From an uncultured virus (IMG/VR IMGVR_UViG_3300011712_000002) (Duplodnaviria > Heunggongvirae > Uroviricota > Caudoviricetes), in the IMG/VR virus record IMGVR_UViG_3300011712_000002: a stretch of 64,000 nucleotides of DNA. One strand, written 5' to 3'. The notes below the pieces were generated by a model. The model was not told the origin of the DNA. It did not search any database and saw only the letters and a program-made list of their open reading frames with translations. Shown piece by piece: positions 1 to 64,000 of this stretch; the stretch's first letter is position 1; each line of letters starts with the position of its first letter. The position numbers were made by a program, and so were the translations under genes.

Positions 1-784
1 CCTTCAATAGCTGGAGTAAGTGGCGGCGATCATTAACGCCATTGTCACGTTGATACGGGATTCGCATACGGTGCAGCTGGTCGATTTTGATGTTGTTCAG
101 CACCATATGCGCGATGTCTTTGATGTCAGCGTCAGTGGGAGCCTCGTAGTAAGCAGGGTAGAACGCCACCGGCTCGATCTTAAGAGCACTGGCCACCTTG
201 AGCGCTTTGCTATTCAGCTGGTCATAGAGTGGGGTAGCAATCGGATAAACGGCGCAGTAAAAGTTCTCACGGCCGCCAGCGTGAACCAGCTGGGCGATAA
301 TCTTCGCGAAGTCCGGGCGCTGGAATACGCTTCCCATGTCCGAGGTCAGCAGGATGATGTTGCCTTTGGCGAACGTAGCCAGCAGCTGCGCCAGCTCAAG
401 ACGGGGAACGTGATAAAACTGCTCGCGTGTGTTTGCCAGCGTCATCAGTTCGCAGAGATCGACATAGCCTTGCTCATTCTTGATAAGCGCCGTGAAACTG
501 TAGCTACGACCACGATTTAATGATTCCATACATCCTTTAGACTCCTTTGCGAGTCGAGCGCGGTGCTCGTATGTGGGATCGTCAACTAGGTTCAGCTTCA
601 CACCACAAATGACAGAAACATCCTCACCAGCCGCCATCTGCAACGGTATAACAGAAGCCAGATTCATGCTGTCAGCCGAGATCACCGACGAGTAACCCAT
701 TTCGCGGGCTTTCTCTACGGCGCGCTCTGCTTTCAAAGATGACTCTCCCAGGGAGAAGTCAGTTCGTACCATTAATGCTTTCAT
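1..784 (-). CDS. dnaE: DNA polymerase III alpha subunit, N-terminal PHP domain (runs off the window)
   Basis: Manual translation from ATG 784: MKALMVRTDFSLGESSLKAERAVEKAREMGYSSVISADSMNLAS..., which fits the start of a DnaE PHP domain; absent from the ORF track because no stop lies in the window. Confidence 0.85.
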   Translation of the reverse strand, partial: MKALMVRTDFSLGESSLKAERAVEKAREMGYSSVISADSMNLASVIPLQMAAGEDVSVICGVKLNLVDDPTYEHRARLAKESKGCMESLNRGRSYSFTALIKNEQGYVDLCELMTLANTREQFYHVPRLELAQLLATFAKGNIILLTSDMGSVFQRPDFAKIIAQLVHAGGRENFYCAVYPIATPLYDQLNSKALKVASALKIEPVAFYPAYYEAPTDADIKDIAHMVLNNIKIDQLHRMRIPYQRDNGVNDRRHLLQLLK

Positions 785-962
785 GTGCTTTTGCCTTACT
801 TGTCTTTTTTATTTTGTCGTTTGGGAAGCCTGCGAACTTCCCGTAAATCTTGATAGCGGTCTCTTGAGCCTTAACGAAGCAATCCCGCTTGCTGGAACAT
901 GCCATGCAAACGGGATTAGTTTCAGAGGCTGCTATCAGTGAACCAAAGCAGCCTTTACTCAT
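759..962 (-). CDS. Small Cys-rich hypothetical protein
   Basis: 67 aa with C-x13-CxxC-x5-C; coupled to the upstream AAA gene by an ATGA overlap. Confidence 0.7.
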   Translation of the reverse strand: MSKGCFGSLIAASETNPVCMACSSKRDCFVKAQETAIKIYGKFAGFPNDKIKKTSKAKAHESINGTN

Positions 963-2182
963 ACGAAAATGCGATCCGCAATCTCGCGCGCTGCCTGGGC
1001 AGATGCTGAAGGGAGTTTGTTGATGAATGCGCGTTGCAGACCAGCTGGAATGTCACCGCGACGAATACCAACTTGAAGAGACAGTAGCAGCTCGCGCGGC
1101 CCAATTGGTTGTGAGATCACGCTGGTTTCGTAACCTTCACGAATAAGAGTTGCGAAGCGCACCAGCTTCTGAGCGAAATCATCTGTAGCGCCTGCTTTAA
1201 CCAGCATGTTGGTTTCGGCGCGCTGGCTCATGTAATGAACTTTCGAGACAATTCCAAAGCGAGAGAAGTTGGCGGCGTTCTGCAGGTTTGTACCCTGATA
1301 CAGTCCTGTTTCGTCTCCAGATCCGTTTGTGTTGCCGGTGGCGATGAACGCAAAACGTTTGTGCGGTGCAACGCGGCGCCACTCTGGGGTAGCCTCTTTG
1401 ATGACAAGACCTTCACCTTCCAGCACTGGCTGATAGATGCCCAAAATTTGAGGGAATGCGAAGTCGTATTCATCTGCCAGATATACCCAGCCGTGACGCA
1501 TTGCCAGTGCCAACAAGCCAGGTTCGAAATACGTTGAGCCATCTCGTGCCAGAATCTGCCCGGAGATATGCGCTTCTTCCGTCGAAGCGGTGTGCTGAGA
1601 GCGGATAACCGGTCGATTCATCAGGGCGCAAAGCTGAGTTGGGAGAGAGGTTTTGCCCGTGCCAGCATGACCCCATAGATAGCCTGGAATGCCCAGCTCC
1701 ATCATCATCAGAACATCTTTGATAAGCTCAAAGTCACCGTATACGTAGTTGTCTTTGGCCACCGGAACGAACTCTGGGAATGGCGTGTTTACGTTCACTG
1801 ACACCTTTAGCGGCTGGTTCAGCGCGGTGGATAGGTTTTTCAGTTCGACGCCAAGCAGCTCGTGCGCGGCCACCATCTCCACCTTGTATTCCTCAGTGCC
1901 GATGTAGCCAACCTTAACGGTCGGTGCTTTGCTTTCAGCAGCTTGAATTTCCTGCTTACGAGCCTGAATTGTCTTAATGGCCAAAGGTGAAATCGTTGGC
2001 GCATCGGGGAACTGAGTGGTGTATGCCGCGATGATGTCTTCTACGGTACTGCTTTTATGCTCTTCAGGAATGCCGGTGCATTTGCCCTGCAGATGCGATT
2101 TCAGGTGGTGGAACTCGCAAGAACACCAATGGCAGGTGATGGTTTCCTTCGCTGGTATGTCTTGGACTTGGACGGCGCTCAT
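959..2182 (-). CDS. MoxR/CobS-like AAA+ ATPase
   Basis: Walker A GHAGTGKT, Walker B YLADEYD, ATGN sensor, N-terminal Zn finger. Confidence 0.9.
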   Translation of the reverse strand: MSAVQVQDIPAKETITCHWCSCEFHHLKSHLQGKCTGIPEEHKSSTVEDIIAAYTTQFPDAPTISPLAIKTIQARKQEIQAAESKAPTVKVGYIGTEEYKVEMVAAHELLGVELKNLSTALNQPLKVSVNVNTPFPEFVPVAKDNYVYGDFELIKDVLMMMELGIPGYLWGHAGTGKTSLPTQLCALMNRPVIRSQHTASTEEAHISGQILARDGSTYFEPGLLALAMRHGWVYLADEYDFAFPQILGIYQPVLEGEGLVIKEATPEWRRVAPHKRFAFIATGNTNGSGDETGLYQGTNLQNAANFSRFGIVSKVHYMSQRAETNMLVKAGATDDFAQKLVRFATLIREGYETSVISQPIGPRELLLSLQVGIRRGDIPAGLQRAFINKLPSASAQAAREIADRIFV

Positions 2183-2279
2183 GTGCTTTTCCTTTCTCGT
2201 TTTTGTTTATCTGGTGCTTATAGTAATAATTTTAAGATAAAAAGATAAGTAGCTGCCTACTTATCTTTATCGGCATGAC

Positions 2280-4574
2280 TTAGCCAAGTATCAATTGAGA
2301 CAATTTCCTCACGACAGTGGCGCCCAGGTCTTCCACTTTTTTAACCTCAACGTTGTTCTTGTAGAACCGGCTGGGAGCATCCGTAAGAATGCCGATACCC
2401 ATTAGATCGATAAGACCACTGCCTTCAATTGACTCCGCCACAGCTTTAAGATGGTCGCTGAAGTCATGACCGATTCCAGCTGGCGCACCATCACTCATGA
2501 CAAGCATGATTTTCTTATCCTCAGTGCGGCCAGCAAAGTGCTGAGCCAAAGCCATAATTGATTCACCATCAATGTTGTCTTCAAGGGGGAATCTCTCTGA
2601 CAAGCAGCCTAAGCGTTTGCGTGTGGTGGGCGTGTTTGCTCGTTCGTGCCAACCCTTGATAGTGGGGAGCATCAATGATTCATAGCGGTTGTAGCCGCGA
2701 CCCATCTTCCTTGCTGCATCGATGTCACAGCCTGCAGTTGTAAACCCGGTAATGATGTTCGGTACATTTATGCGATCGAGCGCGTCAGAAATTGTGTAGG
2801 CGCAGGCCAGAGCGAGACAAATTTTCGAACCCTGCATTGAGCCAGACAAGTCGATAACCTGCTGCACACAAGCGTTTACTGCCTTATGGTCTTCCTTGCG
2901 ACGGAATACGCGGTCATCGTTCATAGACAGTCGGTACAAATTGGCGCTATGCACTTTTCCACGACGTTGACCAGGTAGGAACTGGACTTTGTTACGACTC
3001 GCAATGGCACGTTCAAGGTCTTTGGCCAGTGTCGAGGCCGATCCATCAGCGAGACGACGCTCGACATTCGAGGCAAATAAACTGGTGCCTTCGTCGTCGA
3101 TACGCCAGTTCTTTAAACCACGGTTAAGATGGATGCGGCCAAAAGCTTTATGAGTTTTGCGGAGATGGTTCTCGACATCATCAATCGGGCCAATAAAGTC
3201 GTATGAGCGTTGATATGGGCGATATGAGCCTTTTGGCACACCTTTCAGCTCGTTGGCCATTACCTCGTTGAGCGCTTCCTCCATGCCCTGCTCTGGAGCC
3301 ACCTCAGTGCCTTCCAGCGCCTTAAACGCTGCGTCCAATGGAATATCACCAGTACCGCCATCTTCTTCGTTTAGATCGCCCTGGGTGGCTTCCTGACGAC
3401 CATCACTATCTAGATCACCTGGTGTGCTTTGCTGGTCATCTGAGTTGGCCGCTGAATCAGTATCGTCTGCACCGCCCGAACCACTTTCAGGCTGCTCATT
3501 ATCTGGATCATTGTCGTCCGACTCGCTCTCAAATCCACCAAACCCCTCAGACTGTTCAGATTCCTCTTCACCTTCTGGTTTACCATCACCATCACCTGAT
3601 TCAGCTGGGGCGTCATCTTCGTGAGCGTCACCATCTTCAGGCTGGGAGTCATTAGCGTTGCTGGAGTCAGGATCTGATTCAGAGCCTTCTTCCTTATCTT
3701 TTATATTATCTTCATTACTATTATTTACAGGAGCAGGCTCTTCTTCTTCCTGCGTCTCATCAACACTACCAGGCTTATCACTATTAGATTCATCATTTGA
3801 TTTAGTAGGTTGTTCACTACCTACATCATCAGACGAATCATTTTCCTTATCATTTTCTTCCGAATCACCATGGCCAGATTTACCTTCCGGTTTCTCCACT
3901 TCTTCCTTTAAAGCCAGTGAAATGCGGCCTGCCAGCTTGATGCAGTCTTCGGTGCTCATCAACATTGGCACAGCAGCCGGCACACCAGCTTTACTTAATT
4001 TTGATACAGGATCGCGAACATAAGCCCAATACGGCTCCATGAACTCAACAAAAGGCGTTTGTCCTGCCCAGGCGCGTAAAGCTGGCATTAACAGGAACTT
4101 AAGAAAGAGATCACGCGGATTACGTGACAAAGCCTTTAGTGCATCATCCACTTTCGGAACGAAAAGTTTTTCAATTACATGACGTTGCGTATTTACAAGG
4201 TTGCGTTTAGATCCAGAGAAAACCTCACCCATACGTCGTTCAATGAAGGTGTCTTCAACAGCGTTCCAGAGGTGAAAAGCTGGGCTGTCTTTCTTTTCGA
4301 GCAGCTTAAATGCCAGCTTCGAGTCGGTGAAAAGGAGGTGGGCGACTTCATGGTCAAGGAAGCCACGAATCGCGTTCATGAGGCCATCAGTGGCATCATC
4401 TGGCAGAGAAGGCAGGTTCACCATGCAAGGCGTCCCATCTTTGTTGTATTCAACGTATGCGCGGCTGCCACGTTCGGCCACAGGAATGTCTTTACCGGAG
4501 AGCATGACAACAACCTTGCGAACACTTTCGCGAAATATCTGAACCTCTTTTCTAATTTTTTGTTTGTTTTTCAT
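2280..4574 (-). CDS. CobT-like vWA-domain protein with acidic low-complexity linker
   Basis: HEVAH motif, long D/E/S-rich linker, vWA MIDAS DLSGS and VMSDG; start placed at ATG 4574. Confidence 0.88.
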   Translation of the reverse strand: MKNKQKIRKEVQIFRESVRKVVVMLSGKDIPVAERGSRAYVEYNKDGTPCMVNLPSLPDDATDGLMNAIRGFLDHEVAHLLFTDSKLAFKLLEKKDSPAFHLWNAVEDTFIERRMGEVFSGSKRNLVNTQRHVIEKLFVPKVDDALKALSRNPRDLFLKFLLMPALRAWAGQTPFVEFMEPYWAYVRDPVSKLSKAGVPAAVPMLMSTEDCIKLAGRISLALKEEVEKPEGKSGHGDSEENDKENDSSDDVGSEQPTKSNDESNSDKPGSVDETQEEEEPAPVNNSNEDNIKDKEEGSESDPDSSNANDSQPEDGDAHEDDAPAESGDGDGKPEGEEESEQSEGFGGFESESDDNDPDNEQPESGSGGADDTDSAANSDDQQSTPGDLDSDGRQEATQGDLNEEDGGTGDIPLDAAFKALEGTEVAPEQGMEEALNEVMANELKGVPKGSYRPYQRSYDFIGPIDDVENHLRKTHKAFGRIHLNRGLKNWRIDDEGTSLFASNVERRLADGSASTLAKDLERAIASRNKVQFLPGQRRGKVHSANLYRLSMNDDRVFRRKEDHKAVNACVQQVIDLSGSMQGSKICLALACAYTISDALDRINVPNIITGFTTAGCDIDAARKMGRGYNRYESLMLPTIKGWHERANTPTTRKRLGCLSERFPLEDNIDGESIMALAQHFAGRTEDKKIMLVMSDGAPAGIGHDFSDHLKAVAESIEGSGLIDLMGIGILTDAPSRFYKNNVEVKKVEDLGATVVRKLSQLILG

Positions 4575-4706
4575 GTGCTTTTCCATTTCTTGTTTATGAA
4601 AACAAATTGTTTTCTGAGTGGTGATAATAACATTGCGCGCAATGAATGAGACCATTAACGCGCAGGTCAGTAACAAGGTTTGGATTTTAAGAAAGGCTAA
4701 AGAGAA

Positions 4707-4925
4707 TTAAAGAAAACGTGTGACCAGATTGGTTTCGCCAGTGCAGGCAAGGGTGTACTTCATTTGCGCAATGCTGATGTGAAAACATGCGACGGCGTCG
4801 TCTCCGCAGTCAATGTCAATACCGTTGCAGCGAAGGATAATGTCCGAAACTAAATGGTAAGGAACGGCGATAATCATACCTACGCCAAGTGCCTTCAAGG
4901 AGGCGATTAGATCATCCATAAACAA
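4707..4925 (-). CDS. Hypothetical protein
   Basis: 72-aa ORF in line with the operon. Confidence 0.55.
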   Translation of the reverse strand: MFMDDLIASLKALGVGMIIAVPYHLVSDIILRCNGIDIDCGDDAVACFHISIAQMKYTLACTGETNLVTRFL

Positions 4926-5180
4926 CCTTTGAGACAGTTCTTATTTAATGAGGCGGCATCTTATACGGTATGTAACAAAAATCAAAGGTTTTATATCAAA
5001 ATTAATTCTCATTTCGCCTTGAGATATGGGCATATTCTGAATAGTTAGTGGGTTACTTATCGTTATGCAGGGATAACCCTTTACTTACTTTCTAGCCGGT
5101 AATACACTCAGGGCAATGGTGCAAATGACACCTCTCTATTAAGAATTATTTCGCATAAGTAAGCAGGAAAAAAATATATT

Positions 5181-5561
5181 ATGGTCGCTAAAAAAGGTAA
5201 CCGCATTTCAGCGTTTATTGAGGGGCTAATTTTGACCTCCCCAAAGTCCCAGACTCAGATCGCATCTGAGATTGGCTACGAAAACGCAAACAACCTTTCC
5301 AATATCAAAACCGGCCGACTGCCGATGCCATTGGAAAAAGTATCCCTTCTCGCTGAAGCTCTTAGCACAGATGAGACCCGCTTTATGATGCTGGTGCTGG
5401 AAGAACGATACCCGGTCATCCACCAATTCATAAAGAAAAACCTCCCTGGTCTAAGTGACGAAGAGCGCCAGATAATCAATGCCTTAAGAGACAAAACAAA
5501 AACATCCGGCACTCTTACAGATGAAAAGCTCAAGAAGATACTTGCCGCAATCGAAAGTTAA
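5181..5561 (+). CDS. XRE-family HTH transcriptional regulator (candidate repressor)
   Basis: SQTQIASEIGYENANNLSNIKTGR HTH; transcribed divergently from the cobT operon. Confidence 0.8.
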   Translation: MVAKKGNRISAFIEGLILTSPKSQTQIASEIGYENANNLSNIKTGRLPMPLEKVSLLAEALSTDETRFMMLVLEERYPVIHQFIKKNLPGLSDEERQIINALRDKTKTSGTLTDEKLKKILAAIES

Positions 5562-6660
5562 CGACACCAAGCCCAAGGCGACTGTTTGATAGATCCAGGC
5601 GGTCGCCTTTGTATTTGTGACTCAACTCCTCCACCCCCTCGCTTTCGACTATATTAAACAAAAATACTGAGTATTTGTACAGTGCTTCTTGCATCTGATC
5701 AATATAGTCGTGCCTATCGTACACACGGTCAATTCCTTCAAGGCTTTGATTTAAAACCTTTCTTGATACGTCACTTGGAACATCCAAGCTTGCCAGGCAG
5801 CTCCTTGCAGTCCTGCGGAGGTCACGCGGAGTGAACGGCTCAACCGCCAGCATTTCTGGTGTTTCGAGGATTCGGCGCAAAGATTGGCTGATGGCCACCT
5901 TTGACATCGGCCGCCCTGCTTTCTTGTTAGATGGGCATAGCCATTCGCTACCCTCACGCGCGGCAAGCAGCCTTTCGATACAGAGCTTCATAATCGGGCT
6001 GATGGGCAACCGGTGGTCTCGATTCGACTTATTCCGACGACCCTGGTTCCATATGTTATTGGTGAGGTCAAACTCAGCGGATTTTGCACGTAGGATCTCG
6101 TCAGGGCGTCGAGCAGCAGCAAGCGTCAACCTGGCAGCCCAGCGCGTCACCTCGCAGACTTCGAAGTAATCCCATACATGCCAGAATACCCAGATTTCAG
6201 CGTCTGTTAGAGTGCGCTCCCTGGGCTTAGGGTTTGAGCCACCAACTTTGTTCAGTGGAATGTCGCCAACAGGCGAGTTCTCCAGATACCCCTGAAACAC
6301 GCACCAGGCTAGGAATTGCTTCATTATGGAAAAGACACGCTTTCCTTGAACAATTTTACCTTCAACGATCAGCGGGTTAGTCAGCCGGTTAACGACCACT
6401 TTGGTGATTTTTGACAGAGGGAGATCGCCAATTTTTGGTAGAACGTGTATCAAAATGCAGTGGACGCCAAGCTCGGGACGGCGGCGAGTCACTAGCAAAG
6501 ATAGCCGAGTGAAAAGCATGAATGCTTTCCTGAAAACCGGGTCGGAATCACTAAAATCTTCCAGTTGGTCAAGCGGCGACTCGATGGCGGTCTGCAAAAA
6601 CGCGATCGTCTCTGCGGAACAGTTCTCTGCTGCCTTGGCCAAATCAAAATCACTGCGCAT
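5530..6660 (-). CDS. Tyrosine recombinase (probable dimer resolvase)
   Basis: RRPDEI box I, RDLRRT box II, VYDRHDY catalytic Tyr; no obvious arm-binding N-terminal domain. Confidence 0.88.
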   Translation of the reverse strand: MRSDFDLAKAAENCSAETIAFLQTAIESPLDQLEDFSDSDPVFRKAFMLFTRLSLLVTRRRPELGVHCILIHVLPKIGDLPLSKITKVVVNRLTNPLIVEGKIVQGKRVFSIMKQFLAWCVFQGYLENSPVGDIPLNKVGGSNPKPRERTLTDAEIWVFWHVWDYFEVCEVTRWAARLTLAAARRPDEILRAKSAEFDLTNNIWNQGRRNKSNRDHRLPISPIMKLCIERLLAAREGSEWLCPSNKKAGRPMSKVAISQSLRRILETPEMLAVEPFTPRDLRRTARSCLASLDVPSDVSRKVLNQSLEGIDRVYDRHDYIDQMQEALYKYSVFLFNIVESEGVEELSHKYKGDRLDLSNSRLGLGVVNFRLRQVSS

Positions 6661-6704
6661 ATGCGAAACCTCTTTTTTAGGGTCAGCATAGCTCGGATTT
6701 TACA

Positions 6705-6735
6705 ATGATTCCATACTATATAAGTATGGAATCAT
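6705..6735. other. lox/dif-like palindromic recombination core site (candidate)
   Basis: ATGATTCCATAC-tatataa-GTATGGAATCAT: perfect 12-13 bp arms, directly upstream of the recombinase gene. Confidence 0.65.
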
Positions 6736-6835
6736 ATAAACGCGCTAATTTTAATTTTATGAAAATTTTGTGGACATAGTTGCGGTTCATGCGTAATAGT
6801 CTATTCGAACTGAATAGCTAGAATGCAGAGGCGAT

Positions 6836-7219
6836 ATGAAGCAGATTCGTTTTAAAGTGCTTAGGCCAGGCGACACTGTTGTGAGCTTCACTAAGCACAA
6901 CCTTGTAATACAAAAAAGCTCAGGTGAATTTTTCATCTACACACTTACTGGCGTTGAGGAGGGTAAGCCAAACTTCTTTAAAGAGTACGAAAAAGTTACT
7001 ACTTTTACCTCTGACCTTATTGAAGAGGGTTTTGCCATTGTTCGCGACGGCAATGATTTCAAAATTTTTCAAGTAAGTGATTACGATAGTATTGGCATAC
7101 CTATTTTTGACAGAAATTACTATCTCATAATCACGTCAGGTGTTGGTAAGATCCAAAGTTACGACACTGATACTCAAATCACTGCCGAAATCCCAGCTAA
7201 GGTCAAGAATAATGAGTGA
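6836..7219 (+). CDS. Hypothetical protein with internal repeat (cassette gene 1)
   Basis: AT-rich 127-aa ORF with SD GAGG. Confidence 0.75.
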   Translation: MKQIRFKVLRPGDTVVSFTKHNLVIQKSSGEFFIYTLTGVEEGKPNFFKEYEKVTTFTSDLIEEGFAIVRDGNDFKIFQVSDYDSIGIPIFDRNYYLIITSGVGKIQSYDTDTQITAEIPAKVKNNE

Positions 7220-7442
7220 TAAATCAAAAGATCCTTGGACTGCCAATATTGGCATTTCTGGCGATAAGGAAACAGTTCAGAAAATATTAAAACTAATTGA
7301 AGCTGAGGAAGAAGAAGGTAAATTAACAGAGGTGTCTAGAATAGACGGGCCTTACGAGTCATTGCGATTAATGATGAAGCGTAGGCAAGAAAACTTGGCC
7401 CTCGAAATTAACGAAAGGCCAGAGGAAAGTGAGGACAAATAA
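7212..7442 (+). CDS. Small acidic hypothetical protein (cassette gene 2)
   Basis: ATG 7212 overlaps the end of gene 1; its stop overlaps the HNH start. Confidence 0.7.
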   Translation: MSDKSKDPWTANIGISGDKETVQKILKLIEAEEEEGKLTEVSRIDGPYESLRLMMKRRQENLALEINERPEESEDK

Positions 7443-7699
7443 TGTCCAGACCATACGAACACATTAAAGCGCAAAAAGAAAGAAAAATCAAAGACCTAGG
7501 GATCTGTCTTCTTTGTGCTTCAACTGAAAATTTGCAAGCCCATCACATATGGGAATATTCGAAAGGTGGCCCTTCTTTAATAGAAGGACTGATTACAGTT
7601 TGTATGGACTGCCATCAGCGAATGATCCATCTTGATGGTCAAATAACACTTTATAAATACGAGAATGGAATAACTATAAAGGGGAGAGGTGGTAGGTAA
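7442..7699 (+). CDS. HNH endonuclease
   Basis: CLLC...AHHI...GG...LITVCMDCHQRMIH. Confidence 0.85.
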   Translation: MSRPYEHIKAQKERKIKDLGICLLCASTENLQAHHIWEYSKGGPSLIEGLITVCMDCHQRMIHLDGQITLYKYENGITIKGRGGR

Positions 7700-7716
7700 A
7701 GATGATAAAAAAAATC

Positions 7717-7745
7717 GAGGGCTACAAATTTAGCCCCTTTCTTTT
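7717..7745. terminator. Probable bidirectional intrinsic terminator
   Basis: GGGCTA-caaatt-TAGCCC with A and T runs, between convergent genes. Confidence 0.55.
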
Positions 7746-7996
7746 TAAAATATTAACTTGAAGTTGTCAAATCCACCGATTGGTTTATCATCAACGAAGA
7801 TCTGGGGCACTTGTTTTACCGGCTTGCCAACAAGTTCACTCAGCTCTGGTGCACCAATCCCGGTGACCTGGATGTCGATGTATTCAAACGTCAGCTTGCC
7901 CTGGCTCTGTAGTTGCGAGGCCAGCTCCTTTGCTTTTTTGCAGTAGGCGCACTGTTCTTTGCCATAAATTTTCACTTTTACCATTCTGTTCATCAC
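7745..7996 (-). CDS. Glutaredoxin (GrxA/NrdC-like)
   Basis: CAYC active site, VPQIF, IGGFD. Confidence 0.9.
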   Translation of the reverse strand: MMNRMVKVKIYGKEQCAYCKKAKELASQLQSQGKLTFEYIDIQVTGIGAPELSELVGKPVKQVPQIFVDDKPIGGFDNFKLIF

Positions 7997-8342
7997 TCAA
8001 TGTTTGTTTTAAAAGGTAGCCCTCAAGAGGCCAAATTTTTGCAATAGCGTTGCGGCGCGCCAGCTGGCGGCTCAACTCAGGATCAAAGTTTTCTTTGCTA
8101 ACACAGGCATTCTCGCCCGTGACAGTGTAACCGTTGATCAGTAGCAAATAGCAAAACGTATGACGGTCGGCGGCCGTGTTAGCCCACCAAGCTGCATCGA
8201 CGCCCTGGTTAGCTGATCGAATGCCGTCGTAAGCTGAAAAATAATGCTCTTCAGCAATGAGACTCTCGATGTGTTCCAGCGTAACGCGCGGTGCGGTTAG
8301 TCCTTTGTCGAGCAGCTGCTGTTCAAGTTCGGCGTCTGTCAT
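7884..8342 (-). CDS. Gp49-family phage protein (candidate Acb4-like nucleotide-signal sponge)
   Basis: APRVT...TFCYLLLINGYTVTGENACVSKENFDPELSRQLARRNAIAKIWPLEGYLLK signature; ATG 8342 overlaps the upstream stop. Confidence 0.75.
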   Translation of the reverse strand: MTDAELEQQLLDKGLTAPRVTLEHIESLIAEEHYFSAYDGIRSANQGVDAAWWANTAADRHTFCYLLLINGYTVTGENACVSKENFDPELSRQLARRNAIAKIWPLEGYLLKQTLSDEQNGKSENLWQRTVRLLQKSKGAGLATTEPGQADV

Positions 8343-8827
8343 TTCACGATCACCCAATCTTCACTGAGCATATCGGTTTGGCTGGCCAGCCACGGTACGT
8401 TCTGCCCGTCTGCAGTACGCATATAGATGTATGGGAGCGTCATGTCACTGTCTGCGTCCGGGCGTTGCAGCTCAAGCCACATCCCTTTGCCATTCCAGCC
8501 CTTGCGAGCCACACGATCACCCTCTTTAAGCAGCTCGATGGCGATACCAAAAGAGACGCCAAATGAAGCGGCTAAACCTGCGTCTGCGAGCGGCAGATAA
8601 CCTTTCTCAAATGCTTCTGCCGGTGAAAATGATTCATAGCCGTCTTCATAACGAACAAAGTAGCCTCCGACTTCTGGCTGATGGCGAGCGACCCAGGCTC
8701 GGCCAACTTCAATCTCAACGATGCTTTTGTGGAGACTCAGGCCGATTGCGGTGCCGGTGATTGAAGCGATTTTTGCGGCGCCAACCACCTTGATGCTCTG
8801 GTACTCTGGTAGTTTAACTTCTGACAT
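8339..8827 (-). CDS. Tad2/DUF2829-family anti-Thoeris sponge with an extra N-terminal domain
   Basis: FGIAIELLKEGDRVARKGWNGKGMW...PWLASQTDMLSEDW is the DUF2829 signature. Confidence 0.85.
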   Translation of the reverse strand: MSEVKLPEYQSIKVVGAAKIASITGTAIGLSLHKSIVEIEVGRAWVARHQPEVGGYFVRYEDGYESFSPAEAFEKGYLPLADAGLAASFGVSFGIAIELLKEGDRVARKGWNGKGMWLELQRPDADSDMTLPYIYMRTADGQNVPWLASQTDMLSEDWVIVK

Positions 8828-8922
8828 TTTTGATTCCCTTCGTGAGTGTGTAGGCGTCCATTGCCTAATAAATTCGTGACAAGAATAGCCAATAATAATT
8901 GGTGGGTCACTACCTATTATTT

Positions 8923-9516
8923 TTAGCTGGTAAATCGAGCCAGAAAATCGCTTTTAGCTGTACGACGAGGCCAAGTTAGGTACTCTTCAGCCGGTGCGTT
9001 GTCCGGCACTCGCGCGCAGTTCGACTCAAAGAAAATCGGGCTGAAGCTGGCGGCTCCGTCTATGAATTTGTCAGCAAAGTAGAGCGTGAAGTGACGCGCC
9101 CTGCTATCGAGCGTTGACATTGAAATTGCGACGAAGGAAGAGAGTGTGACGGTTTTAAAAGCTCTGCTTACGATAGGGTCTGATGGGTCATCTTCGAATG
9201 TCGATGGCATCATTGGCATTTGAGCAATGTTAAAGCGCTCGCTGCTGCTGAGAAAGTTTGTGCGTAACTGCATACTACTCAGTGGCCGAATTTCTCTGCT
9301 ATCTCCGATCACCTGAATGAACCGGCCAGGTATGGTGTTCTTGTATTGGATACGCTGGTAAGTGAAAGAGGTATCACTGTTCATCATCGACCTTTCAAAT
9401 GCCTCCGTTAAGCTGGCCGGCATCCTTGTGCTGAAGCGATTATTGGCGTGATCTTCATAGCCCTTTAATTGTGCTTTGTACCTTTCAAAAGCATCCCAAT
9501 CGTTCATTCTTGCCAT
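8923..9516 (-). CDS. Hypothetical protein
   Basis: 197-aa ORF with SD GAGG. Confidence 0.65.
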   Translation of the reverse strand: MARMNDWDAFERYKAQLKGYEDHANNRFSTRMPASLTEAFERSMMNSDTSFTYQRIQYKNTIPGRFIQVIGDSREIRPLSSMQLRTNFLSSSERFNIAQMPMMPSTFEDDPSDPIVSRAFKTVTLSSFVAISMSTLDSRARHFTLYFADKFIDGAASFSPIFFESNCARVPDNAPAEEYLTWPRRTAKSDFLARFTS

Positions 9517-9528
9517 ATTTGCCTCAAC

Positions 9529-9551
9529 AAAAAAGGGGCCGAAGCCCTTTT
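9529..9551 (-). terminator. Intrinsic terminator
   Basis: AAAGGGCTTCGGCCCCTTTTTT on the minus strand. Confidence 0.65.
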
Positions 9552-9727
9552 GGTATTTGCGCTATAAGTAAGGTTTGGAGTTCGACGATGTCAGCTACCG
9601 ATTGCAGACATAATCTGCTGCGTACACAGCGTAGAGCGGGCTGAGGGACTGTTAGCGGAGTCTTTAAGTGAATAAATAAACCCAATCTACGATGTGCTGT
9701 TCCCCCAGAGGGGAACAGACACGCAAC

Positions 9728-10339
9728 TTAGTTCTTACCGGTGTTTACGGTAACGCCCTGGCGGTTAGATTCCGCTTTAGCGATTTCCAGACGAGTGTCA
9801 CGTTCAGCTTTCACTTCGCCCTGCAGCTGAGTCACCTGCGCTTCGAGGAACTCGATGCGGTTGTCTTTCGCTTTGCTGTTTGCGTTCAGCTCAGCCATTT
9901 CTACACGGTGATCGCCCTGCAGCTGAGCAATCTGAGCTTTAGCAGCAGATTCAGCCTGACGGAATGCAGAAGTACGCGCTTCTTCAACTGCCTGCTCATT
10001 ACCTGCTTCAGCGTTCACTGCTCGATTGTTCAGCTGGTTCAGATCAACAGCGGAGATGGTCGCCAGGCCACGAGCTTTCATCAGGTCAGCCAGTACGCGG
10101 TCTTCGTTTTCGATAACACGCAGACGCAGCTGGGCAGCACCTTCACGCTCTTTGGTGTTGATCTGGTTATCCAGGTCGGCCAGCTGGGACTGCTTGAACT
10201 CAATTTCTTCGGCCAGGTTGACGTTAGACTGCGCCAGAGCTGTCAGCTCGACTGCAACCTTGCTCAGATCGGCAACAGCTTTAACAACGCCTTTAGCTGA
10301 ACGGTCGGACGCGGTAATAACCTTTTTGACTTCTGACAT
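9728..10339 (-). CDS. Coiled-coil phage protein
   Basis: 203-aa heptad-rich ORF with strong SD. Confidence 0.8.
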   Translation of the reverse strand: MSEVKKVITASDRSAKGVVKAVADLSKVAVELTALAQSNVNLAEEIEFKQSQLADLDNQINTKEREGAAQLRLRVIENEDRVLADLMKARGLATISAVDLNQLNNRAVNAEAGNEQAVEEARTSAFRQAESAAKAQIAQLQGDHRVEMAELNANSKAKDNRIEFLEAQVTQLQGEVKAERDTRLEIAKAESNRQGVTVNTGKN

Positions 10340-10467
10340 GTGTTTTTCCTTTGTATTTTATATGTAGCCCTTCGAGGGGCATTGATACTGCAAAGCTAAA
10401 AAATCTTGTCACGAGCACCAAGGTTAGGTGCGTGGTGTGGATCTAAACTCTGAGATGTATGGAATCA

Positions 10468-10677
10468 TTACGGATCACCAACAAGGCTACCCATTCGCAC
10501 TCTCAGCGCACCATCTTTGTAGGCCGATATAGTTCCGTCGTGGCTAATTGTCATCGTCGAACTCCCTTGCTCAACTGCCTCTACAGTGGTCGTGGAGCCG
10601 TAATCACCACGATTCTGCTGAATAGCTTTGGCAAAGAGTGTTGCGGCCGCTCGCTTAAGCTCATCAACGTCTTGCAT
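10468..10677 (-). CDS. Small protein ending in a tail-tip-J-like C-terminal motif
   Basis: MTISHDGTISAYKDGALRVRMG compared with the J C-terminus MVINNNRIEVYDENGRLRVRMG. Confidence 0.55.
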   Translation of the reverse strand: MQDVDELKRAAATLFAKAIQQNRGDYGSTTTVEAVEQGSSTMTISHDGTISAYKDGALRVRMGSLVGDP

Positions 10678-10689
10678 ATCGATCCCTGA

Positions 10690-11045
10690 ATTTGTGCTGG
10701 CTAACCATGCCAGCCGGGCTACGTCTACGATTATTCAACCCATGAATAAATGACATAAGTAATATGGAATGACGTAACGAGATGGGCGGAAGTGCCTTTA
10801 AAACCCGGGTGTTCATGTCGGAATTACCCCCACCCATCTCGTTACCCCATCGGTCGGGTGGCCGTGGCCACCGTCCCTGCGTTCCGTAATCAGACTCGCT
10901 CAGTCTGCTCCATTTCGATAACAGGGCTGGAGACTGACCCTGCTGGTGTTTGGCTATTACGCTACTGCCAGGTACTGAGTGTCGTTTGCATTTATTTTAA
11001 AAGTAAAAATAATCGCTCACCGCCGAAAACGAGAGCGACTATAAT
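10690..11045 (-). ncRNA. Candidate structured RNA with a tmRNA-like mRNA domain (tag ANDTQYLAVA**)
   Basis: Tag frame at 10989-10954, H-type pseudoknot at 10943-10908, 20-bp stem with three G-U pairs (10845-10826/10793-10774), several further hairpins. Confidence 0.6.
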
Positions 11046-11121
11046 TGATATAAGTAGGTAGGTAAATACCTATATTACAGATTTTTCACTTTGACGGTTC
11101 GTTTGATCAGTTTCAGATCAC

Positions 11122-11463
11122 CTACCTAAGCAACGGGGTTATTTCTTCTAATTCGGAAAGAGACAGCACTCCAGACATTAAACCTATACGCATTGGCACA
11201 TTCATGCGCCCTTTTGCATACAGGAACCCCATTGCGCCAGCGCAATGCTTTTCCTTCCCAGAAGGGTGATAGAAGCCCTCACTGTCGTGATAGCCACCAG
11301 TGGGATGCGTTCTCTTGTGACACTGTAACGGGGTCATGTCGTCGTCCAGCAAATTCTGTTTTATTTCCCCAAGGCGCTCTTCCCCGATCTCAATGCCATT
11401 CTCCTTCAGGAACGGACAGTTTGCGCAGGGCTTCTTGATAGACAGAAAGCGTTTAAAATCCAT
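11122..11463 (-). CDS. Cys-rich Zn-binding phage protein (DUF6283-like)
   Basis: PCANCPF...QCHK...HCAGA. Confidence 0.65.
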   Translation of the reverse strand: MDFKRFLSIKKPCANCPFLKENGIEIGEERLGEIKQNLLDDDMTPLQCHKRTHPTGGYHDSEGFYHPSGKEKHCAGAMGFLYAKGRMNVPMRIGLMSGVLSLSELEEITPLLR

Positions 11464-11542
11464 TGTGGTTACTCTTTGGTGGGCATTGCAGAAATGATAA
11501 AGCGCCCACGAGAGGCGCTTAAGTTAAATTTGACGGTGATGG

Positions 11543-11833
11543 TTATGTTTTCGGCTCTGGGGAAGCAGCTGCTGGCTCAGGCGTCTTCCTCATGATCCGT
11601 ACAGCGTATTCTTTACCCTGAATCGTGTAGCTCTGCTGCCCCTTCAATTTGCCGTATCTCATTTCTATGATGGTAAACAGCTTCCAGGCCAAGTCTTCTA
11701 ACTTTGCAGTGCGGCAGAACAACCACAAGATAATCAATTTGGTGGCTTTCCCGCCCACCATGAACGCTGCGTAAAAGCCGCTCAGTAGAAAGTAAGCCAG
11801 CAGCAGGCCGTCTGAAATTGTAATGTCACCCAT
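11543..11833 (-). CDS. Hypothetical membrane protein
   Basis: N-terminal hydrophobic helix; ATG 11833 overlaps the upstream small ORF. Confidence 0.6.
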   Translation of the reverse strand: MGDITISDGLLLAYFLLSGFYAAFMVGGKATKLIILWLFCRTAKLEDLAWKLFTIIEMRYGKLKGQQSYTIQGKEYAVRIMRKTPEPAAASPEPKT

Positions 11834-11993
11834 TGCGCTTAAATTCCTTAACTTCAACAACCTTGTATACCCGGCGCCCCATTGCGACAGTGCCGGTCTT
11901 CAGCTCCTGCTTGAGCATATCAACGATGAAATATGCCGAACCGAGCACCCCACCGATCAACCCTAATAGGATGTATGGAATCATGTTGTGCAT
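11826..11993 (-). CDS. Small membrane protein (55 aa, below the ORF-track cutoff)
   Basis: MHNMIPYILLGLIGGVLGSAYFIVDMLKQELKTG...; TGATG coupling to the ligase stop. Confidence 0.6.
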   Translation of the reverse strand: MHNMIPYILLGLIGGVLGSAYFIVDMLKQELKTGTVAMGRRVYKVVEVKEFKRNG

Positions 11994-13315
11994 CACTCTT
12001 TATCCCCAATGCGGTCTTCTGTATCACGAAGGCAGCTTGGCCACTTAAGTCGAGGGTGGCGCAGACTTCCATCTGGCGTATATTCGTGGAAATTGACCTT
12101 CACGATGCGCCCCATGTATTTGTCCTGATTCAGCCAGATCTCATCGAGGTATTGATGTTTGAAGCCTGAAGCACGAACTTCCGTACCGTCCTCCAAACGC
12201 ACAACGATTTTACCGAGGGTGTGTGCGAAGCCGGCATCTGGGTCGCCAGGCAGGAAGCCAATGATTTCACCATCTGCTTCATTCTCATCCTTCATTTTCC
12301 ACCAGGCACGAGAGCGCTTAAATTCATAAACCGAGTTAGGGTCGTAAGCCATCTCCCCTTCTTCGTTCTCGTCCAAACGCTGCATGAATCGAGCAATGTA
12401 CTCTTCGTGGCTATGGTAGATTTCAAAGGGAACCAGCACCAAATCACCAGCTGACTCTTCGCTTCTCTCATTGCGGAACCACGCCACCAGCGCAGCCTTA
12501 CGCTCCTTCAGCTTCATGCCATTGGCTTTGTACTCTTTGGTCTTGGCCAACGCCTTCCACTCTGGCAGGAAGAAGTCGAAGATGTGGAACTGAGCGCCTA
12601 CAGCTTTCACATTCTTTTTGCGGATCGCTGAAACGGTGCCGTTAAATGAGCCGACCGTTGCCTCACCATCAAAGAAGACGTGTTGATGACCGGTAGCACG
12701 AGCCAGCTCCAGCATTGCCGGTTTAAGGTGATCGAGCGACGTTACTGGATTGCCGGTGCGCGACAGGAAGTTAACCTCTTCTTCACCCACAATCACCTCG
12801 CTGATCACGCGCATCCCATCGAGCTTGATGCTTCCAATCATCGGCCACTTGGCGTGTTTGTTAGGCTTGAATGGGAACTTGTCACTCTTTTCCTTGTAGG
12901 CGGTGGCCAGCTGGACTTCAAACACTGGAATCGGCGCCGAGAAGATTTTGTTGCAAAGGCTGATGCCGACACCGGCCTTCGGATCTTTAAGCAGGAAACG
13001 ACGAAACACGTCCTGACCAGCCTCACACATAGAGCCAACGATTGACTCAACAGCGGTTACGGCAGCTCCACCTGCCAGTTGACGCGTTGCCAGCTGATCC
13101 AACACATCCAGTACCTTCTGGTCGCTTGGCGTGGACACCAGCTGCGCCGGGGCTACGTTATACTTCTTGATGCCGAAGCGGATAAATGGATTGAGCATCA
13201 GCGACACGGCTTTTTGCTCGAAGTCGTCCAGCTTGGCCAAAGCCTCTTTCTTGGCATTGGTTCCCATCGCTTTGATGTCATCCAGCTTGGTTCGAAGGGT
13301 AATCAGCTTTTCCAT
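11993..13315 (-). CDS. ATP-dependent DNA ligase
   Basis: KLDGMR motif I, FDGE, EGEM, WWKMK, SLRHPR. Confidence 0.93.
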   Translation of the reverse strand: MEKLITLRTKLDDIKAMGTNAKKEALAKLDDFEQKAVSLMLNPFIRFGIKKYNVAPAQLVSTPSDQKVLDVLDQLATRQLAGGAAVTAVESIVGSMCEAGQDVFRRFLLKDPKAGVGISLCNKIFSAPIPVFEVQLATAYKEKSDKFPFKPNKHAKWPMIGSIKLDGMRVISEVIVGEEEVNFLSRTGNPVTSLDHLKPAMLELARATGHQHVFFDGEATVGSFNGTVSAIRKKNVKAVGAQFHIFDFFLPEWKALAKTKEYKANGMKLKERKAALVAWFRNERSEESAGDLVLVPFEIYHSHEEYIARFMQRLDENEEGEMAYDPNSVYEFKRSRAWWKMKDENEADGEIIGFLPGDPDAGFAHTLGKIVVRLEDGTEVRASGFKHQYLDEIWLNQDKYMGRIVKVNFHEYTPDGSLRHPRLKWPSCLRDTEDRIGDKE

Positions 13316-13719
13316 TAAAACCGCACTCCTTTTACTGGCCCGTGTTGTGTAAATTCAGCGTGAAACTGCTCGACCGGCAGCGAATAGATGTCGCCGGTCG
13401 ATGTCGATTTGAAGATTGCGGTCGGAACAAAACCTTCCATGGTGGCTTTTTGGTTAGCGAACATCACCAGCTCGTAAACCCCACCGTGGTCTTTGTTCGT
13501 CCACTGATGCCAATACTCGATGAGGCGTCGGAATCGAAGCGCTGCACCGGTTCCAATAGCGTCGTACCACTTCTGCACAATCTGGCCATTCACCTTGTGC
13601 TCAAGCGCATAGCCGTATGTTGAAACAGCAAGAACGCGACATTCTTCCCACGCTCTTTGCCCCTCCAAATCGACCATGAAATAAGCGCGCTCCCCTTCTT
13701 TGAGATCCGAAACTTTCAT
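13315..13719 (-). CDS. Hypothetical protein
   Basis: 134-aa ORF coupled to both neighbours. Confidence 0.7.
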   Translation of the reverse strand: MKVSDLKEGERAYFMVDLEGQRAWEECRVLAVSTYGYALEHKVNGQIVQKWYDAIGTGAALRFRRLIEYWHQWTNKDHGGVYELVMFANQKATMEGFVPTAIFKSTSTGDIYSLPVEQFHAEFTQHGPVKGVRF

Positions 13720-14174
13720 GTGTTTTCCTCTTGCACTAAGGCTGAGTGGAGATCTGTAATAGCCTCGAACTCGCCCGTTTTTGTTGTGTCTTCTGCTTTT
13801 GATTTACGCGACGGCAGAAGTGACATCGCGGATTTGGTCTTACGCTGGCCACCGAAACTGCTTTGGTTGTTACGAGCTGCAACTTCAGCAACCAAAGCAC
13901 CGTAATCTTCGAAGTAGAGTGATTCACCGGCGCGAACTTCCTCGACCATCATCTTCAGCGCTTTGCATTTGCCGCCGCGGATAGCCGTTACACATTCACT
14001 AAATGAGCCAGGCGGTAGCCGACCTTCTTTGAACGCCAGAATCGTGTGCTGGCAGACCGTGTAACTCGCTCTTGTTGGCTCCTTGCGGATCAGCACTTCC
14101 TCGCACTTCAGGCTGAACATGTTGTTGCCCGATATGGATGGGATCTTCGAAAAGTCGGTCTTTGAAACTGTCAT
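13716..14174 (-). CDS. Hypothetical Cys-containing phage protein
   Basis: 152-aa ORF with ATGA overlap downstream. Confidence 0.75.
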   Translation of the reverse strand: MTVSKTDFSKIPSISGNNMFSLKCEEVLIRKEPTRASYTVCQHTILAFKEGRLPPGSFSECVTAIRGGKCKALKMMVEEVRAGESLYFEDYGALVAEVAARNNQSSFGGQRKTKSAMSLLPSRKSKAEDTTKTGEFEAITDLHSALVQEENT

Positions 14175-14254
14175 TCTGTATCACCAAAATAGCTAATCAC
14201 TTATTAACGCAATTATAAAAAAGCCCCATACGGGGCTATAGCGTTTTTGTCAGG

Positions 14255-15037
14255 CTACCAGCTTCCCCAGCCAGACATGACGGCGTGTTGTCGGTCGCGG
14301 AAAGGCTTCAGAAGCTCTTCAGCGGTGTGCAGGGCGTATGATTTGGCTTCCTGCATCAACATTGGCATTTCGTTAGACATCTTCACCAGGCGACGTTCGT
14401 ACTCGCCCATAACGCCATCGCAGGCTGAACTGCAGGCGTTGATAATGTCCTGCTTGCGACGATCGCCACCGGTCAATTTCATTAACGCTGGGAAGTTCTT
14501 CTCATTAGCCGCTTTGGTGGCGGTTCCTCGCCCTTCCAGAACCAGGTCAACCATGCCTTCCGGGACACTCATATTTGCAGTGTTGTCGTCGCCAACCACA
14601 CTCGATGCCCAGAGTTCTTTTATGGCCGAAGAGGACTCCACGCTTTCGCATTTTTCATCCATGAACTCAACGAACTTCCACAGGTCGTCACGGTGCAGCT
14701 CTTCAAGAACGGCCTGGGTCTGGACAATGTAGCCGTTGTAATAGGCAGCTGTATGGGTAATAGGTGAATCTCCCATTCGGCTGATAAAGCTGACGATCGC
14801 AGCGCATCGAGGCGCTTCATTTCCCACGCTTGGGCGAACGTCGCCAACAACCATGGTGACCGTCAAATATGGATAGTCGGCCAGCAGCAACTTGCCAGCC
14901 TCTGCGGTCGCAATTCTGTCAGCTCCAGCCTGAATAGCCTGGACAACAACCGAGTCGAACTCTTCTTCGTTCAGCGGCAGCTTTGAATCTCTAACCAGCT
15001 TTGTGATTTCATGAGTGATATTCGGGTGCATCTTCAT
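14255..15037 (-). CDS. Hypothetical protein
   Basis: 260-aa ORF followed by a terminator at 14217-14237. Confidence 0.75.
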   Translation of the reverse strand: MKMHPNITHEITKLVRDSKLPLNEEEFDSVVVQAIQAGADRIATAEAGKLLLADYPYLTVTMVVGDVRPSVGNEAPRCAAIVSFISRMGDSPITHTAAYYNGYIVQTQAVLEELHRDDLWKFVEFMDEKCESVESSSAIKELWASSVVGDDNTANMSVPEGMVDLVLEGRGTATKAANEKNFPALMKLTGGDRRKQDIINACSSACDGVMGEYERRLVKMSNEMPMLMQEAKSYALHTAEELLKPFRDRQHAVMSGWGSW

Positions 15038-15102
15038 CTCTCTTATAGACTTTGGTCGCCATTATAATTAATGATTGGTAGTTAGCTACTTATTTTCTTA
15101 GG

Positions 15103-16207
15103 TCAGACCAAAGCCGCTATTCCTTTTACCTTTGCCATTAACTCAAGCTGGCGAGTGTAGGGCTTCGCTCGGAAGTAGGCTTTGATGATTTCCTCAACAG
15201 ATGCGTCGCCCGGGTCAACGCCCTCTTTACCCAAACAGGCTATCTTCACGTTAAGTCCGATCCCCACCAGCTTACGCGCGGCGGCCATTGTGTTTCGGAT
15301 TGCCTGCTTCTCGCTATCCCACATCATTACGACGTTCTTCAGCCCCTTCGCTTTAAGCGTCAGGAATGCACCTAACTGATCCTCTTCGTCCTGCGTCGTT
15401 ACGCCAGACAAGTGCATACCAAACGTCCCGATTGGCTCAACGTAATCCCGCAGCGTTGGCTCATCGAACAGCGCTCGCTTAATACCAATAACGTCAAATG
15501 CGCCCTCGCTCACCACGACAGTCTGTTTACCCACTGCGTTGTGGCCGTTATAGAGAAATTTACCTGAAGCCGGCAACGTCATGGGGAAGAGATAGCGGCG
15601 CTCCGCAGTGCCAGTAACGTCACGCCCCTGGAAGGTTTTCATCACGCCATCGAGGTCGTAAATTGGTATCAGAATACGCATACCGAAATCTTGGCCACGA
15701 ACCTGGTCGTTGTAGACATCCACATAAGCATGTTTGCCCTCTACGCAGTATCGAAGGTCGAAATATTTGGCCAGCTCAGGCGTTACATTTCGCTCTACAA
15801 GATAAGTGGGTAGTCGCCCCTCGATCGGAAGCTCATAGTGACGAGGCAATGAAACCGGCCCTTCCAGCTCGACGGCGCTGGCCAGCTTCACCTCTTCTCG
15901 TTTCGGCGCCCAGCCCTGCTCCAACAGCGCATTGTTAACGTATTCCTCAAATGCACGGCGTGACTTGCCGCTGTAATGCTTCAGGAACACCAGCTTGTTG
16001 AATTGGGTGATCACCAGCAAAGCATTTACCGACGTTGTTGGTCAGATTGAAATACACCTTCCAACCGGAGCTGCCGCATACCGGGCATTCCTTGATGTTT
16101 ATTTCACGACCGCGCGCGCTGACCCCACCACGGCGATAGATGATGCCCTCTGTATCCAGCCACTGCTCAAAGTCCAGCTCGGTCAAAAGCTCTTTAATGT
16201 CGCTCAT
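15103..16207 (-). CDS. DNA primase (Zn finger + TOPRIM), split by a frameshift near 16000
   Basis: CPVC...CFAG Zn-binding domain in ORF 15947-16207; EGAFD and MWDSE TOPRIM motifs in ORF 15103-16020. Confidence 0.85.
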
Positions 16208-16374
16208 GCCAGCAATCCTCTCCGGTCATTATTTGAAGGCAATTTTGTGCGTATTAGGGAAGTTGGGGTATGATGGCCGTTCATGTGTTTTTCCCTTGTT
16301 GTTTTTAACAGGGCGAGAAACTTGATTTCTCGAATTGGAAATGAGGCGTGGCGATTTTTGCCACGCCTTTATTT

Positions 16375-17764
16375 TTAGATAACGTCGAGAATTTCCTGAA
16401 TAAACCGCATCTGCTCCAGGTTCTGTTTCACTCGGATGCTGATGTTGCCTTGCTGGTTACGAGAGCCTGCAAAGTCCAAGCGCGCTTCACCCTTCGTCGC
16501 TTCCTCTTCCGTTTTGTTGATCGAGATAACCAGGTCAGCGATACGCACCTTTTCGATGTTATCCGCGGCGTGCATCATTGTGGCCACCTCAGACGCCCCA
16601 CCCTCTCGGTTGGTCTGCGATGCGGTTATGCCAGCGGCATTATGCTTGTCGAANNNNNNNNNNNNNNNNNNNNNNNNNNNNNNNNNNNNNNNNNNNNNNN
16701 NNNNNNNNGCGGAGATCGGTATAGATGCTTTTCACATCGGCACGTTCATCGCCGCTGCGTCGTGTTGGTTTCATCAGGTCGGCGTAATCCACCACGACCA
16801 TGTCAGGAATCATCCCGTTCGACTTCATGCCTTCAAGTAATCGATCGAGGTCTGCAGGTGACAAGCTGCCAGACGGTCTCTCAACAACCCACAAGTTACC
16901 CACGCCGGTACTGGCGCCCAGGTCAGCCAGCTTCTTGTGAACGTCGTCGCGCTTCTCGATCAGCTTCGTCATTTCGGTTTGAGAAAGACGTGCGTCGAAA
17001 CGGTCAGACAAGATTGCCGTGTGAACTTCTAGCGAGACGTACAGGACGTTGAATCCCTTTAACGTTGCGTTAATGGAGAACTCACCCATGGCCGTCGATT
17101 TACCAGACTTCGCGAAGCCCATGAAGAGAACCATTTCACGACGCCCCCACCCTTTCTGGTACAGCAGCCTATCCAGCAGCGGAATGCCGGTGGTGATGCT
17201 GTTTGGCACGTAATCTTCAGACGCCTCATACTCACGCTGCTTTAAACGCTCAGCAGCTTCGCCCAGGTAGTTGTAGATGCCTATGGTGTCACTCGCGCCC
17301 ACCAGCTGCACCTTGGCCATCACTTCCATTGCGCGTTCGAAGTCACCCTTCTCTTTCAGCTCAGCCGCTTTGATCAGCGCGTCATCGAAAGCTATGCTCC
17401 GGGCAAATGTGGCAACGCGGTCAACCATGTATTTGGTGTCGGTTAGCTTTTCACCCAAAACACGTTTGAAGGCGTTCACCACATCCGGGAACAGTTCTTC
17501 GCGGATCGTCTTATCTTTCTTCGCGCGTTTCAGCTGGTCAAGAATGGCCGTGCTGGAAGGTGCGCTCTTGTACATGCGGAAGTAAGACGAAACCAGGTTA
17601 ACCAATATTGCGTTTGCCGCGTTTTCAAATTGGCTCGGATCAACCAAATCACCGGCGCGCATCAGGAACTCCTGATCCTTGCAGTAGTAGGCTGTTAGCC
17701 GGTTCTGGAAGTCATCATCAAACTCTTCTGACAATGGGCGTCCGGTATGGCAAATGGTGGTCAT
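16375..17764 (-). CDS. DnaB-like replicative helicase (interrupted by N-gap 16654-16708)
   Basis: GFAKSGKS Walker A, VSLE, VVVDYAD; C-terminus continues in ORF 16375-16587. Confidence 0.9.
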
Positions 17765-17849
17765 TGCGCCACCTCTTTAATCATGTTCATGTGCTTTTCC
17801 ATCGTTCTAAACAACTTGTTTACTAAGTTTACTAAGTGGGCAAAGGCAA

Positions 17850-18587
17850 TCAATTCAGTGACCGTGCTTCCATGGTTTCGTTAGGGAAGTGCTGTAGCGC
17901 TATGTGTTCGGGCAGTAGCTCTGTCAGCCAAACAGCGGAGTAGATGATCAGAACGCGACGGGACGGCTCACGATTTTCAATCTGCGTGAGAAGCCACTCA
18001 AAGTATTCTCGCTGGATTTCAGCGTTGCCCCCTTGCACGATTACCCCAGAAGAGCCAGAACCCCACAGAGAGCTATCCAGACGGGTTAACGCGCGTTTCT
18101 TCAATCTGTCTTCGAAGATCTCAATCAGCTCTGGCTGCCAAAGATGCTGAGGGCGTGGCAGCTTGTCCCAGAGACGTGATGCGGCGATCGATAGAACGGT
18201 GCCAATGAAGTAGCCGTAATTAACGCAGTAGCGATCGGCAAACTGACGCGCTTTCCAAAGTGATGTCTTGTTGGCGGCAGATTGATCCTGAAACGGAACT
18301 CGTTTTAAACCGGTGTTGAAAGGCGCACTCTGGAAGTCTTCACGACCGTGAGTGAGCATGATGTTGGCGTACTGGCGTTTGTACTCTTCGGTAAAGACAG
18401 CTGTAGCCTGGAGTGGGTGCATGTCGCGGTAATCAAACCACTTAGTCTCGAAGAGGTCAGCTTCGCCTTTACAGCGAGAAAGCCCTATGTTCTTAGCGAC
18501 CCACTCATCCATGACGGCCGAATCCCACTCTTCCATGAATCCATACTGGTCGTCGTTGCCTAAGCATTGGTAAAAGAAATTGCTCAT
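17850..18587 (-). CDS. Conserved hypothetical protein upstream of the helicase
   Basis: 245-aa ORF with backbone-like composition. Confidence 0.75.
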   Translation of the reverse strand: MSNFFYQCLGNDDQYGFMEEWDSAVMDEWVAKNIGLSRCKGEADLFETKWFDYRDMHPLQATAVFTEEYKRQYANIMLTHGREDFQSAPFNTGLKRVPFQDQSAANKTSLWKARQFADRYCVNYGYFIGTVLSIAASRLWDKLPRPQHLWQPELIEIFEDRLKKRALTRLDSSLWGSGSSGVIVQGGNAEIQREYFEWLLTQIENREPSRRVLIIYSAVWLTELLPEHIALQHFPNETMEARSLN

Positions 18588-18702
18588 GGTAGGTAGCTGG
18601 TTAGTTATCCGTGACTGGATGATAGCTAGTTACCAATCTTTTTGAAAGCAGTGAATGTAGGGAGTTTGGTGGTGGTAAGGCTGGGTTGTGTTGGCTGTAA
18701 GC

Positions 18703-18759
18703 GACCTGCTTCCGTATATTTTAATATACTGGTCTTAATCTTTTATACAGAAGCAGGTT
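18703..18759. repeat. 57-bp inverted-repeat element, copy 1
   Basis: GACCTGCTTCCGTATA-(AT-rich)-TATACAGAAGCAGGTT; related copy at 52211-52274. Confidence 0.75.
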
Positions 18760-18763
18760 TACT

Positions 18764-19168
18764 TCAATCCTCGGCAGCTTCCTCTTTTTTCGCTTCCAGA
18801 TCCTTTTTGTCCAGAGCATTTATGTATTTGGTAACAGCCTCAACATACAACAGATCCTTCTGAGCTTTAGAAACTTTAGTTTTTTCGATGAAATTCAAGG
18901 TTTGCGTCATATCCTCACTTAATATCTTACCTGTAAAGCCTTCTATTACGGTTTTGCTATGGATGAGCAAGTACCCAATCGCGGAGAAAAAGAACTTAGT
19001 GCTTTTACTATTTGTTGCTCTTAGAAGCTCAAACAATACAGGATAAGCATCAAATCCAAACCAGATAATTACACCTAGTACAACCCCTACGGCACTTCTT
19101 ATAGGGTAGTTAAAGAACATTATGTCCAATGCCCTATTTGCTAATTTAGTTGCATCATCTTTATTCAT
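18764..19168 (-). CDS. AT-rich two-TM membrane protein (moron gene 2)
   Basis: Two hydrophobic segments; ATGA overlap with the upstream gene. Confidence 0.75.
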   Translation of the reverse strand: MNKDDATKLANRALDIMFFNYPIRSAVGVVLGVIIWFGFDAYPVLFELLRATNSKSTKFFFSAIGYLLIHSKTVIEGFTGKILSEDMTQTLNFIEKTKVSKAQKDLLYVEAVTKYINALDKKDLEAKKEEAAED

Positions 19169-20037
19169 TGATAAACACCCTCAATCCCTCCCACCGGCAC
19201 TCGGCGTTCCTCAATTACTGTGGCTTTGAATATCTTTCTTTTGTTGCCACCAGGTCCATTCAGGTCGAGGTTGTCCTTATTTTTCTCAATGAAAACTAAC
19301 AACTGAATAGCTTCAGTTTTATTTCTACCAAAAAAACCCATCTCAACTCGGTAAGTTAACACCTTTTCTTTAATCAAAAGAACGAAATACAAAAAGGCTG
19401 GAATCAGACTAATAAGCTTAAGGTCAGGGAAGTAAAAATACGCACAACCTGCAGAAAGAGCGGTGCCAAAAATAGCTATATTTTTAGCCATAAATAACTC
19501 TTGCCTTTTTGAAACTAAAAATAATTGTGTGATGGTGTGGTTTTTAAGTTTGTCATCAACTTTGACTTCTTTTTCAGCAGTAGAACTTGATGGAGAAACG
19601 CCTGCCTTTATGAATTTGATTATTTCCTCATTGTCAACGACAATACCCTGTTTTCCATATTTGTGAACTAGAGATAACAATACATCCCTTCGCTCCTTAT
19701 TAATTTGCTTACCTACTGTCTCATCATGAATTATTTTACTTAATTCACGCTCGACCTTACTCATCAATATAACTTTATGCCCTTTCTTCACCTTTCGAGA
19801 AGTATAGAGAATATCGATATTCATATCCGCTTCTTCTTTCAAAGTTTCTGTCTTTTTTATTGATGACCTTTGGAAAATCGAAGCGAACAATGACCCAACT
19901 ATGTAACATAGCCCGAAAGCCAAAGGTGAATTTTGATATTTATCCGGGAAAAATAGCATCATAAGACCAACTATTACGACAGTTATAGCCAGTGCGGTTA
20001 AAACCTTTTTACTTTTAGACGATTTAGGTTTGCTCAT
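19165..20037 (-). CDS. AT-rich four-TM membrane protein (moron gene 1)
   Basis: Two TM pairs around a soluble domain; start placed at ATG 20037. Confidence 0.75.
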   Translation of the reverse strand: MSKPKSSKSKKVLTALAITVVIVGLMMLFFPDKYQNSPLAFGLCYIVGSLFASIFQRSSIKKTETLKEEADMNIDILYTSRKVKKGHKVILMSKVERELSKIIHDETVGKQINKERRDVLLSLVHKYGKQGIVVDNEEIIKFIKAGVSPSSSTAEKEVKVDDKLKNHTITQLFLVSKRQELFMAKNIAIFGTALSAGCAYFYFPDLKLISLIPAFLYFVLLIKEKVLTYRVEMGFFGRNKTEAIQLLVFIEKNKDNLDLNGPGGNKRKIFKATVIEERRVPVGGIEGVYQ

Positions 20038-20078
20038 AGTGTGTCCCAATAAAAACGGCAGTAATCTGCCGTTTTCCA

Positions 20079-20471
20079 TCAACTTTTGCCCATCAGCTTC
20101 CGCTTAATCTCTTCGGTGCGGAAAGAAACGTCACTTGCGTTAACCGCTTCGATGTTCAGCTTAATAGCCTCTTCGATTTCAGCGGGGCTTTTCTCCGATA
20201 GCTGGAAGATGGCCGCGCGGATCACGTCAGAACGCGTGAACTTGTCGAAGCGTGGAATGACGGCCAGCATATCAATCAGCTCAATGTACTCATCTTCCAT
20301 CGACATGGTGCGAGACTGAATCTTGCTTTTGCCACGCGTAGGCCGCCCCTGGGGCTTCACAGGGTTGCGAAGTGGCGCAGCTGGTGTCACTGGCTGACTT
20401 TCTTGCTGCTGCGCTTCTGGCGCTGCTGGTGGCGTTACACGCTTAGTCAAATCCCCCATACCCTTCGCCAT
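20079..20471 (-). CDS. Partition adaptor (ParG/ParB-type Ib, RHH-like)
   Basis: Flexible N-terminus plus RTMSM...TRSDVIRAAI; coupled to parA. Confidence 0.7.
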   Translation of the reverse strand: MAKGMGDLTKRVTPPAAPEAQQQESQPVTPAAPLRNPVKPQGRPTRGKSKIQSRTMSMEDEYIELIDMLAVIPRFDKFTRSDVIRAAIFQLSEKSPAEIEEAIKLNIEAVNASDVSFRTEEIKRKLMGKS

Positions 20472-21136
20472 TATTTACCCTCCAGGTTAAGCAGGTAATC
20501 CACCAGCTCGATAATTTCTGATTCAGCCTTAGTGTCGCGGTCAGAACCGGTCATTTCAAAGATGGTGCGGCCAGACTCTTCTGCATCGTCGTACACGTTA
20601 CGAGTGTAGAGGTTTACTGGTACCGGCTCGATACCAAATGACTCGATCACACCTTTTGCGTTAATGATGCGCTGAGCCTGGTTTGGCAGGGATGGACATT
20701 GGTTCATCACCCCAATGATTCGAACCTTGTGATTGGTATTCCGCACGTTATCCAGAACAGGGTCGAGATTACGCAGTGATTTAATGTCACGACGCTTCGG
20801 GCGGAACGGAAGAAGGATGATGTCGGCCATCTGCATAGCCTGACGCTGGATTTCGGAGTCGAAGCCGCCGGCGTCAATAACCACGAAGTCATGGCGCTGG
20901 CTGACCGCGTTGATGTGCTTTACAACGTCGTGATCCACAAACTCAAATGGAATAAGTGCCAGGTCTTCGTTTTCGCGGCGCTCTTCAGCCCAGCCTGCGG
21001 TCGTCATCTGCCCATCGATGTCGGTCAGGTGACATTTCTTCTGCTTTTTAAGAACCAGCGCACCGGCTACCTGCTGCGCAACCGTAGATTTTCCGGGGCC
21101 ACCTTTTGTGCCGCCAATCACAATGATCTTAGCCAT
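20471..21136 (-). CDS. parA: ParA/ParF partition ATPase
   Basis: KGGPGKST deviant Walker A, DIDGQ, VVIDAGG. Confidence 0.92.
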   Translation of the reverse strand: MAKIIVIGGTKGGPGKSTVAQQVAGALVLKKQKKCHLTDIDGQMTTAGWAEERRENEDLALIPFEFVDHDVVKHINAVSQRHDFVVIDAGGFDSEIQRQAMQMADIILLPFRPKRRDIKSLRNLDPVLDNVRNTNHKVRIIGVMNQCPSLPNQAQRIINAKGVIESFGIEPVPVNLYTRNVYDDAEESGRTIFEMTGSDRDTKAESEIIELVDYLLNLEGK

Positions 21137-21266
21137 TGTTGTTTCCTTGTTATGCGAAATAATAATTATGTGAAAACAAGTTGTTTTCTTATGTGCCTAT
21201 TAGCCTAATGCGGGGCGGCCACGGTGTAAAGGCCAGTTTGTAGGCAATGAGCTGAATTTTGGGAAT

Positions 21267-21292
21267 AAAAAACCCGCCGAAGCGGGTTTCTT
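21267..21292 (-). terminator. Intrinsic terminator
   Basis: AAACCCGCTTCGGCGGGTTTTTT on the minus strand. Confidence 0.7.
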
Positions 21293-22038
21293 TAAGCTGA
21301 AATGATCAACACTAGGTAATAACATTGTTGGATGTGCGGATTGAAGGGATATTGCTGCCACTTACCCAATGAGGAGGGGTTTAGTTTCCCGATGTCCCAA
21401 GGTATAAAGCCATTTACTCCTATGGCACCATCCCCTAACTCTTCGACATACTCCTGCTTAGCTGCGTTGTAAATATCAACTCGGCCCGCAACGTTGCGAA
21501 CTGTACTTGCCCACAGAGCTGCCCCATAAACGGTTTGAGTGTTATCACATATGAGATGTTTGTGAACTTCCGTCAGATGACGATAAATCTGACCAGCCAA
21601 ACCGGCGCCAGCTCGTTCGGGAGTAACATAAGCTCCTCGGATTTGCTTGCCATTTGCTGGGTTCCCGGTTGGGTCTATGAAAGAGAAGTTGTCATAAGCA
21701 AATCGAGCAATCACTTTAGACTTGCCCTCGTCCTCCATCTGCAAGGACATGATTTGAGCAACAATTTCGCGGTCTTTCAACCCGTCGTTGTCACGCAAGT
21801 CGTCGATGTGGCTGGCAATGAACTCAGGATCGGTGAAGGAAACTTCTTCTACTACCGCGATGTAATCGAAATCGGCGCTATCGTATGTTGTTTCTGTTAA
21901 GCGGAGAATTACGACGTCGTCAGGCAGAATGAAGCATGATGTGAGAGAAATAAAACTCCCGCCTGGAAAAGACGGGAGTTTGGAAAGATCTTTGGCGTAA
22001 TTATCGCCGATTAGAGAAGGTGCCATTCCTTTTTGCAA
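21292..22038 (-). CDS. GNAT-like acetyltransferase (moron)
   Basis: YVTPERAGAGLAGQIY acetyl-CoA-binding motif A and CDNTQTVYGAALW. Confidence 0.65.
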   Translation of the reverse strand: MQKGMAPSLIGDNYAKDLSKLPSFPGGSFISLTSCFILPDDVVILRLTETTYDSADFDYIAVVEEVSFTDPEFIASHIDDLRDNDGLKDREIVAQIMSLQMEDEGKSKVIARFAYDNFSFIDPTGNPANGKQIRGAYVTPERAGAGLAGQIYRHLTEVHKHLICDNTQTVYGAALWASTVRNVAGRVDIYNAAKQEYVEELGDGAIGVNGFIPWDIGKLNPSSLGKWQQYPFNPHIQQCYYLVLIISA

Positions 22039-22430
22039 TCCTGATTTTTAGCTTCACGGTGATTAACGTGAGCAGAAAAATGCTTCTCCATGAAATCTGC
22101 AACCGATGTTTCAATCATTCCAATAACATCGTCGTTTAAAGACAGGTTTGGATATTGCTTTTCAGGCTTCACGGTAAAGCGCAGGTTATCACCACGAATG
22201 GCGATCTCCGCAAATGGCTTAACAACAGTAGTGTCCAGCGCTCGCTTGAGGTCGCTTTTCAGGGTAACGATGAAGTGCTGCGAATCCTTCTGGGTACGGT
22301 TAAGCATCCTACGCACTTCAACAGTGTCAGGAAACATCGAACGAGTCTCAAAGCTCGCGATTACACTCGTATTATCACGAATGGTCTGAATCGAGCGCTG
22401 GTTCTTCGTTTTAGCTTGTGCGTGTAACAT
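22011..22430 (-). CDS. Hypothetical protein, partner of the GNAT gene
   Basis: 139-aa ORF with SD AGGTGG, overlapping the GNAT start. Confidence 0.7.
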   Translation of the reverse strand: MLHAQAKTKNQRSIQTIRDNTSVIASFETRSMFPDTVEVRRMLNRTQKDSQHFIVTLKSDLKRALDTTVVKPFAEIAIRGDNLRFTVKPEKQYPNLSLNDDVIGMIETSVADFMEKHFSAHVNHREAKNQDCKKEWHLL

Positions 22431-22651
22431 ATACCCACCTTAGCCGGGACACCCATGTGTCGCTTGGCAAATGCTCCACCCATGTGGAACCTATCAAGTC
22501 GGTTGACGACATCGTCAACTGTTCATTAAATCTACGCCATATATGGCTTTGTGGCAACCACAAAACTCAACCAAACGTTGAATAGTTCATTACAACCGGT
22601 AAGGAAAACCGGCGTCTCCAGATCCAGCGAGACGCCTTCAAAAGCACAACG

Positions 22652-22855
22652 CTACCGGGGCTTTTTCTCCCAATGGCACAACGTAGCGCCTTGAACGTTG
22701 TGGGAAAGGATCTCACGTTTTGTTTCCTGCGTTAGCTGATCGCTATGGCTAACGTAAATGGGGTTTGCTGCGTCGCAGAACAGCACCCCTTGGGCTGGTG
22801 GCTTAATCACGCATCCAATCAGCAGCAAGCTGAGCATCAACGGTAGCATCATCCG
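22652..22855 (-). CDS. o-spanin-like lipoprotein (Rz1-like)
   Basis: Lipobox LLIGC; overlaps the end of the upstream TM gene. Confidence 0.6.
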   Translation of the reverse strand, partial: RMMLPLMLSLLLIGCVIKPPAQGVLFCDAANPIYVSHSDQLTQETKREILSHNVQGATLCHWEKKPR

Positions 22856-23054
22856 AGCTTCGGACTGCATTGATAACGTCATTCTTCANNNNNNNNNNGT
22901 GTTGCAGGCGCTTGTTGTCTTCACGCTCTGCTTTGATTTCCATTGACCGGCGAGCAGCCCGGCCACCGAGGTAATAGGCGCCAGCAAGCACCATGATGAC
23001 GGCCGCAGCCGTCAACAGGTACTGCTTGGCCTTAATGTAAAGGCCAAGAAGCAT
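22803..23054 (-). CDS. i-spanin-like protein (N-gap inside)
   Basis: N-terminal TM plus short coiled coil, downstream of the endolysin. Confidence 0.6.
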   Translation of the reverse strand: MLLGLYIKAKQYLLTAAAVIMVLAGAYYLGGRAARRSMEIKAEREDNKRLQHXXXXKNDVINAVRSSDDATVDAQLAADWMRD

Positions 23055-23746
23055 TACGCGATCCCCTTCTGGTGTTTGCGAACCTGAGACCAGGCGATGA
23101 ATAGCGCAATTGCTACCGTGGCAACACCGAACACGATGCGGATGGTATCGCCACTGGAGATATTGTCCTGAGCCTTATCCATCGCATGAGTGATTTGCGG
23201 CGCTACGTCCACCAGCTGCGCGACACCAATACCGGCTGTAATCGTTGCGCCAGCAGATTCCTTAGTGACCGGAACCGCTTTAACGGCTTTGACCACTCGC
23301 ACCACTCCGGCACGACGCAGGCCCTCATCGATGGCTTCCACTGAGTACCAGCTGTTTGCCGTCTTCAATGGGCCATTACCATTCTCATGGCGAATAATTG
23401 CCTCCACCAGGGGGCGCAAAGTGCTGTAGTCGTGAAGATCCACAATCATCTCGGGAGAGACGCCGACTGCCTTGGCCACCGCATTGATGTAAGCCTCAGT
23501 GTCGTTTTCATGTGGCGGCGCCCAGCGCTCAATCACTTCACGAACAGTGTCGATCGGTGAGCCATCCCGAGCTTTACGCTTGTCGTGGTAGGTAATGAGC
23601 GTTACTGCCAGAGCACGGATGCCCCAGGTAGCGTCCTTAAAGGTGCAGAAACGCGGTTCTGCAGGGTTGTCCACCAGACCTTGCCACGGCGCACCGCGGT
23701 CGAGATTACCTGGGTTGTTGTTTCTGATACCTCTTGGAGTAGCCAT
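23054..23746 (-). CDS. Endolysin-like muramidase with C-terminal hydrophobic helices
   Basis: RGIRNNNPGNL, RWAPPHENDT, AIIRHENG motifs. Confidence 0.75.
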   Translation of the reverse strand: MATPRGIRNNNPGNLDRGAPWQGLVDNPAEPRFCTFKDATWGIRALAVTLITYHDKRKARDGSPIDTVREVIERWAPPHENDTEAYINAVAKAVGVSPEMIVDLHDYSTLRPLVEAIIRHENGNGPLKTANSWYSVEAIDEGLRRAGVVRVVKAVKAVPVTKESAGATITAGIGVAQLVDVAPQITHAMDKAQDNISSGDTIRIVFGVATVAIALFIAWSQVRKHQKGIA

Positions 23747-23760
23747 CCTTAGCTTTCCTC

Positions 23761-24099
23761 TTAGTTGCCGAAACCGTTTTTAACACCATACGCCGCCAGC
23801 CCCAGAAGAAGAGCAGCGGTTAGAATAGATGTGATTTTGGAGATGATGCCGCCGAAGAATCCACTTGAGATGCTGTCTAGCCGCGTCAGCAGCTTTTCCA
23901 GATTTGAGTGCTGGATGCTGTGCTGGGCGGCAGTCATATCACCAAAATAGGCTCCTAGCTGTGCTTTCACTTCTGCGCCGATGTCATCACGGAGATCCTT
24001 TCGCAAGTTCCCCATGACCTCTCTGGCGACAATTTGGGCAATGCGCTCCACCTGGTCTGGCGTCACGCCTCCCATCTCATTTGACATTTTTTCCTCCAT
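23761..24099 (-). CDS. Holin-like membrane protein
   Basis: C-terminal TM segment; first gene of the lysis cluster. Confidence 0.5.
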   Translation of the reverse strand: MEEKMSNEMGGVTPDQVERIAQIVAREVMGNLRKDLRDDIGAEVKAQLGAYFGDMTAAQHSIQHSNLEKLLTRLDSISSGFFGGIISKITSILTAALLLGLAAYGVKNGFGN

Positions 24100-24170
24100 G
24101 AAAAGTCAAATCTCGATAGGCGCAAATAGTAGCAAAATGCAACAAGAAAGTAAGTAGCTACCAACCAAAG

Positions 24171-24194
24171 AAAAAGCGCCAGTAGGCGCTTTTT
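24171..24194. terminator. Bidirectional intrinsic terminator
   Basis: AAAAAGCGCC-agta-GGCGCTTTTT. Confidence 0.7.
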
Positions 24195-24198
24195 GGGA

Positions 24199-24486
24199 TT
24201 ATTTTGAAAGGGGGTCGCATTGGATTTCTTTAAACACTCTGTCCGAGACCCAATTAGCCTCGAAACTCACATCGAGGTCTGGCTCTGGGTGAACATATCG
24301 AGTGCCGTTTTGACTGACGCTGATAGCGTCAATCTTTATCCACTTATAACGGGTAAAGCCTGTAAAGTTCGAACCGTACTTACCGTAGCAGCTTACCTTG
24401 TGTCTCTCGAATTTTTGCAGATCTGCGCACCCTACCACGTTTAAAACCAGAGCGGCGACAAGGAGCTTTGAGCCTAGTTTAATCAT
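24199..24486 (-). CDS. Cor/Llp-like superinfection-exclusion lipoprotein 2
   Basis: Lipobox VVGC, Cys pair, W near the C-terminus. Confidence 0.6.
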   Translation of the reverse strand: MIKLGSKLLVAALVLNVVGCADLQKFERHKVSCYGKYGSNFTGFTRYKWIKIDAISVSQNGTRYVHPEPDLDVSFEANWVSDRVFKEIQCDPLSK

Positions 24487-24773
24487 ACCGCACCTGCCTT
24501 TTTGCACTGGTAATCAGCGAACAACTCTTCTCGCTGCCAGCGGCCATAGAAGTGCAGGACTAAATCACTTCTTACGTGAACGTAACGATGCCCAACGTGA
24601 TTAACACGACGTTCGTCAACCTTCACCCAGTGCTCACCACCCGGCCAGGTTCCAGAGATGTATTTCGCAACACAATCAACTTTCTCACTTTTTGAGTCGG
24701 GAAGTCCGGCGCAGCCAGTAGTAGTTAGCGAGGCAAGAGCCAATGCAAGGAAGGATAAGTTTAAACATTTCAT
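24483..24773 (-). CDS. Cor/Llp-like superinfection-exclusion lipoprotein 1
   Basis: Lipobox TTGC; paralogous to the neighbouring gene. Confidence 0.6.
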   Translation of the reverse strand: MKCLNLSFLALALASLTTTGCAGLPDSKSEKVDCVAKYISGTWPGGEHWVKVDERRVNHVGHRYVHVRSDLVLHFYGRWQREELFADYQCKKAGAV

Positions 24774-24853
24774 TATATTGCACCCATTCGGTTTGAATGG
24801 GTGCATTATCCATTACTTGATACAGATTAGTAGTCAAATACCTACTGCCACCG

Positions 24854-25339
24854 TTAAAAAGTCACATCGACCGTTTGGCCTACTCTTGTCTGCAAAGCAG
24901 TGTAGGCCGCATTATTACTTGAAATCGCATAGGCACTTAATGATGAGTTATAGGGCAACGTAAATGCCGCCCCGTTAATTTTAATGACGACCGAGCCTGA
25001 CATTGCGCCGCTTAGCTGGAATAAAAGGCCACCAAATTGTGTGCTCGAATAGAGGGCAATGATTTCGCGGCCATTGTAGTTTCCGGTGATACCACCAAAA
25101 CCTTGCGCTTTGTGATAGCCAAACTCTACAATCGGGAAGGGCTGAGGCCCACGAACGCCAGGTGGCAAAATTCCCACCTGCTTTTGCACCACTGTCAACT
25201 TTACCCCTTTACTCTTGCCTGCCAATGTACTCATCCAAAAAGGAACCCCGACATTGATTGCCGGCCCTGCGGCCGACATCCAACGCTGAGCGGTTTCCCC
25301 AACTGCACTTGAGCCAATCCACCCAGATCCTACTGTCAT
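24854..25339 (-). CDS. T2 gp38-like tail-fibre adhesin
   Basis: GWIGSSAVGETAQRWMSAA...PFWMSTLAGKS N-terminal attachment motif. Confidence 0.8.
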   Translation of the reverse strand: MTVGSGWIGSSAVGETAQRWMSAAGPAINVGVPFWMSTLAGKSKGVKLTVVQKQVGILPPGVRGPQPFPIVEFGYHKAQGFGGITGNYNGREIIALYSSTQFGGLLFQLSGAMSGSVVIKINGAAFTLPYNSSLSAYAISSNNAAYTALQTRVGQTVDVTF

Positions 25340-28300
25340 TATCTGGCCTCCTTAAGCTCTTTAACTTCGGCGCGCAGCTCTTTCACCGCCTCAACCAACA
25401 TGCCGATGACACCGTTGTAGTTCAAGCGAAGGCGCTCTTCCTGAGTGGCATGATCGATGTCTGATGTTACCAACTCTGGCTGTACTTCCTGCACCTGCTG
25501 AGCAACGAGACCAGCGGATTGATCATACCCATCCATGTTCTGAATTTCGTAAAGCACACCGTCGATTTTCTCCAGCTTGTCCAGTGCGCTATCAATTTTC
25601 TTAATGTTGCGCTTGTTGCGGCGGTCAGAACGGATGTACACATCGTTAAAGTTACCATTGCCACTGCAAGTCCAGGTGCCATCACTACCCAGATACGCAT
25701 ACGCATCAGTACCATTGTCAGTACGCGATTTGTTGATCATGTAGATGCCGAACTGAGAGTTGCCCAAGCCACCCAAAACGTAATGGCGATCGGCGTGCTC
25801 CTGACGAACGACTGCTGCGGCAGAGCTGGTGCCTACAGCGCCATTACCTTGCAAAGCAGTGCCGGTTCGCATACTGATCCATGAACCACTGGCCGTCGGG
25901 ACATTGATAACGTTACCCGACACAATCCCGCCGTTAGCAGTTAAAGAGCCGCCAACGCCAACGTTATGACCCATTGTTACGTTGCCGGTAATATTGCTCC
26001 AGTAAATTGGACGCAGTCCGTTCCAGCCTCCATTTTGGTCCCCGGATGCAGTCAGCAGGAAGTAGCTTGAACCTCCATCATTGCGAAAGAATGAACCGAA
26101 GGCCCCGTATTTAATACGGAAGCCATTAGCTGAAGTGGTTACGACCTCTCCACTCACCTGACCGCCCGATGAAGACAAAGCGCCTACTTCTGCCGCTGTA
26201 GGTTTGCTACCTGCATGGTAAATCTTCTGATTTGAGTACATCAGATCGCCGGTATCTTTAAGCTGAAGATACTTGCCTGACTTTGTATTTTGCAAGAAAA
26301 CATCGGCAGATCCTGAACCTACTACCGCATTCGATTCGCCACTGCCATTGATAGTCAAACTTCCGGCTGCGCGAATGTTTCTGTTGGTGTACAACTCACT
26401 GGCGTTAAGCTGCAAGGTGGTGTTCTGGATGTAGTTGTGAATCGTAACAACATCATCCGTGCCGCCATTACCAACGTACCAACGTGCAACGNNNNNNNNN
26501 NTTTTCGTCACGTCCCATGAGGTAAACTGCTTGAGACGCCGCCAGCCTTCTCAGTACAAGAGCGGCGCCATTTGCTGCAACGGTCACTTGGCCGGCTACA
26601 GTGCCTCCAGTATTAGGCAACGCCTTCACGTCACCAGCGCTGATCGCAATGTCAGATGTGCCATCAAAAGCCTTGCCTGCAATCTTACGAGACGTGACTA
26701 ATTTGCTGGCGCTTGCCGCATTTGCGCTGATACCCAAAAAACGAGTGTCGAAGTTGGAATAATCACCTGGCAAAACTCTTGCCGGTGTTGAGAACTCACC
26801 ATTAGGTCGGAAGGTGAAGTTTTTAGTTGTGCCTGCTTGATCAGTAATGCTCAGCTCAAACACCATCGTACCAACCAGCCAACCGAGAGACGCTACATAG
26901 CTCTTATCTCCAACGGTCACTTTCTGCTTCACCAGTGGGTGATACTCGCTTGCCCCACTCGAAGAAAACTCATTGAAGAAAGGGGCTTTGGTTTTCCACT
27001 GATCCCGATAGGTTAATGACTCAGCATAATCAGCTGTTACACCACCAATGCTCAATCGACCCTGTTCGTCAATCTGAACTAGATTGCTGTTCCATGTTGC
27101 GCCATTGTCACGATTATCGACATCTAAGCGCAAACAGTTGCCATCACCACGCCAGCGGAAACCAGCGTTTGATGCGCTACGATCAATAAAGGACAGCGTG
27201 GGCGCATAGCTGTTAATCGTGATACCTTGAGAGCCATCATTTGCAGAGCCATTCACAACTAGTGCTGCTTTGGTCAGGTCAGCCACCGCGCCAGCTCCCG
27301 GCGCGTTCACGATAGCCCCTTTTGAGGCGCTAAGTGCTCCCGTTACAGACAGGTCTGAAGCGAGCCTAACATCGCCCGTCACGCTCAAACCGTTCCCCAT
27401 AGTTACTCTTCCGTTTGTAAGAGCGATAGAAAGAGGGCGGAAAGCGTTATAGGTTCCATAATTGTCTTTCAGGTCGGTCAGCATCATGTACCAGTTGGCA
27501 CCATCAATGCGCTGGAATAAGCCGTAGTTACTGCCAACCATACGGTAAGAGTTAGCGGCTGTAGTTTGCATTTCTCCGGTATTCTTAATAGTGCCGGCAA
27601 CGGCAACACCGCCAGTGAAGGATGGAGCGTCACTTGGAGCCAACCCTAAGCCGACCAATACTGCTTTTGTTAAAGCTGATTTAGTCCATAAGTTATCTGC
27701 ATTGAGGCTCTTGGCCGATGCCGCAGCAGATGAGGCACTGGCGGCAGCATTGTTTTCAGAAGTTTTAGCAGCTGACGCTGATTTGCCTGCATTCGAGTTT
27801 GAACTCGCTGCGGCATTCTCAGACGCTTTGGCATTTGTCTCTGATTTTTTTGCGTTAGCTTCGGAGGTCGAGGCATTCGATTCCGAGGTGGCAGCATTAG
27901 ATGCAGAGGTTGCCGCAGCTGCTTTGGAGCTGGCTGAGCTTGTTTCTGACGATTTAGCGTTGGTAGCAGAGGTGGCCGCAGCCGACTTTGAGCTGGCGGC
28001 GTTGGTTTCAGATGCCTTAGCCGCAGTCGCACTTGATGCAGCGTTTTTTTCCGAGGTGCTGGCGTTAGCCTCTGAAGCCGCCGCTGCGGATTTAGAACCA
28101 GCTGCGGCATTCTCAGAAGTCTTAGCGTTTACTTCGGACTTCTTCGCGTTGTTCTCGGATGTTTTAGCGTTAGTTGCGGAGGTGGCAGCACTCGTTGCCG
28201 ACGTCGCCGCCGAACCTTTTGAGCTGGCTGCGTTTGTGGCGGGTGCTGCCGCGGTTTTCTCTGAAGTTTGAGGCTTTGCAGCCTTTCCAGCAGAGGAAGT

Positions 28301-29029
28301 TGCAGAGTCTTGGGAGGCTTTTGCGCTAGTTTCTGAGGTGGCTGCAGCGATTGCCGAACCACTTGCGGCAGTTTCGGATGTCTTGGCGTTAACTTCAGAT
28401 GCTTTGGCGTTTTTCTCTGACGCTGCTGCTTTGGTTGCGGAAGCCGCCGCTGCCGCTTTGGAGGATGCAGCCGCACTCACTGATCCCGCTGAGTTTGTCT
28501 CTGATGTCTTTGCCGCCTTCTGGGATGCCAATGCTGCTGACGCACTTGAAGCAGCAGCTGCTGCGTTAGCGGCGGCCTTCAGAATCGAATCCTTGTTTGC
28601 GGAAAACCAAGCCATTGCCCCTTCGTGCTCAGATATGATCTGACGCAAAGCCTTCAGCGTGATCAGAGTTCCATCCTCAGCTAACAGCTGGGCATCCTGC
28701 CCCGAAGTAAGCCAAGAGCGAATAACGCCTGAATCAATATTCATGCGTTGCAACTGAGCCGCAAATCGCGCTGAAAATTGACTGATGTCCCCTTGATAGG
28801 TGGTGATGATACGGCATGGCGTGTCATTCACGTTTTTGCCATCGTAAGGTTCTACGAGCGTAAGCGATGTATCTGACTCAACCGACTTGATTTCGTATGG
28901 CTCGCCTTTTTCACCAAGCAAAATCATGCCCGGCAGAACGCCATTTTCAGCCTTTGACCAACTGGTGCCAACACCGGTAACAATGTTAGAACCATTGATC
29001 AAGGTCTTAGTACCTTCCCTGTACCACAT
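25339..29029 (-). CDS. Long tail fibre with C-terminal S74 intramolecular chaperone (N-gap 26492-26501)
   Basis: MWYREG start, Stf-like Ala/Ser repeats, FNDVYIRSDRRNK...LNYNG S74 domain. Confidence 0.88.
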
Positions 29030-29203
29030 ATTTTCTCCTTAACGCGTCAGCATTCCTTCGGCGGTTACACTACGCCCCTGCGCATTTACATAAAGTAGGT
29101 GAATGGTTACTTATTTTTGCGTTAGTAGCAACACAAAAGACTATGATTTTCATAGCTTTTAATTGATGGTGAATATTGCCCCGATATATTCGGGGCAAAA
29201 TTA

Positions 29204-32200
29204 TTACATCAATCCCATTCGTACTCGAAGACGTCCATTCTCGTCATACACTTCGATTCGGTTATTGTTGATCACCATGCGGCCGGTGCTTCCGCTGTTG
29301 CCATTCATCTCGAAGGCACCTCCTTTTGCAATACGCCAACCAGTCCTTCCCGAAACGTAGTTAGTGGACTGCAAATCCCCAATTTTGGCATTCACGATTG
29401 TGCCGTCTTTGATATATGCGCCATTCATGTAGGCAACACTGTTTTGCACCACAAACGGCGTGGTTACCTTGCCATCGACGGAATTAACCAAACCGAAGCG
29501 GTCAGCGCGAATCAGGAACTGTGACAGCCCTGATCCGTCGATCCCCAGCGCCATGCCAGCAGCATACTTTTGGCCGTTTGAGGTGGAGGTCTCCATCTTC
29601 AACGTCCAAGATGCAGAAACCTTAGAGTTCACATTAGCCACGGCTTGAGAAGTCTGCTGGACGGTAGATGATGCCGAATCAGCCTTGGCACTAACCGTAT
29701 CCACTCGCTTGCCCAATGCTGTATCTGCATTAGCGCGCGCTGTTTGCTCAGAGGTCACTGACGACTCAATCTTCCCGGCTCTGGTTTCAAGCGCCGTGAT
29801 GTCACTGGCCATAGCCGAATCGGCATCAGAGCGAGCTTTCGTTTCTGTAGCAATAGCCGCCTTAATGTCAGCCGCAGTCTGCGTTTTTAGGGACGTAATC
29901 TGGCTTCCTAGCGCAGTATCGCCATCGGTACGGGCTTTTGTCTCAGTAGCTACCGCGGCTTTAATATCTGCTGCCGTTTGCGTCTTAAGAGAGCTAATTT
30001 GGCTACTGAGTGCTGAATCACCGTCAGTTCTTGCTTTAGTCTCAGTGGCCACCGCAGCTTTAATGTCGGAAGCCGTCTGGGTTTTCAATGACGTAATCTG
30101 ACTGCCCAATGCGGTATCGCCGTCTGTTCTGGCTTTAGTCTCCGTGGCTACCGCTGCTTTGATGTCGCTGGTAGTCTTGGTTGCCAGCGTATCAACTTTG
30201 GTACTGATTGCGGTGTCACCATCAGTTCGTGCCTTAGACTCAGTTGCGATCTGGGCGGTCACATCGTCATTAACTTGCGCGCTGAGTGCGGTAATTTGAC
30301 TTGATAAGGCACTATCTTTATCCGCGCGCGTCTTGGCCTCCGCTGCGATCTGCGCTTTAACGTCAGTATTAACCTGCGACTGCAGATTTGTGACCTGCTT
30401 CGACAAAGCGCTATCAGCGTCAGCACGAGCTTGCTGCTCGGTTGCCAACGATGCTTTAACATCATCGTTAACTTGGGCCTTCAGCTGGGTGATTTGAGTA
30501 GTGACCGCCTCATCAGCGCTGGCGCGGGTCTCCCTTTCTTCCTGCAGCTGCGCGGCGATGTCATCACCGATTTCAGCTTTCATCTCATCGACACGCTTGG
30601 CCACCGAGGAAACAGAATCTGTCAAAGCCTGCTGGCTGGTGGTAACCGATGCGTTAGTTGACGCCTGCTGCTTTTTGTCTTCTTCCTGACGAAGTGCCAG
30701 ATCGATGTTCGCTTTAGCATTTGCCTCCAGACTGGTTGACCATTGTGATGCTGATTTCTCAACGCTGGCCACCGTCTGTTTCATTTCATCAATGTTCGCC
30801 TGGCCGGTGTCCACCACTGACTGCAAGGTTTCCACTTTTTTGCCGATCGCTGTATCACCATCAACACGAGCCTGTCTCTCTTCGGCGATAAGCGTTTTAC
30901 TTCCGTCCAAAGCTGCCTGTGCCGCATCGAGAGTGCTGGCAACGGACTCCCCCTGCTTCTTGACGGTCTCCTGAAGAGCCAAAACATTGGCGGTGGCATC
31001 GTCTACTTCACCGAGCGCCTGGCTAACTTTATCTGCCGTATCCTGAACGTTTGCCTTCAGATCACTCTGCTCTTTCTCCATGCCGTCGAACGAGTTTTGC
31101 ATGTCGATCACTGACTGCTTGACACCGGTGATGGACAGATCAATCTCATCGACTGCTTTATGAAGCTCACCTACGCTATCGTCGATTCTCTTACTAACCT
31201 CTTCAACAGCTTCTTTAGTTGCTGATTGGTCAATGTCAGCAAGAAGATCCTGCCCAAGCTCAGAAGAGGTGATTTTGTTCTTCAGGAACGACAGAACATC
31301 TTTGGTGGTAGCCTCGGTGCCGAGGGAAGAGTTTGGCTGGCTCAGCATTCCGCGCTTGTTTACTGCGCGCACCCAATAAAACCAAGTTTCGTCATCGCCC
31401 AGCCCGCTATGGGTAAAAGTCGTCGAGGCAACCGCCGCAATAAGAGACGCGGTGGTGAGATCGTTGGTGCGAGAGGCATAAACGTTAATTTTGTCGATGT
31501 CGATTGTTCCAGGCAACTGCCATGCCAGAACGTTGACGCGATAATCCCCGATCGCTGTGAGAAGAGTGGGCGCATCTGGTGGCGTCATCGTTCCAAGAGT
31601 GGTGTACACCATGGAAATGACGCTGGAACGTCTTCCCGTGGCTGAAATCGAGTACAGCTCGATGTCATACATGCCATTCTCAGCAGCGTTTAAAATATCG
31701 AACTGCTCAGTATTAACTTCTGTTGTAACCCAATCTTCAACAACATCGGAACGACGGTAACGCAGCACATACGAAGGTGACTTGCCCTCCCAACTCACCA
31801 TCAGTTTTACCGAAAGGTTGCCTGGAGAAGAAACATATGTGCCTTCGGTAACCTGCAGGTTTTCAGGGGATGAGAAAGTCGGGTCGAGAATAGTTGTCTT
31901 CGACGGAACGAGAGTCGCCCCTTCATCGATAGCGTTAAACTTCGTAGGGTTGTGCTGCACACCCACGATGTCAAAGGCGCCCTTCTCCTCATTCTGATTA
32001 ACGGCCAGCACACGCAGCAGCATTGGCTCCAGATTAGGCTCAATGACTGACCAGATACCCATAATCGCTGGGTATTCTTCTTCAGTTAATGCCTTCTTGA
32101 ATGTGACAACAGTGTATTCGCCAGTGCCTTCAATAAGGTCGCGATCAATCATCTTCCCTTTAGCACTCAGGAAAGAAATGGTGTTCCCGGCTTTAGTCAG

Positions 32201-33790
32201 TTTTACAGAAGCGTCGAGTGTGATGCTGTTTTTGGTGTAGTTTACCAGACGCCCGGAATTTCGTTTCCCTGATCGGAACTTATCTTGCAATTTCACCAGC
32301 TCGCCAGGCATGAGTAACGATGCGTCCATGCCAGAGGTGAAGGTGATCAGATCTGTTTCCATGCGGTTGCTGTAAAGCGTCCAAAGCCCCACACGGTGAG
32401 CCTGGCCACGGCTTGTACAGCCGAAAGCTACTGATTCAGTTTTACGTACACCAAAACGCTTAATACCCTCTTCATCTTCAACGTACTCGATGTTCTGCTT
32501 GTAAAGGTCATCTTTGTCGTTGTAGGTGATGAGAGCTACAGTTGCGCGGTCTTTGCGGGAAGAGCCTTTGTAAGATACTTTGCCAATGATGTTCGCAGCA
32601 CTGAACTGCATGACCGGGCTACTTGGGCTATCCTGCATGATGTTAACCATGCCACCAGCCCAGAAAATCATCCCCCGGAAAGTTGATACAATATCCTGAA
32701 GAACCTTGTACGCCTCACCACGTGAGTTAATTACGGTGTTAATTGCGAAGCGCTTCTCCTTGCCCCCGAATCCATCATTGATCAGCTCATCGCAATAGCG
32801 CCCAATCTGGTAAAGCTGGCCGATGTTGATCATTGATTCAGTGACGTACTCTCCCAAGCCATAGCGCTTACTGGTGAGCAGGTCGTACAAAATCCAGGCA
32901 GGGTTTTCAGATACCATTAAACGGAAGGTTCCATCCCAATCTCCCGAATACGTACCAAGCACCGGGTCATAGTTGGACGGAACGCGGATTTCCATACCCG
33001 AGACCAAGTAGGAACGCGCCGGCACAGAACTACCAAATTGCTGCGAGTCGATTTTAAGACCAACAAGCGCACTGTTTGGGTAGTTAAGTTTTGTGCTGAC
33101 GATTTCACCGTACTGACTGAGCCAGGTCTGATCTTGGATATAGTCAGTGGTGCTATCAGCGGTCACGCGGCTTACGCGAATGCGATAGTTTGAGCCTGGC
33201 TTGGGCAGGTCAAAAAGATATTCACGATAGTGTTTGCCGCTGGACTTTTTGCTCAGCGTAACGACATGTGAGGCATATCCTTGCGGTTTAATTGGCTTAA
33301 ACGATGTAGTGCCGTATGCGATCTCAAACTGGAATTGAACGGTCGTACCGTGGGTGTCACCCGACTTCCGATCCGTTTTGGTCAGTTTCGGGAACATCAT
33401 AATGACACGTACCTGGTCAGAATCATCGTTGTCGATCTGAATGGTACGAGGGGTAGACAGCTTGATTTGGACGCCAACATCATGCGGGGTTTCAACCGCA
33501 TCAAAGCCCTCGATCACTGCCTGATTCTGGGTTCCATCACGAAACCACCAGGTAACCCCATTAAAGTTACTGGTGCCGTCCGGGTTTAGAATTGGGACAT
33601 TGTCGAGGAAAATTGACTGGCCGCCATTGATCAATCCACCAATTTTTCCCTCACCAAGAAGGTCAAGGATTGAGGCGAGTGATCGCGACTGAACATTATC
33701 TTTGTCTTCTACAGGTGTGCGAGCGGAACCGCCGCCCTTGCTGCCACCGCCAGAACCGGCGAGCAGGCGTTTTTCTTTAACAGTTGCCAC
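29204..33790 (-). CDS. Tail-tip/host-specificity protein J
   Basis: LLGEGKIGG, YPNSALVG, NPAW, FN3-like region, DUF1983-like C-terminus; GTG start at 33790 after SD GGGAG. Confidence 0.92.
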   Translation of the reverse strand: MATVKEKRLLAGSGGGSKGGGSARTPVEDKDNVQSRSLASILDLLGEGKIGGLINGGQSIFLDNVPILNPDGTSNFNGVTWWFRDGTQNQAVIEGFDAVETPHDVGVQIKLSTPRTIQIDNDDSDQVRVIMMFPKLTKTDRKSGDTHGTTVQFQFEIAYGTTSFKPIKPQGYASHVVTLSKKSSGKHYREYLFDLPKPGSNYRIRVSRVTADSTTDYIQDQTWLSQYGEIVSTKLNYPNSALVGLKIDSQQFGSSVPARSYLVSGMEIRVPSNYDPVLGTYSGDWDGTFRLMVSENPAWILYDLLTSKRYGLGEYVTESMINIGQLYQIGRYCDELINDGFGGKEKRFAINTVINSRGEAYKVLQDIVSTFRGMIFWAGGMVNIMQDSPSSPVMQFSAANIIGKVSYKGSSRKDRATVALITYNDKDDLYKQNIEYVEDEEGIKRFGVRKTESVAFGCTSRGQAHRVGLWTLYSNRMETDLITFTSGMDASLLMPGELVKLQDKFRSGKRNSGRLVNYTKNSITLDASVKLTKAGNTISFLSAKGKMIDRDLIEGTGEYTVVTFKKALTEEEYPAIMGIWSVIEPNLEPMLLRVLAVNQNEEKGAFDIVGVQHNPTKFNAIDEGATLVPSKTTILDPTFSSPENLQVTEGTYVSSPGNLSVKLMVSWEGKSPSYVLRYRRSDVVEDWVTTEVNTEQFDILNAAENGMYDIELYSISATGRRSSVISMVYTTLGTMTPPDAPTLLTAIGDYRVNVLAWQLPGTIDIDKINVYASRTNDLTTASLIAAVASTTFTHSGLGDDETWFYWVRAVNKRGMLSQPNSSLGTEATTKDVLSFLKNKITSSELGQDLLADIDQSATKEAVEEVSKRIDDSVGELHKAVDEIDLSITGVKQSVIDMQNSFDGMEKEQSDLKANVQDTADKVSQALGEVDDATANVLALQETVKKQGESVASTLDAAQAALDGSKTLIAEERQARVDGDTAIGKKVETLQSVVDTGQANIDEMKQTVASVEKSASQWSTSLEANAKANIDLALRQEEDKKQQASTNASVTTSQQALTDSVSSVAKRVDEMKAEIGDDIAAQLQEERETRASADEAVTTQITQLKAQVNDDVKASLATEQQARADADSALSKQVTNLQSQVNTDVKAQIAAEAKTRADKDSALSSQITALSAQVNDDVTAQIATESKARTDGDTAISTKVDTLATKTTSDIKAAVATETKARTDGDTALGSQITSLKTQTASDIKAAVATETKARTDGDSALSSQISSLKTQTAADIKAAVATETKARTDGDTALGSQITSLKTQTAADIKAAIATETKARSDADSAMASDITALETRAGKIESSVTSEQTARANADTALGKRVDTVSAKADSASSTVQQTSQAVANVNSKVSASWTLKMETSTSNGQKYAAGMALGIDGSGLSQFLIRADRFGLVNSVDGKVTTPFVVQNSVAYMNGAYIKDGTIVNAKIGDLQSTNYVSGRTGWRIAKGGAFEMNGNSGSTGRMVINNNRIEVYDENGRLRVRMGLM
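29760..30570 (-). repeat. 99-bp (33-aa) tandem repeats within J
   Basis: IKAAVATETKARTDGDTALGSQITSLKTQTASD units at 99-nt spacing. Confidence 0.85.
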
Positions 33791-33942
33791 CGAAAATCTC
33801 CCTTTTTGGTGCAATTTATGTGTGATCGCTGGCATCCTGCCGGCGATTGGCTGGGCATCAACATCCTGTCAATGCCCAACTGTTTTACTTAATCTACCTT
33901 AGCCACCACCGCAAACGTCTAAGCCTGGCATAGTGTTTTGCA

Positions 33943-34572
33943 CTAAAGCATCTGCTCAACAGACATCTTGACACTGACAATCTGGGAGCCGACTAAAATC
34001 TCTTTACCGTAAATCAGCTGTACGGGGTTGCCTTGAGATACTGTATTTTGCGGCCCATCAAAGTAGTACGAGTCTTTATTGTCAACGGTCGTCATTTTAT
34101 TTGATGGCTGCTTGGACAAGAGCGCTGCAACACCACCGAAGGCCATAGCAAAACCAGCAGAAAACATTGCCAATGAAGCACCACCGGTTACTGACGATGC
34201 AAACACTGCCACAACCATCAAAATAACACCAACAACAACCTGAACCGCACCGACAACCTTTGATCCAGAGCCACGATAAATTGGTGTGATTCTGATCGAT
34301 TTCATGCTTCCGTTATTTTCCATTTGGAACTCGGCTTCACTCATATCGTAGACTGCACCATCATGACGCTCGACTGAAATATGATACTTCTGATATTTCT
34401 TAGCGTTCATCTTCATCCAAGTTACGAGACCAGGGCGATTACAGTCAATAATACTTACTGCGCGCCGGACAGTATTTGCAGCAACGCGATGAACCTTGCC
34501 AAAGTTTTTACCTAAAACTCCACCTAATTCGACAGTGACAAGTTCAGGCTTATCCATAGCCATTTCACTCAT
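33943..34572 (-). CDS. Tail assembly protein I
   Basis: LGGVLGKNFG...FDGPQNTVSQGNPVQLIYG. Confidence 0.88.
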   Translation of the reverse strand: MSEMAMDKPELVTVELGGVLGKNFGKVHRVAANTVRRAVSIIDCNRPGLVTWMKMNAKKYQKYHISVERHDGAVYDMSEAEFQMENNGSMKSIRITPIYRGSGSKVVGAVQVVVGVILMVVAVFASSVTGGASLAMFSAGFAMAFGGVAALLSKQPSNKMTTVDNKDSYYFDGPQNTVSQGNPVQLIYGKEILVGSQIVSVKMSVEQML

Positions 34573-34581
34573 TGTCTTCCC

Positions 34582-35358
34582 TCACATTAAATCCTTGTGT
34601 CTCAAATGGTGCGTAGTGTGCTTTTCGTACATCCCGCCATAAATTGCTTTACAGCTCAATCTATCCATTTGATGATGCAATATCATACCATCGCCAATGT
34701 AAACTGCACAGTGATCAGGAACTTGCGATGCTAACTGCATGAAGAAAATGTCGCCATTTTGACGTGGGGTTCCCGGTGGCAATCTTACAAGATCCTGCGA
34801 TTGGAAGTTGTCGTTTAAAATATCAACCCCCTTTTCCCACCACGATGGGATATGCAACTCAGGGCAGACGCCAATAGCCACATTTTTCTCACGCTTTAAA
34901 TAATCTCGGCACAGCAACCAGCAATCAAATACCCCAAATGCGTAAGGCCTTCCCTCATAAGGCATTTCAAATCCAGATGGCTTGATCACATTTACATCAC
35001 TAAAACGATACTCTGCATCAATTTCAGGATTGTAGTTTTTGCTGATGTTGATAATAAACCATGGCAACTCTGATGCTTCACAGCCAGACATATCTGCCTC
35101 AGACGCCTGATTATCCTCGTCAGTATGCGAATGCCAAACACCCACCACCTCGCCAGCTCTCTCCGCTGCAATTTGGTCTTCGGCGTTCATAACAAAATAG
35201 TTTTCAGGATCATCAGCGACGTTCCGGCAAACAATTAACTCATACTTGTTCGTTATTGTATTAACAAGCAGGCCGCAAGCCTCATTCGGATATTCTTGTA
35301 AAGCGGCAAGGCGCATAGAGCCAATCAGCTTTTCATTCATCATTTCATTCTTCATCAT
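34582..35358 (-). CDS. Tail assembly protein K (JAB + NlpC/P60)
   Basis: EACG, WHSH, FDCW, HCAVY. Confidence 0.9.
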   Translation of the reverse strand: MMKNEMMNEKLIGSMRLAALQEYPNEACGLLVNTITNKYELIVCRNVADDPENYFVMNAEDQIAAERAGEVVGVWHSHTDEDNQASEADMSGCEASELPWFIINISKNYNPEIDAEYRFSDVNVIKPSGFEMPYEGRPYAFGVFDCWLLCRDYLKREKNVAIGVCPELHIPSWWEKGVDILNDNFQSQDLVRLPPGTPRQNGDIFFMQLASQVPDHCAVYIGDGMILHHQMDRLSCKAIYGGMYEKHTTHHLRHKDLM

Positions 35359-36065
35359 GCGCGGTTTGCTCCGGGGAACCCGCCAAACGCAATGATGCCG
35401 TTGGCAAAGTAATTAATCCGAGCACGGCACGATGACAATCGTTTGGTGCAATAGTCGGCGCTGGCCAGTTTGGTTGGAGCGTCATTTTTGTCAAAGTAGG
35501 GGCCGGTATAACCGCACTCAGCGCTTCGATACCGCCACTGGCATGAGTTTTTGACGATCTGGCGGTTGGGTAGCATAACCCCCATCAGATCGAAGGCTGA
35601 GGCAAGCTCAAACTCAACAATCTCCCGATCCTCAAAAGTCTTCTGGTCGATGTACCACATCTCATCGGCAAAATGCTGGTTCGCGTCAGCTGTTGGGTTG
35701 CCTTCAGTAAAGTTGGCAGCATCTAAAAATCTAGCGAGAGTGACTCGACGAATCAGCTTACAGCCGATCAAATCCTCATTCGACTGCACTTCAGCCGAAA
35801 TAATTCCATCGAGGTTACTCACCTGCAGTTTTGGTCGCGGCAACTTGCCCTGGCCATTTTTATCGAAGCCCGATGCCGCAATTGGCCATGGGTTATAGGT
35901 TACCCCCTGCCAAATGATTGGCTCAGAGAGTTCGTTGGTGCCTGCGTGAAAGTACAGCTTCCCACCGCTGGTGGTTACTGACATATCCAACTCAAACACT
36001 TCAATCAGCGCACTCGGTTGCAGTGACTGAATGCTCGATGCAATAGTTTCCATTTTTACCTTCAT
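35355..36065 (-). CDS. Minor tail protein L
   Basis: CQWRYRSAECGY...C...C...FGGFPG. Confidence 0.92.
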   Translation of the reverse strand: MKVKMETIASSIQSLQPSALIEVFELDMSVTTSGGKLYFHAGTNELSEPIIWQGVTYNPWPIAASGFDKNGQGKLPRPKLQVSNLDGIISAEVQSNEDLIGCKLIRRVTLARFLDAANFTEGNPTADANQHFADEMWYIDQKTFEDREIVEFELASAFDLMGVMLPNRQIVKNSCQWRYRSAECGYTGPYFDKNDAPTKLASADYCTKRLSSCRARINYFANGIIAFGGFPGANRA

Positions 36066-36100
36066 CCTTGAAGTTTTGCCCCCATCCTTGGGGGCTTTAA

Positions 36101-36433
36101 TTACTCAAATACCTGGCGGAAAGTTGTGGTCAAGGTCGCGTACCCTCGTGAGTTTTTGACCTTATGGCTATCGCTCACCACGACAACCTTTTGCCCGTTT
36201 GGTGAAGTCCAGTTAAATGACTCCACCCCGCCGCGCGCATACAGGAAGTCGTCGATCTCCTGCATCTCAGCTCGTGTTCCCTGGAATTGCAGATCCCAGC
36301 TGGACTTGCGCCAGTTCAAACCACTGGTTACACGTTGTTCATACCCTTCGTTGAAGGCGAGCCGGGTTACTTCCGGCTTCATCTCCTTCTCGGAATCAAA
36401 CAACGGGAACCAGGTAAATGTCGTCCGTGACAT
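36101..36433 (-). CDS. Minor tail protein M
   Basis: FNEGYEQR...GGVESFNWT...FRQVFE. Confidence 0.88.
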   Translation of the reverse strand: MSRTTFTWFPLFDSEKEMKPEVTRLAFNEGYEQRVTSGLNWRKSSWDLQFQGTRAEMQEIDDFLYARGGVESFNWTSPNGQKVVVVSDSHKVKNSRGYATLTTTFRQVFE

Positions 36434-36443
36434 TACCCACTCC

Positions 36444-39400
36444 TTATTTGCTTGTACTGCTTAACATTCCGCCCGGTCTGCTTTCGTCGGTCAGCGTGTC
36501 AAGCACGACCGCCTTCACTTTGCGGGCCATATCGTTCCACTGAGAGCCGTTGTCCGATTCCTCAGATGACTTGCTGCTGCCATCACCGTAGTTCTGAACA
36601 GTGATGGAAATTGCCACACTGTCGCCGCCAGACCCTTCGCCACCACCAGTAAACGTCACCGGAATTGAACGGCCGTCTGGAAGTGGCACATACGCTTCTT
36701 TGTGACTGCCCTCGCCAAACAACGCCAGCTGCGGGGATGATGCAATACCGCCTTTGGCATACTTTTTGAGAGGAACCACACCGTCTGGACCGAATACCCC
36801 ACCCTTTGCGTGTGCCGTCACCTGGAACTGGTTGGCATTTGGCTTGACCTGGAATCCCTTGGTTCCATCCTGCACCGTGCTGGCCGAATTTCCTGTCCAA
36901 CCGGCAGAGGACATCGCGCCATACGCAGATGATGCAAGCCCCATGATGCTCGCAGCCGCACCCACATACCCCATCCACTTATTGCCTGTAGCAGCGCCTA
37001 GCGCTGAAATCGTCGCCCCGATCGCAGTTACAGCCGTGCTAGCTGACAAAGTGAATCCGCGCGTTGCAGAAGTCGCCTCTTGGGTAGAGACTGCATTCTG
37101 CGTCACCGCCGAAGTCGAGTTTTTGGTGCTGCCGGTCAGTTCGTTGAAGCCATCTTTCAGGCTTTTCAAACCTGATGACGCCAGATCCGATACTGATGTG
37201 GTCAGTGACTTGAAGGAGTTCTTCAGCCCCTCAAACATGCTGCCAGAATCATTACCGGCGCTGGTTGGTGAAGACATTGCCTCAACTGGAGAACCTGACT
37301 GCTGGGTTTTAGTGAAGCTCCCGATGACCGCATCTTTGGCTCCCGACAGCTTATCGCCCCAACTGGCACCTGAGTTTGTACCCATGCCCAGCGACTGCAT
37401 AAGCGGCTCAACAACCAGAGCCTTGGTGCTAACCTTCAACATCTCGTCAAAGATGTAATCGCCAAAATCAGCGATGCTGAACTTGCCGGTTTTGACGAAC
37501 TCGGTCAGCTTATCGGTCAGGTTTTCGAAGCAGCTCGTCCACACAGATTCCATTTGCGAGGCTACATCGCTGTATTCCTGCGCCAACTTCTGCTGGGACG
37601 TACCAACTTCGGTAATAAACGCTTTATTTCGGCCAGCCAACATTTGTGAGATTGCACGGTCGTACACCTCTTTCATGCCCTGGTCTTGTGCGTTCTTCGA
37701 CTGACTCTGGAGGTAAGCAAGGCTTTCGTTAAACTTCTTATTCCACTCGGCCGCGGCAGATTGATAATCCGGGGTGTAGCCTGAGCTGATCACCTTATTG
37801 GCCATCGGCGCGAACTTGGTAATGCTCTGCTCGGCAGCGTCTTGATTCAGCCGCTTGGAGTAGGCGTCCTTGTTCTGGTTGATGAACGCCAGCATAGTTT
37901 TGGCGTTGTCGATAATCCCCTTGGAAAGCGTATCGCTTGGCACTGCGTTAGCCATCTCAGTCAGGTGCTTGGTGACTTCCTGAATGTTCTGGTCGAACTC
38001 AACGCTCGCTTTCGATGACAGCCCCAGCTGACCGGCCATCTGCTCCGCTTTTCCGATCCACGTCTCATTGGCCTTAATTGCCTTTTGACGCGCACTCTCC
38101 TCACGCTTAGCAGCTGCCTCAGCCGATTTCCCCGCTCGCTCAGCTGCGCGCTGCGCTTTTTGCTCATCCTTCAGCTTTGCTGCGGTCAGGATGGAAGAGA
38201 TCTTCTCGCGCTGATCTGCGGTCAGCTGCTCCATCTTGATGGTTTCGCCGTAGATGGAACGCAGCTTAGTGTTGGCCTTCAGCTGGGCATCACCCATCAC
38301 AGCATCACCGGCAATATCACGCATGATTGTGCCGTCTGGATTCATTCGAGTTTGTTTGCCAGTACCGAGCTGGGAATTAACAAACAGTGAGTTCAGACGA
38401 TCATCTTGCTTTTTGGTACCGCCAACCCCGGTGTAATAAGAGCCATCCAGCATCTGCAAACCCTTGCCAGATTGCTCACGGATGTTCTTAATTTGCCCCT
38501 GGAGGCTGCTGAGTGACTCCTGCGCGGTGTTAAATGCCTGAGATTGGCCATTTAATTGACCTTGCAGACGCGAGCGATCGCTGTCATTCAGATTCGGGTT
38601 TTCCAGCAGTTTCGTAATTCGAACAACCTCTTGCCCAAGGCTATCGACGATCTTTTGGGTTTTGTCTGCCCCTTCAAGGAATGGCTTAAGATGAGCATCG
38701 CGATCGGAAGCGTTGATTGATTCCAGCTGCGCGCTTTTCTCAGAAGGAGACATTTTCTGGTCTTGCGAAAGCACCGTGCGCTTATTACGCGCATCCTTGA
38801 GAGTGGTTGTGCTGTACTGCGCCATCCCCGCTTTGATGCCGTTGTCTACGTCTTCCAGACGTTTGGTGACAATGTCGCGCGCCAGGTTCTCGTATTGGGC
38901 TTTATCACCCATACCAACGGTCTCTTTAAGCTGAGCCAACTCCTTCTGGTTTGCTTCTAACCGCGACTGAAGTGCCTTCTGATCTACGCCAATTGCTGAG
39001 GATGACAGGCCGCCACTCTTCATCGCTTCAAGAGTCTGCTGATCGCCGCTGTTCTGGCTCTCCAGTTGCTTGATACGAGCGGTCATCTGAGATCGCTGGG
39101 CGGCTGTCATCGCTTCAGGGATCTTACGAATCTCCGCCACTGTTTCGGCAGTTTTGTCACGCAGCGACGTCATAACGGCGATTAAGCCACCGACCGCTAC
39201 AGCGATCGCTGTAATGGCTGCGCCCACAGGGTTAGCCACAATCACTGCCTGGAATGCCAGCCATGCAGTGCGAACCATCTTAATGGCCTCACCTACATAG
39301 ATGATCATCGCCGCGGTACCGCCGAAATCACGGAATGTTTTAACCACACCGGCAATTACACTGATTGTTTTCGCGCCAGCGCCATTTACGACCTCAAAGG

Positions 39401-41063
39401 CTTTTTTGAGGCTACCACCCATTTGCGTCCCTGCGGTGGCCAGCCCCGTCACAGTACCTTTCAGCACCTTAAAGCCGATCAACGCCAAAGCAGCCTGGCC
39501 GAGAGTGAGAAGCAGCTCTTTGTTGCGCTCCGCCCACTTCGCCATGTCCATCAACGCATTTACCGCAGTGGACAACCCCTCGCCCAGATCCTGCGCAAAC
39601 ACCTTACCGTCAGTGCTGTTCATGTAATTGGACAGCTCTTTGAAGGCTTTAGTGATGGATTCGAGGTAGCCGGCACGACCAATACGATCAGCAAACAGAG
39701 TGAATGAGGTCTGGAGTTGCGCCAGCGCCCCACTGTATGCCTGCATCAGATTTTCGGCTGCACCACGGCTTTGAGCATCAAGCCCCTGGAATAACAGCTC
39801 TAAACCCTGCTTCGCTGAGACAGTACCGGTAGAAATCGCCTTGGTCAGTTGCCCCATGGTAACGCCAGCGGAATCTGCCATTGCCTGCATCGCGGTAGGA
39901 ACGGCTTCACCTAATTGCTGACGCAGCTCTTCCATCGAAATGACGCCCTTACCGGACATCTGCTGGATTGCCACAGCTGCTCGCTTCAACAGCTCACTAT
40001 CGCCACCAAAACGTGCCACAGAGTCAACCAGCGACTTTAGAGAGCCATTGGCGGGATCGATGCCAGCTGATTTGAATTTAACGAATGCGTCTGTCAGAGC
40101 TTCCATTGCGAACGGGGCTGTTTTAGCCATGTTCACGATGTAATTCATGTCATTAGTCGCAGCCAGCTTCGGGTTGGCAGCTTCTTTGTTCATGCCTTCA
40201 AGCAAGATGCGCATCTTCTGCATCTGGGCTGCTGCTTCGACGATCGGCACCTGCCAACCAAACAACATCTGCTGAACGGTATAAGCTGCATCACCGATTT
40301 CACCGAGCATGAAGATATTGCCTTTCATGCCGTCCATCAGCCCGCCGCTTGAGTGACGACCACCACGACCGGAACCGCCACCGGAACCGCTCGAACTTCC
40401 ACCGGAACCACCACGACCAGGGCCACGCACATCCGCTCGCAGATTGCCCAATTCTCTTTGGCGGTTAATCAGCGCATCCATCTCCGCCACGACCTTTTTC
40501 ATCTGGGCAGCGGCTTTGGTGGACGATGCAGCCCAATTCTCCATTCGCTTGCTGGAGTTGGACAAACGAGTGTTCATACCGGAGGTGGCTGTATTAGCCT
40601 CTTTGACCTCATGGCCAAAGGATGAGGCTGCACGTCCAGCGTGATTAGCCCAATCAGAGAAGTCGCTCAGCTCTGACTGAACAGCCTGCAAGGAATGATG
40701 AAACCCCTTCGTGGCTTTGTCGGCGGCGTCAATACGTGTGGTGTAGGTTTTGAGGTTGGCATTAAACGTCACCAGCTCTTGTCTGGTGTCGCGCATTGCC
40801 TTAGAGACAAGCTCGAAACCGGCGCCTAAGTCCTGAAGACCATTGGCGACCGATTCCAGCTTTTTGTCGAGCGTACCCAGAATCCCGGCAACGGAACCCA
40901 GAGAACGCTCAAGTGTTGCGATTTTTTGCGCTGGCTTTGTGGCCTTCTCGCCAAAACTGACCAGCAGTTTTCCCGCCCGGTCGATTGCCGCGGTGAACTT
41001 TTTATCGTCCAGCGACAGAATAAACTCTACGTTGTCAGACATTCCCTTGTCATCCTGCGCCAA
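36444..41063 (-). CDS. Tape measure protein
   Basis: 1539 aa; QQMSGKGVISMEELRQQLGE tape-measure domain; position in the tail operon. Confidence 0.92.
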   Translation of the reverse strand: MAQDDKGMSDNVEFILSLDDKKFTAAIDRAGKLLVSFGEKATKPAQKIATLERSLGSVAGILGTLDKKLESVANGLQDLGAGFELVSKAMRDTRQELVTFNANLKTYTTRIDAADKATKGFHHSLQAVQSELSDFSDWANHAGRAASSFGHEVKEANTATSGMNTRLSNSSKRMENWAASSTKAAAQMKKVVAEMDALINRQRELGNLRADVRGPGRGGSGGSSSGSGGGSGRGGRHSSGGLMDGMKGNIFMLGEIGDAAYTVQQMLFGWQVPIVEAAAQMQKMRILLEGMNKEAANPKLAATNDMNYIVNMAKTAPFAMEALTDAFVKFKSAGIDPANGSLKSLVDSVARFGGDSELLKRAAVAIQQMSGKGVISMEELRQQLGEAVPTAMQAMADSAGVTMGQLTKAISTGTVSAKQGLELLFQGLDAQSRGAAENLMQAYSGALAQLQTSFTLFADRIGRAGYLESITKAFKELSNYMNSTDGKVFAQDLGEGLSTAVNALMDMAKWAERNKELLLTLGQAALALIGFKVLKGTVTGLATAGTQMGGSLKKAFEVVNGAGAKTISVIAGVVKTFRDFGGTAAMIIYVGEAIKMVRTAWLAFQAVIVANPVGAAITAIAVAVGGLIAVMTSLRDKTAETVAEIRKIPEAMTAAQRSQMTARIKQLESQNSGDQQTLEAMKSGGLSSSAIGVDQKALQSRLEANQKELAQLKETVGMGDKAQYENLARDIVTKRLEDVDNGIKAGMAQYSTTTLKDARNKRTVLSQDQKMSPSEKSAQLESINASDRDAHLKPFLEGADKTQKIVDSLGQEVVRITKLLENPNLNDSDRSRLQGQLNGQSQAFNTAQESLSSLQGQIKNIREQSGKGLQMLDGSYYTGVGGTKKQDDRLNSLFVNSQLGTGKQTRMNPDGTIMRDIAGDAVMGDAQLKANTKLRSIYGETIKMEQLTADQREKISSILTAAKLKDEQKAQRAAERAGKSAEAAAKREESARQKAIKANETWIGKAEQMAGQLGLSSKASVEFDQNIQEVTKHLTEMANAVPSDTLSKGIIDNAKTMLAFINQNKDAYSKRLNQDAAEQSITKFAPMANKVISSGYTPDYQSAAAEWNKKFNESLAYLQSQSKNAQDQGMKEVYDRAISQMLAGRNKAFITEVGTSQQKLAQEYSDVASQMESVWTSCFENLTDKLTEFVKTGKFSIADFGDYIFDEMLKVSTKALVVEPLMQSLGMGTNSGASWGDKLSGAKDAVIGSFTKTQQSGSPVEAMSSPTSAGNDSGSMFEGLKNSFKSLTTSVSDLASSGLKSLKDGFNELTGSTKNSTSAVTQNAVSTQEATSATRGFTLSASTAVTAIGATISALGAATGNKWMGYVGAAASIMGLASSAYGAMSSAGWTGNSASTVQDGTKGFQVKPNANQFQVTAHAKGGVFGPDGVVPLKKYAKGGIASSPQLALFGEGSHKEAYVPLPDGRSIPVTFTGGGEGSGGDSVAISITVQNYGDGSSKSSEESDNGSQWNDMARKVKAVVLDTLTDESRPGGMLSSTSK

Positions 41064-41379
41064 ATATTTTCATCAGTTGCTCTTTGGCGTCGGGGTCTGC
41101 TTTCGCATAACTTGGATCGTAGACTTTATCGGTAACGACTGGTCTTCCAATACGGTGTTGCAAACCCTCCATAAACGCCTTGCCGCTATCCGCATCTGCC
41201 TGGGCGACCCTTGCCACCTGGAATCTACGGACATCCTCTTCAGCCCGGAGACGATCAATGTTTCGGCTTAACATCCAAAACATGGCCAGCGGTAGCTGGA
41301 GTAGCTCTATCGGCGAGACGGCATAGTGAGCAACAACACGACTGAAATAGAATCCGAGATCGATGGAAACCGTCACCAT
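41050..41379 (-). CDS. Tail assembly chaperone T-part (probably expressed by -1 frameshift)
   Basis: Lies between the G-like chaperone and the tape measure gene; -1 frame overlaps the last codons of G. Confidence 0.7.
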   Translation of the reverse strand: MVTVSIDLGFYFSRVVAHYAVSPIELLQLPLAMFWMLSRNIDRLRAEEDVRRFQVARVAQADADSGKAFMEGLQHRIGRPVVTDKVYDPSYAKADPDAKEQLMKIFGAG

Positions 41380-41402
41380 CTGCCCGGACTCATCGCGGGT
41401 GA

Positions 41403-41726
41403 TTACTTTGCTTCTTCACCAGCAGCTTTTTCGTTTTCTTCTTCAACCACTTCCATTGCGAAGGTGAAGACTTGCTGCAGCTGAGGCAAAGTCAGCTTTT
41501 GGAGCGCTTCAGACGTGACGGTCGGCAGTAATTTCTGCACCAAATCTGCATATGCGGTTACCTGATCTGCCATAGACAGAGCCGCCAGGTCTTTGCCTTC
41601 CATCTGCTTGATGGCAACAAACAAGCCAACGGTCATTTCAACGATCGGGTACTTTTTGCCGCCGAACTTGACTGATTTTTGTGGAGGCGAAATGGCATCC
41701 AGGTCGAGTAATTTGGTCATTTTCAA
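41403..41726 (-). CDS. Tail assembly chaperone G
   Basis: Position after the tail tube gene; 107 aa. Confidence 0.75.
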   Translation of the reverse strand: MKMTKLLDLDAISPPQKSVKFGGKKYPIVEMTVGLFVAIKQMEGKDLAALSMADQVTAYADLVQKLLPTVTSEALQKLTLPQLQQVFTFAMEVVEEENEKAAGEEAK

Positions 41727-41766
41727 TTCCGTTTAAATAAGAGGCTCGTCCTGAGCCTCTTTAGGG

Positions 41767-42528
41767 TTACGCTACGGTGATGGCTGCTGTTGCAGTCTTC
41801 GCGCCGTCAGTGGTGGTGAAGGTGATCTGGGCATTACCCGCAGCTTTACCTGTTACCTTGCCGGTGCTATCAACAGTGACTACAGCAGTGTTGCTCGATA
41901 CCCACGTACCGGTTTTATCGGTGGCGTTGGTAGGGGCGAATACTGCGGCCAGCTGGGTAGTACCGCCCACAGCGATGTTCGCGGTGGTTGGGTTAACAGC
42001 TACGCCGGTAACTGCGACAGACGCATCACCGGCATCAGGCTTTGGGTTGGTCATGGTTCCCAGAATGCCGTCGTCGTCCGGGTATGCGTTGAAATCAACG
42101 GAGAACACGCGAACGTCATCGGATTTGTAGGCCATGGTGAAGTTACCCGCCGTTGCCGCCTTCGGCAGAGTCAGCACGAAATCGGTGCCATCCTGCGGAG
42201 TCAGGATCAACTCCTGAGCAACGTCAACGAGGTTGACGCCCTGAGCGGAGCTGATAGACAGGGTGTTTTTGTCGGCAGACATGGTTGAGCCAGGCATCAG
42301 GTTAACCAGGTTCGCCAGAACACTTTCGGCCAGCGGAGCGGTAACTTTTACGTTACGACCCTGCACCAGTTCAGAAATGGTGGTCTGACCCAGCTGGTCA
42401 ACGGTGACTTTTAGGGTTTCGGTAGAAACCTCGACTTCAACGCCGCCTTTGGTGTAGCCAAGATCCTGGCCACCGAAAGACACTTTGCAAGCGCCTAATT
42501 TGATATTTTTAACATGGGTGTTAGCCAT
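41767..42528 (-). CDS. Major tail tube protein with C-terminal Ig-like (Big_2) domain
   Basis: LGYTKGGV tube motif; WVSSNTAVVTVDSTGKVTG. Confidence 0.9.
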   Translation of the reverse strand: MANTHVKNIKLGACKVSFGGQDLGYTKGGVEVEVSTETLKVTVDQLGQTTISELVQGRNVKVTAPLAESVLANLVNLMPGSTMSADKNTLSISSAQGVNLVDVAQELILTPQDGTDFVLTLPKAATAGNFTMAYKSDDVRVFSVDFNAYPDDDGILGTMTNPKPDAGDASVAVTGVAVNPTTANIAVGGTTQLAAVFAPTNATDKTGTWVSSNTAVVTVDSTGKVTGKAAGNAQITFTTTDGAKTATAAITVA

Positions 42529-42636
42529 TGTTTACAAACTCCTTTTTGCATTGGTTGCCGCATTCCTTGCGGCAAAAGTAAGTATATAGCTATTTTTTAC
42601 TTTAAAAAAGTAACCATATGGCTATTTTAATGATGA

Positions 42637-43017
42637 TTACACCGGATATGCTGCAAATTCGACGGGAATACCAGCTTCGAACAGTGATCCATCATCCTGC
42701 GGGTAGATAATCGGTAGAGACAGAGGCTTAACATATTTAAACCGGATGCCCTGAACTTCTGTATCAAGAAGCGGCAGAACAGCCATGATTTTGTTAGCTC
42801 TGGCCGACACCGCAGACAATGTCGTCTCTCTGATGATTACAGTGAAAACATCCTGATAAAAGCCTTCAAGCTCGCGGTCAATAGCAATACCAGTATTGGG
42901 ATTCACCAGTAAAATTCCGCTTTTGACTGAAGCTGGCATGTGATGTGCGAAAGTGTCCTTACCAATCACGCCTAGCTTCTTGTCCTGAAGAAATTTGGCA
43001 AACGCTTCAATAAACAT
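42637..43017 (-). CDS. Tail terminator / minor capsid-like protein
   Basis: Position and size. Confidence 0.65.
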   Translation of the reverse strand: MFIEAFAKFLQDKKLGVIGKDTFAHHMPASVKSGILLVNPNTGIAIDRELEGFYQDVFTVIIRETTLSAVSARANKIMAVLPLLDTEVQGIRFKYVKPLSLPIIYPQDDGSLFEAGIPVEFAAYPV

Positions 43018-43018
43018 G

Positions 43019-43489
43019 TCACCCCCTTGTGAACCCAGCTTTTCTCGCTGCTTCCGTTACAGCTTCCCTGAACCGCTTTTCACCCATTTCAATCGCACGT
43101 TCCATGTAGAGACGCCCTACCCTCGCTCGCATTCCCTCGATCGGCGGGGTGGTGACGCTCTTCATTCTCGACAATCGGCCAAGCCGGTAGTGATCGTTGT
43201 GCATGTAATCCGCATATTGCCCAACCGTCACGCCCGGGTGTCCCTCGCGCGATGTTGCACCGGAGACATAAAGCTCAACCTTCACCTCAGAGAAGTTATT
43301 GATGACGCGCGCGTAGATCGCCTTTTCCAATGATCCGGTTTCAATCGGCACCATCGCTCTGGCTAATCGCTCCATCACTTTCGCCACCTTCTCCATATCG
43401 CGAAGCAGATAGCGCTTAAACGCTTTTTGACGCTGATCGAGAGAATTGGCCTGGCGTCGTAACTTTGATGCGTCGTAACTCAGACCCAT
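43019..43489 (-). CDS. Neck/tail-completion protein (HK97 gp10-like)
   Basis: PIETGSLEKAI...YADY...YMERA. Confidence 0.7.
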   Translation of the reverse strand: MGLSYDASKLRRQANSLDQRQKAFKRYLLRDMEKVAKVMERLARAMVPIETGSLEKAIYARVINNFSEVKVELYVSGATSREGHPGVTVGQYADYMHNDHYRLGRLSRMKSVTTPPIEGMRARVGRLYMERAIEMGEKRFREAVTEAARKAGFTRG

Positions 43490-43824
43490 ACGTTAGCCCC
43501 GACTTCCAAATGACCAGGGCGCCCACGAAGCCCCCAACGACGCTCTACGCTCGCCACCAGCAACTTAGTGCCAGACATCACCAATACGTCATCCAGCTTC
43601 ACATCAGCAGCCAGGGGCACAATTAGCACAGCATTGAATGTCTCAACGTCAGCTTTGCCACGACTGCCAGAGCTATCAGCTCGTACCGACGATTTAACGA
43701 CGCCTTCTGTAAAATTCACTACGCCTACTTTGGTGCTTCTCACAAACTGGTATTTCGACTCGCCATAGATGTTCATCCCACCTTTTCGATAAACAGCGAG
43801 TTCTGTTTGCCAGGCTACGTGCAT
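43480..43824 (-). CDS. Head-closure protein
   Basis: Start placed at ATG 43824 after SD GGAGGTGA; position in the operon. Confidence 0.65.
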   Translation of the reverse strand: MHVAWQTELAVYRKGGMNIYGESKYQFVRSTKVGVVNFTEGVVKSSVRADSSGSRGKADVETFNAVLIVPLAADVKLDDVLVMSGTKLLVASVERRWGLRGRPGHLEVGANVWV

Positions 43825-43933
43825 ATTCACCTCCATGTGAATAAACAACGCCAGCACCATCCAACTGGTGCGGGTGCATCGATGATGACTTAAACCCTGC
43901 TCCCATGCTGGTGGTCGCTGGCGCGAAATTTGA

Positions 43934-44767
43934 CTACCGACGAACGATAAACCGGTTATTGGTATACTTAGCCAGCAAACGCCAGGTGGTTCTGGCCACC
44001 GTCTTAGGTGCGCTTTTGCCGGTTCGGTACATATTGGTCGTCTCGCCAATCGACTCCGAGAGAATCCCATCTTCGCGCGCGGCAGCTACATCGTTGCCGT
44101 TGGCAATTTCACACGCTTCGTTGATCACAGCCAACATCACAGCGCGCTTAAAGACATCCGGGAAAGCGGCAAAATCCTCATCGCTCAGCTCATCCCAATC
44201 CACCATATCGACGCGGTACTGTCCTGCTGCGCCAAACGGCATTGTGGTGACGTTCAACATGTTTTGCGGTCGGTCGTAATCGTCATAATCGATACCGAAG
44301 ATTCGACGAATTGAGAAAGGCATTGTCTTGATGCGATTCGTGGCCTCAATAAGACGCTTGCGCATCAGGCTGTCACCATCGGCAAGTAACGCATCCCCAT
44401 TCAGCATGTCGATTGCCTGCATCTGGGCGTCAGCGATTGTGGCAAACGAATGCCGTGGAACCGCCAGCTCAAAGTCTGCCATCAGAACATACAGCTGCTC
44501 ACTGAGGTGATTGATAGTGCCGTCATTGATCGTCAAGACCAAACGACGCAAATCCCGTTCACGATCTACAAGCTGGTTGTACTCAGCTGGCACGACAACA
44601 GTGACGGACATCTGGCCAGCCTCAAACTCCACTGGTACATCTTCCGCCACAATGTTCGCCCGGCCGTCCTTCAGGGTGTACGTTGCGGATGCCGCATCGA
44701 GCACATTGAGAGTGAATGACAGCGAAACAGCTTCGCTGCTTTTAAACGTGCCGAGCTGAGCCATCAT
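43934..44767 (-). CDS. Head-tail adaptor
   Basis: SFATIADA, SESIGET; position in the operon. Confidence 0.65.
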   Translation of the reverse strand: MMAQLGTFKSSEAVSLSFTLNVLDAASATYTLKDGRANIVAEDVPVEFEAGQMSVTVVVPAEYNQLVDRERDLRRLVLTINDGTINHLSEQLYVLMADFELAVPRHSFATIADAQMQAIDMLNGDALLADGDSLMRKRLIEATNRIKTMPFSIRRIFGIDYDDYDRPQNMLNVTTMPFGAAGQYRVDMVDWDELSDEDFAAFPDVFKRAVMLAVINEACEIANGNDVAAAREDGILSESIGETTNMYRTGKSAPKTVARTTWRLLAKYTNNRFIVRR

Positions 44768-45204
44768 TCACCGCCCTGGGCTTTCATAATGCCTTCGATC
44801 ATCTCAACGATGCCCTTGCCCTTTACACCCAGCTCATTTCCGATCTGGCGTAAACCGGCAATTCCTTCGTTGTCGGCTACCGCTTCCAGCTCTTCACGAG
44901 AGAACTTAGGCTGAGTGCTTACATGGGCTTGCGTGGTCACTCGCTCCATACGCTCATTAACTGGCGCTGCGGTCTCTTTTACGCTGTCAGCGGATAACCC
45001 ATGGCGCTCGCTATAAATCCCAGAAGGAGACACATTGGTTCCCTCAATGGTTTCTGCGCGCATCGATGAGCAAATGCGCTGCTGATCCACGAATGGCAGT
45101 TCTGATACAGAGATGCCATCTTCAAACTGGATGCCACACAACATGCCTGTATAACCCTTAAAGCATGATTCGAGCAGTCGTACTTTTGCAGATTTCATAT
45201 TCAT
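44764..45204 (-). CDS. Hypothetical virion-associated protein
   Basis: N-terminus YTGMLCGIQFEDGIS is paralogous to the next gene. Confidence 0.65.
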   Translation of the reverse strand: MNMKSAKVRLLESCFKGYTGMLCGIQFEDGISVSELPFVDQQRICSSMRAETIEGTNVSPSGIYSERHGLSADSVKETAAPVNERMERVTTQAHVSTQPKFSREELEAVADNEGIAGLRQIGNELGVKGKGIVEMIEGIMKAQGGE

Positions 45205-45234
45205 CCTTGAGTGGCCGGCAAGCGGCCACGTTTG

Positions 45235-45696
45235 TTAAGCCGCGGTTACTGCAACCTGGCAGGTGGAAGACGGGCCATCGTTTGAGGTGAAAGTAACTAC
45301 GGCATTACCTACACCTGCAGCCGTGATCTTGCCTTTTTGATCAACCGTTAAGATCGCTGCGTTGTTAGTGCTCCAAACGCCTGACTTGTCAGTGGCGTTA
45401 TCTGGCGCAGTGTTGTAGGTCAAAGTTCGAGACTCACCCACTTTCAGACCGGTAGAAGCCGGGTTCATGTAGATGGCGTTGATCGCCACTTTTTGCTGAC
45501 CGGAACTGGCGGTGTTGCCTGAACCAGACTGCTGACCAGCGTCAATCACTTCTCCGCGAAGAGCTGCCAGCATTCGTGCCTGGCGGCGCTCACCAACCGG
45601 ATTCGCGCTCACACTATTAACGAAAGGCACACCGAACATGTGACCCGTGTAATCCGAGAGCACTTCTTCGGTAATACGTACTTTTTTGTCTGCCAT
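45235..45696 (-). CDS. Ig-like (Big_2) decoration-type protein
   Basis: APDNATDKSGVWSTNNAAILTVDQKGKITA. Confidence 0.75.
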   Translation of the reverse strand: MADKKVRITEEVLSDYTGHMFGVPFVNSVSANPVGERRQARMLAALRGEVIDAGQQSGSGNTASSGQQKVAINAIYMNPASTGLKVGESRTLTYNTAPDNATDKSGVWSTNNAAILTVDQKGKITAAGVGNAVVTFTSNDGPSSTCQVAVTAA

Positions 45697-45707
45697 GTTT
45701 ACTCCAT

Positions 45708-45737
45708 AAAAAAAGGGTGGGCGACTTGCCCACCCTT
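45708..45737 (-). terminator. Intrinsic terminator after the major capsid gene
   Basis: AAGGGTGGGC-aagtc-GCCCACCCTTTTTTT. Confidence 0.75.
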
Positions 45738-45779
45738 GCTAGTGATCGTTGATAGGTAGTTAACTACCTATCATTAAGA

Positions 45780-46652
45780 TTAAATCTTAACGCCTTTCAG
45801 CGCTGCGATCGCTTTATCGTGCTTGTTCGCCAGAGAGCAGTACCACTTAACGCGAGTACGCAGGGCGTCTTTGTTCTGAACGGTGCCGATGGACTCAACC
45901 ACGATACCGGCATTATCACCACCGTACAGACCGGTCAGACCGTTCTCTTCGGACAGGTGCAGGCCGTAGATGTCGGCAGCGCCGTCAACAACAGGGATGA
46001 AGTCGTTCACGATGAACGGAATGCCGTTGTGGGTCAGCATCGGACGACCAAAGTTCTCGATCATCACTTCAGACGGGCCGACGTTTACGGTACGCAGCAA
46101 CGCACGGTAGGCGCGCATATGCTCAGATCGAACCATCAGGCAATCAGCGCCCAGATCTTTCACGGCATCAACCAGCTCATCGAGCATGGAGAAGGTCATG
46201 GAAGCGTTGGCAACAATGCCCTGATCAGCAGCCATCAGTTTGGCAATGCCGTCAAAGGATTTGGCGTCTTTGGTGGAGTCACCCTGGATCAGGTTGCGGC
46301 GGAATGCGCGCGCCAGACCTTTCACTTTGGAACGAACCTGGATAGCCAGCTGGCTATTGGTGTCGGCCATGGTGGTTGCCAGGAATTTATCAACGTCAAC
46401 GTCGCCAGCCAGAATACGCAGCTTAGCCACATGCTCGGTGAACGTTGCAGCGCCTTCTGGAACCACATCGTTCACGTCAATGAAGCTGGCTTCAGACAGT
46501 GAATCTTCGCGGTTGTACAGATACGCTTTAGAGTTGATCTTCATGAAAGGCAGAACGGCAAACAGGTCATCGCGATCGATGATAGTTTCGATTACGCCCT
46601 GTTCCAGTTCGTTGTTAGACAGCTTTTCAGCTTCGTCTCGCAGTAATGGCAT
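45780..46652 (-). CDS. Major capsid protein
   Basis: HK97-fold-type motifs (GDVDVDKF, FDGI, RTRVKWY); position after the scaffold gene. Confidence 0.88.
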   Translation of the reverse strand: MPLLRDEAEKLSNNELEQGVIETIIDRDDLFAVLPFMKINSKAYLYNREDSLSEASFIDVNDVVPEGAATFTEHVAKLRILAGDVDVDKFLATTMADTNSQLAIQVRSKVKGLARAFRRNLIQGDSTKDAKSFDGIAKLMAADQGIVANASMTFSMLDELVDAVKDLGADCLMVRSEHMRAYRALLRTVNVGPSEVMIENFGRPMLTHNGIPFIVNDFIPVVDGAADIYGLHLSEENGLTGLYGGDNAGIVVESIGTVQNKDALRTRVKWYCSLANKHDKAIAALKGVKI

Positions 46653-46678
46653 CTTTTCAATTCCTTTTGATTAAGATG

Positions 46679-47578
46679 TTATTTTGTAACGATTTTTCCC
46701 AGCCCCGCAGTTAACTTGTCAATCGTTGACTTGTTCACCGGGGTGGTTACTTTGGCGCTTGGCTTACTTTGTGAGCCAGCACCGGGTTTTGCTTCGCTTC
46801 GCAGCAGAGCATCGGCTTCAGGATCTGCACGTAAAATACGCTCAATCGCTGATTCGAACGCGAGTGGTTGGCCGTGGCCATCGACCAGCACCGCGCGGTC
46901 TTTCTGACCTGCAGGCTTGTCATAACCGACTACGCTGCCGTCTTCGCCTACTTCGAAGTGGTTGCCATAAATCACACGAGCTTTGGCCGGTGTCATCAGA
47001 GCCTTATCACGCAAGAAACCGGAACCAGAGAAAGATGCACCTACGGTCATCTCAAGCAGTTGCGCCTTCAGAGTGGCATTTTCAGCTTCGACCTGAGTTC
47101 GAGCGTCACGCTCTACCTGCAGATCCGCTTGGTGAGCGGCAACCATTTGCTTTTTGACCGCGTCAAACTCGCCGCGGCGCTCAAGCTCAGTTTGCTCCGC
47201 TTCTTGACGGGCACGTTCTGCCGCAGCTTCCGCGTCCACCAATTGACGAGCACGTTCTGGGTCGATGTCACCATAAGCAGCCAGTTTTTCCTTGCGCTTC
47301 ATGCTCTCTTTCAAAAGCTCAGCGCCTGACTTCTTAGCGTCACGCAACTTTGCGATCAGCTGTTCTTGCGACAGACCTGCGTATTCGTCTTCAGTTTCCG
47401 GCTGACGTGCCTGTTTATGTACGTCATCAGTGCCTGGGTTGTGCTCCTTGCCTTCGCCACCAGGCTGCTCAGCCTGCTGCTCTTTGGAAGGTTCACCGCC
47501 ACCGCCACCGCCCAGCTCTTCCTTGCCAGCGACGTCCATCAGGCCACGATTGACCATCATCATTTGCCACAGATTCAT
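46679..47578 (-). CDS. Capsid scaffolding protein
   Basis: Acidic coiled coil between portal and capsid genes. Confidence 0.75.
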   Translation of the reverse strand: MNLWQMMMVNRGLMDVAGKEELGGGGGGEPSKEQQAEQPGGEGKEHNPGTDDVHKQARQPETEDEYAGLSQEQLIAKLRDAKKSGAELLKESMKRKEKLAAYGDIDPERARQLVDAEAAAERARQEAEQTELERRGEFDAVKKQMVAAHQADLQVERDARTQVEAENATLKAQLLEMTVGASFSGSGFLRDKALMTPAKARVIYGNHFEVGEDGSVVGYDKPAGQKDRAVLVDGHGQPLAFESAIERILRADPEADALLRSEAKPGAGSQSKPSAKVTTPVNKSTIDKLTAGLGKIVTK

Positions 47579-47596
47579 AAAATTCCTTTTTACGCC

Positions 47597-49165
47597 TTAT
47601 CGCTCGGTTGCTTGAGCAGATGAGTTCCCTGATCCTTGGGAAGAAGTATTCTCGGTTTCTTGAGAAGATGCCTTATCATAGGTAGTTGACAACCTATTTT
47701 CAATACCCACAGATACATTTTTTGGAGGAAATTTCAAGAGATCTGCCTCAAATTCCTTTTTCATTTTCTCCGTGACGTTCGGGAAGATCTTATCGATGAG
47801 CATTTCCATCTGATAACGACGAACACTTTCCGGCGCCTGCAACTCTGATAACTGCTGAGCAACAGCAAATTCGTCAGTCAAACCACGGATGTCGAAACTC
47901 TCCGGGTAGCTAACCAATGTGTGATCGTCTTCCAGCTCTTCACCCATCCATTTGCCAACCAGGGCAAGCATCTGGCGCTCTGCACGTTCCAGACGTTCAG
48001 CTTTCGTCACCAGCAAGCTATTCACGCGCTGGAAGTCGTATGCTTTGGCTGCGCCAGATGAATTATCAATGCCCTTGGCGTTGTCCTGCTTAGTTCGTTC
48101 ACCGGCAACACCAACAGAGTGATAAATCTCGTTGATGACAGTTTGAACCGTGGTGATGATCATCTGGGCTTGCTTCGGGTCTGGCGACATGTAGAACGGC
48201 TGCGAGCCACCTTCACCATCAAAGGTAAACACTCGTTTAGTTCCCATTTCCAATACCTTGCCGTGGTTCTCATCGCCAGGCAGCATTGCCTGAACTGGAA
48301 TCGCCAGCTGGGAGAAGGTCTGATCCTGAATGATTGCATCAAGGTTCGACAGGTAGTTGGCCACCGCACGGTCAAGGTAAGCGATGTCATCAATTAGCGA
48401 TGGGCTGAAGTATGGCGATTCGCTTTGACCAATACAGTCAACGGGGAACACCGGCACAACACCCAGGTTATGCTCACCACTATCTTCGAGGTAAACCTTA
48501 GCATTACCTTTCTGACCACCCTTCTTCACCTCTTCGCGGAACAGATACCATTCGTTTTGAGTCCACAAGCGATAACGCTGGAACTCCTGTCCGGTAGAAG
48601 CAAACGGGTCGGCATCATCACGGGCGACTTCCACCACCAGCGCCCACAGTAAATTGCCGTCGTCATCCCATGCCAGATCCAGCATCTGCTGCGGTGAAAT
48701 CCAGTAAGCGTAGGCGCGGCCATCTTGCTTCTTCTGGTCTTCAACCGACTCAGCGCCAGCTTCCATTGTGCTATCCACCACAACCCAAATTCGCCCATAG
48801 ATGGAGGATTGCAGATCGATGGCGGCCATGAACTCGTTAACGGAAACGTTTTGACGAGTCGCGCGGCGCCAGAAATCCCGGATGAACTCTGGTGCATCTT
48901 CCTCAGTGCGGTGAATATCTTCGCGGAAAATGTATTTGTTGATCAGGTTTACAACTTCACGCGTGTGGTTGAAGCGGTATGCTCGCTCTACACGTTCTTT
49001 GTATTCCTGATCACCTTCTTTGAAATAGCGGAAAACGTTGTCATCGAACCATGCCCGGCCACCCGCGTAGGTGGCCGAAATAAAGTCCCAATGCTCCTTT
49101 TTCTTTTCGTACTCAGGATGCCGGCGTTTAACCAGATCCTTGATTACTTTGTCAGTCAATTCCAT
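47597..49165 (-). CDS. Portal protein
   Basis: RHPEY...YAGG...ERAYRFN, SGAAKAYDF; follows the terminase. Confidence 0.88.
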   Translation of the reverse strand: MELTDKVIKDLVKRRHPEYEKKKEHWDFISATYAGGRAWFDDNVFRYFKEGDQEYKERVERAYRFNHTREVVNLINKYIFREDIHRTEEDAPEFIRDFWRRATRQNVSVNEFMAAIDLQSSIYGRIWVVVDSTMEAGAESVEDQKKQDGRAYAYWISPQQMLDLAWDDDGNLLWALVVEVARDDADPFASTGQEFQRYRLWTQNEWYLFREEVKKGGQKGNAKVYLEDSGEHNLGVVPVFPVDCIGQSESPYFSPSLIDDIAYLDRAVANYLSNLDAIIQDQTFSQLAIPVQAMLPGDENHGKVLEMGTKRVFTFDGEGGSQPFYMSPDPKQAQMIITTVQTVINEIYHSVGVAGERTKQDNAKGIDNSSGAAKAYDFQRVNSLLVTKAERLERAERQMLALVGKWMGEELEDDHTLVSYPESFDIRGLTDEFAVAQQLSELQAPESVRRYQMEMLIDKIFPNVTEKMKKEFEADLLKFPPKNVSVGIENRLSTTYDKASSQETENTSSQGSGNSSAQATER

Positions 49166-49219
49166 TTGACCAAACCCCAATTTAATATAAAAACCGCTTT
49201 AATATAGGTAGCTGACCAC

Positions 49220-50497
49220 CTATCGTGAGCCACCAAGAATAACACGACTTTTAACCGGAAATCTTCTATGAATTGGATAGCCGAGGGCGTCAGCGCTATG
49301 CTCTACACCACCTGACTTGTCCATATCACGCGAACCCGGTTTGTAGATCACCTTTTCCAGCGATTCAATCAGTCCCTTACACTTCGGGCTGATATAAAGT
49401 CTCACATCTCCAGACGCGGTCATCAGCATACGGTTTACTGCATTCACACGGTCAGCGATCGGCGGGTGCTTCTTCGGGTGATCGATGCGCAGAAAACCCT
49501 TCTCCTTAAAGATGTCCACATCCGATTCACCGCGCGCATGTTGTCGGTATGCGCCTGCAGGGTCTGGGAAGATTGTTACCTGAGACTTCGATCGCCAGTA
49601 CCGGCGTTCCAGCTCATCACATACCTCTGCGGTGTTTGAAGAATACAGCACCAGCTCATCCACCGCCCAAACTTCACCATTCGGCTGCGGCTGCAGGATG
49701 ACCGAGGACATTGGATCGATGTTAAAGTCCTGACCAACCCAGATAGGCAGCTTCGGATTAAAGGCCACATCCTTAACATGCGTTTTGCGGTCGAACGGGT
49801 AATACACGCGACCTGACATGTTCTCAAACGACGCAAGGTATTCCTGAGCGAATGNNNNNNNNNNNNNNNNNNNNNNNNNNNNNNNNNNNNNNNNNNNNNN
49901 NNNNNNNNNNNNNNNNNNNNNNNNNNNNNNNNNNNNNNNNNNNNNNNNNNNNNNNCTCTTCCACTGTCCCTTCTTCTGCAAATCTTCGTTTTGCCCGATC
50001 GTCCAAAGTTTATGGAACTCAGAGAAGCCTTTCGGTGTGCCGATAATTAGCGCACCACCGCGGGTAGAAGACAGCGTTGGACGCAATACCTTGTACCAGG
50101 TGTCAGGCTTCATATCCTGGAACTCGTCAAGCACGACAAAGTTCAACGCAACACCACGCAATGTATCTGGCTTATCCGCACCTTTTAGTGCAATTTCCGA
50201 ACCGTTCTTGAGAACGATCGTCATTGTGGTGTCGTTCTTTTTAGCCACCCATTTGCGCGGGATTGTCTCCTGAAGGTCATCCCACAAAATCTGCCTGGCC
50301 ATCTGATACGTTGGCGCTACGTACCAAACACGCTGTTTGCGGCCAGAAGCGGCCGCACGAATAATTTTAGAAATTGACAGTCGAGACTTACCCCAGCGTC
50401 GGCCAGCACACACCACTTTGAAACGATGGGGTGATTGGAACACTGACATCTGCCCAGAATGCAGCTGAATCAAGCTCAGCGATGACGGGATGGCCAT
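49220..50497 (-). CDS. Terminase large subunit (N-gap 49855-49955)
   Basis: GRRWGKS, VVLDEF, GTPKG, GQDFN, HSADALGY. Confidence 0.93.
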   Translation of the reverse strand: MAIPSSLSLIQLHSGQMSVFQSPHRFKVVCAGRRWGKSRLSISKIIRAAASGRKQRVWYVAPTYQMARQILWDDLQETIPRKWVAKKNDTTMTIVLKNGSEIALKGADKPDTLRGVALNFVVLDEFQDMKPDTWYKVLRPTLSSTRGGALIIGTPKGFSEFHKLWTIGQNEDLQKKGQWKXXXXXXXXXXXXXXXXXXXXXXXXXXXXXXXXXXXFAQEYLASFENMSGRVYYPFDRKTHVKDVAFNPKLPIWVGQDFNIDPMSSVILQPQPNGEVWAVDELVLYSSNTAEVCDELERRYWRSKSQVTIFPDPAGAYRQHARGESDVDIFKEKGFLRIDHPKKHPPIADRVNAVNRMLMTASGDVRLYISPKCKGLIESLEKVIYKPGSRDMDKSGGVEHSADALGYPIHRRFPVKSRVILGGSR

Positions 50498-50499
50498 GG

Positions 50500-51138
50500 T
50501 TATGCTTCCCCACTATCATCGTCAGCTTCACTCTCCAAAACGCTCTCAGCGTCTTTTGCTGCTTCCTCTTCAAGTGCCTCAAGCTCATCATCGTCAATCA
50601 GATCTGGTTCTTCTGATTTACGCAGCTCTGCCACCTGATTTGGTGTCAATTCGCCGAACACCAGGTTCGGGATTTCGTCGGCCAAACCTTCGTCTTTATC
50701 CATGCCCAGGGCTTTGGATGACACATCAAAGCACTTAGCCAGAATATTGCTGGCTCGCTGAATTGACTTTAGATCGCCCTCGATAACAGCAAGCGATGTG
50801 CCTTTGGACTTCGCCTCGGCAACCTGACCCATCGCCATTCTGCCAAGTGTGAATGCCCAGCTGTCATACTTGTTACGACGATCATCAATTTTGTCGGCGC
50901 GCTCTTTAGCGCGGATCTCTGCGTCTGACTTCAGGGATTCGCGCACCATCTTGCCAACTGAGTCGGCTCCTTTGGCCAAACCCTTCTTTTTGAAATAACG
51001 AGAGAAGGTCTCGCGGCGCAGCCCATACTCGTCTTCCAATCTGGAAAGCGTGTACTCGCCGGACGCCCATTTCGCCTCGATCTCCGCCCACATAGCTGGC
51101 GTGACCTTGACCTTTACCTCTTCAGCTTCGGTCGTCAT
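50500..51138 (-). CDS. Terminase small subunit (probable)
   Basis: N-terminal HTH, acidic tail, directly upstream of terL. Confidence 0.7.
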   Translation of the reverse strand: MTTEAEEVKVKVTPAMWAEIEAKWASGEYTLSRLEDEYGLRRETFSRYFKKKGLAKGADSVGKMVRESLKSDAEIRAKERADKIDDRRNKYDSWAFTLGRMAMGQVAEAKSKGTSLAVIEGDLKSIQRASNILAKCFDVSSKALGMDKDEGLADEIPNLVFGELTPNQVAELRKSEEPDLIDDDELEALEEEAAKDAESVLESEADDDSGEA

Positions 51139-51318
51139 AGTTCCATCTACCTTAATGTTGGCACATCCTTGCACCAACCTTTTAAAACATAAGAAAACAA
51201 TTTATTTACTACATGCTGATTTTGCGGGATTTATCGGTAACGTCAACCGTTGTTTTATGTTGCATCAGGTAAAAAAAAAGCTAAGAATGGCGAAGAATTC
51301 TCCAAAGAGGTGACACTT

Positions 51319-52212
51319 ATGTTTTATAAGCGTTTTTCACGACGTCGCAATGAAGCTTTGGGAAACATTGAAGATGTTTATAGTTATGATGATATTCCAA
51401 TAGAAGCTAGGGTGCAGATTGCAACTTTGTGGGGTAAAATCATCCACAAAGAATCAAATTTAGATGTTGCGCTATATAGATTCATATGCGAAGAACTAGG
51501 TGTGCATAGCTTACCAGTTACAAGCAGGAAGAACAGTTGGGGAGATCCAGACCTATTTGCTGATTTGGTTAATTTCTTTTGCCACTCTCGCGAATGTGAC
51601 GGCGAAGTTTGCATCGATATATTAGACATGGTTAGTTTTGTTTTTTATATAACCTTTTCTCAATATAGAATGTCAGAACTTCAGCCAATTTTTGATAAAA
51701 TAAACTTTCGACTTCAATCTCATGGTGTTGGTTATAGAGTTGAGGAAGGTCATTTAATTCGGTTAGATACTGAATTTGCTCACTCTGAAATTATCAAACC
51801 CAGCATAGCTACACTTGGCTCATCGAAAAAATATCAAAGCGCTTTTGAACAATTTATACAAGCTTTTGATCATTACAAAGCAAACAAACTTGAAGAAGCC
51901 ATTGTCTCTGCTTGTAAAGCGTATGAGTCCACTCTCAAAATAATACTCAAAGACCATGGCATAGCCCTTAATGGGAATGAGACAATCAGTCAACTAGTAC
52001 CAAAGTTATTTTCTATTGATGGCATTCCACCATTCCTTCAGGATGGAAACCTAAAACTTTCAGGAATGCTTCAAGCATACATAGGGACAATAAGAAACAA
52101 GATTGCGGCTCATGGCTCAGATGAGCCTAGAAACGTCGAAATTGAACTTGTTAGCTTCATGATAAATTTAACTGGTTCTAACATAACGTTTCTTACTAAG
52201 GTATTCCGTTAA
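51319..52212 (+). CDS. AbiJ/STM4504-like abortive-infection protein with HEPN-like C-terminus
   Basis: AT-rich, opposite strand; ACKAYESTLKII...IRNKIAAHG (R-x5-H). Confidence 0.7.
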   Translation: MFYKRFSRRRNEALGNIEDVYSYDDIPIEARVQIATLWGKIIHKESNLDVALYRFICEELGVHSLPVTSRKNSWGDPDLFADLVNFFCHSRECDGEVCIDILDMVSFVFYITFSQYRMSELQPIFDKINFRLQSHGVGYRVEEGHLIRLDTEFAHSEIIKPSIATLGSSKKYQSAFEQFIQAFDHYKANKLEEAIVSACKAYESTLKIILKDHGIALNGNETISQLVPKLFSIDGIPPFLQDGNLKLSGMLQAYIGTIRNKIAAHGSDEPRNVEIELVSFMINLTGSNITFLTKVFR

Positions 52213-52274
52213 AAGACCTGCTTCTGTATATTTAAATAACCATCAATTATTTATTTATGGGAAGCAGGTCTTTT
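52211..52274. repeat. 57-bp inverted-repeat element, copy 2
   Basis: AAAAGACCTGCTTC...GAAGCAGGTCTTTT perfect 14-bp arms. Confidence 0.75.
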
Positions 52275-52275
52275 C

Positions 52276-52542
52276 TCATGCCATCATCAGCTTTACACTT
52301 GCCCTGCCCATAATGGTCAGACCGAGGGTGCGACGCTGGTAGCCATCCTCACTGCGCGCTCGAAACTCACCTTTCTCGACAAGCCCCTTTTTAATCAGCG
52401 CTCGAAGAGAGAACTGCATACTCTGCTTTGTGGTTTTGTATCGCAGAACCTCCAGCAACTCATCGAGGTCAAGTAAATGGCCGCGATCGTGGCCAAGGTA
52501 AATGGTGCGCAGAATATCTTTCTGCTTATCTGTCAAAATCAT
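52276..52542 (-). CDS. Winged-helix DNA-binding protein
   Basis: LTDKQKDIL...LRALIKKGLVEK...LTIMG. Confidence 0.75.
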   Translation of the reverse strand: MILTDKQKDILRTIYLGHDRGHLLDLDELLEVLRYKTTKQSMQFSLRALIKKGLVEKGEFRARSEDGYQRRTLGLTIMGRASVKLMMA

Positions 52543-52554
52543 TTGCTCGCTTCC

Positions 52555-53422
52555 TTACGAGATACGCGCCAGATCCAGCGGCGCATTTAATGGTTGGTTG
52601 TCGAATGCCAGTAGTGGCAACACGTCAGGCAATTCCCTGCCAAAGTCCGGGTTGCGGTAAACACCATAGAGCGGCGACGTAAAGCTAAGGTTGTGAATGT
52701 CCTTCAGCAATTTCACGATACTGGCTTCATCCACCAGCGAATCAGCGATGTCCTGCACTGTTGTGCCTCGGTTGCGCCCAGCTTTCGCCAACGATGAGTT
52801 CTTGTGGTAGTCGGCAACGAGATCCACCAGCGCGCGGCGGCGGCGATTCTCGCTCATCGAGAACAGCTCTTTCACAATGCTCTCATTGTCGCCAGGGTCG
52901 GCACGGAAATGCCGCTGGAATACGCGCAGCGCACTTTCGTAACTCTTCGGACGCTCTGGTCGAATAAACTGATAGCCTGCCTTCATCGCAAACGGGTTGT
53001 ATTTGCTCATCGAGGACTGGATTTCGATGATCGGCCTGTTGTGCATTCGGCTCACCAGGTTAATCATGCGATATGAAACACCCACGCCACGGTATTGGGT
53101 GTCCACCACTGAACGGCTGATCACAGCGAAATTGTTATTCACGTAACGCCCCCAGAACTGATTGGCCACCGTCGTGTTAGTGGTGGGCTTCAGTTTGGGG
53201 AACATGCGGTGACGCGGCGCCAGAAGCAATTTGGGAAAAGCCACAACAACAACGCCCACCAGCCGACCATCAAGCTCGCAGCGGTAATAGGTTGGTGCGA
53301 ATGGTTTGCCGTCAGTTTNNNNNNNNNNCCACAGTGCCGCGCGTCACAGTCATACGCTCCAGAAAATCCAAATGCTTCGGAAACTCTTCAGGCTTGTAGC
53401 GTTTGATGGTTACGTCGTTCAT
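52555..53422 (-). CDS. GNAT-fold protein of the ABC-ATPase module (N-gap 53319-53328)
   Basis: ISRSVVDTQYRGVGV, NPFAMKAG; manual extension across the gap to ATG 53422 (MNDVTIKRY...). Confidence 0.75.
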
Positions 53423-53976
53423 CGCACCACCTTCCGACTGCCATAACCACCGCGACGAATGGTTGAGGGGTGTCGCGTCACAATATCCTCGATCGCCGGC
53501 AAACCACCCGCCTTCTTGTCGGCCAAGAACTTAACGCGAGCCTTCACGAACTCTTCAACGATGTAGCCCTGAAGATAAGTGAAAGCCTCCTGATCTGAAG
53601 GCATCAAATCATGGTGTTGACCAGTGATAAGCGCGATGTGCAAGGCTTCGTGCCAGTAAACCGACTCATTGTAGTTTTCAGGCAGATATACGCAGTGAAC
53701 ATTGGTGTCGTACTGGATATAGCCCAGGTCAGTGACCATGCCACCAACCCCTGCCACATATTCACTTTCATCCAGCCCATAGAGCTGTTTGATCACCTCC
53801 ACATAGCGTTTCTCACCAAAAACCACAACGCAGCGGTTGTAATATGGGGCGACACGGAAACCGTAGGCGCCATGGGCACGAAGCCAATCTTGCCATTCTG
53901 CCTCGTGTGTCCAGCGGCGGCGCAGCTCAGCCCCTTCATAAATCGGGAAAGCCTTTTTAAGCTGCCTAATCCACCT
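53419..53976 (-). CDS. HEXXH metallopeptidase-like protein (5' start unclear)
   Basis: WHEALH motif; frame is open to 53976 but has no ATG/GTG/TTG before 53826. Confidence 0.6.
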   Translation of the reverse strand, partial: RWIRQLKKAFPIYEGAELRRRWTHEAEWQDWLRAHGAYGFRVAPYYNRCVVVFGEKRYVEVIKQLYGLDESEYVAGVGGMVTDLGYIQYDTNVHCVYLPENYNESVYWHEALHIALITGQHHDLMPSDQEAFTYLQGYIVEEFVKARVKFLADKKAGGLPAIEDIVTRHPSTIRRGGYGSRKVVR

Positions 53977-54598
53977 TCACACGCTCTTTGTAGTGCTTGG
54001 TGATCTGCACATCCGGGCGCAGAGCATTTTTGAGGTCTTCATGCGTGGTTGCCACCATGACAGTTGCCCCGGCTTTGCGCGCCGCGCGCTGGAGATTGGA
54101 TGCAACCACCCTGGCAGTTACTCGATCCAGAACAGCGCCAAACTCATCAGCAACCCATACCTTTGCGCCGGTTTCGATTAGCTTTGCGATTTTCAGGCGG
54201 TAACGCTGGCCGTCTGACATCTCAGAAGGTTTGCGAACAAACAAATAGGCATCGTTAAGCCCAGCCATAGAGAGAAGACCTAACGCCTCGCTGGTGGTCT
54301 TGCCCAACTGGTCGATGACGTTCTTACTGTCGTCAAAGGCAAAGTCTTCGATCGACGCAACATCCTGCCCCTCTTCCTTCATCAAACGCTGAAGTTCACG
54401 CAACACGACTGATTTGCCAGAGCCTGATTGACCGGTAATGTACACGACATCACCGCCCCTGATTTCCAGCTCCAGGTTGTCATAAAGCGACCACGCCTTT
54501 TCATCAAGGCCCAGGCCAAATGACTCTGCGATCTCCAGTGTTCGAGTGGTTTTAGTTACACGCGTTTGGAAAGCTACATTGATGAGGTAATTGCTCAT
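53966..54598 (-). CDS. Soluble ABC-family ATPase
   Basis: GQSGSGKS, MSDGQ signature, VADEF, ATTH. Confidence 0.9.
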   Translation of the reverse strand: MSNYLINVAFQTRVTKTTRTLEIAESFGLGLDEKAWSLYDNLELEIRGGDVVYITGQSGSGKSVVLRELQRLMKEEGQDVASIEDFAFDDSKNVIDQLGKTTSEALGLLSMAGLNDAYLFVRKPSEMSDGQRYRLKIAKLIETGAKVWVADEFGAVLDRVTARVVASNLQRAARKAGATVMVATTHEDLKNALRPDVQITKHYKERVKVD

Positions 54599-55280
54599 TC
54601 CTCCTCCTCTTCAACAGCTTCCTGAGAAACANNNNNNNNNNCTTCGCATAAGCCACAAATGCTTCTGCCCCGCTCTCTCCCGTCACCTCTTCCATGTGGG
54701 CGAGCAAATCCCCAACAACCAGCGCAGAGCCAGCAGGGAGCGTTTTAAAGCCCAGCACGTCGATTACTCGCAATTCTGATTCCGCCACTTCCCGGGATAT
54801 CTCTTCATGCTCTTCATGCTGGCGCACTGATTCATGCCCCAAATCCATCACCAGAGAGTCGGTGGCCATGTCTTCCGTCATGCTGCCAACCAAAACGCTC
54901 AGCTCACGCTCATCGAAGCCAATTACAACCTCATCGCCCAGCACCAGCTCTTCCAGCTCTTTTTGCAGCTTAATGGCGTCATAATCGGTGCTGGCCAGGC
55001 GGTTGTCTTCCAGACGCTTCGCGCGAACAGAGACCTCGTCGAGATCGGCTCGGATAATTACCGGCACCAGCTCAAGCCCAGCATAAATTGCAGCCTCTCG
55101 GCGGCCGTGACCGGTGATGATCACCATGTCTTTATCAACGGTAATTGGCTGGTCAAAACCGCGCTTGGAAATTGCCGCAGCCAAATCACGAATCTGGGTT
55201 TCGTCGTGTTTTTTGGCATTGGCCTCATATGGAACCAGAGTTTTAGGGTCGAGATACACGATCTCAAATGGGGTGCTCAT
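54552..55280 (-). CDS. ParB/Srx N-terminal-domain protein 2 (N-gap near the 3' end)
   Basis: PYEANAKKH, GFDQPI, ITGHGR, EDNRL. Confidence 0.85.
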   Translation of the reverse strand: MSTPFEIVYLDPKTLVPYEANAKKHDETQIRDLAAAISKRGFDQPITVDKDMVIITGHGRREAAIYAGLELVPVIIRADLDEVSVRAKRLEDNRLASTDYDAIKLQKELEELVLGDEVVIGFDERELSVLVGSMTEDMATDSLVMDLGHESVRQHEEHEEISREVAESELRVIDVLGFKTLPAGSALVVGDLLAHMEEVTGESGAEAFVAYAKXXXXFLRKLLKRRRNEQLPHQCSFPNACN

Positions 55281-55978
55281 CAGTTACGTTCCTTGTAAAA
55301 GTCTGCGAGCCACACCAGGGCTTCTCCAGCGTCTTCCATGTCGCTGCCAGTATTAATGCCCTGCTCGGCAATGATCGATTTAATGGCTGTAGTGACTGAA
55401 TCAGCAGAGTCGAAGGTGACTTTGAAGCGCATCGTTTGGTGCTCCACACCCAAACGCTCAATCTTCTCGCGTTTATCCTCTTCTGCCGCTTTCTCATCGC
55501 CATCAGTCAGTCGCTCCAGTTCCGCCATATCGAAAGCCGCAGTTCGGGCCAGTGTCGCTGCCATCTCGTCATCAAATGGAGCGATTTCTGAAAGGCTAAA
55601 GCCAGTTTCTGACTGGATTTCTTCAATCAGACGTTGCAAAGCAAGTTGATCGTCTTCACCGTAGCGCTCGTTATCGACCAGAGACATTTGCTTCGCCACC
55701 ACGTCGCTGATCTGACCAACGGTGATAACTGGCACAGTGTCAATGCCCTGCTCAATGGCGGCGCGCCAGCGGTGTTCACCACCGAGGATCTGGAATGAGC
55801 CATCTGGCAGCTCGCGAGCCAGGATCGGTTTAAAGAAACCCAGGCGGTCGATTGAGCCTTTCAGCTTTTCAAAATTCTGAAGACCCACGGCGTTTGTATT
55901 CCACGGGTTTGGCTGCAGTCGCCCTACTTCCACCTGCAAGATGTTAATTTTTACGTCCATGTTTTTGATATGATCCAT
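55280..55978 (-). CDS. ParB/Srx N-terminal-domain protein 1
   Basis: PNPWNTN, GFFKPI, GGEHRW, DNERYG. Confidence 0.85.
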   Translation of the reverse strand: MDHIKNMDVKINILQVEVGRLQPNPWNTNAVGLQNFEKLKGSIDRLGFFKPILARELPDGSFQILGGEHRWRAAIEQGIDTVPVITVGQISDVVAKQMSLVDNERYGEDDQLALQRLIEEIQSETGFSLSEIAPFDDEMAATLARTAAFDMAELERLTDGDEKAAEEDKREKIERLGVEHQTMRFKVTFDSADSVTTAIKSIIAEQGINTGSDMEDAGEALVWLADFYKERN

Positions 55979-56042
55979 TAAGTAACCAACTACTTATTAA
56001 ATCATAGACTGTTAGCACAATAAAGGCACTAAGGAAAGACAC

Positions 56043-57617
56043 ATGAGCGTTAGAATTGTATCAAACGCAGTGAACGCGTTAATTTCAGGGGCGGATGACA
56101 ACGTAAAAAAGATAGTTCAGGACATGTTGAGCTACGATGTTGATGGCGCCTCATTTTCAGGTAGTGGTGGATGGGATGGTCGCAGCACCATGTTCAACTG
56201 GTCAAAATGCTCGTTTCCGGCTGGATTTGCTCGATCTATCGCAGCAAAGCTAAACCGGGCTGGTATTCCTGCAACTCACATTCGGAAACCGATGGTTTCT
56301 GCTCTTGGCAAGCCAAATCCCGCGGTTAACCCATTCCCCTACAATCCAGACTACGCATATCAAGATCAGACTGTTGAAACCATGGTAAAAGTGGGCGGGA
56401 TGATTGCCCAGGTCGCAACCGGTGGCGGAAAATCGAATATAGCCTGCAAGGCAGCTGCACGTATCGGTCGTATGACGCTGTTCATTACGACTCGATCTGT
56501 CCTAATGTTCCAAATGGCAGATAACTTTCAAAAATCCATCGACTATCGCGCTGATAATGGCGAGCCGTGGCTTAAGGGGCAGAAGGTTGGTGTGATTGGC
56601 TCGGGCGAACTGAAGGTATCACGTCATATCAACGTTGCGACCGTTCAAACACTCTCCAGTTTTATAAATGAGCCTGGTTCTGACCTCTCTCCCGAGAAAC
56701 GCGCCCAGCACCTCAAGCGAAGAGAGCTTATTAAACAGCTGCTTGCCAGCGTTTCCCTCCTTATTTTGGAAGAAGCGCACGAATCATCCGGCTCCAGCTT
56801 TTACGACATCGCCAGACTCTGTCACAACGCTGATTATCGTCTGGCTTTGACCGCTACTCCGTTTATGAAAGATTCCACGGAAGCCAACATGCGATTGATG
56901 GCTGTTGCCGGCCGAATTGAGATAAAGGTGACGGAAAAATATTTGATTGATAAAGGTATTTTGGCAAAACCCTACTTCTTATATCATAAAATCGCGTACA
57001 CTCCAGATGAGGCTAGGATTAAGGCTGAACTTGCATCAAAACACCTGAATTTCCGGGTTGTTATGAGCACGCCATACCAAAAGGCGTACCAACTAGGCAT
57101 CGTTTATAACCTAAACCGTAATGCAGCGATTGTTCGTGCCGCTGTAATGTATAGGTCACACAAGTTAAACTGTATGACGTTGGTAAAGCACAAAAGGCAT
57201 GGTCAGATCTTAATGGAGATGATGCAGGCAGAGGGGTTGCGGGTTGACTTCATTTACGGTGAATCATCCCAGAAAGTACGACAAGCAAAATTGCAGAGCC
57301 TGGCTGCAGGCAAAATAGACATTCTCATTGGCTCCACCATACTCGATGTAGGCGTTGATGTCCCAAGTGTGGGCGCGGTGATCCTGGCTGGTGGTGGAAA
57401 GGCAGAAGTCGAGATGCGTCAGCGTGTCGGACGCGGTCTACGTGCTAAAAAGAATCAGGCAAATGTTTGTTTTATCTCTGACTTTATTGATAGTTCCAAT
57501 AAGTACCTGATGTCTCATTCCTACGAGCGCAAAAACATCATTGACACTACACCCGGCTTCGCTGAAGGCGTGTTACCGGTCGATGGGAAGTTTGATTTTA
57601 ATGTTCTGGGCAACTGA
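56043..57617 (+). CDS. SF2 DEAD/DEAH-like helicase
   Basis: ATGGGKS, EEAH, LTATP, GVDVP, QRVGRGLR. Confidence 0.92.
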   Translation: MSVRIVSNAVNALISGADDNVKKIVQDMLSYDVDGASFSGSGGWDGRSTMFNWSKCSFPAGFARSIAAKLNRAGIPATHIRKPMVSALGKPNPAVNPFPYNPDYAYQDQTVETMVKVGGMIAQVATGGGKSNIACKAAARIGRMTLFITTRSVLMFQMADNFQKSIDYRADNGEPWLKGQKVGVIGSGELKVSRHINVATVQTLSSFINEPGSDLSPEKRAQHLKRRELIKQLLASVSLLILEEAHESSGSSFYDIARLCHNADYRLALTATPFMKDSTEANMRLMAVAGRIEIKVTEKYLIDKGILAKPYFLYHKIAYTPDEARIKAELASKHLNFRVVMSTPYQKAYQLGIVYNLNRNAAIVRAAVMYRSHKLNCMTLVKHKRHGQILMEMMQAEGLRVDFIYGESSQKVRQAKLQSLAAGKIDILIGSTILDVGVDVPSVGAVILAGGGKAEVEMRQRVGRGLRAKKNQANVCFISDFIDSSNKYLMSHSYERKNIIDTTPGFAEGVLPVDGKFDFNVLGN

Positions 57618-57620
57618 TAC

Positions 57621-57926
57621 ATGGAAAAACCAAAACCTGTTTTTTGCCAGGTCGCTTTGAGTCCTCGCGCTAACGACAAAGTCGAAGCGTTCAAAGACAA
57701 ACTCAAAGAATCTGGCGTCAAGATGACCAAGTCTGAGGTAATCGACATGATCATCGCAGAAGTAAATATGGCCGACTTCGCGCGGTACTCGAAAAGGGCA
57801 ATGGCCACCAGTAAAGCCGCACAAAGGATTATTGAACTGTACAACACCACCGACATGACCGAAGAAGATCGGGATATTCTGCTCGCTGGTTTGGAACACT
57901 CAAACACCCCAGAACCGAAGCCTTAA
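57621..57926 (+). CDS. Small hypothetical protein (possibly RHH DNA-binding)
   Basis: 101 aa with TKSEVIDMII; follows the helicase. Confidence 0.65.
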   Translation: MEKPKPVFCQVALSPRANDKVEAFKDKLKESGVKMTKSEVIDMIIAEVNMADFARYSKRAMATSKAAQRIIELYNTTDMTEEDRDILLAGLEHSNTPEPKP

Positions 57927-58026
57927 CTTCACAATGGGCTGGTCTCGACCAGCCCGCTACCTCGGCATCTCCCCACCTCAATTAGATTGCGTGTTACCCT
58001 ACTCAAAACACTTATTCGGACACTAG

Positions 58027-58563
58027 ATGACTATCACCGACATTACATATGGCATACCTGCTGAGGTCTGGCCGCGAGATTACAAAGATGTTGAGCGCTC
58101 GCTTCAGTATTACCGCGCTAAGCGTGTTCCTGTAAAAGTGTCTTTAGAGGATGGCCAGGTATTCTCTCTCTTCGTATATGGACTGCTGTCAGCGCGCAAC
58201 AAACTTGACCTGACACCGAGATTCGACGCCAATGATCATCGCGTTCGTGTGCCGCTAGAGCGTGTGGCGACGATTGAGACAATTAAGCAAGAAGAGGTGC
58301 AGACGAACTTTGAAGGCAGAATGACGATCAATGCTGATGATCACCAAAATCAGCCATCAAAGCGCGACTTCTTTAAAATTTGTCGCCAGGCGCATCAAAG
58401 CGAAAAGCTGATTCGCGTGTACATGGCCGATGGCAGAGAATTAGAAGGCGAATCAGCGGGTGTCACTGCCTGCCAAGTGAATATCCGACAAGAAGGCGGC
58501 AAGCAGGTGGTGGTGCTATTCGATTGGGTTGACCGCATCATTCCATTTGAGACAAATCAGTAA
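58027..58563 (+). CDS. Tandem Sm/Hfq-like domain protein
   Basis: YRAKRVPVKVSLEDG and LIRVYMADGRELEG...VDRIIP resemble the Hfq Sm motifs. Confidence 0.55.
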   Translation: MTITDITYGIPAEVWPRDYKDVERSLQYYRAKRVPVKVSLEDGQVFSLFVYGLLSARNKLDLTPRFDANDHRVRVPLERVATIETIKQEEVQTNFEGRMTINADDHQNQPSKRDFFKICRQAHQSEKLIRVYMADGRELEGESAGVTACQVNIRQEGGKQVVVLFDWVDRIIPFETNQ

Positions 58564-58603
58564 CCTTCATTACGATGTCTTACGCAAAAGGAATCTAAAG
58601 CAA

Positions 58604-59650
58604 ATGAGTGAATATTCAATTGATGAATCTGGGTATACCGGACGAGATCTTCTACAAAAATCTCAGCCTTGGCAAGGCGCAAGTGCTATAAACATTTCCA
58701 ATGATGATGCTCGGTATCTAATTAAACAGCATTTCCCGAAACTCCAAGCTCCAGAATTAAAATTTAGCTCTCTCAAAAGACGGGTTACAAACCAAAAACC
58801 TCTCTATCTGTTGCAAAAGGATATTTTAGAGAATTTTAAAAGCGTCACTTGTGTTGCTGATAAGCGGTTTCTACTTGTCCAAATGTTCATTGAGTATGCT
58901 GTTGAGCCCTTTTACTACGCCAATGATATAAATCTGTATGAAAATGGCGGCAATGTCACTCTGGCTTCTATGGCTTACTATGTCTGTCAGAGTTATTACG
59001 GTAGAGATTTTGACAATATACTTTTGGCATTTCAGAATGCGATGTTTGAGAAAACGCCCACTTCAATCGAGACCTTAATTTCTAGTATCCAAAGTATAAA
59101 TTGGAATCGACTGCCAGAATTTTTCGGTCCATTAGCGCTTGAACACCCGGATTGTATAGATGCAATTGTGAACCCAAGCATTTCAACCGACGCTGCATTT
59201 GTCATTCTCCAAGCATTGATTTCACGCACTGAACTAATGGCAGACGAGCCATATAGTATAAAACATGATCGTTCAGACAACCTTTTGCAATACAACAATT
59301 ACCTATCCATGCTAATCAATTGCAAAAGCCCTGCTGAGTTTAAAATGTCTGAAATCGCAGGCATTAAATATCCGTTAAAAGTCAAACAAGTAAATCAAGT
59401 CGATTCGAAGCTACACCCATCCGTTCAACTTTGTGACATTTTAATTGGAGGCGCAATTAATGGCGTCCGAGAGTTGATTGAAACTAAGGAAATGTCTTTT
59501 TACTCGCCACTGAAACTTTATGAAGGCAATCAAATCATTCACTTTACTCCAAACATAGACTTTGAAAGTGAAATGAAATTCAGAAATGGATCTCAAGGTA
59601 ATGAAATGATCAATTTTATAGCCAAACAATTAAAAACTTCAGGTTATTAA
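58604..59650 (+). CDS. DUF3800-family (RNase H-like) protein, AT-rich moron
   Basis: IDESGYTG N-terminal motif, ELKF, DSK...VQLCDIL. Confidence 0.75.
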   Translation: MSEYSIDESGYTGRDLLQKSQPWQGASAINISNDDARYLIKQHFPKLQAPELKFSSLKRRVTNQKPLYLLQKDILENFKSVTCVADKRFLLVQMFIEYAVEPFYYANDINLYENGGNVTLASMAYYVCQSYYGRDFDNILLAFQNAMFEKTPTSIETLISSIQSINWNRLPEFFGPLALEHPDCIDAIVNPSISTDAAFVILQALISRTELMADEPYSIKHDRSDNLLQYNNYLSMLINCKSPAEFKMSEIAGIKYPLKVKQVNQVDSKLHPSVQLCDILIGGAINGVRELIETKEMSFYSPLKLYEGNQIIHFTPNIDFESEMKFRNGSQGNEMINFIAKQLKTSGY

Positions 59651-59660
59651 TTTCATGATT

Positions 59661-59685
59661 AATGACGCCCGTTAGGGCGTCATTT
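59661..59685. terminator. Bidirectional terminator
   Basis: AATGACGCCC-gtta-GGGCGTCATT between convergent genes. Confidence 0.65.
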
Positions 59686-59686
59686 A

Positions 59687-60115
59687 TTACCAAGCAGTTT
59701 TGTTCAGATAGAAGTCACCACCGGCATTGCTGCCAAATCTGTAAGCGGCCTCCGATTTCACATTCACTGTTGTCTCTACGTTCTCACCGGCACAGAACGG
59801 CATAGCTCTGGAAAGTCGAGCACCGATAATGTGTTCCCCGGGCGCAAGGTAAAGGCTTACCTTCTCAGACATCCCCACTTCGGCCACGTCTTTGCCATCA
59901 ACAGCAACCATCGCGGTGCAGAATGCCCCCTTAGTCCCAGAATCGCGTTTAACGACCGTCAGCACCGTGCCGGTGGCGGATTGTGTAAGGGTGCGATCGA
60001 TGATCTGCTTCGATGGTACTTCTTTTGCTTCACCGGTCGCTACTGGTTGGTTGGAGCAAGCGGAGAGAAGGAGTGCAGCAGCTGTTGCAGCGAAATAGGC
60101 AATTTTCATATTCAT
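59687..60115 (-). CDS. Lipoprotein
   Basis: Lipobox LSAC. Confidence 0.8.
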   Translation of the reverse strand: MNMKIAYFAATAAALLLSACSNQPVATGEAKEVPSKQIIDRTLTQSATGTVLTVVKRDSGTKGAFCTAMVAVDGKDVAEVGMSEKVSLYLAPGEHIIGARLSRAMPFCAGENVETTVNVKSEAAYRFGSNAGGDFYLNKTAW

Positions 60116-60430
60116 CCCGAATCTATAAGGGCAATCTAATTTAAGTTATGTAGTGCAGGCGTGTTATTCACCGTTGCATCATATCAGCAAGCTATAAGGT
60201 TATCCATGCGGCAGCGGTCAAGTGGTTAATTGTTGAGTCGGTCAATTATATATAAGGTCAATATAGTCAATGCTGTAATATTTTTTGGTCGACATGGTCT
60301 ACCGGTTAATTATATATATAAGGGGAGCGACCGAAATAGGGTATTTATTGAGGGAACACCTTCCTTCCTTATACGCTTATTTCTAGGACTTTGCTTTTTT
60401 CATCTTTTTTAAAAAAATCACAAAAAGGAC

Positions 60431-60458
60431 TTGCACGGTTTTTTAACTCATCCATAAT
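60431..60458 (+). promoter_or_regulatory. Sigma70-like promoter with A-rich UP element
   Basis: TTGCAC-16 bp-CATAAT. Confidence 0.55.
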
Positions 60459-60535
60459 GCAACACATCGAAAGCAAACACGCTAACGATAAACAAAACTT
60501 TCAGCGCTTTGCGCAAATATATAGGATTAAAAATT

Positions 60536-61189
60536 ATGTCTAATATCATCTCAAAAAAATCTGTTCTTGAAGCTGCTACCACTGTTGCAACTGAATTAGC
60601 TGAAACTGTTGCAAGCGTCGAACAAAATTACACTACTCGCTATAATGCTGGACAAGATACCAAAGCAGATAAAAAAGCTATGCAAGCTGCTAAAACTAAA
60701 CTTGCATACTTCACTAACAACGTTTGCAAGCCACTGACAGACGATAAAGCAAATAGCGTGTTTTATTATGCGATTAAAGCAAGCAAGCAAACGCCAGAGC
60801 AGTTTTTCCGCGAAGCAATGGAGAATAGCTATAGCTTAGAAAAACTGGTCTACTTGATTAATTCTATCCGCGCTAAACGTTGCGAATACTCATTAGCGGA
60901 TCAATCTGGTTCACGCGTTTTTGCAATTGTTGAAATTATCAAAGATGAAATGGAAATTTTCACCAATGGCGCAATTAAAACGCTGATGGATGAAGCGAAG
61001 AAAGAAAACGAGAAGCAAGCGGATCAAACGTATACGCAAGCAAATCAGTTAATCGCTATGTGTGAACGTTTGGGCTTGATTGAGAAGATCAAAGGAGCTG
61101 GCGCAGCCAAAAACGGATCACAACAATATAAACTGTTAGATAATGATTTTGTGTCTTATATCCGTGATGCTTTCGCAGTAGCTCAATAA
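60536..61189 (+). CDS. Hypothetical protein (possibly early-expressed)
   Basis: SD AGGA, ATG 60536, own promoter and terminator. Confidence 0.75.
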   Translation: MSNIISKKSVLEAATTVATELAETVASVEQNYTTRYNAGQDTKADKKAMQAAKTKLAYFTNNVCKPLTDDKANSVFYYAIKASKQTPEQFFREAMENSYSLEKLVYLINSIRAKRCEYSLADQSGSRVFAIVEIIKDEMEIFTNGAIKTLMDEAKKENEKQADQTYTQANQLIAMCERLGLIEKIKGAGAAKNGSQQYKLLDNDFVSYIRDAFAVAQ

Positions 61190-61197
61190 AGGAATAT

Positions 61198-61516
61198 AGC
61201 GCCCACTATGGGCGCTTTTAAATGGACACAAAAGAATGACTAAGCAAGAATATTTAAAGCGTCAGAATAAAGCATATTTGAAATTTAAAGCGGAACTTTG
61301 CGAGGAACTACAAGCGGAAGTTGACGCAATGAATTTAAATTTTTTCGATGTCGTTAATGGTTATATGACGGAAAGAAAAAAGCGTTATATGTTTTTAGTC
61401 GATACAATCGGAAAATTAAAACGCGATCTTTACTGCTAATTTTAAGCGCCCACTATGGGCGCTTTTTTTGCTTTCCAGATCCGCACCACTTCAGCGCCCA
61501 CTATGGGCGCTTTTTT
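61198..61516 (+). repeat. Three identical terminator-like hairpins AGCGCCCACTATGGGCGCTTTT
   Basis: Exact copies at 61198, 61445 and 61493. Confidence 0.9.
61236..61439 (+). CDS. Small hypothetical protein between hairpin repeats
   Basis: 67 aa with SD GGA. Confidence 0.65.
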   Translation: MTKQEYLKRQNKAYLKFKAELCEELQAEVDAMNLNFFDVVNGYMTERKKRYMFLVDTIGKLKRDLYC

Positions 61517-62079
61517 CGTTGTGTCGCAGCAAACGAGACAAGCCACAAAATCGACGCTATGAGACGATCACAGAGACGCGTTTTAACGTTGGGCAATGCG
61601 TTACCACGCGCTATAGATTCAAGCGCTTAGAATGCTTTACAGCACGTTTAAATCACCATGTTTAAATTGTGATCGCTGTCTGGTGTAACGTTGCCAATAT
61701 GGGCGCGCTGCTATGTGTCGGTATGGTGCGGCATTGTGCGCTGGCATCGCGTGGCGCTGGTACAATGTGCGCTTATTGGCTGGCGTGTCTGGCTGGCTAT
61801 CCAGTGGTAAAGCAGTCAAGGCGTAAAGCCATTCAGGTGGATGCTCGGCAAATGGCTTGGGTCGATTCTGGGGTGTCCCTGACCACCGCCCTACCCCACT
61901 CCTAAAGCCAAACCTGCTGTATACCGAAATCCCTATACCGAAAGCTGGCCGTTTCCCGAAAAATTCCCCTACCCGTTTCCCTGCGGCTACCCTTCGAGGG
62001 TTATGGCCGTTTTCAAAAATTTACCTGCGGCCAGGGTTCCCATCAAAAAGAGCGCCGTTTCCGACGCCCTAAACAAAGT

Positions 62080-62895
62080 TTATAAATTTGCTCCGGTCTT
62101 ACTCATCGAGGTCACTGCATACACTACAAAAGCATTAGTTACGCGAATATCAGGCCCTGTCTCGTAAACGTCATCCCCCTGAATCATACCGTTCAGATAC
62201 ATTTCATCGCCTTCAACGTGGAAGATAAATCCTGTGTATGGCTGTCCTGATATTTTTAGTCTGAAACCAAAATAATTTCCTGTATCCACCTTCGATATGC
62301 TTTTGAATCCATCGACATCGTGTAATAGAGCAAGGTAATTAGCTAAGGAGATGTAGTTTGAGTACGGTGACCCAGGACCTCGTGAGATGTAGAGTCCTGA
62401 AGCAAGCTGAGCCTCTGAGAAGCCTAAGTCGCTAACTTCTTCTTTATGTTTTTCGTATGAGTCTTGTATGGCTTGTGCAGCTGTTTTTACATGTGATTTA
62501 TCATACTCTTCTTTTTTAATATCTTGTATTGCGAAGCTTGTAGAAATGCAGTTTGAAGGGCCTTTTGATTTATTCAGCATCGTCTCACAAATAGCATTAT
62601 TGCGGGCTATGTATTCATCTCGCACACATGCGTCATTACTACATTCATTTCTTGTCTGGAGCCAAGCCTTCTGCTCAATTTTTGCATTTGAAATTACATC
62701 CGCGTCTACCGGAGCCTTCAATAGGCTCTTGTAGTTTGTAGATAGAACATCATCAAGCCGACTTATCTCGTAGTTTTTGCAGATAATATTCTCAACCTGG
62801 GTTGAAGCTTTGGCACAGTCAAAGGAGGCCGCGTTAGCTTGTAATCCAGCCAGCAGACCGATAGCTGCCATACCGATGTGTTTAATCATTTTCAT
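62080..62895 (-). CDS. LprI-like lysozyme-inhibitor domain secreted protein
   Basis: Signal peptide, ASFDCAKA...IC...QKAWLQTRNEC...C...Y. Confidence 0.75.
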   Translation of the reverse strand: MKMIKHIGMAAIGLLAGLQANAASFDCAKASTQVENIICKNYEISRLDDVLSTNYKSLLKAPVDADVISNAKIEQKAWLQTRNECSNDACVRDEYIARNNAICETMLNKSKGPSNCISTSFAIQDIKKEEYDKSHVKTAAQAIQDSYEKHKEEVSDLGFSEAQLASGLYISRGPGSPYSNYISLANYLALLHDVDGFKSISKVDTGNYFGFRLKISGQPYTGFIFHVEGDEMYLNGMIQGDDVYETGPDIRVTNAFVVYAVTSMSKTGANL

Positions 62896-62979
62896 TCCAT
62901 TGTCCCCTTGAAGTAACACCCAAAGTTATCGTCTCAAATACAAATATCTTTAGAGTATTCAATCAGGGAACTGATGCGA

Positions 62980-63184
62980 TCATACATGGCGATGACTTCC
63001 CAGCGCACGAGGGAACGCTGCTGTAGCCACACATCGACTTTGGCCTTCCATACCCCATATGCTTGGGCATAAATGGTGCTCCCGCGCTGGTGGGGCTGAA
63101 CCTGAGCGATATACTCCTTTGCTATTTCTGGCAGAAGGCTTCCGTCTCCGGGTTCTGGATTGCTGGCGTTGGTTTGAATTTCAT
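62980..63184 (-). pseudogene. Small frameshifted ORF
   Basis: SD GAGG + MKFKPTPAIQNPETEAFC, then an open shifted frame EIAKEYIAQV...; span is 205 nt. Confidence 0.35.
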
Positions 63185-63193
63185 GGTGACCTC

Positions 63194-63475
63194 TCAGTGC
63201 ATCAAGCCGATGTCTACGCTCTCGCCACCTTCAGTGAGGCGGATCATCAACATTGCGAAGGCATTGAGTGGATAACCGGCGTGCCATTCAGGAGCACGGT
63301 CATCAATCATGAAGTCGGCCACATCGAAGAGTGCGCCTTCGTGGTGGAAGAAGCGGGTGCTGCCCTGGTCGTCATATTCGACGTGATCCATTTCGTTCTG
63401 CTCGACTTCGTTCAGGTCAAGCCAGGAAAGCAGGTGGACGTTTTCTGCTTTGGGTGTAACGTTAAATTCGGTCAT
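63194..63475 (-). CDS. Hypothetical acidic protein
   Basis: 93-aa ORF. Confidence 0.75.
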   Translation of the reverse strand: MTEFNVTPKAENVHLLSWLDLNEVEQNEMDHVEYDDQGSTRFFHHEGALFDVADFMIDDRAPEWHAGYPLNAFAMLMIRLTEGGESVDIGLMH

Positions 63476-63585
63476 GTGCTTTTCTCTTGTTTTGTTGTTG
63501 GACTAATTATCGCAAGTGACACACGGCAGAAAACAAATTGTTATCGGGCATAAGAAAATGGCGCGGGTTAGCGCGCCATTGTGGT

Positions 63586-63975
63586 TTAAGCAGTCTGGCC
63601 TGCGGCCAGCACATCAGCAGGTAGATAATTGTCCAGCGTTACGCCGGAGGTAATTTTCATGCCATATGCGCCGATCCAGGTGCTGGTGTTGTCGATGCCT
63701 GTCTCAATGAAGTCGGTAACCTCATCCATCAGGGTCTCGAACAGGTCTTTACCTGATGCACGGTAATGACCTTCAATTGCCACCAGCAGTGGGTCACTGC
63801 CGTCCATAACAGTTTGCGCACCGATGGAGTACACCGCAGGTTGCGCTTTGTCTTTCGGGGTTGTTCGAACCAGGGTACTGATCTGCTTCTCAAGCCCTAC
63901 GGACGTATCACGGATCTGGACAGTAATCTTTGCCACCTTGCCACCGTCTTCGGTGCGCTCAGAGGCGTAATACAT
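63586..63975 (-). CDS. Hypothetical protein (may start upstream of the window end)
   Basis: 129-aa ORF followed by a hairpin at about 63557-63580. Confidence 0.65.
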   Translation of the reverse strand: MYYASERTEDGGKVAKITVQIRDTSVGLEKQISTLVRTTPKDKAQPAVYSIGAQTVMDGSDPLLVAIEGHYRASGKDLFETLMDEVTDFIETGIDNTSTWIGAYGMKITSGVTLDNYLPADVLAAGQTA

Positions 63976-64000
63976 GTCGTAAACCAGTTCTGTTGCCTTG

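Follow-up and report, generated by a model that had tools for sequence, protein, structure and literature searches.

A putative gene for an RNA of about 340 nt lies on the minus strand of the window, the whole 64-kb stretch of viral DNA analysed here. The RNA is derived from tmRNA, lacks the tRNA-like domain (TLD) and has its own promoter-like site. Between two open reading frames on its own strand, it carries a tag of 10 codons (minus strand, 10989–10954) with a resume context of the tmRNA type. On sequence comparison its 5′ end is an arm with extended, conserved complementarity to a defined host RNA target, the tag-template region of the host tmRNA. Because of this complementarity, the virus may hijack host ribosome rescue and place a changed tag on unfinished proteins. 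The features of the element are listed below by position in the window.

11038–11066, minus strand: predicted sigma-70-like promoter, TTTACC-17-TATAGT, from a promoter scan
11005–11030, minus strand: antisense arm, comprising helix i (GTTTTCG, 11030–11024) and helix ii (GCGATTATTTTT, 11016–11005)
10990–11004, minus strand: A/U-rich linker of 15 nt that contains the resume context ATAAAT, its A at −4 being position 10993
10954–10989, minus strand: tag template, 10 codons for ANDTQYLAVA, then TAA TAG
10943–10971, minus strand: helix-5-like stem around the stop codons, CTGG (10971–10968) with CCAG (10946–10943), invariant in 15 SSU5-like sequences
10908–10942, minus strand: H-type pseudoknot (PK2-like), stems S1 CAGGG/CCCTG and S2 CTCCA/TGGAG
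10887–10907, minus strand: PK3-like region, hairpin CAGAC/GTCTG with a C-G to G-C swap, and a TGATTA motif
10857–10872, minus strand: variable hairpin GGTGGC/GCCACC, predicted from the window fold
10768–10851, minus strand: long stem-loop, a 20-bp stem with a GATGG/TCATT extension and a variable apical loop, 98.6% of cells paired
10696–10754, minus strand: 3′ region, highly conserved in sequence in the SSU5-like group, with a terminal hairpin preceded by a candidate pseudoknot, GTC..GGGTT..GAC..AGCCC

The minus strand at 10989–10954 reads GCA AAC GAC ACT CAG TAC CTG GCA GTA GCG TAA TAG, with TTAAAATAAAT directly upstream. Exactly 10 codons and a stop are present in all 42 distinct versions of the family, which encode 20 different peptides of the pattern AND/ANE...LAVA or LMAA. 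Variation at codons 2, 3 and 10 is confined to the third position (entropies of 0/0/0.28, 0/0/1.35 and 0/0/1.65, respectively). Codons 4–6 are variable and GCAAAYGA is kept. Part of this codon-level pattern is also compatible with a constraint on RNA structure, because codons 7–10 lie in helix 5. The A at −4 and the T at −1 are invariant in the 42 versions, and positions −4 to −1 read AAAT, AACT or AAGT in the phage templates versus AGTC in the host. Passages of PMC2481249 name A86 (−4) as the main frame determinant of E. coli tmRNA, a rule with which the invariant phage A agrees. The 16-nt resume context of the window recurs in complete permuted tmRNAs on other viral contigs, where ARAGORN detects 7 of 12 and Rfam scores 5 of 5 at 62–150 bits.

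Downstream of the tag, the RNA has conserved structure. The 342-nt minus-strand RNA has a predicted folding energy of −122.8 kcal/mol (z −4.14; 0 of 100 shuffles equal or better), and the plus strand of the same region gives z −3.47. An alignment of 15 SSU5-like sequences has 93.6% of cells paired, versus 29–43% when slid, and 13 double-change pairs, versus 3.5 in shuffles (0 of 500 as high). The corresponding values in the family-wide alignment of 39 sequences are 88.5% versus 30–48%, and 112 double-change cells versus 37 (0 of 500 as high).

Individual helices contribute to this signal to different degrees. The innermost pair of the helix-5-like stem covaries with tag codon 8 in the family-wide alignment (G-C in 23, A-U in 15). 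In the PK2-like pseudoknot, S1 joins 10942–10938 to 10926–10922 and S2 joins 10932–10928 to 10912–10908; all SSU5-like cells are paired (100%), with two double-change pairs in S1 and one in S2, and family-wide double changes occur in all 4 S2 pairs and in 3 of 5 S1 pairs. The TGATTA motif is found throughout the family, in columns that are invariant or nearly invariant across the 39 sequences. At the position of the GGTGGC/GCCACC hairpin the SSU5 type has another, longer hairpin, and the window pairing transfers poorly (38.5% of cells paired). The 20-bp stem (10845–10826 with 10793–10774) includes three wobble pairs that are possible on the minus strand only. The long stem-loop was recovered by both the single-sequence fold and RNAalifold; the helix as a whole (199–223/266–290, extension included) has 24 pairs, of which 5 show double changes, and in relatives other inserts take its place, in some cases bearing a hairpin that resembles a T-arm. 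Near the 3′ end, the terminal hairpin GCTGGC/GCCAGC (10714–10696) is 100% paired with one double-change pair; the candidate pseudoknot shows no covariation among the 15 SSU5-like sequences.

These results bear out much of an earlier sequence-only reading of this DNA, which had described the resume context, the ANDTQYLAVA tag with its tandem stops, the H-type pseudoknot and the 20-bp stem with its three minus-strand-only wobble pairs. All are present where it placed them, and compensatory changes among homologues now affect both pseudoknot stems. It had proposed tag-frame conservation and covariation as checks: the tag frame is kept across the 42 versions and the ATG frame (MQTTLSTWQ) is not, and double changes exceed those of shuffles in both alignments. 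Its statement that the TLD is lacking can be assessed, as can a complete known tmRNA or another Rfam family, from the searches that follow.

ARAGORN reported no gene in the whole 64 kb, and Rfam gave no match in the window at gathering thresholds. The best sub-threshold match, beta_tmRNA at 15.3 bits (threshold 84; E 0.021), covers the template region only, and no Rfam family reaches its threshold. T-loop motifs are at chance level in the window (9 seen versus 8.7 expected). The two-piece permuted layout of RF04321, with the acceptor piece upstream of the coding piece, had no match in the window. The complete plasmid pCP102, which is 98.5% identical, yielded no tmRNA and no tRNA match, and a search of it with RF00023 was likewise negative. 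By ARAGORN, Rfam and the T-loop count, the window contains no acceptor stem with G3:U70, T-arm or 3′ CCA, in line with the sequence-only reading. Positive controls for tmRNA detection were recovered by ARAGORN or Rfam, and a complete or permuted tmRNA was rejected on these searches. Pseudoknot 1 (PK1) is also absent upstream of the template, where only the 26-nt arm and the 15-nt linker are found, and neither the alignment nor the RNAalifold consensus contains a covarying upstream pseudoknot.

The element is a member of a large unannotated RNA family. It had been taken for an orphan phage-plasmid RNA; its description as a structured, tmRNA-derived RNA stands, but the family extends to at least four groups of virulent phages. 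Carriers are phage-plasmids of the SSU5/pMT/pHCM2 type and Felix O1-, Vi1-, T1- and N4-like phages, all enterobacterial, and prophage-like contigs. Matching records comprise 773 plasmid and several hundred phage entries, and at least 71 viral contigs carry the family; no tmRNA was found in 71 loci. Sub-threshold RF00023 matches in swi2, B2 and bering cover model positions 82/83–140 only. ARAGORN finds no tmRNA in Felix O1 or wV8, and the RF04321 score of wV8 (29.2 bits versus a threshold of 47) is reached only by borrowing the T-arm of a neighbouring tRNA-Ile.

The predicted promoter would start the RNA at about 11031–11030. Matching hexamers lie at the equivalent position in SSU5-type homologues (TTTACT-17-TAAGAT/TATGAT), and promoter-like hexamers are also present in wV8 and the swi2 group (TTGACA-17-TATAGT/TAGATT). 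No intrinsic terminator was found in the window; in B2 and SP076 the element ends, on reading the sequence by eye, at a terminator-like hairpin followed by a T-run. Many copies sit inside tRNA arrays, and processing of the array could set the ends of such copies. Among 18 public sequencing runs (contigs only), the four examined gave a depth of 0–7, without ends or strand.

Helix i of the antisense arm is complementary to host tmRNA nt 98–104 and helix ii to nt 80–91 (E. coli numbering), so that the arm of the window spans the A-rich linker, A86/U85, the −1 triplet, the resume codon and tag codons 1–5 of the host RNA. Arms of relatives extend to host tag codons 6–7, and long arms also cover the 3′ half of pseudoknot 1. 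The predicted duplex between the arm of the window and host nt 80–104 has 21 bp and an energy of −24.3 kcal/mol, versus −9.8 kcal/mol for pairing with the phage's own template, and by pairing energy the host template is preferred in 39 of 39 lineages. Short arms form predicted duplexes of 20–29 bp, and long arms imperfect duplexes of 36–43 bp (−40 to −49 kcal/mol). Against the reverse complement of host tmRNA the arm of the window scores 15 (shuffle mean 8.6, sd 1.4) and against the sense strand 6; across lineages, reverse-complement scores are 11–20 and sense scores 6–10, with a shuffle mean of about 8.5. The antisense match was also the reason for dropping the reading of GTTTTCG as a homologue of the tmRNA D-loop-analogue motif in a 5′-truncated tmRNA.

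The strength of this signal depends on the target considered. Against host nt 47–112, none of 200 shuffles was as good in 35 of the 39 lineages; the other four gave 6/200 (the window), 7/200 (L108), 1/200 (L097) and 3/200 (L106), and the match of the window's own arm to this accessible host region is therefore only modestly significant. With the whole tmRNA as target and dinucleotide shuffles, 9 of the 15 lineages tested gave 0/150, and the window lineage was unremarkable (63/150 shuffles as low in energy). Co-folding with host nt 47–135 favoured the dimer, with ddG values of −12.6 (window), −15.3 (SSU5) and −21.4 kcal/mol (B2); co-folding of the window RNA with whole tmRNA gained only −2.8 kcal/mol. 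Part of the window arm pairs with its own 3′ region in the single-sequence fold, and part of the SSU5-type arm pairs with its own template start in RNAalifold; the arm may therefore not be free.

The sequence of the arm is invariant while the phage's own codons 4–6 vary freely. The distance from the end of the arm to the resume codon is 12–13 nt in 29 lineages, 10 nt in 3 and 15–17 nt in 7; the linker of host tmRNA, counted on the E. coli sequence, is 11 nt. In the Rfam consensus structure the native tmRNA template region has no intramolecular partner. The target is constant among hosts, its exact 18-nt core being present in 59 of the 80 tmRNA loci of gamma-proteobacteria. When arms fitted to the tmRNA of Pasteurellaceae were sought, five matches emerged, all chance coding sequence. 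Minority host tmRNA alleles in some Yersinia and Sodalis genomes differ exactly at both target sites of the arm; if the RNA docks there, they might reflect escape in an arms race.

The sequence-only reading had assigned the stretch at about 11040–11011 to an RNA hairpin. As an RNA feature it finds no support: this is a DNA inverted repeat, with its 5′ strand at the predicted start or further upstream; it is absent from SSU5-type homologues, and the stretch is the antisense arm instead. The antisense nature of the 5′ end was not noticed at that time. One of the functions guessed then, a re-routing of tagging, fits the evidence on the arm; the other two, complementation of a cleaved host tmRNA and a decoy, gained neither support nor contradiction.

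Our preferred, still tentative, proposal is that the RNA attaches to host tmRNA and substitutes its own tag template for the masked one of the host, borrowing the TLD and SmpB of the host. The 5′ arm would pair with host tmRNA over the stretch given above, from the linker with the frame-setting A86/U85 to tag codon 5, and this pairing would hide the host tag template. The phage resume context and 10-codon tag would be presented 3′ of the arm, after 15 nt in the window or 12–13 nt in long-arm relatives, followed by the equivalents of helix 5, PK2 and PK3. When host alanyl-tmRNA/SmpB rescues a ribosome that has stalled, translation would continue on the phage template, and rescued proteins would gain a phage tag ending in ..LAVA or ..LMAA, unlike the ..ALAA of the host. 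Conservation of sequence, structure and tag frame, the missing TLD and the fit of the arm to the host and not to the phage's own template are observed here; that the RNA is transcribed with the predicted ends, docks in the cell and has its template read by ribosomes, and what the changed tag does, we infer. To our knowledge, no tmRNA functions with its template joined to the TLD solely through an intermolecular helix, and none was found in the literature searched. Ribosomes unwind short helices, and masking of the host template may therefore be incomplete. A trans-acting replacement template on host tmRNA would amount to a natural host–virus bipartite tmRNA, in which rescue continues under a virus-chosen ..LAVA/..LMAA tag; this fuller outcome is on the unlikely side. 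From the known ClpX and SspB determinants, such a tag is presumably a poor ClpXP substrate, so that what becomes of unfinished proteins would be set by the virus.

Alternatively, the RNA may act as an antisense inhibitor only, the arm blocking or destabilising host tmRNA (for example by duplex cleavage) and shutting down host tagging or rescue during infection, with the template-like part an untranslated scaffold, stabiliser or protein-binding mimic. This is unlikely. In its favour, arm complementarity is the best-supported feature of the element, the long arms are predicted to form duplexes of 36–43 bp, albeit imperfect, and synthetic anti-tmRNA oligonucleotides suppress stalled-chain release in cell-free systems, according to passages of PMC3384345. 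Inhibition by itself leaves unexplained the 10 sense codons and stop in 42 of 42 versions, the invariant A at −4 and the third-position variation at codons 2, 3 and 10, as well as the constrained linker length and a phage template that avoids the target sites of the arm yet keeps GCAAAYGA. It is quite improbable that the element is instead a degenerate, 5′-truncated phage tmRNA that never docks on host tmRNA and serves as a decoy titrating factors such as S1, secondary SmpB sites or RNase R. The template, helix 5 and the PK2- and PK3-like parts do resemble tmRNA, and closed domains in some relatives keep T-arm-like hairpins and look like TLD remnants. However, the match of the arm is to host tmRNA in antisense, the sense strand giving none, the native template region offers no intramolecular partner for a sense homologue to mimic, and the arm is invariant beside freely variable codons 4–6.

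A complete but unconventional tmRNA, whose acceptor escapes ARAGORN and Rfam, is very improbable. The acceptor, encoded in cis or elsewhere by the phage, could for example be the closed T-arm domain of some relatives or the D-armless G3:U70 gene of Felix O1 and wV8. In these two phages, manual reading finds directly after the element a D-armless tRNA-like gene with G3:U70, A73 and CCA, the 3′ half of which resembles the 3′ end of E. coli tmRNA. T-arm-like hairpins lie downstream of the element in bering, swi2 and Akira, and T-arm-bearing closed domains lie upstream in B2 and downstream in Ag3, bering and swi2. Yet the window and the near-identical complete plasmid are without any tRNA-like sequence, the element of B2 and SP076 ends at its terminator with no such domain downstream, and an ordinary tRNA-Arg(TCT) replaces the tRNA-like gene in other Felix-like phages. 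The closed domains, judged by eye, lack CCA and G3:U70. A two-piece tmRNA of wV8 was itself rejected, as complementarity between the tRNA-like gene and the template is at chance (94 of 200 shuffles as good). Least credible of all is a short conventional ORF (MQTTLSTWQ) or a leader that regulates neighbouring genes in cis, for all that 34 of the 42 versions have an ATG overlapping the resume codon and that the element is flanked on both sides by ORFs of its own strand. SSU5, pMT and pHCM2 are among the 8 versions that lack the ATG, the ATG frame encodes peptides of 5–13 aa, and no Shine–Dalgarno sequence is visible; the small ORF was rejected, its frame not being conserved among the 42 versions. 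Against a leader, the flanking genes are entirely different between phage groups, and the element is often found within tRNA arrays.

If docking on host tmRNA holds, no earlier case would be known of a viral RNA that pairs with tmRNA and thereby reprograms ribosome rescue in bacteria. A complete tmRNA could then accept a tag template in trans, a point of interest for the choice of the resume codon by the ribosome and SmpB. Read cautiously, as antisense action on host tmRNA and no more, the element would still add a new class of phage counter-measure against trans-translation. Neither this RNA family nor a phage RNA pairing with tmRNA is described in the literature searched (subscription journals and supplements lay outside its scope). 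The family is common and unannotated, is missed by ARAGORN and Rfam, and has among its carriers model and therapeutic phages as well as plasmids of the pMT and pHCM2 lineages.

Compared with bacterial tmRNA (SsrA; RF00023, clan CL00001), the element shares the A at −4, first codons GCA AAY GAN, a 10-residue tag that starts with AND/ANE and ends in small hydrophobic residues, stop codons within a helix-5-like stem, downstream pseudoknots (here with compensatory changes) and a similar size (about 340 nt versus 363 nt). It differs in having no acceptor stem, T-arm or CCA, and no PK1 in the window; moreover, its 5′ end is antisense to tmRNA, whereas that of tmRNA forms half of the TLD. In the two-piece tmRNAs of alpha- and beta-proteobacteria and cyanobacteria (RF04321, RF01849, RF01850), the template is on a separate chain held by base pairing, as in the bipartite model proposed here. 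Both pieces of those tmRNAs come from one gene in one genome and the coding piece keeps the 5′ acceptor strand, whereas the proposed partner here is a complete host tmRNA and the joint a helix on its template region.

Complete phage tmRNAs, listed for the mycobacteriophage Bxz1 cluster and Bacillus phage G in passages of PMC4131195 and also found in permuted form (contigs L005, L013, L036, L043 and L054), are likewise phage-borne and tag-encoding, and some share the resume context. The permuted tmRNAs of viral contigs are detected as complete at 62–150 bits, unlike the present family. One-sentence statements in PMC4319497 and PMC4392139 report, without coordinates, a 'tmRNA gene, ssrA' found by ARAGORN in Felix O1-like phages; this is probably the same tRNA-array locus in Felix O1 and Moogle, and those statements are silent on the missing TLD and on complementarity to host tmRNA. 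Synthetic anti-ssrA/anti-tmRNA oligonucleotides, as presented in passages of PMC3384345, are a laboratory analogue of the arm in their antisense suppression of tmRNA; unlike the element, they are artificial DNA without a replacement template. The TLD-only mini-tmRNA of the mycobacteriophage DS6A type is a partial tmRNA to which Hudson, Lau and Williams (2014; passages of PMC4131195) ascribe a probable interference with trans-translation in the host. Its content mirrors that of the element: the mini-tmRNA keeps the TLD and lacks the tag template, whereas the element keeps the template and lacks the TLD.

By sequence comparison, the window is an SSU5-like phage-plasmid, and the closest phage matches of its element are SSU5, Cyrano and pJN2-26 (~72% identity). 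The element lies in a 440-nt gap between ORFs 11122–11463 and 10468–10677, both read from the same minus strand; this gap contains, in turn, the following features.

11066–11038, minus strand: promoter-like site TTTACC-17-TATAGT (promoter prediction)
11030–11024, minus strand: invariant heptamer GTTTTCG (sequence reading)
Between GTTTTCG and the tag, minus strand: A/U-rich linker with ATAAAT at its end (sequence reading)
10989–10954, minus strand: tag GCA AAC GAC ACT CAG TAC CTG GCA GTA GCG TAA TAG (sequence reading)

GTTTTCG is the start of the element in every case, and Felix O1 and wV8 diverge wholly just upstream of it. In SSU5-type replicons, the element is followed 3′ by a long non-coding stretch that contains a 17–19-bp long-range inverted repeat, and then by tRNA-Asn (~3000–2640, minus strand, in SSU5); in the window, a 69-aa ORF (10677–10468) takes the place of this non-coding stretch. 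In Y. pestis pMT, the element (401–791) stops ~130 nt short of caf1R (from 919), whose product regulates the F1 operon, and the capsule locus occupies the place of ~650 nt of non-coding sequence and the tRNA-Asn of SSU5. Elsewhere in the window, Rfam isrG gave two weak sub-threshold matches (27709–27941 and 28318–28600, plus strand; 21.7 and 26.1 bits, threshold 100).

All 42 distinct template sequences comprise exactly 10 codons followed by a stop, and encode 20 distinct tag peptides with AND or ANE at the N-end and LAVA, LMAA or a close variant at the C-end. Changes in codons 2, 3 and 10 fall at the third position only, and codons 4–6 are free to vary. Every template has A at −4 and T at −1, with U or C at −5. 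In E. coli tmRNA, A86 (−4) is reported to be the main frame determinant, and U or C is likewise tolerated at −5 (PMC2481249).

The predicted minus-strand RNA folds better than shuffled sequences (z −4.14; plus strand, −3.47). The pseudoknot, the hairpins and the 20-bp stem, whose three wobble pairs form on the minus strand alone, are present where the sequence-only reading placed them; its upstream 'hairpin' is unconserved and straddles the predicted RNA start. The structure tested in 15 full-length SSU5-like sequences comprised helix 5, PK2, three hairpins, the long stem, a 3′ pseudoknot candidate and a terminal hairpin. Cells were paired in 93.6% of cases, vs 29–43% with slid partners, and double-change pairs numbered 13 vs 3.5 in shuffles (0/500 as high), although independent covariation events are few, because most separate two window-type from 13 SSU5-type sequences. 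In the family-wide test on 39 lineages, which covered helix 5, PK2 and a PK3-like element, 88.5% of cells were paired vs 30–48%, with 112 double-change cells vs 37 (0/500 shuffles as high). One base pair of helix 5 changes in step with tag codon 8 at its first base: LAVA tags go with G-C and LMAA tags with A-U. In the SSU5-like alignment, the variable hairpin at 10872–10857 did not transfer between subgroups and the 3′ pseudoknot candidate showed zero covariation. Overall, covariation backs a structured element RNA.

The element matched 773 plasmid records, and in 344 the match spans 80% or more of its length; the genera represented are Klebsiella, Escherichia, Enterobacter, Yersinia (pMT), Salmonella (pHCM2) and Citrobacter. 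Hundreds of virulent phages also match in the tag and pseudoknot part, with these representatives identified by sequence reading.

Felixounavirus wV8 and Felix O1: element embedded in the tRNA array, in the same orientation as the tRNAs
Kolesnikvirus EAP4
Ackermannviridae bering, Menlow and Ag3
T1-like swi2, Akira, MK54 and ZCKp20p
N4-like B2 and SP076

A degenerate pattern scan of IMG/VR gave at least 117 stretches; the 80 examined comprised 71 family members and nine chance coding matches.

In wV8 (2815–2893, minus strand) and Felix O1 (25952–26033), the element is directly followed by a tRNA-like gene that lacks a D arm; this module is also found in phi92, PBECO4 and BIS47. By manual reading, it has the alanine identity features C1:G72, G2:C71 and G3:U70 in the acceptor stem, A73 and CCA; its anticodon loop contains TCT (Arg). 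The Rfam tRNA model gives the gene 31.7 bits, and the sequence of its 3′ half is similar to the E. coli tmRNA 3′ end. In other Felix-like phages, a regular tRNA-Arg(TCT) occupies this position. Domains closed by a long helix occur in bering (~1260–1350), swi2 (~1010–1090) and Ag3 (~1035–1120), and in B2 (~790–850), where the domain lies upstream of the template rather than downstream as in most phages. In some, a canonical T-arm-like hairpin is present and CCA and G3:U70 are missing; their interiors are swapped between lineages, one insert being common to Felix O1 and MK54. These domains may be what is left of a tRNA-like domain (TLD). The ARAGORN 'tmRNA' call in swi2 (1016–1390), with an implausible 18-aa tag, joins closed-domain sequence to the 3′ end of the adjacent tRNA-Met and is probably a false positive; similar calls may lie behind 'tmRNA' statements in phage genome notes.

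The 5′ arm of the element RNA (11030–11005) is antisense to host tmRNA (E. coli numbering). GTTTTCG is the exact complement of nt 98–104, within tag codons 3–5, and a second conserved block, GCGAC or GCGAT, is complementary to host positions −3 to +2 relative to the resume codon. For the window arm, pairing is predicted between GTTTTCG and nt 98–104 and between GCGATTATTTTT and nt 80–91 (12 bp, one G-U), and these helices would span the host A-run, U85, A86 and the −1 triplet and reach the second base of the resume codon. A longer arm in T1-like, N4-like, Ackermann-type and prophage-like lineages is predicted to pair with nt 57–107, including the 3′ half of PK1. Predicted duplexes comprise 20–29 bp for short arms and 36–43 bp (−40 to −49 kcal/mol) for long arms.

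With host nt 47–112 as target, duplex prediction gave 0/200 shuffles as stable in 35/39 lineages; the counts in the remaining four were 6 (window), 7 (L108), 1 (L097) and 3 (L106). Against whole tmRNA, 0/150 dinucleotide shuffles were as good in 9/15 lineages tested, and 3 (SSU5), 5 (L133), 6 (L095), 21 (L097), 31 (L152) and 63 (window) in the others. Arms score 11–20 when aligned to the tmRNA reverse complement and 6–10 when aligned to its sense strand, with shuffles at ~8.5. Against the reverse complement, the window arm reaches 15, a tie with the best of 300 shuffles. At 21 bp, this arm is among the family's shortest (other short-arm lineages, 20–29), and its statistical support is the weakest. 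As the native template region is unpaired in the Rfam tmRNA consensus, sense homology cannot yield the arm's complementarity.

In 39/39 lineages, arm pairing is stronger with the host segment from −12 to +33 of the resume codon than with its phage counterpart (−24.3 vs −9.8 kcal/mol for the window arm), and these modelled energies indicate that it is directed at the host template, not the phage's own. Phage templates retain GCAAAYGA and differ from the host exactly at the arm-binding sites: positions −4 to −1 read AAAT, AACT or AAGT in phages and AGTC in the host, and codons 4–6, variable in phages, are GAAAACTAC in the host. The arm stays unchanged while these phage codons change, because the host target is nearly constant; its exact 18-nt core is present in 59/80 gamma-proteobacterial tmRNA loci. 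A minority tmRNA allele (L219, L223 and L242 from Yersinia and a MAG, L225 from Sodalis, L250 and L245), with another upstream triplet and other tag codons, differs from common enterobacterial tmRNA at both would-be pairing sites, a difference that might stem from evasion of these phage RNAs.

The last paired arm nucleotide lies 12–13 nt from the phage resume codon in 29 long-arm lineages, 10 nt in three, and 15–17 nt in seven short-arm lineages (window, 15); the host linker from PK1 to the resume codon is 11 nt (manual count, E. coli). Since these lengths are close, the hybrid would present the phage resume codon at roughly the position of the host's own. Co-folding with host nt 47–135 favours the dimer (window −12.6, SSU5 −15.3, B2 −21.4 kcal/mol); this advantage shrinks to −2.8 to −7.9 kcal/mol when the whole tmRNA is used, pseudoknots being outside the fold model. 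Predicted folds pair part of the arm within the element RNA itself.

A few inspected records have a 'hypothetical protein' ORF overlapping the element, and most have no annotation there. A small ORF is a less likely explanation: the ATG frame, whose conservation the sequence-only reading had set against a tag, lacks its ATG in 8/42 versions, SSU5, pMT and pHCM2 among them, and its peptides of 5–13 residues are unconserved. Judged from these templates, the conserved frame is the tag frame. Similarly, a hidden TLD is less likely. Its absence, claimed earlier, was borne out by ARAGORN, which found no tRNA or tmRNA across the 64-kb window, and by Rfam, which gave no match there at gathering thresholds; neither scored the window as a complete known tmRNA. 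The sole relevant weak Rfam match in the window, beta_tmRNA (15.3 bits, threshold 84, E 0.021), spans the tag region and first pseudoknot only, and the T-loop motif is no more frequent there than by chance. Neither RF00023 nor RF00005 has any match in the complete plasmid pCP102, whose copy of the element is 98.5% identical to that of the window. As positive controls, E. coli ssrA was detected at 295.8 bits, and permuted tmRNAs on viral contigs with the window's 16-nt resume context were detected by ARAGORN in 7/12 cases and by Rfam in 5/5 (62–150 bits). None of the 71 IMG/VR family members has a tmRNA call within 650 nt of the element.

Docking of some kind on host tmRNA is probable, and a decoy without docking is less likely than either of the two readings below. 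A pure antisense inhibitor of host tmRNA, the main rival, has a laboratory precedent in synthetic anti-tmRNA oligonucleotides (PMC3384345), but is rated below the reading that follows, as it leaves the strict 10-codon frame, resume context and linker length unexplained. The most economical reading, tentatively put at slightly under even chances, is that the element RNA acts in trans as a replacement template: it would borrow the host alanyl-TLD and SmpB, silence the host tag and supply its own tag template instead. ClpX reads the last three residues of the host tag (LAA) and SspB the AANDENY part. Both parts are altered in phage tags, which may change how tagged proteins are handled.

We know of no natural or engineered tmRNA whose template is held solely by an intermolecular helix. 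Besides the TLD-only DS6A, the exhaustive 2014 tmRNA survey lists no phage tmRNAs outside mycobacteriophages and Bacillus phage G (PMC4131195); an ARAGORN 'tmRNA gene, ssrA' is stated in one sentence each for Moogle and Felix O1 in two genome announcements (PMC4319497, PMC4392139). In the main text of the open-access papers searched, neither a TLD-less template RNA nor a phage RNA complementary to tmRNA was found described. The antisense arm against host tmRNA is a new finding.
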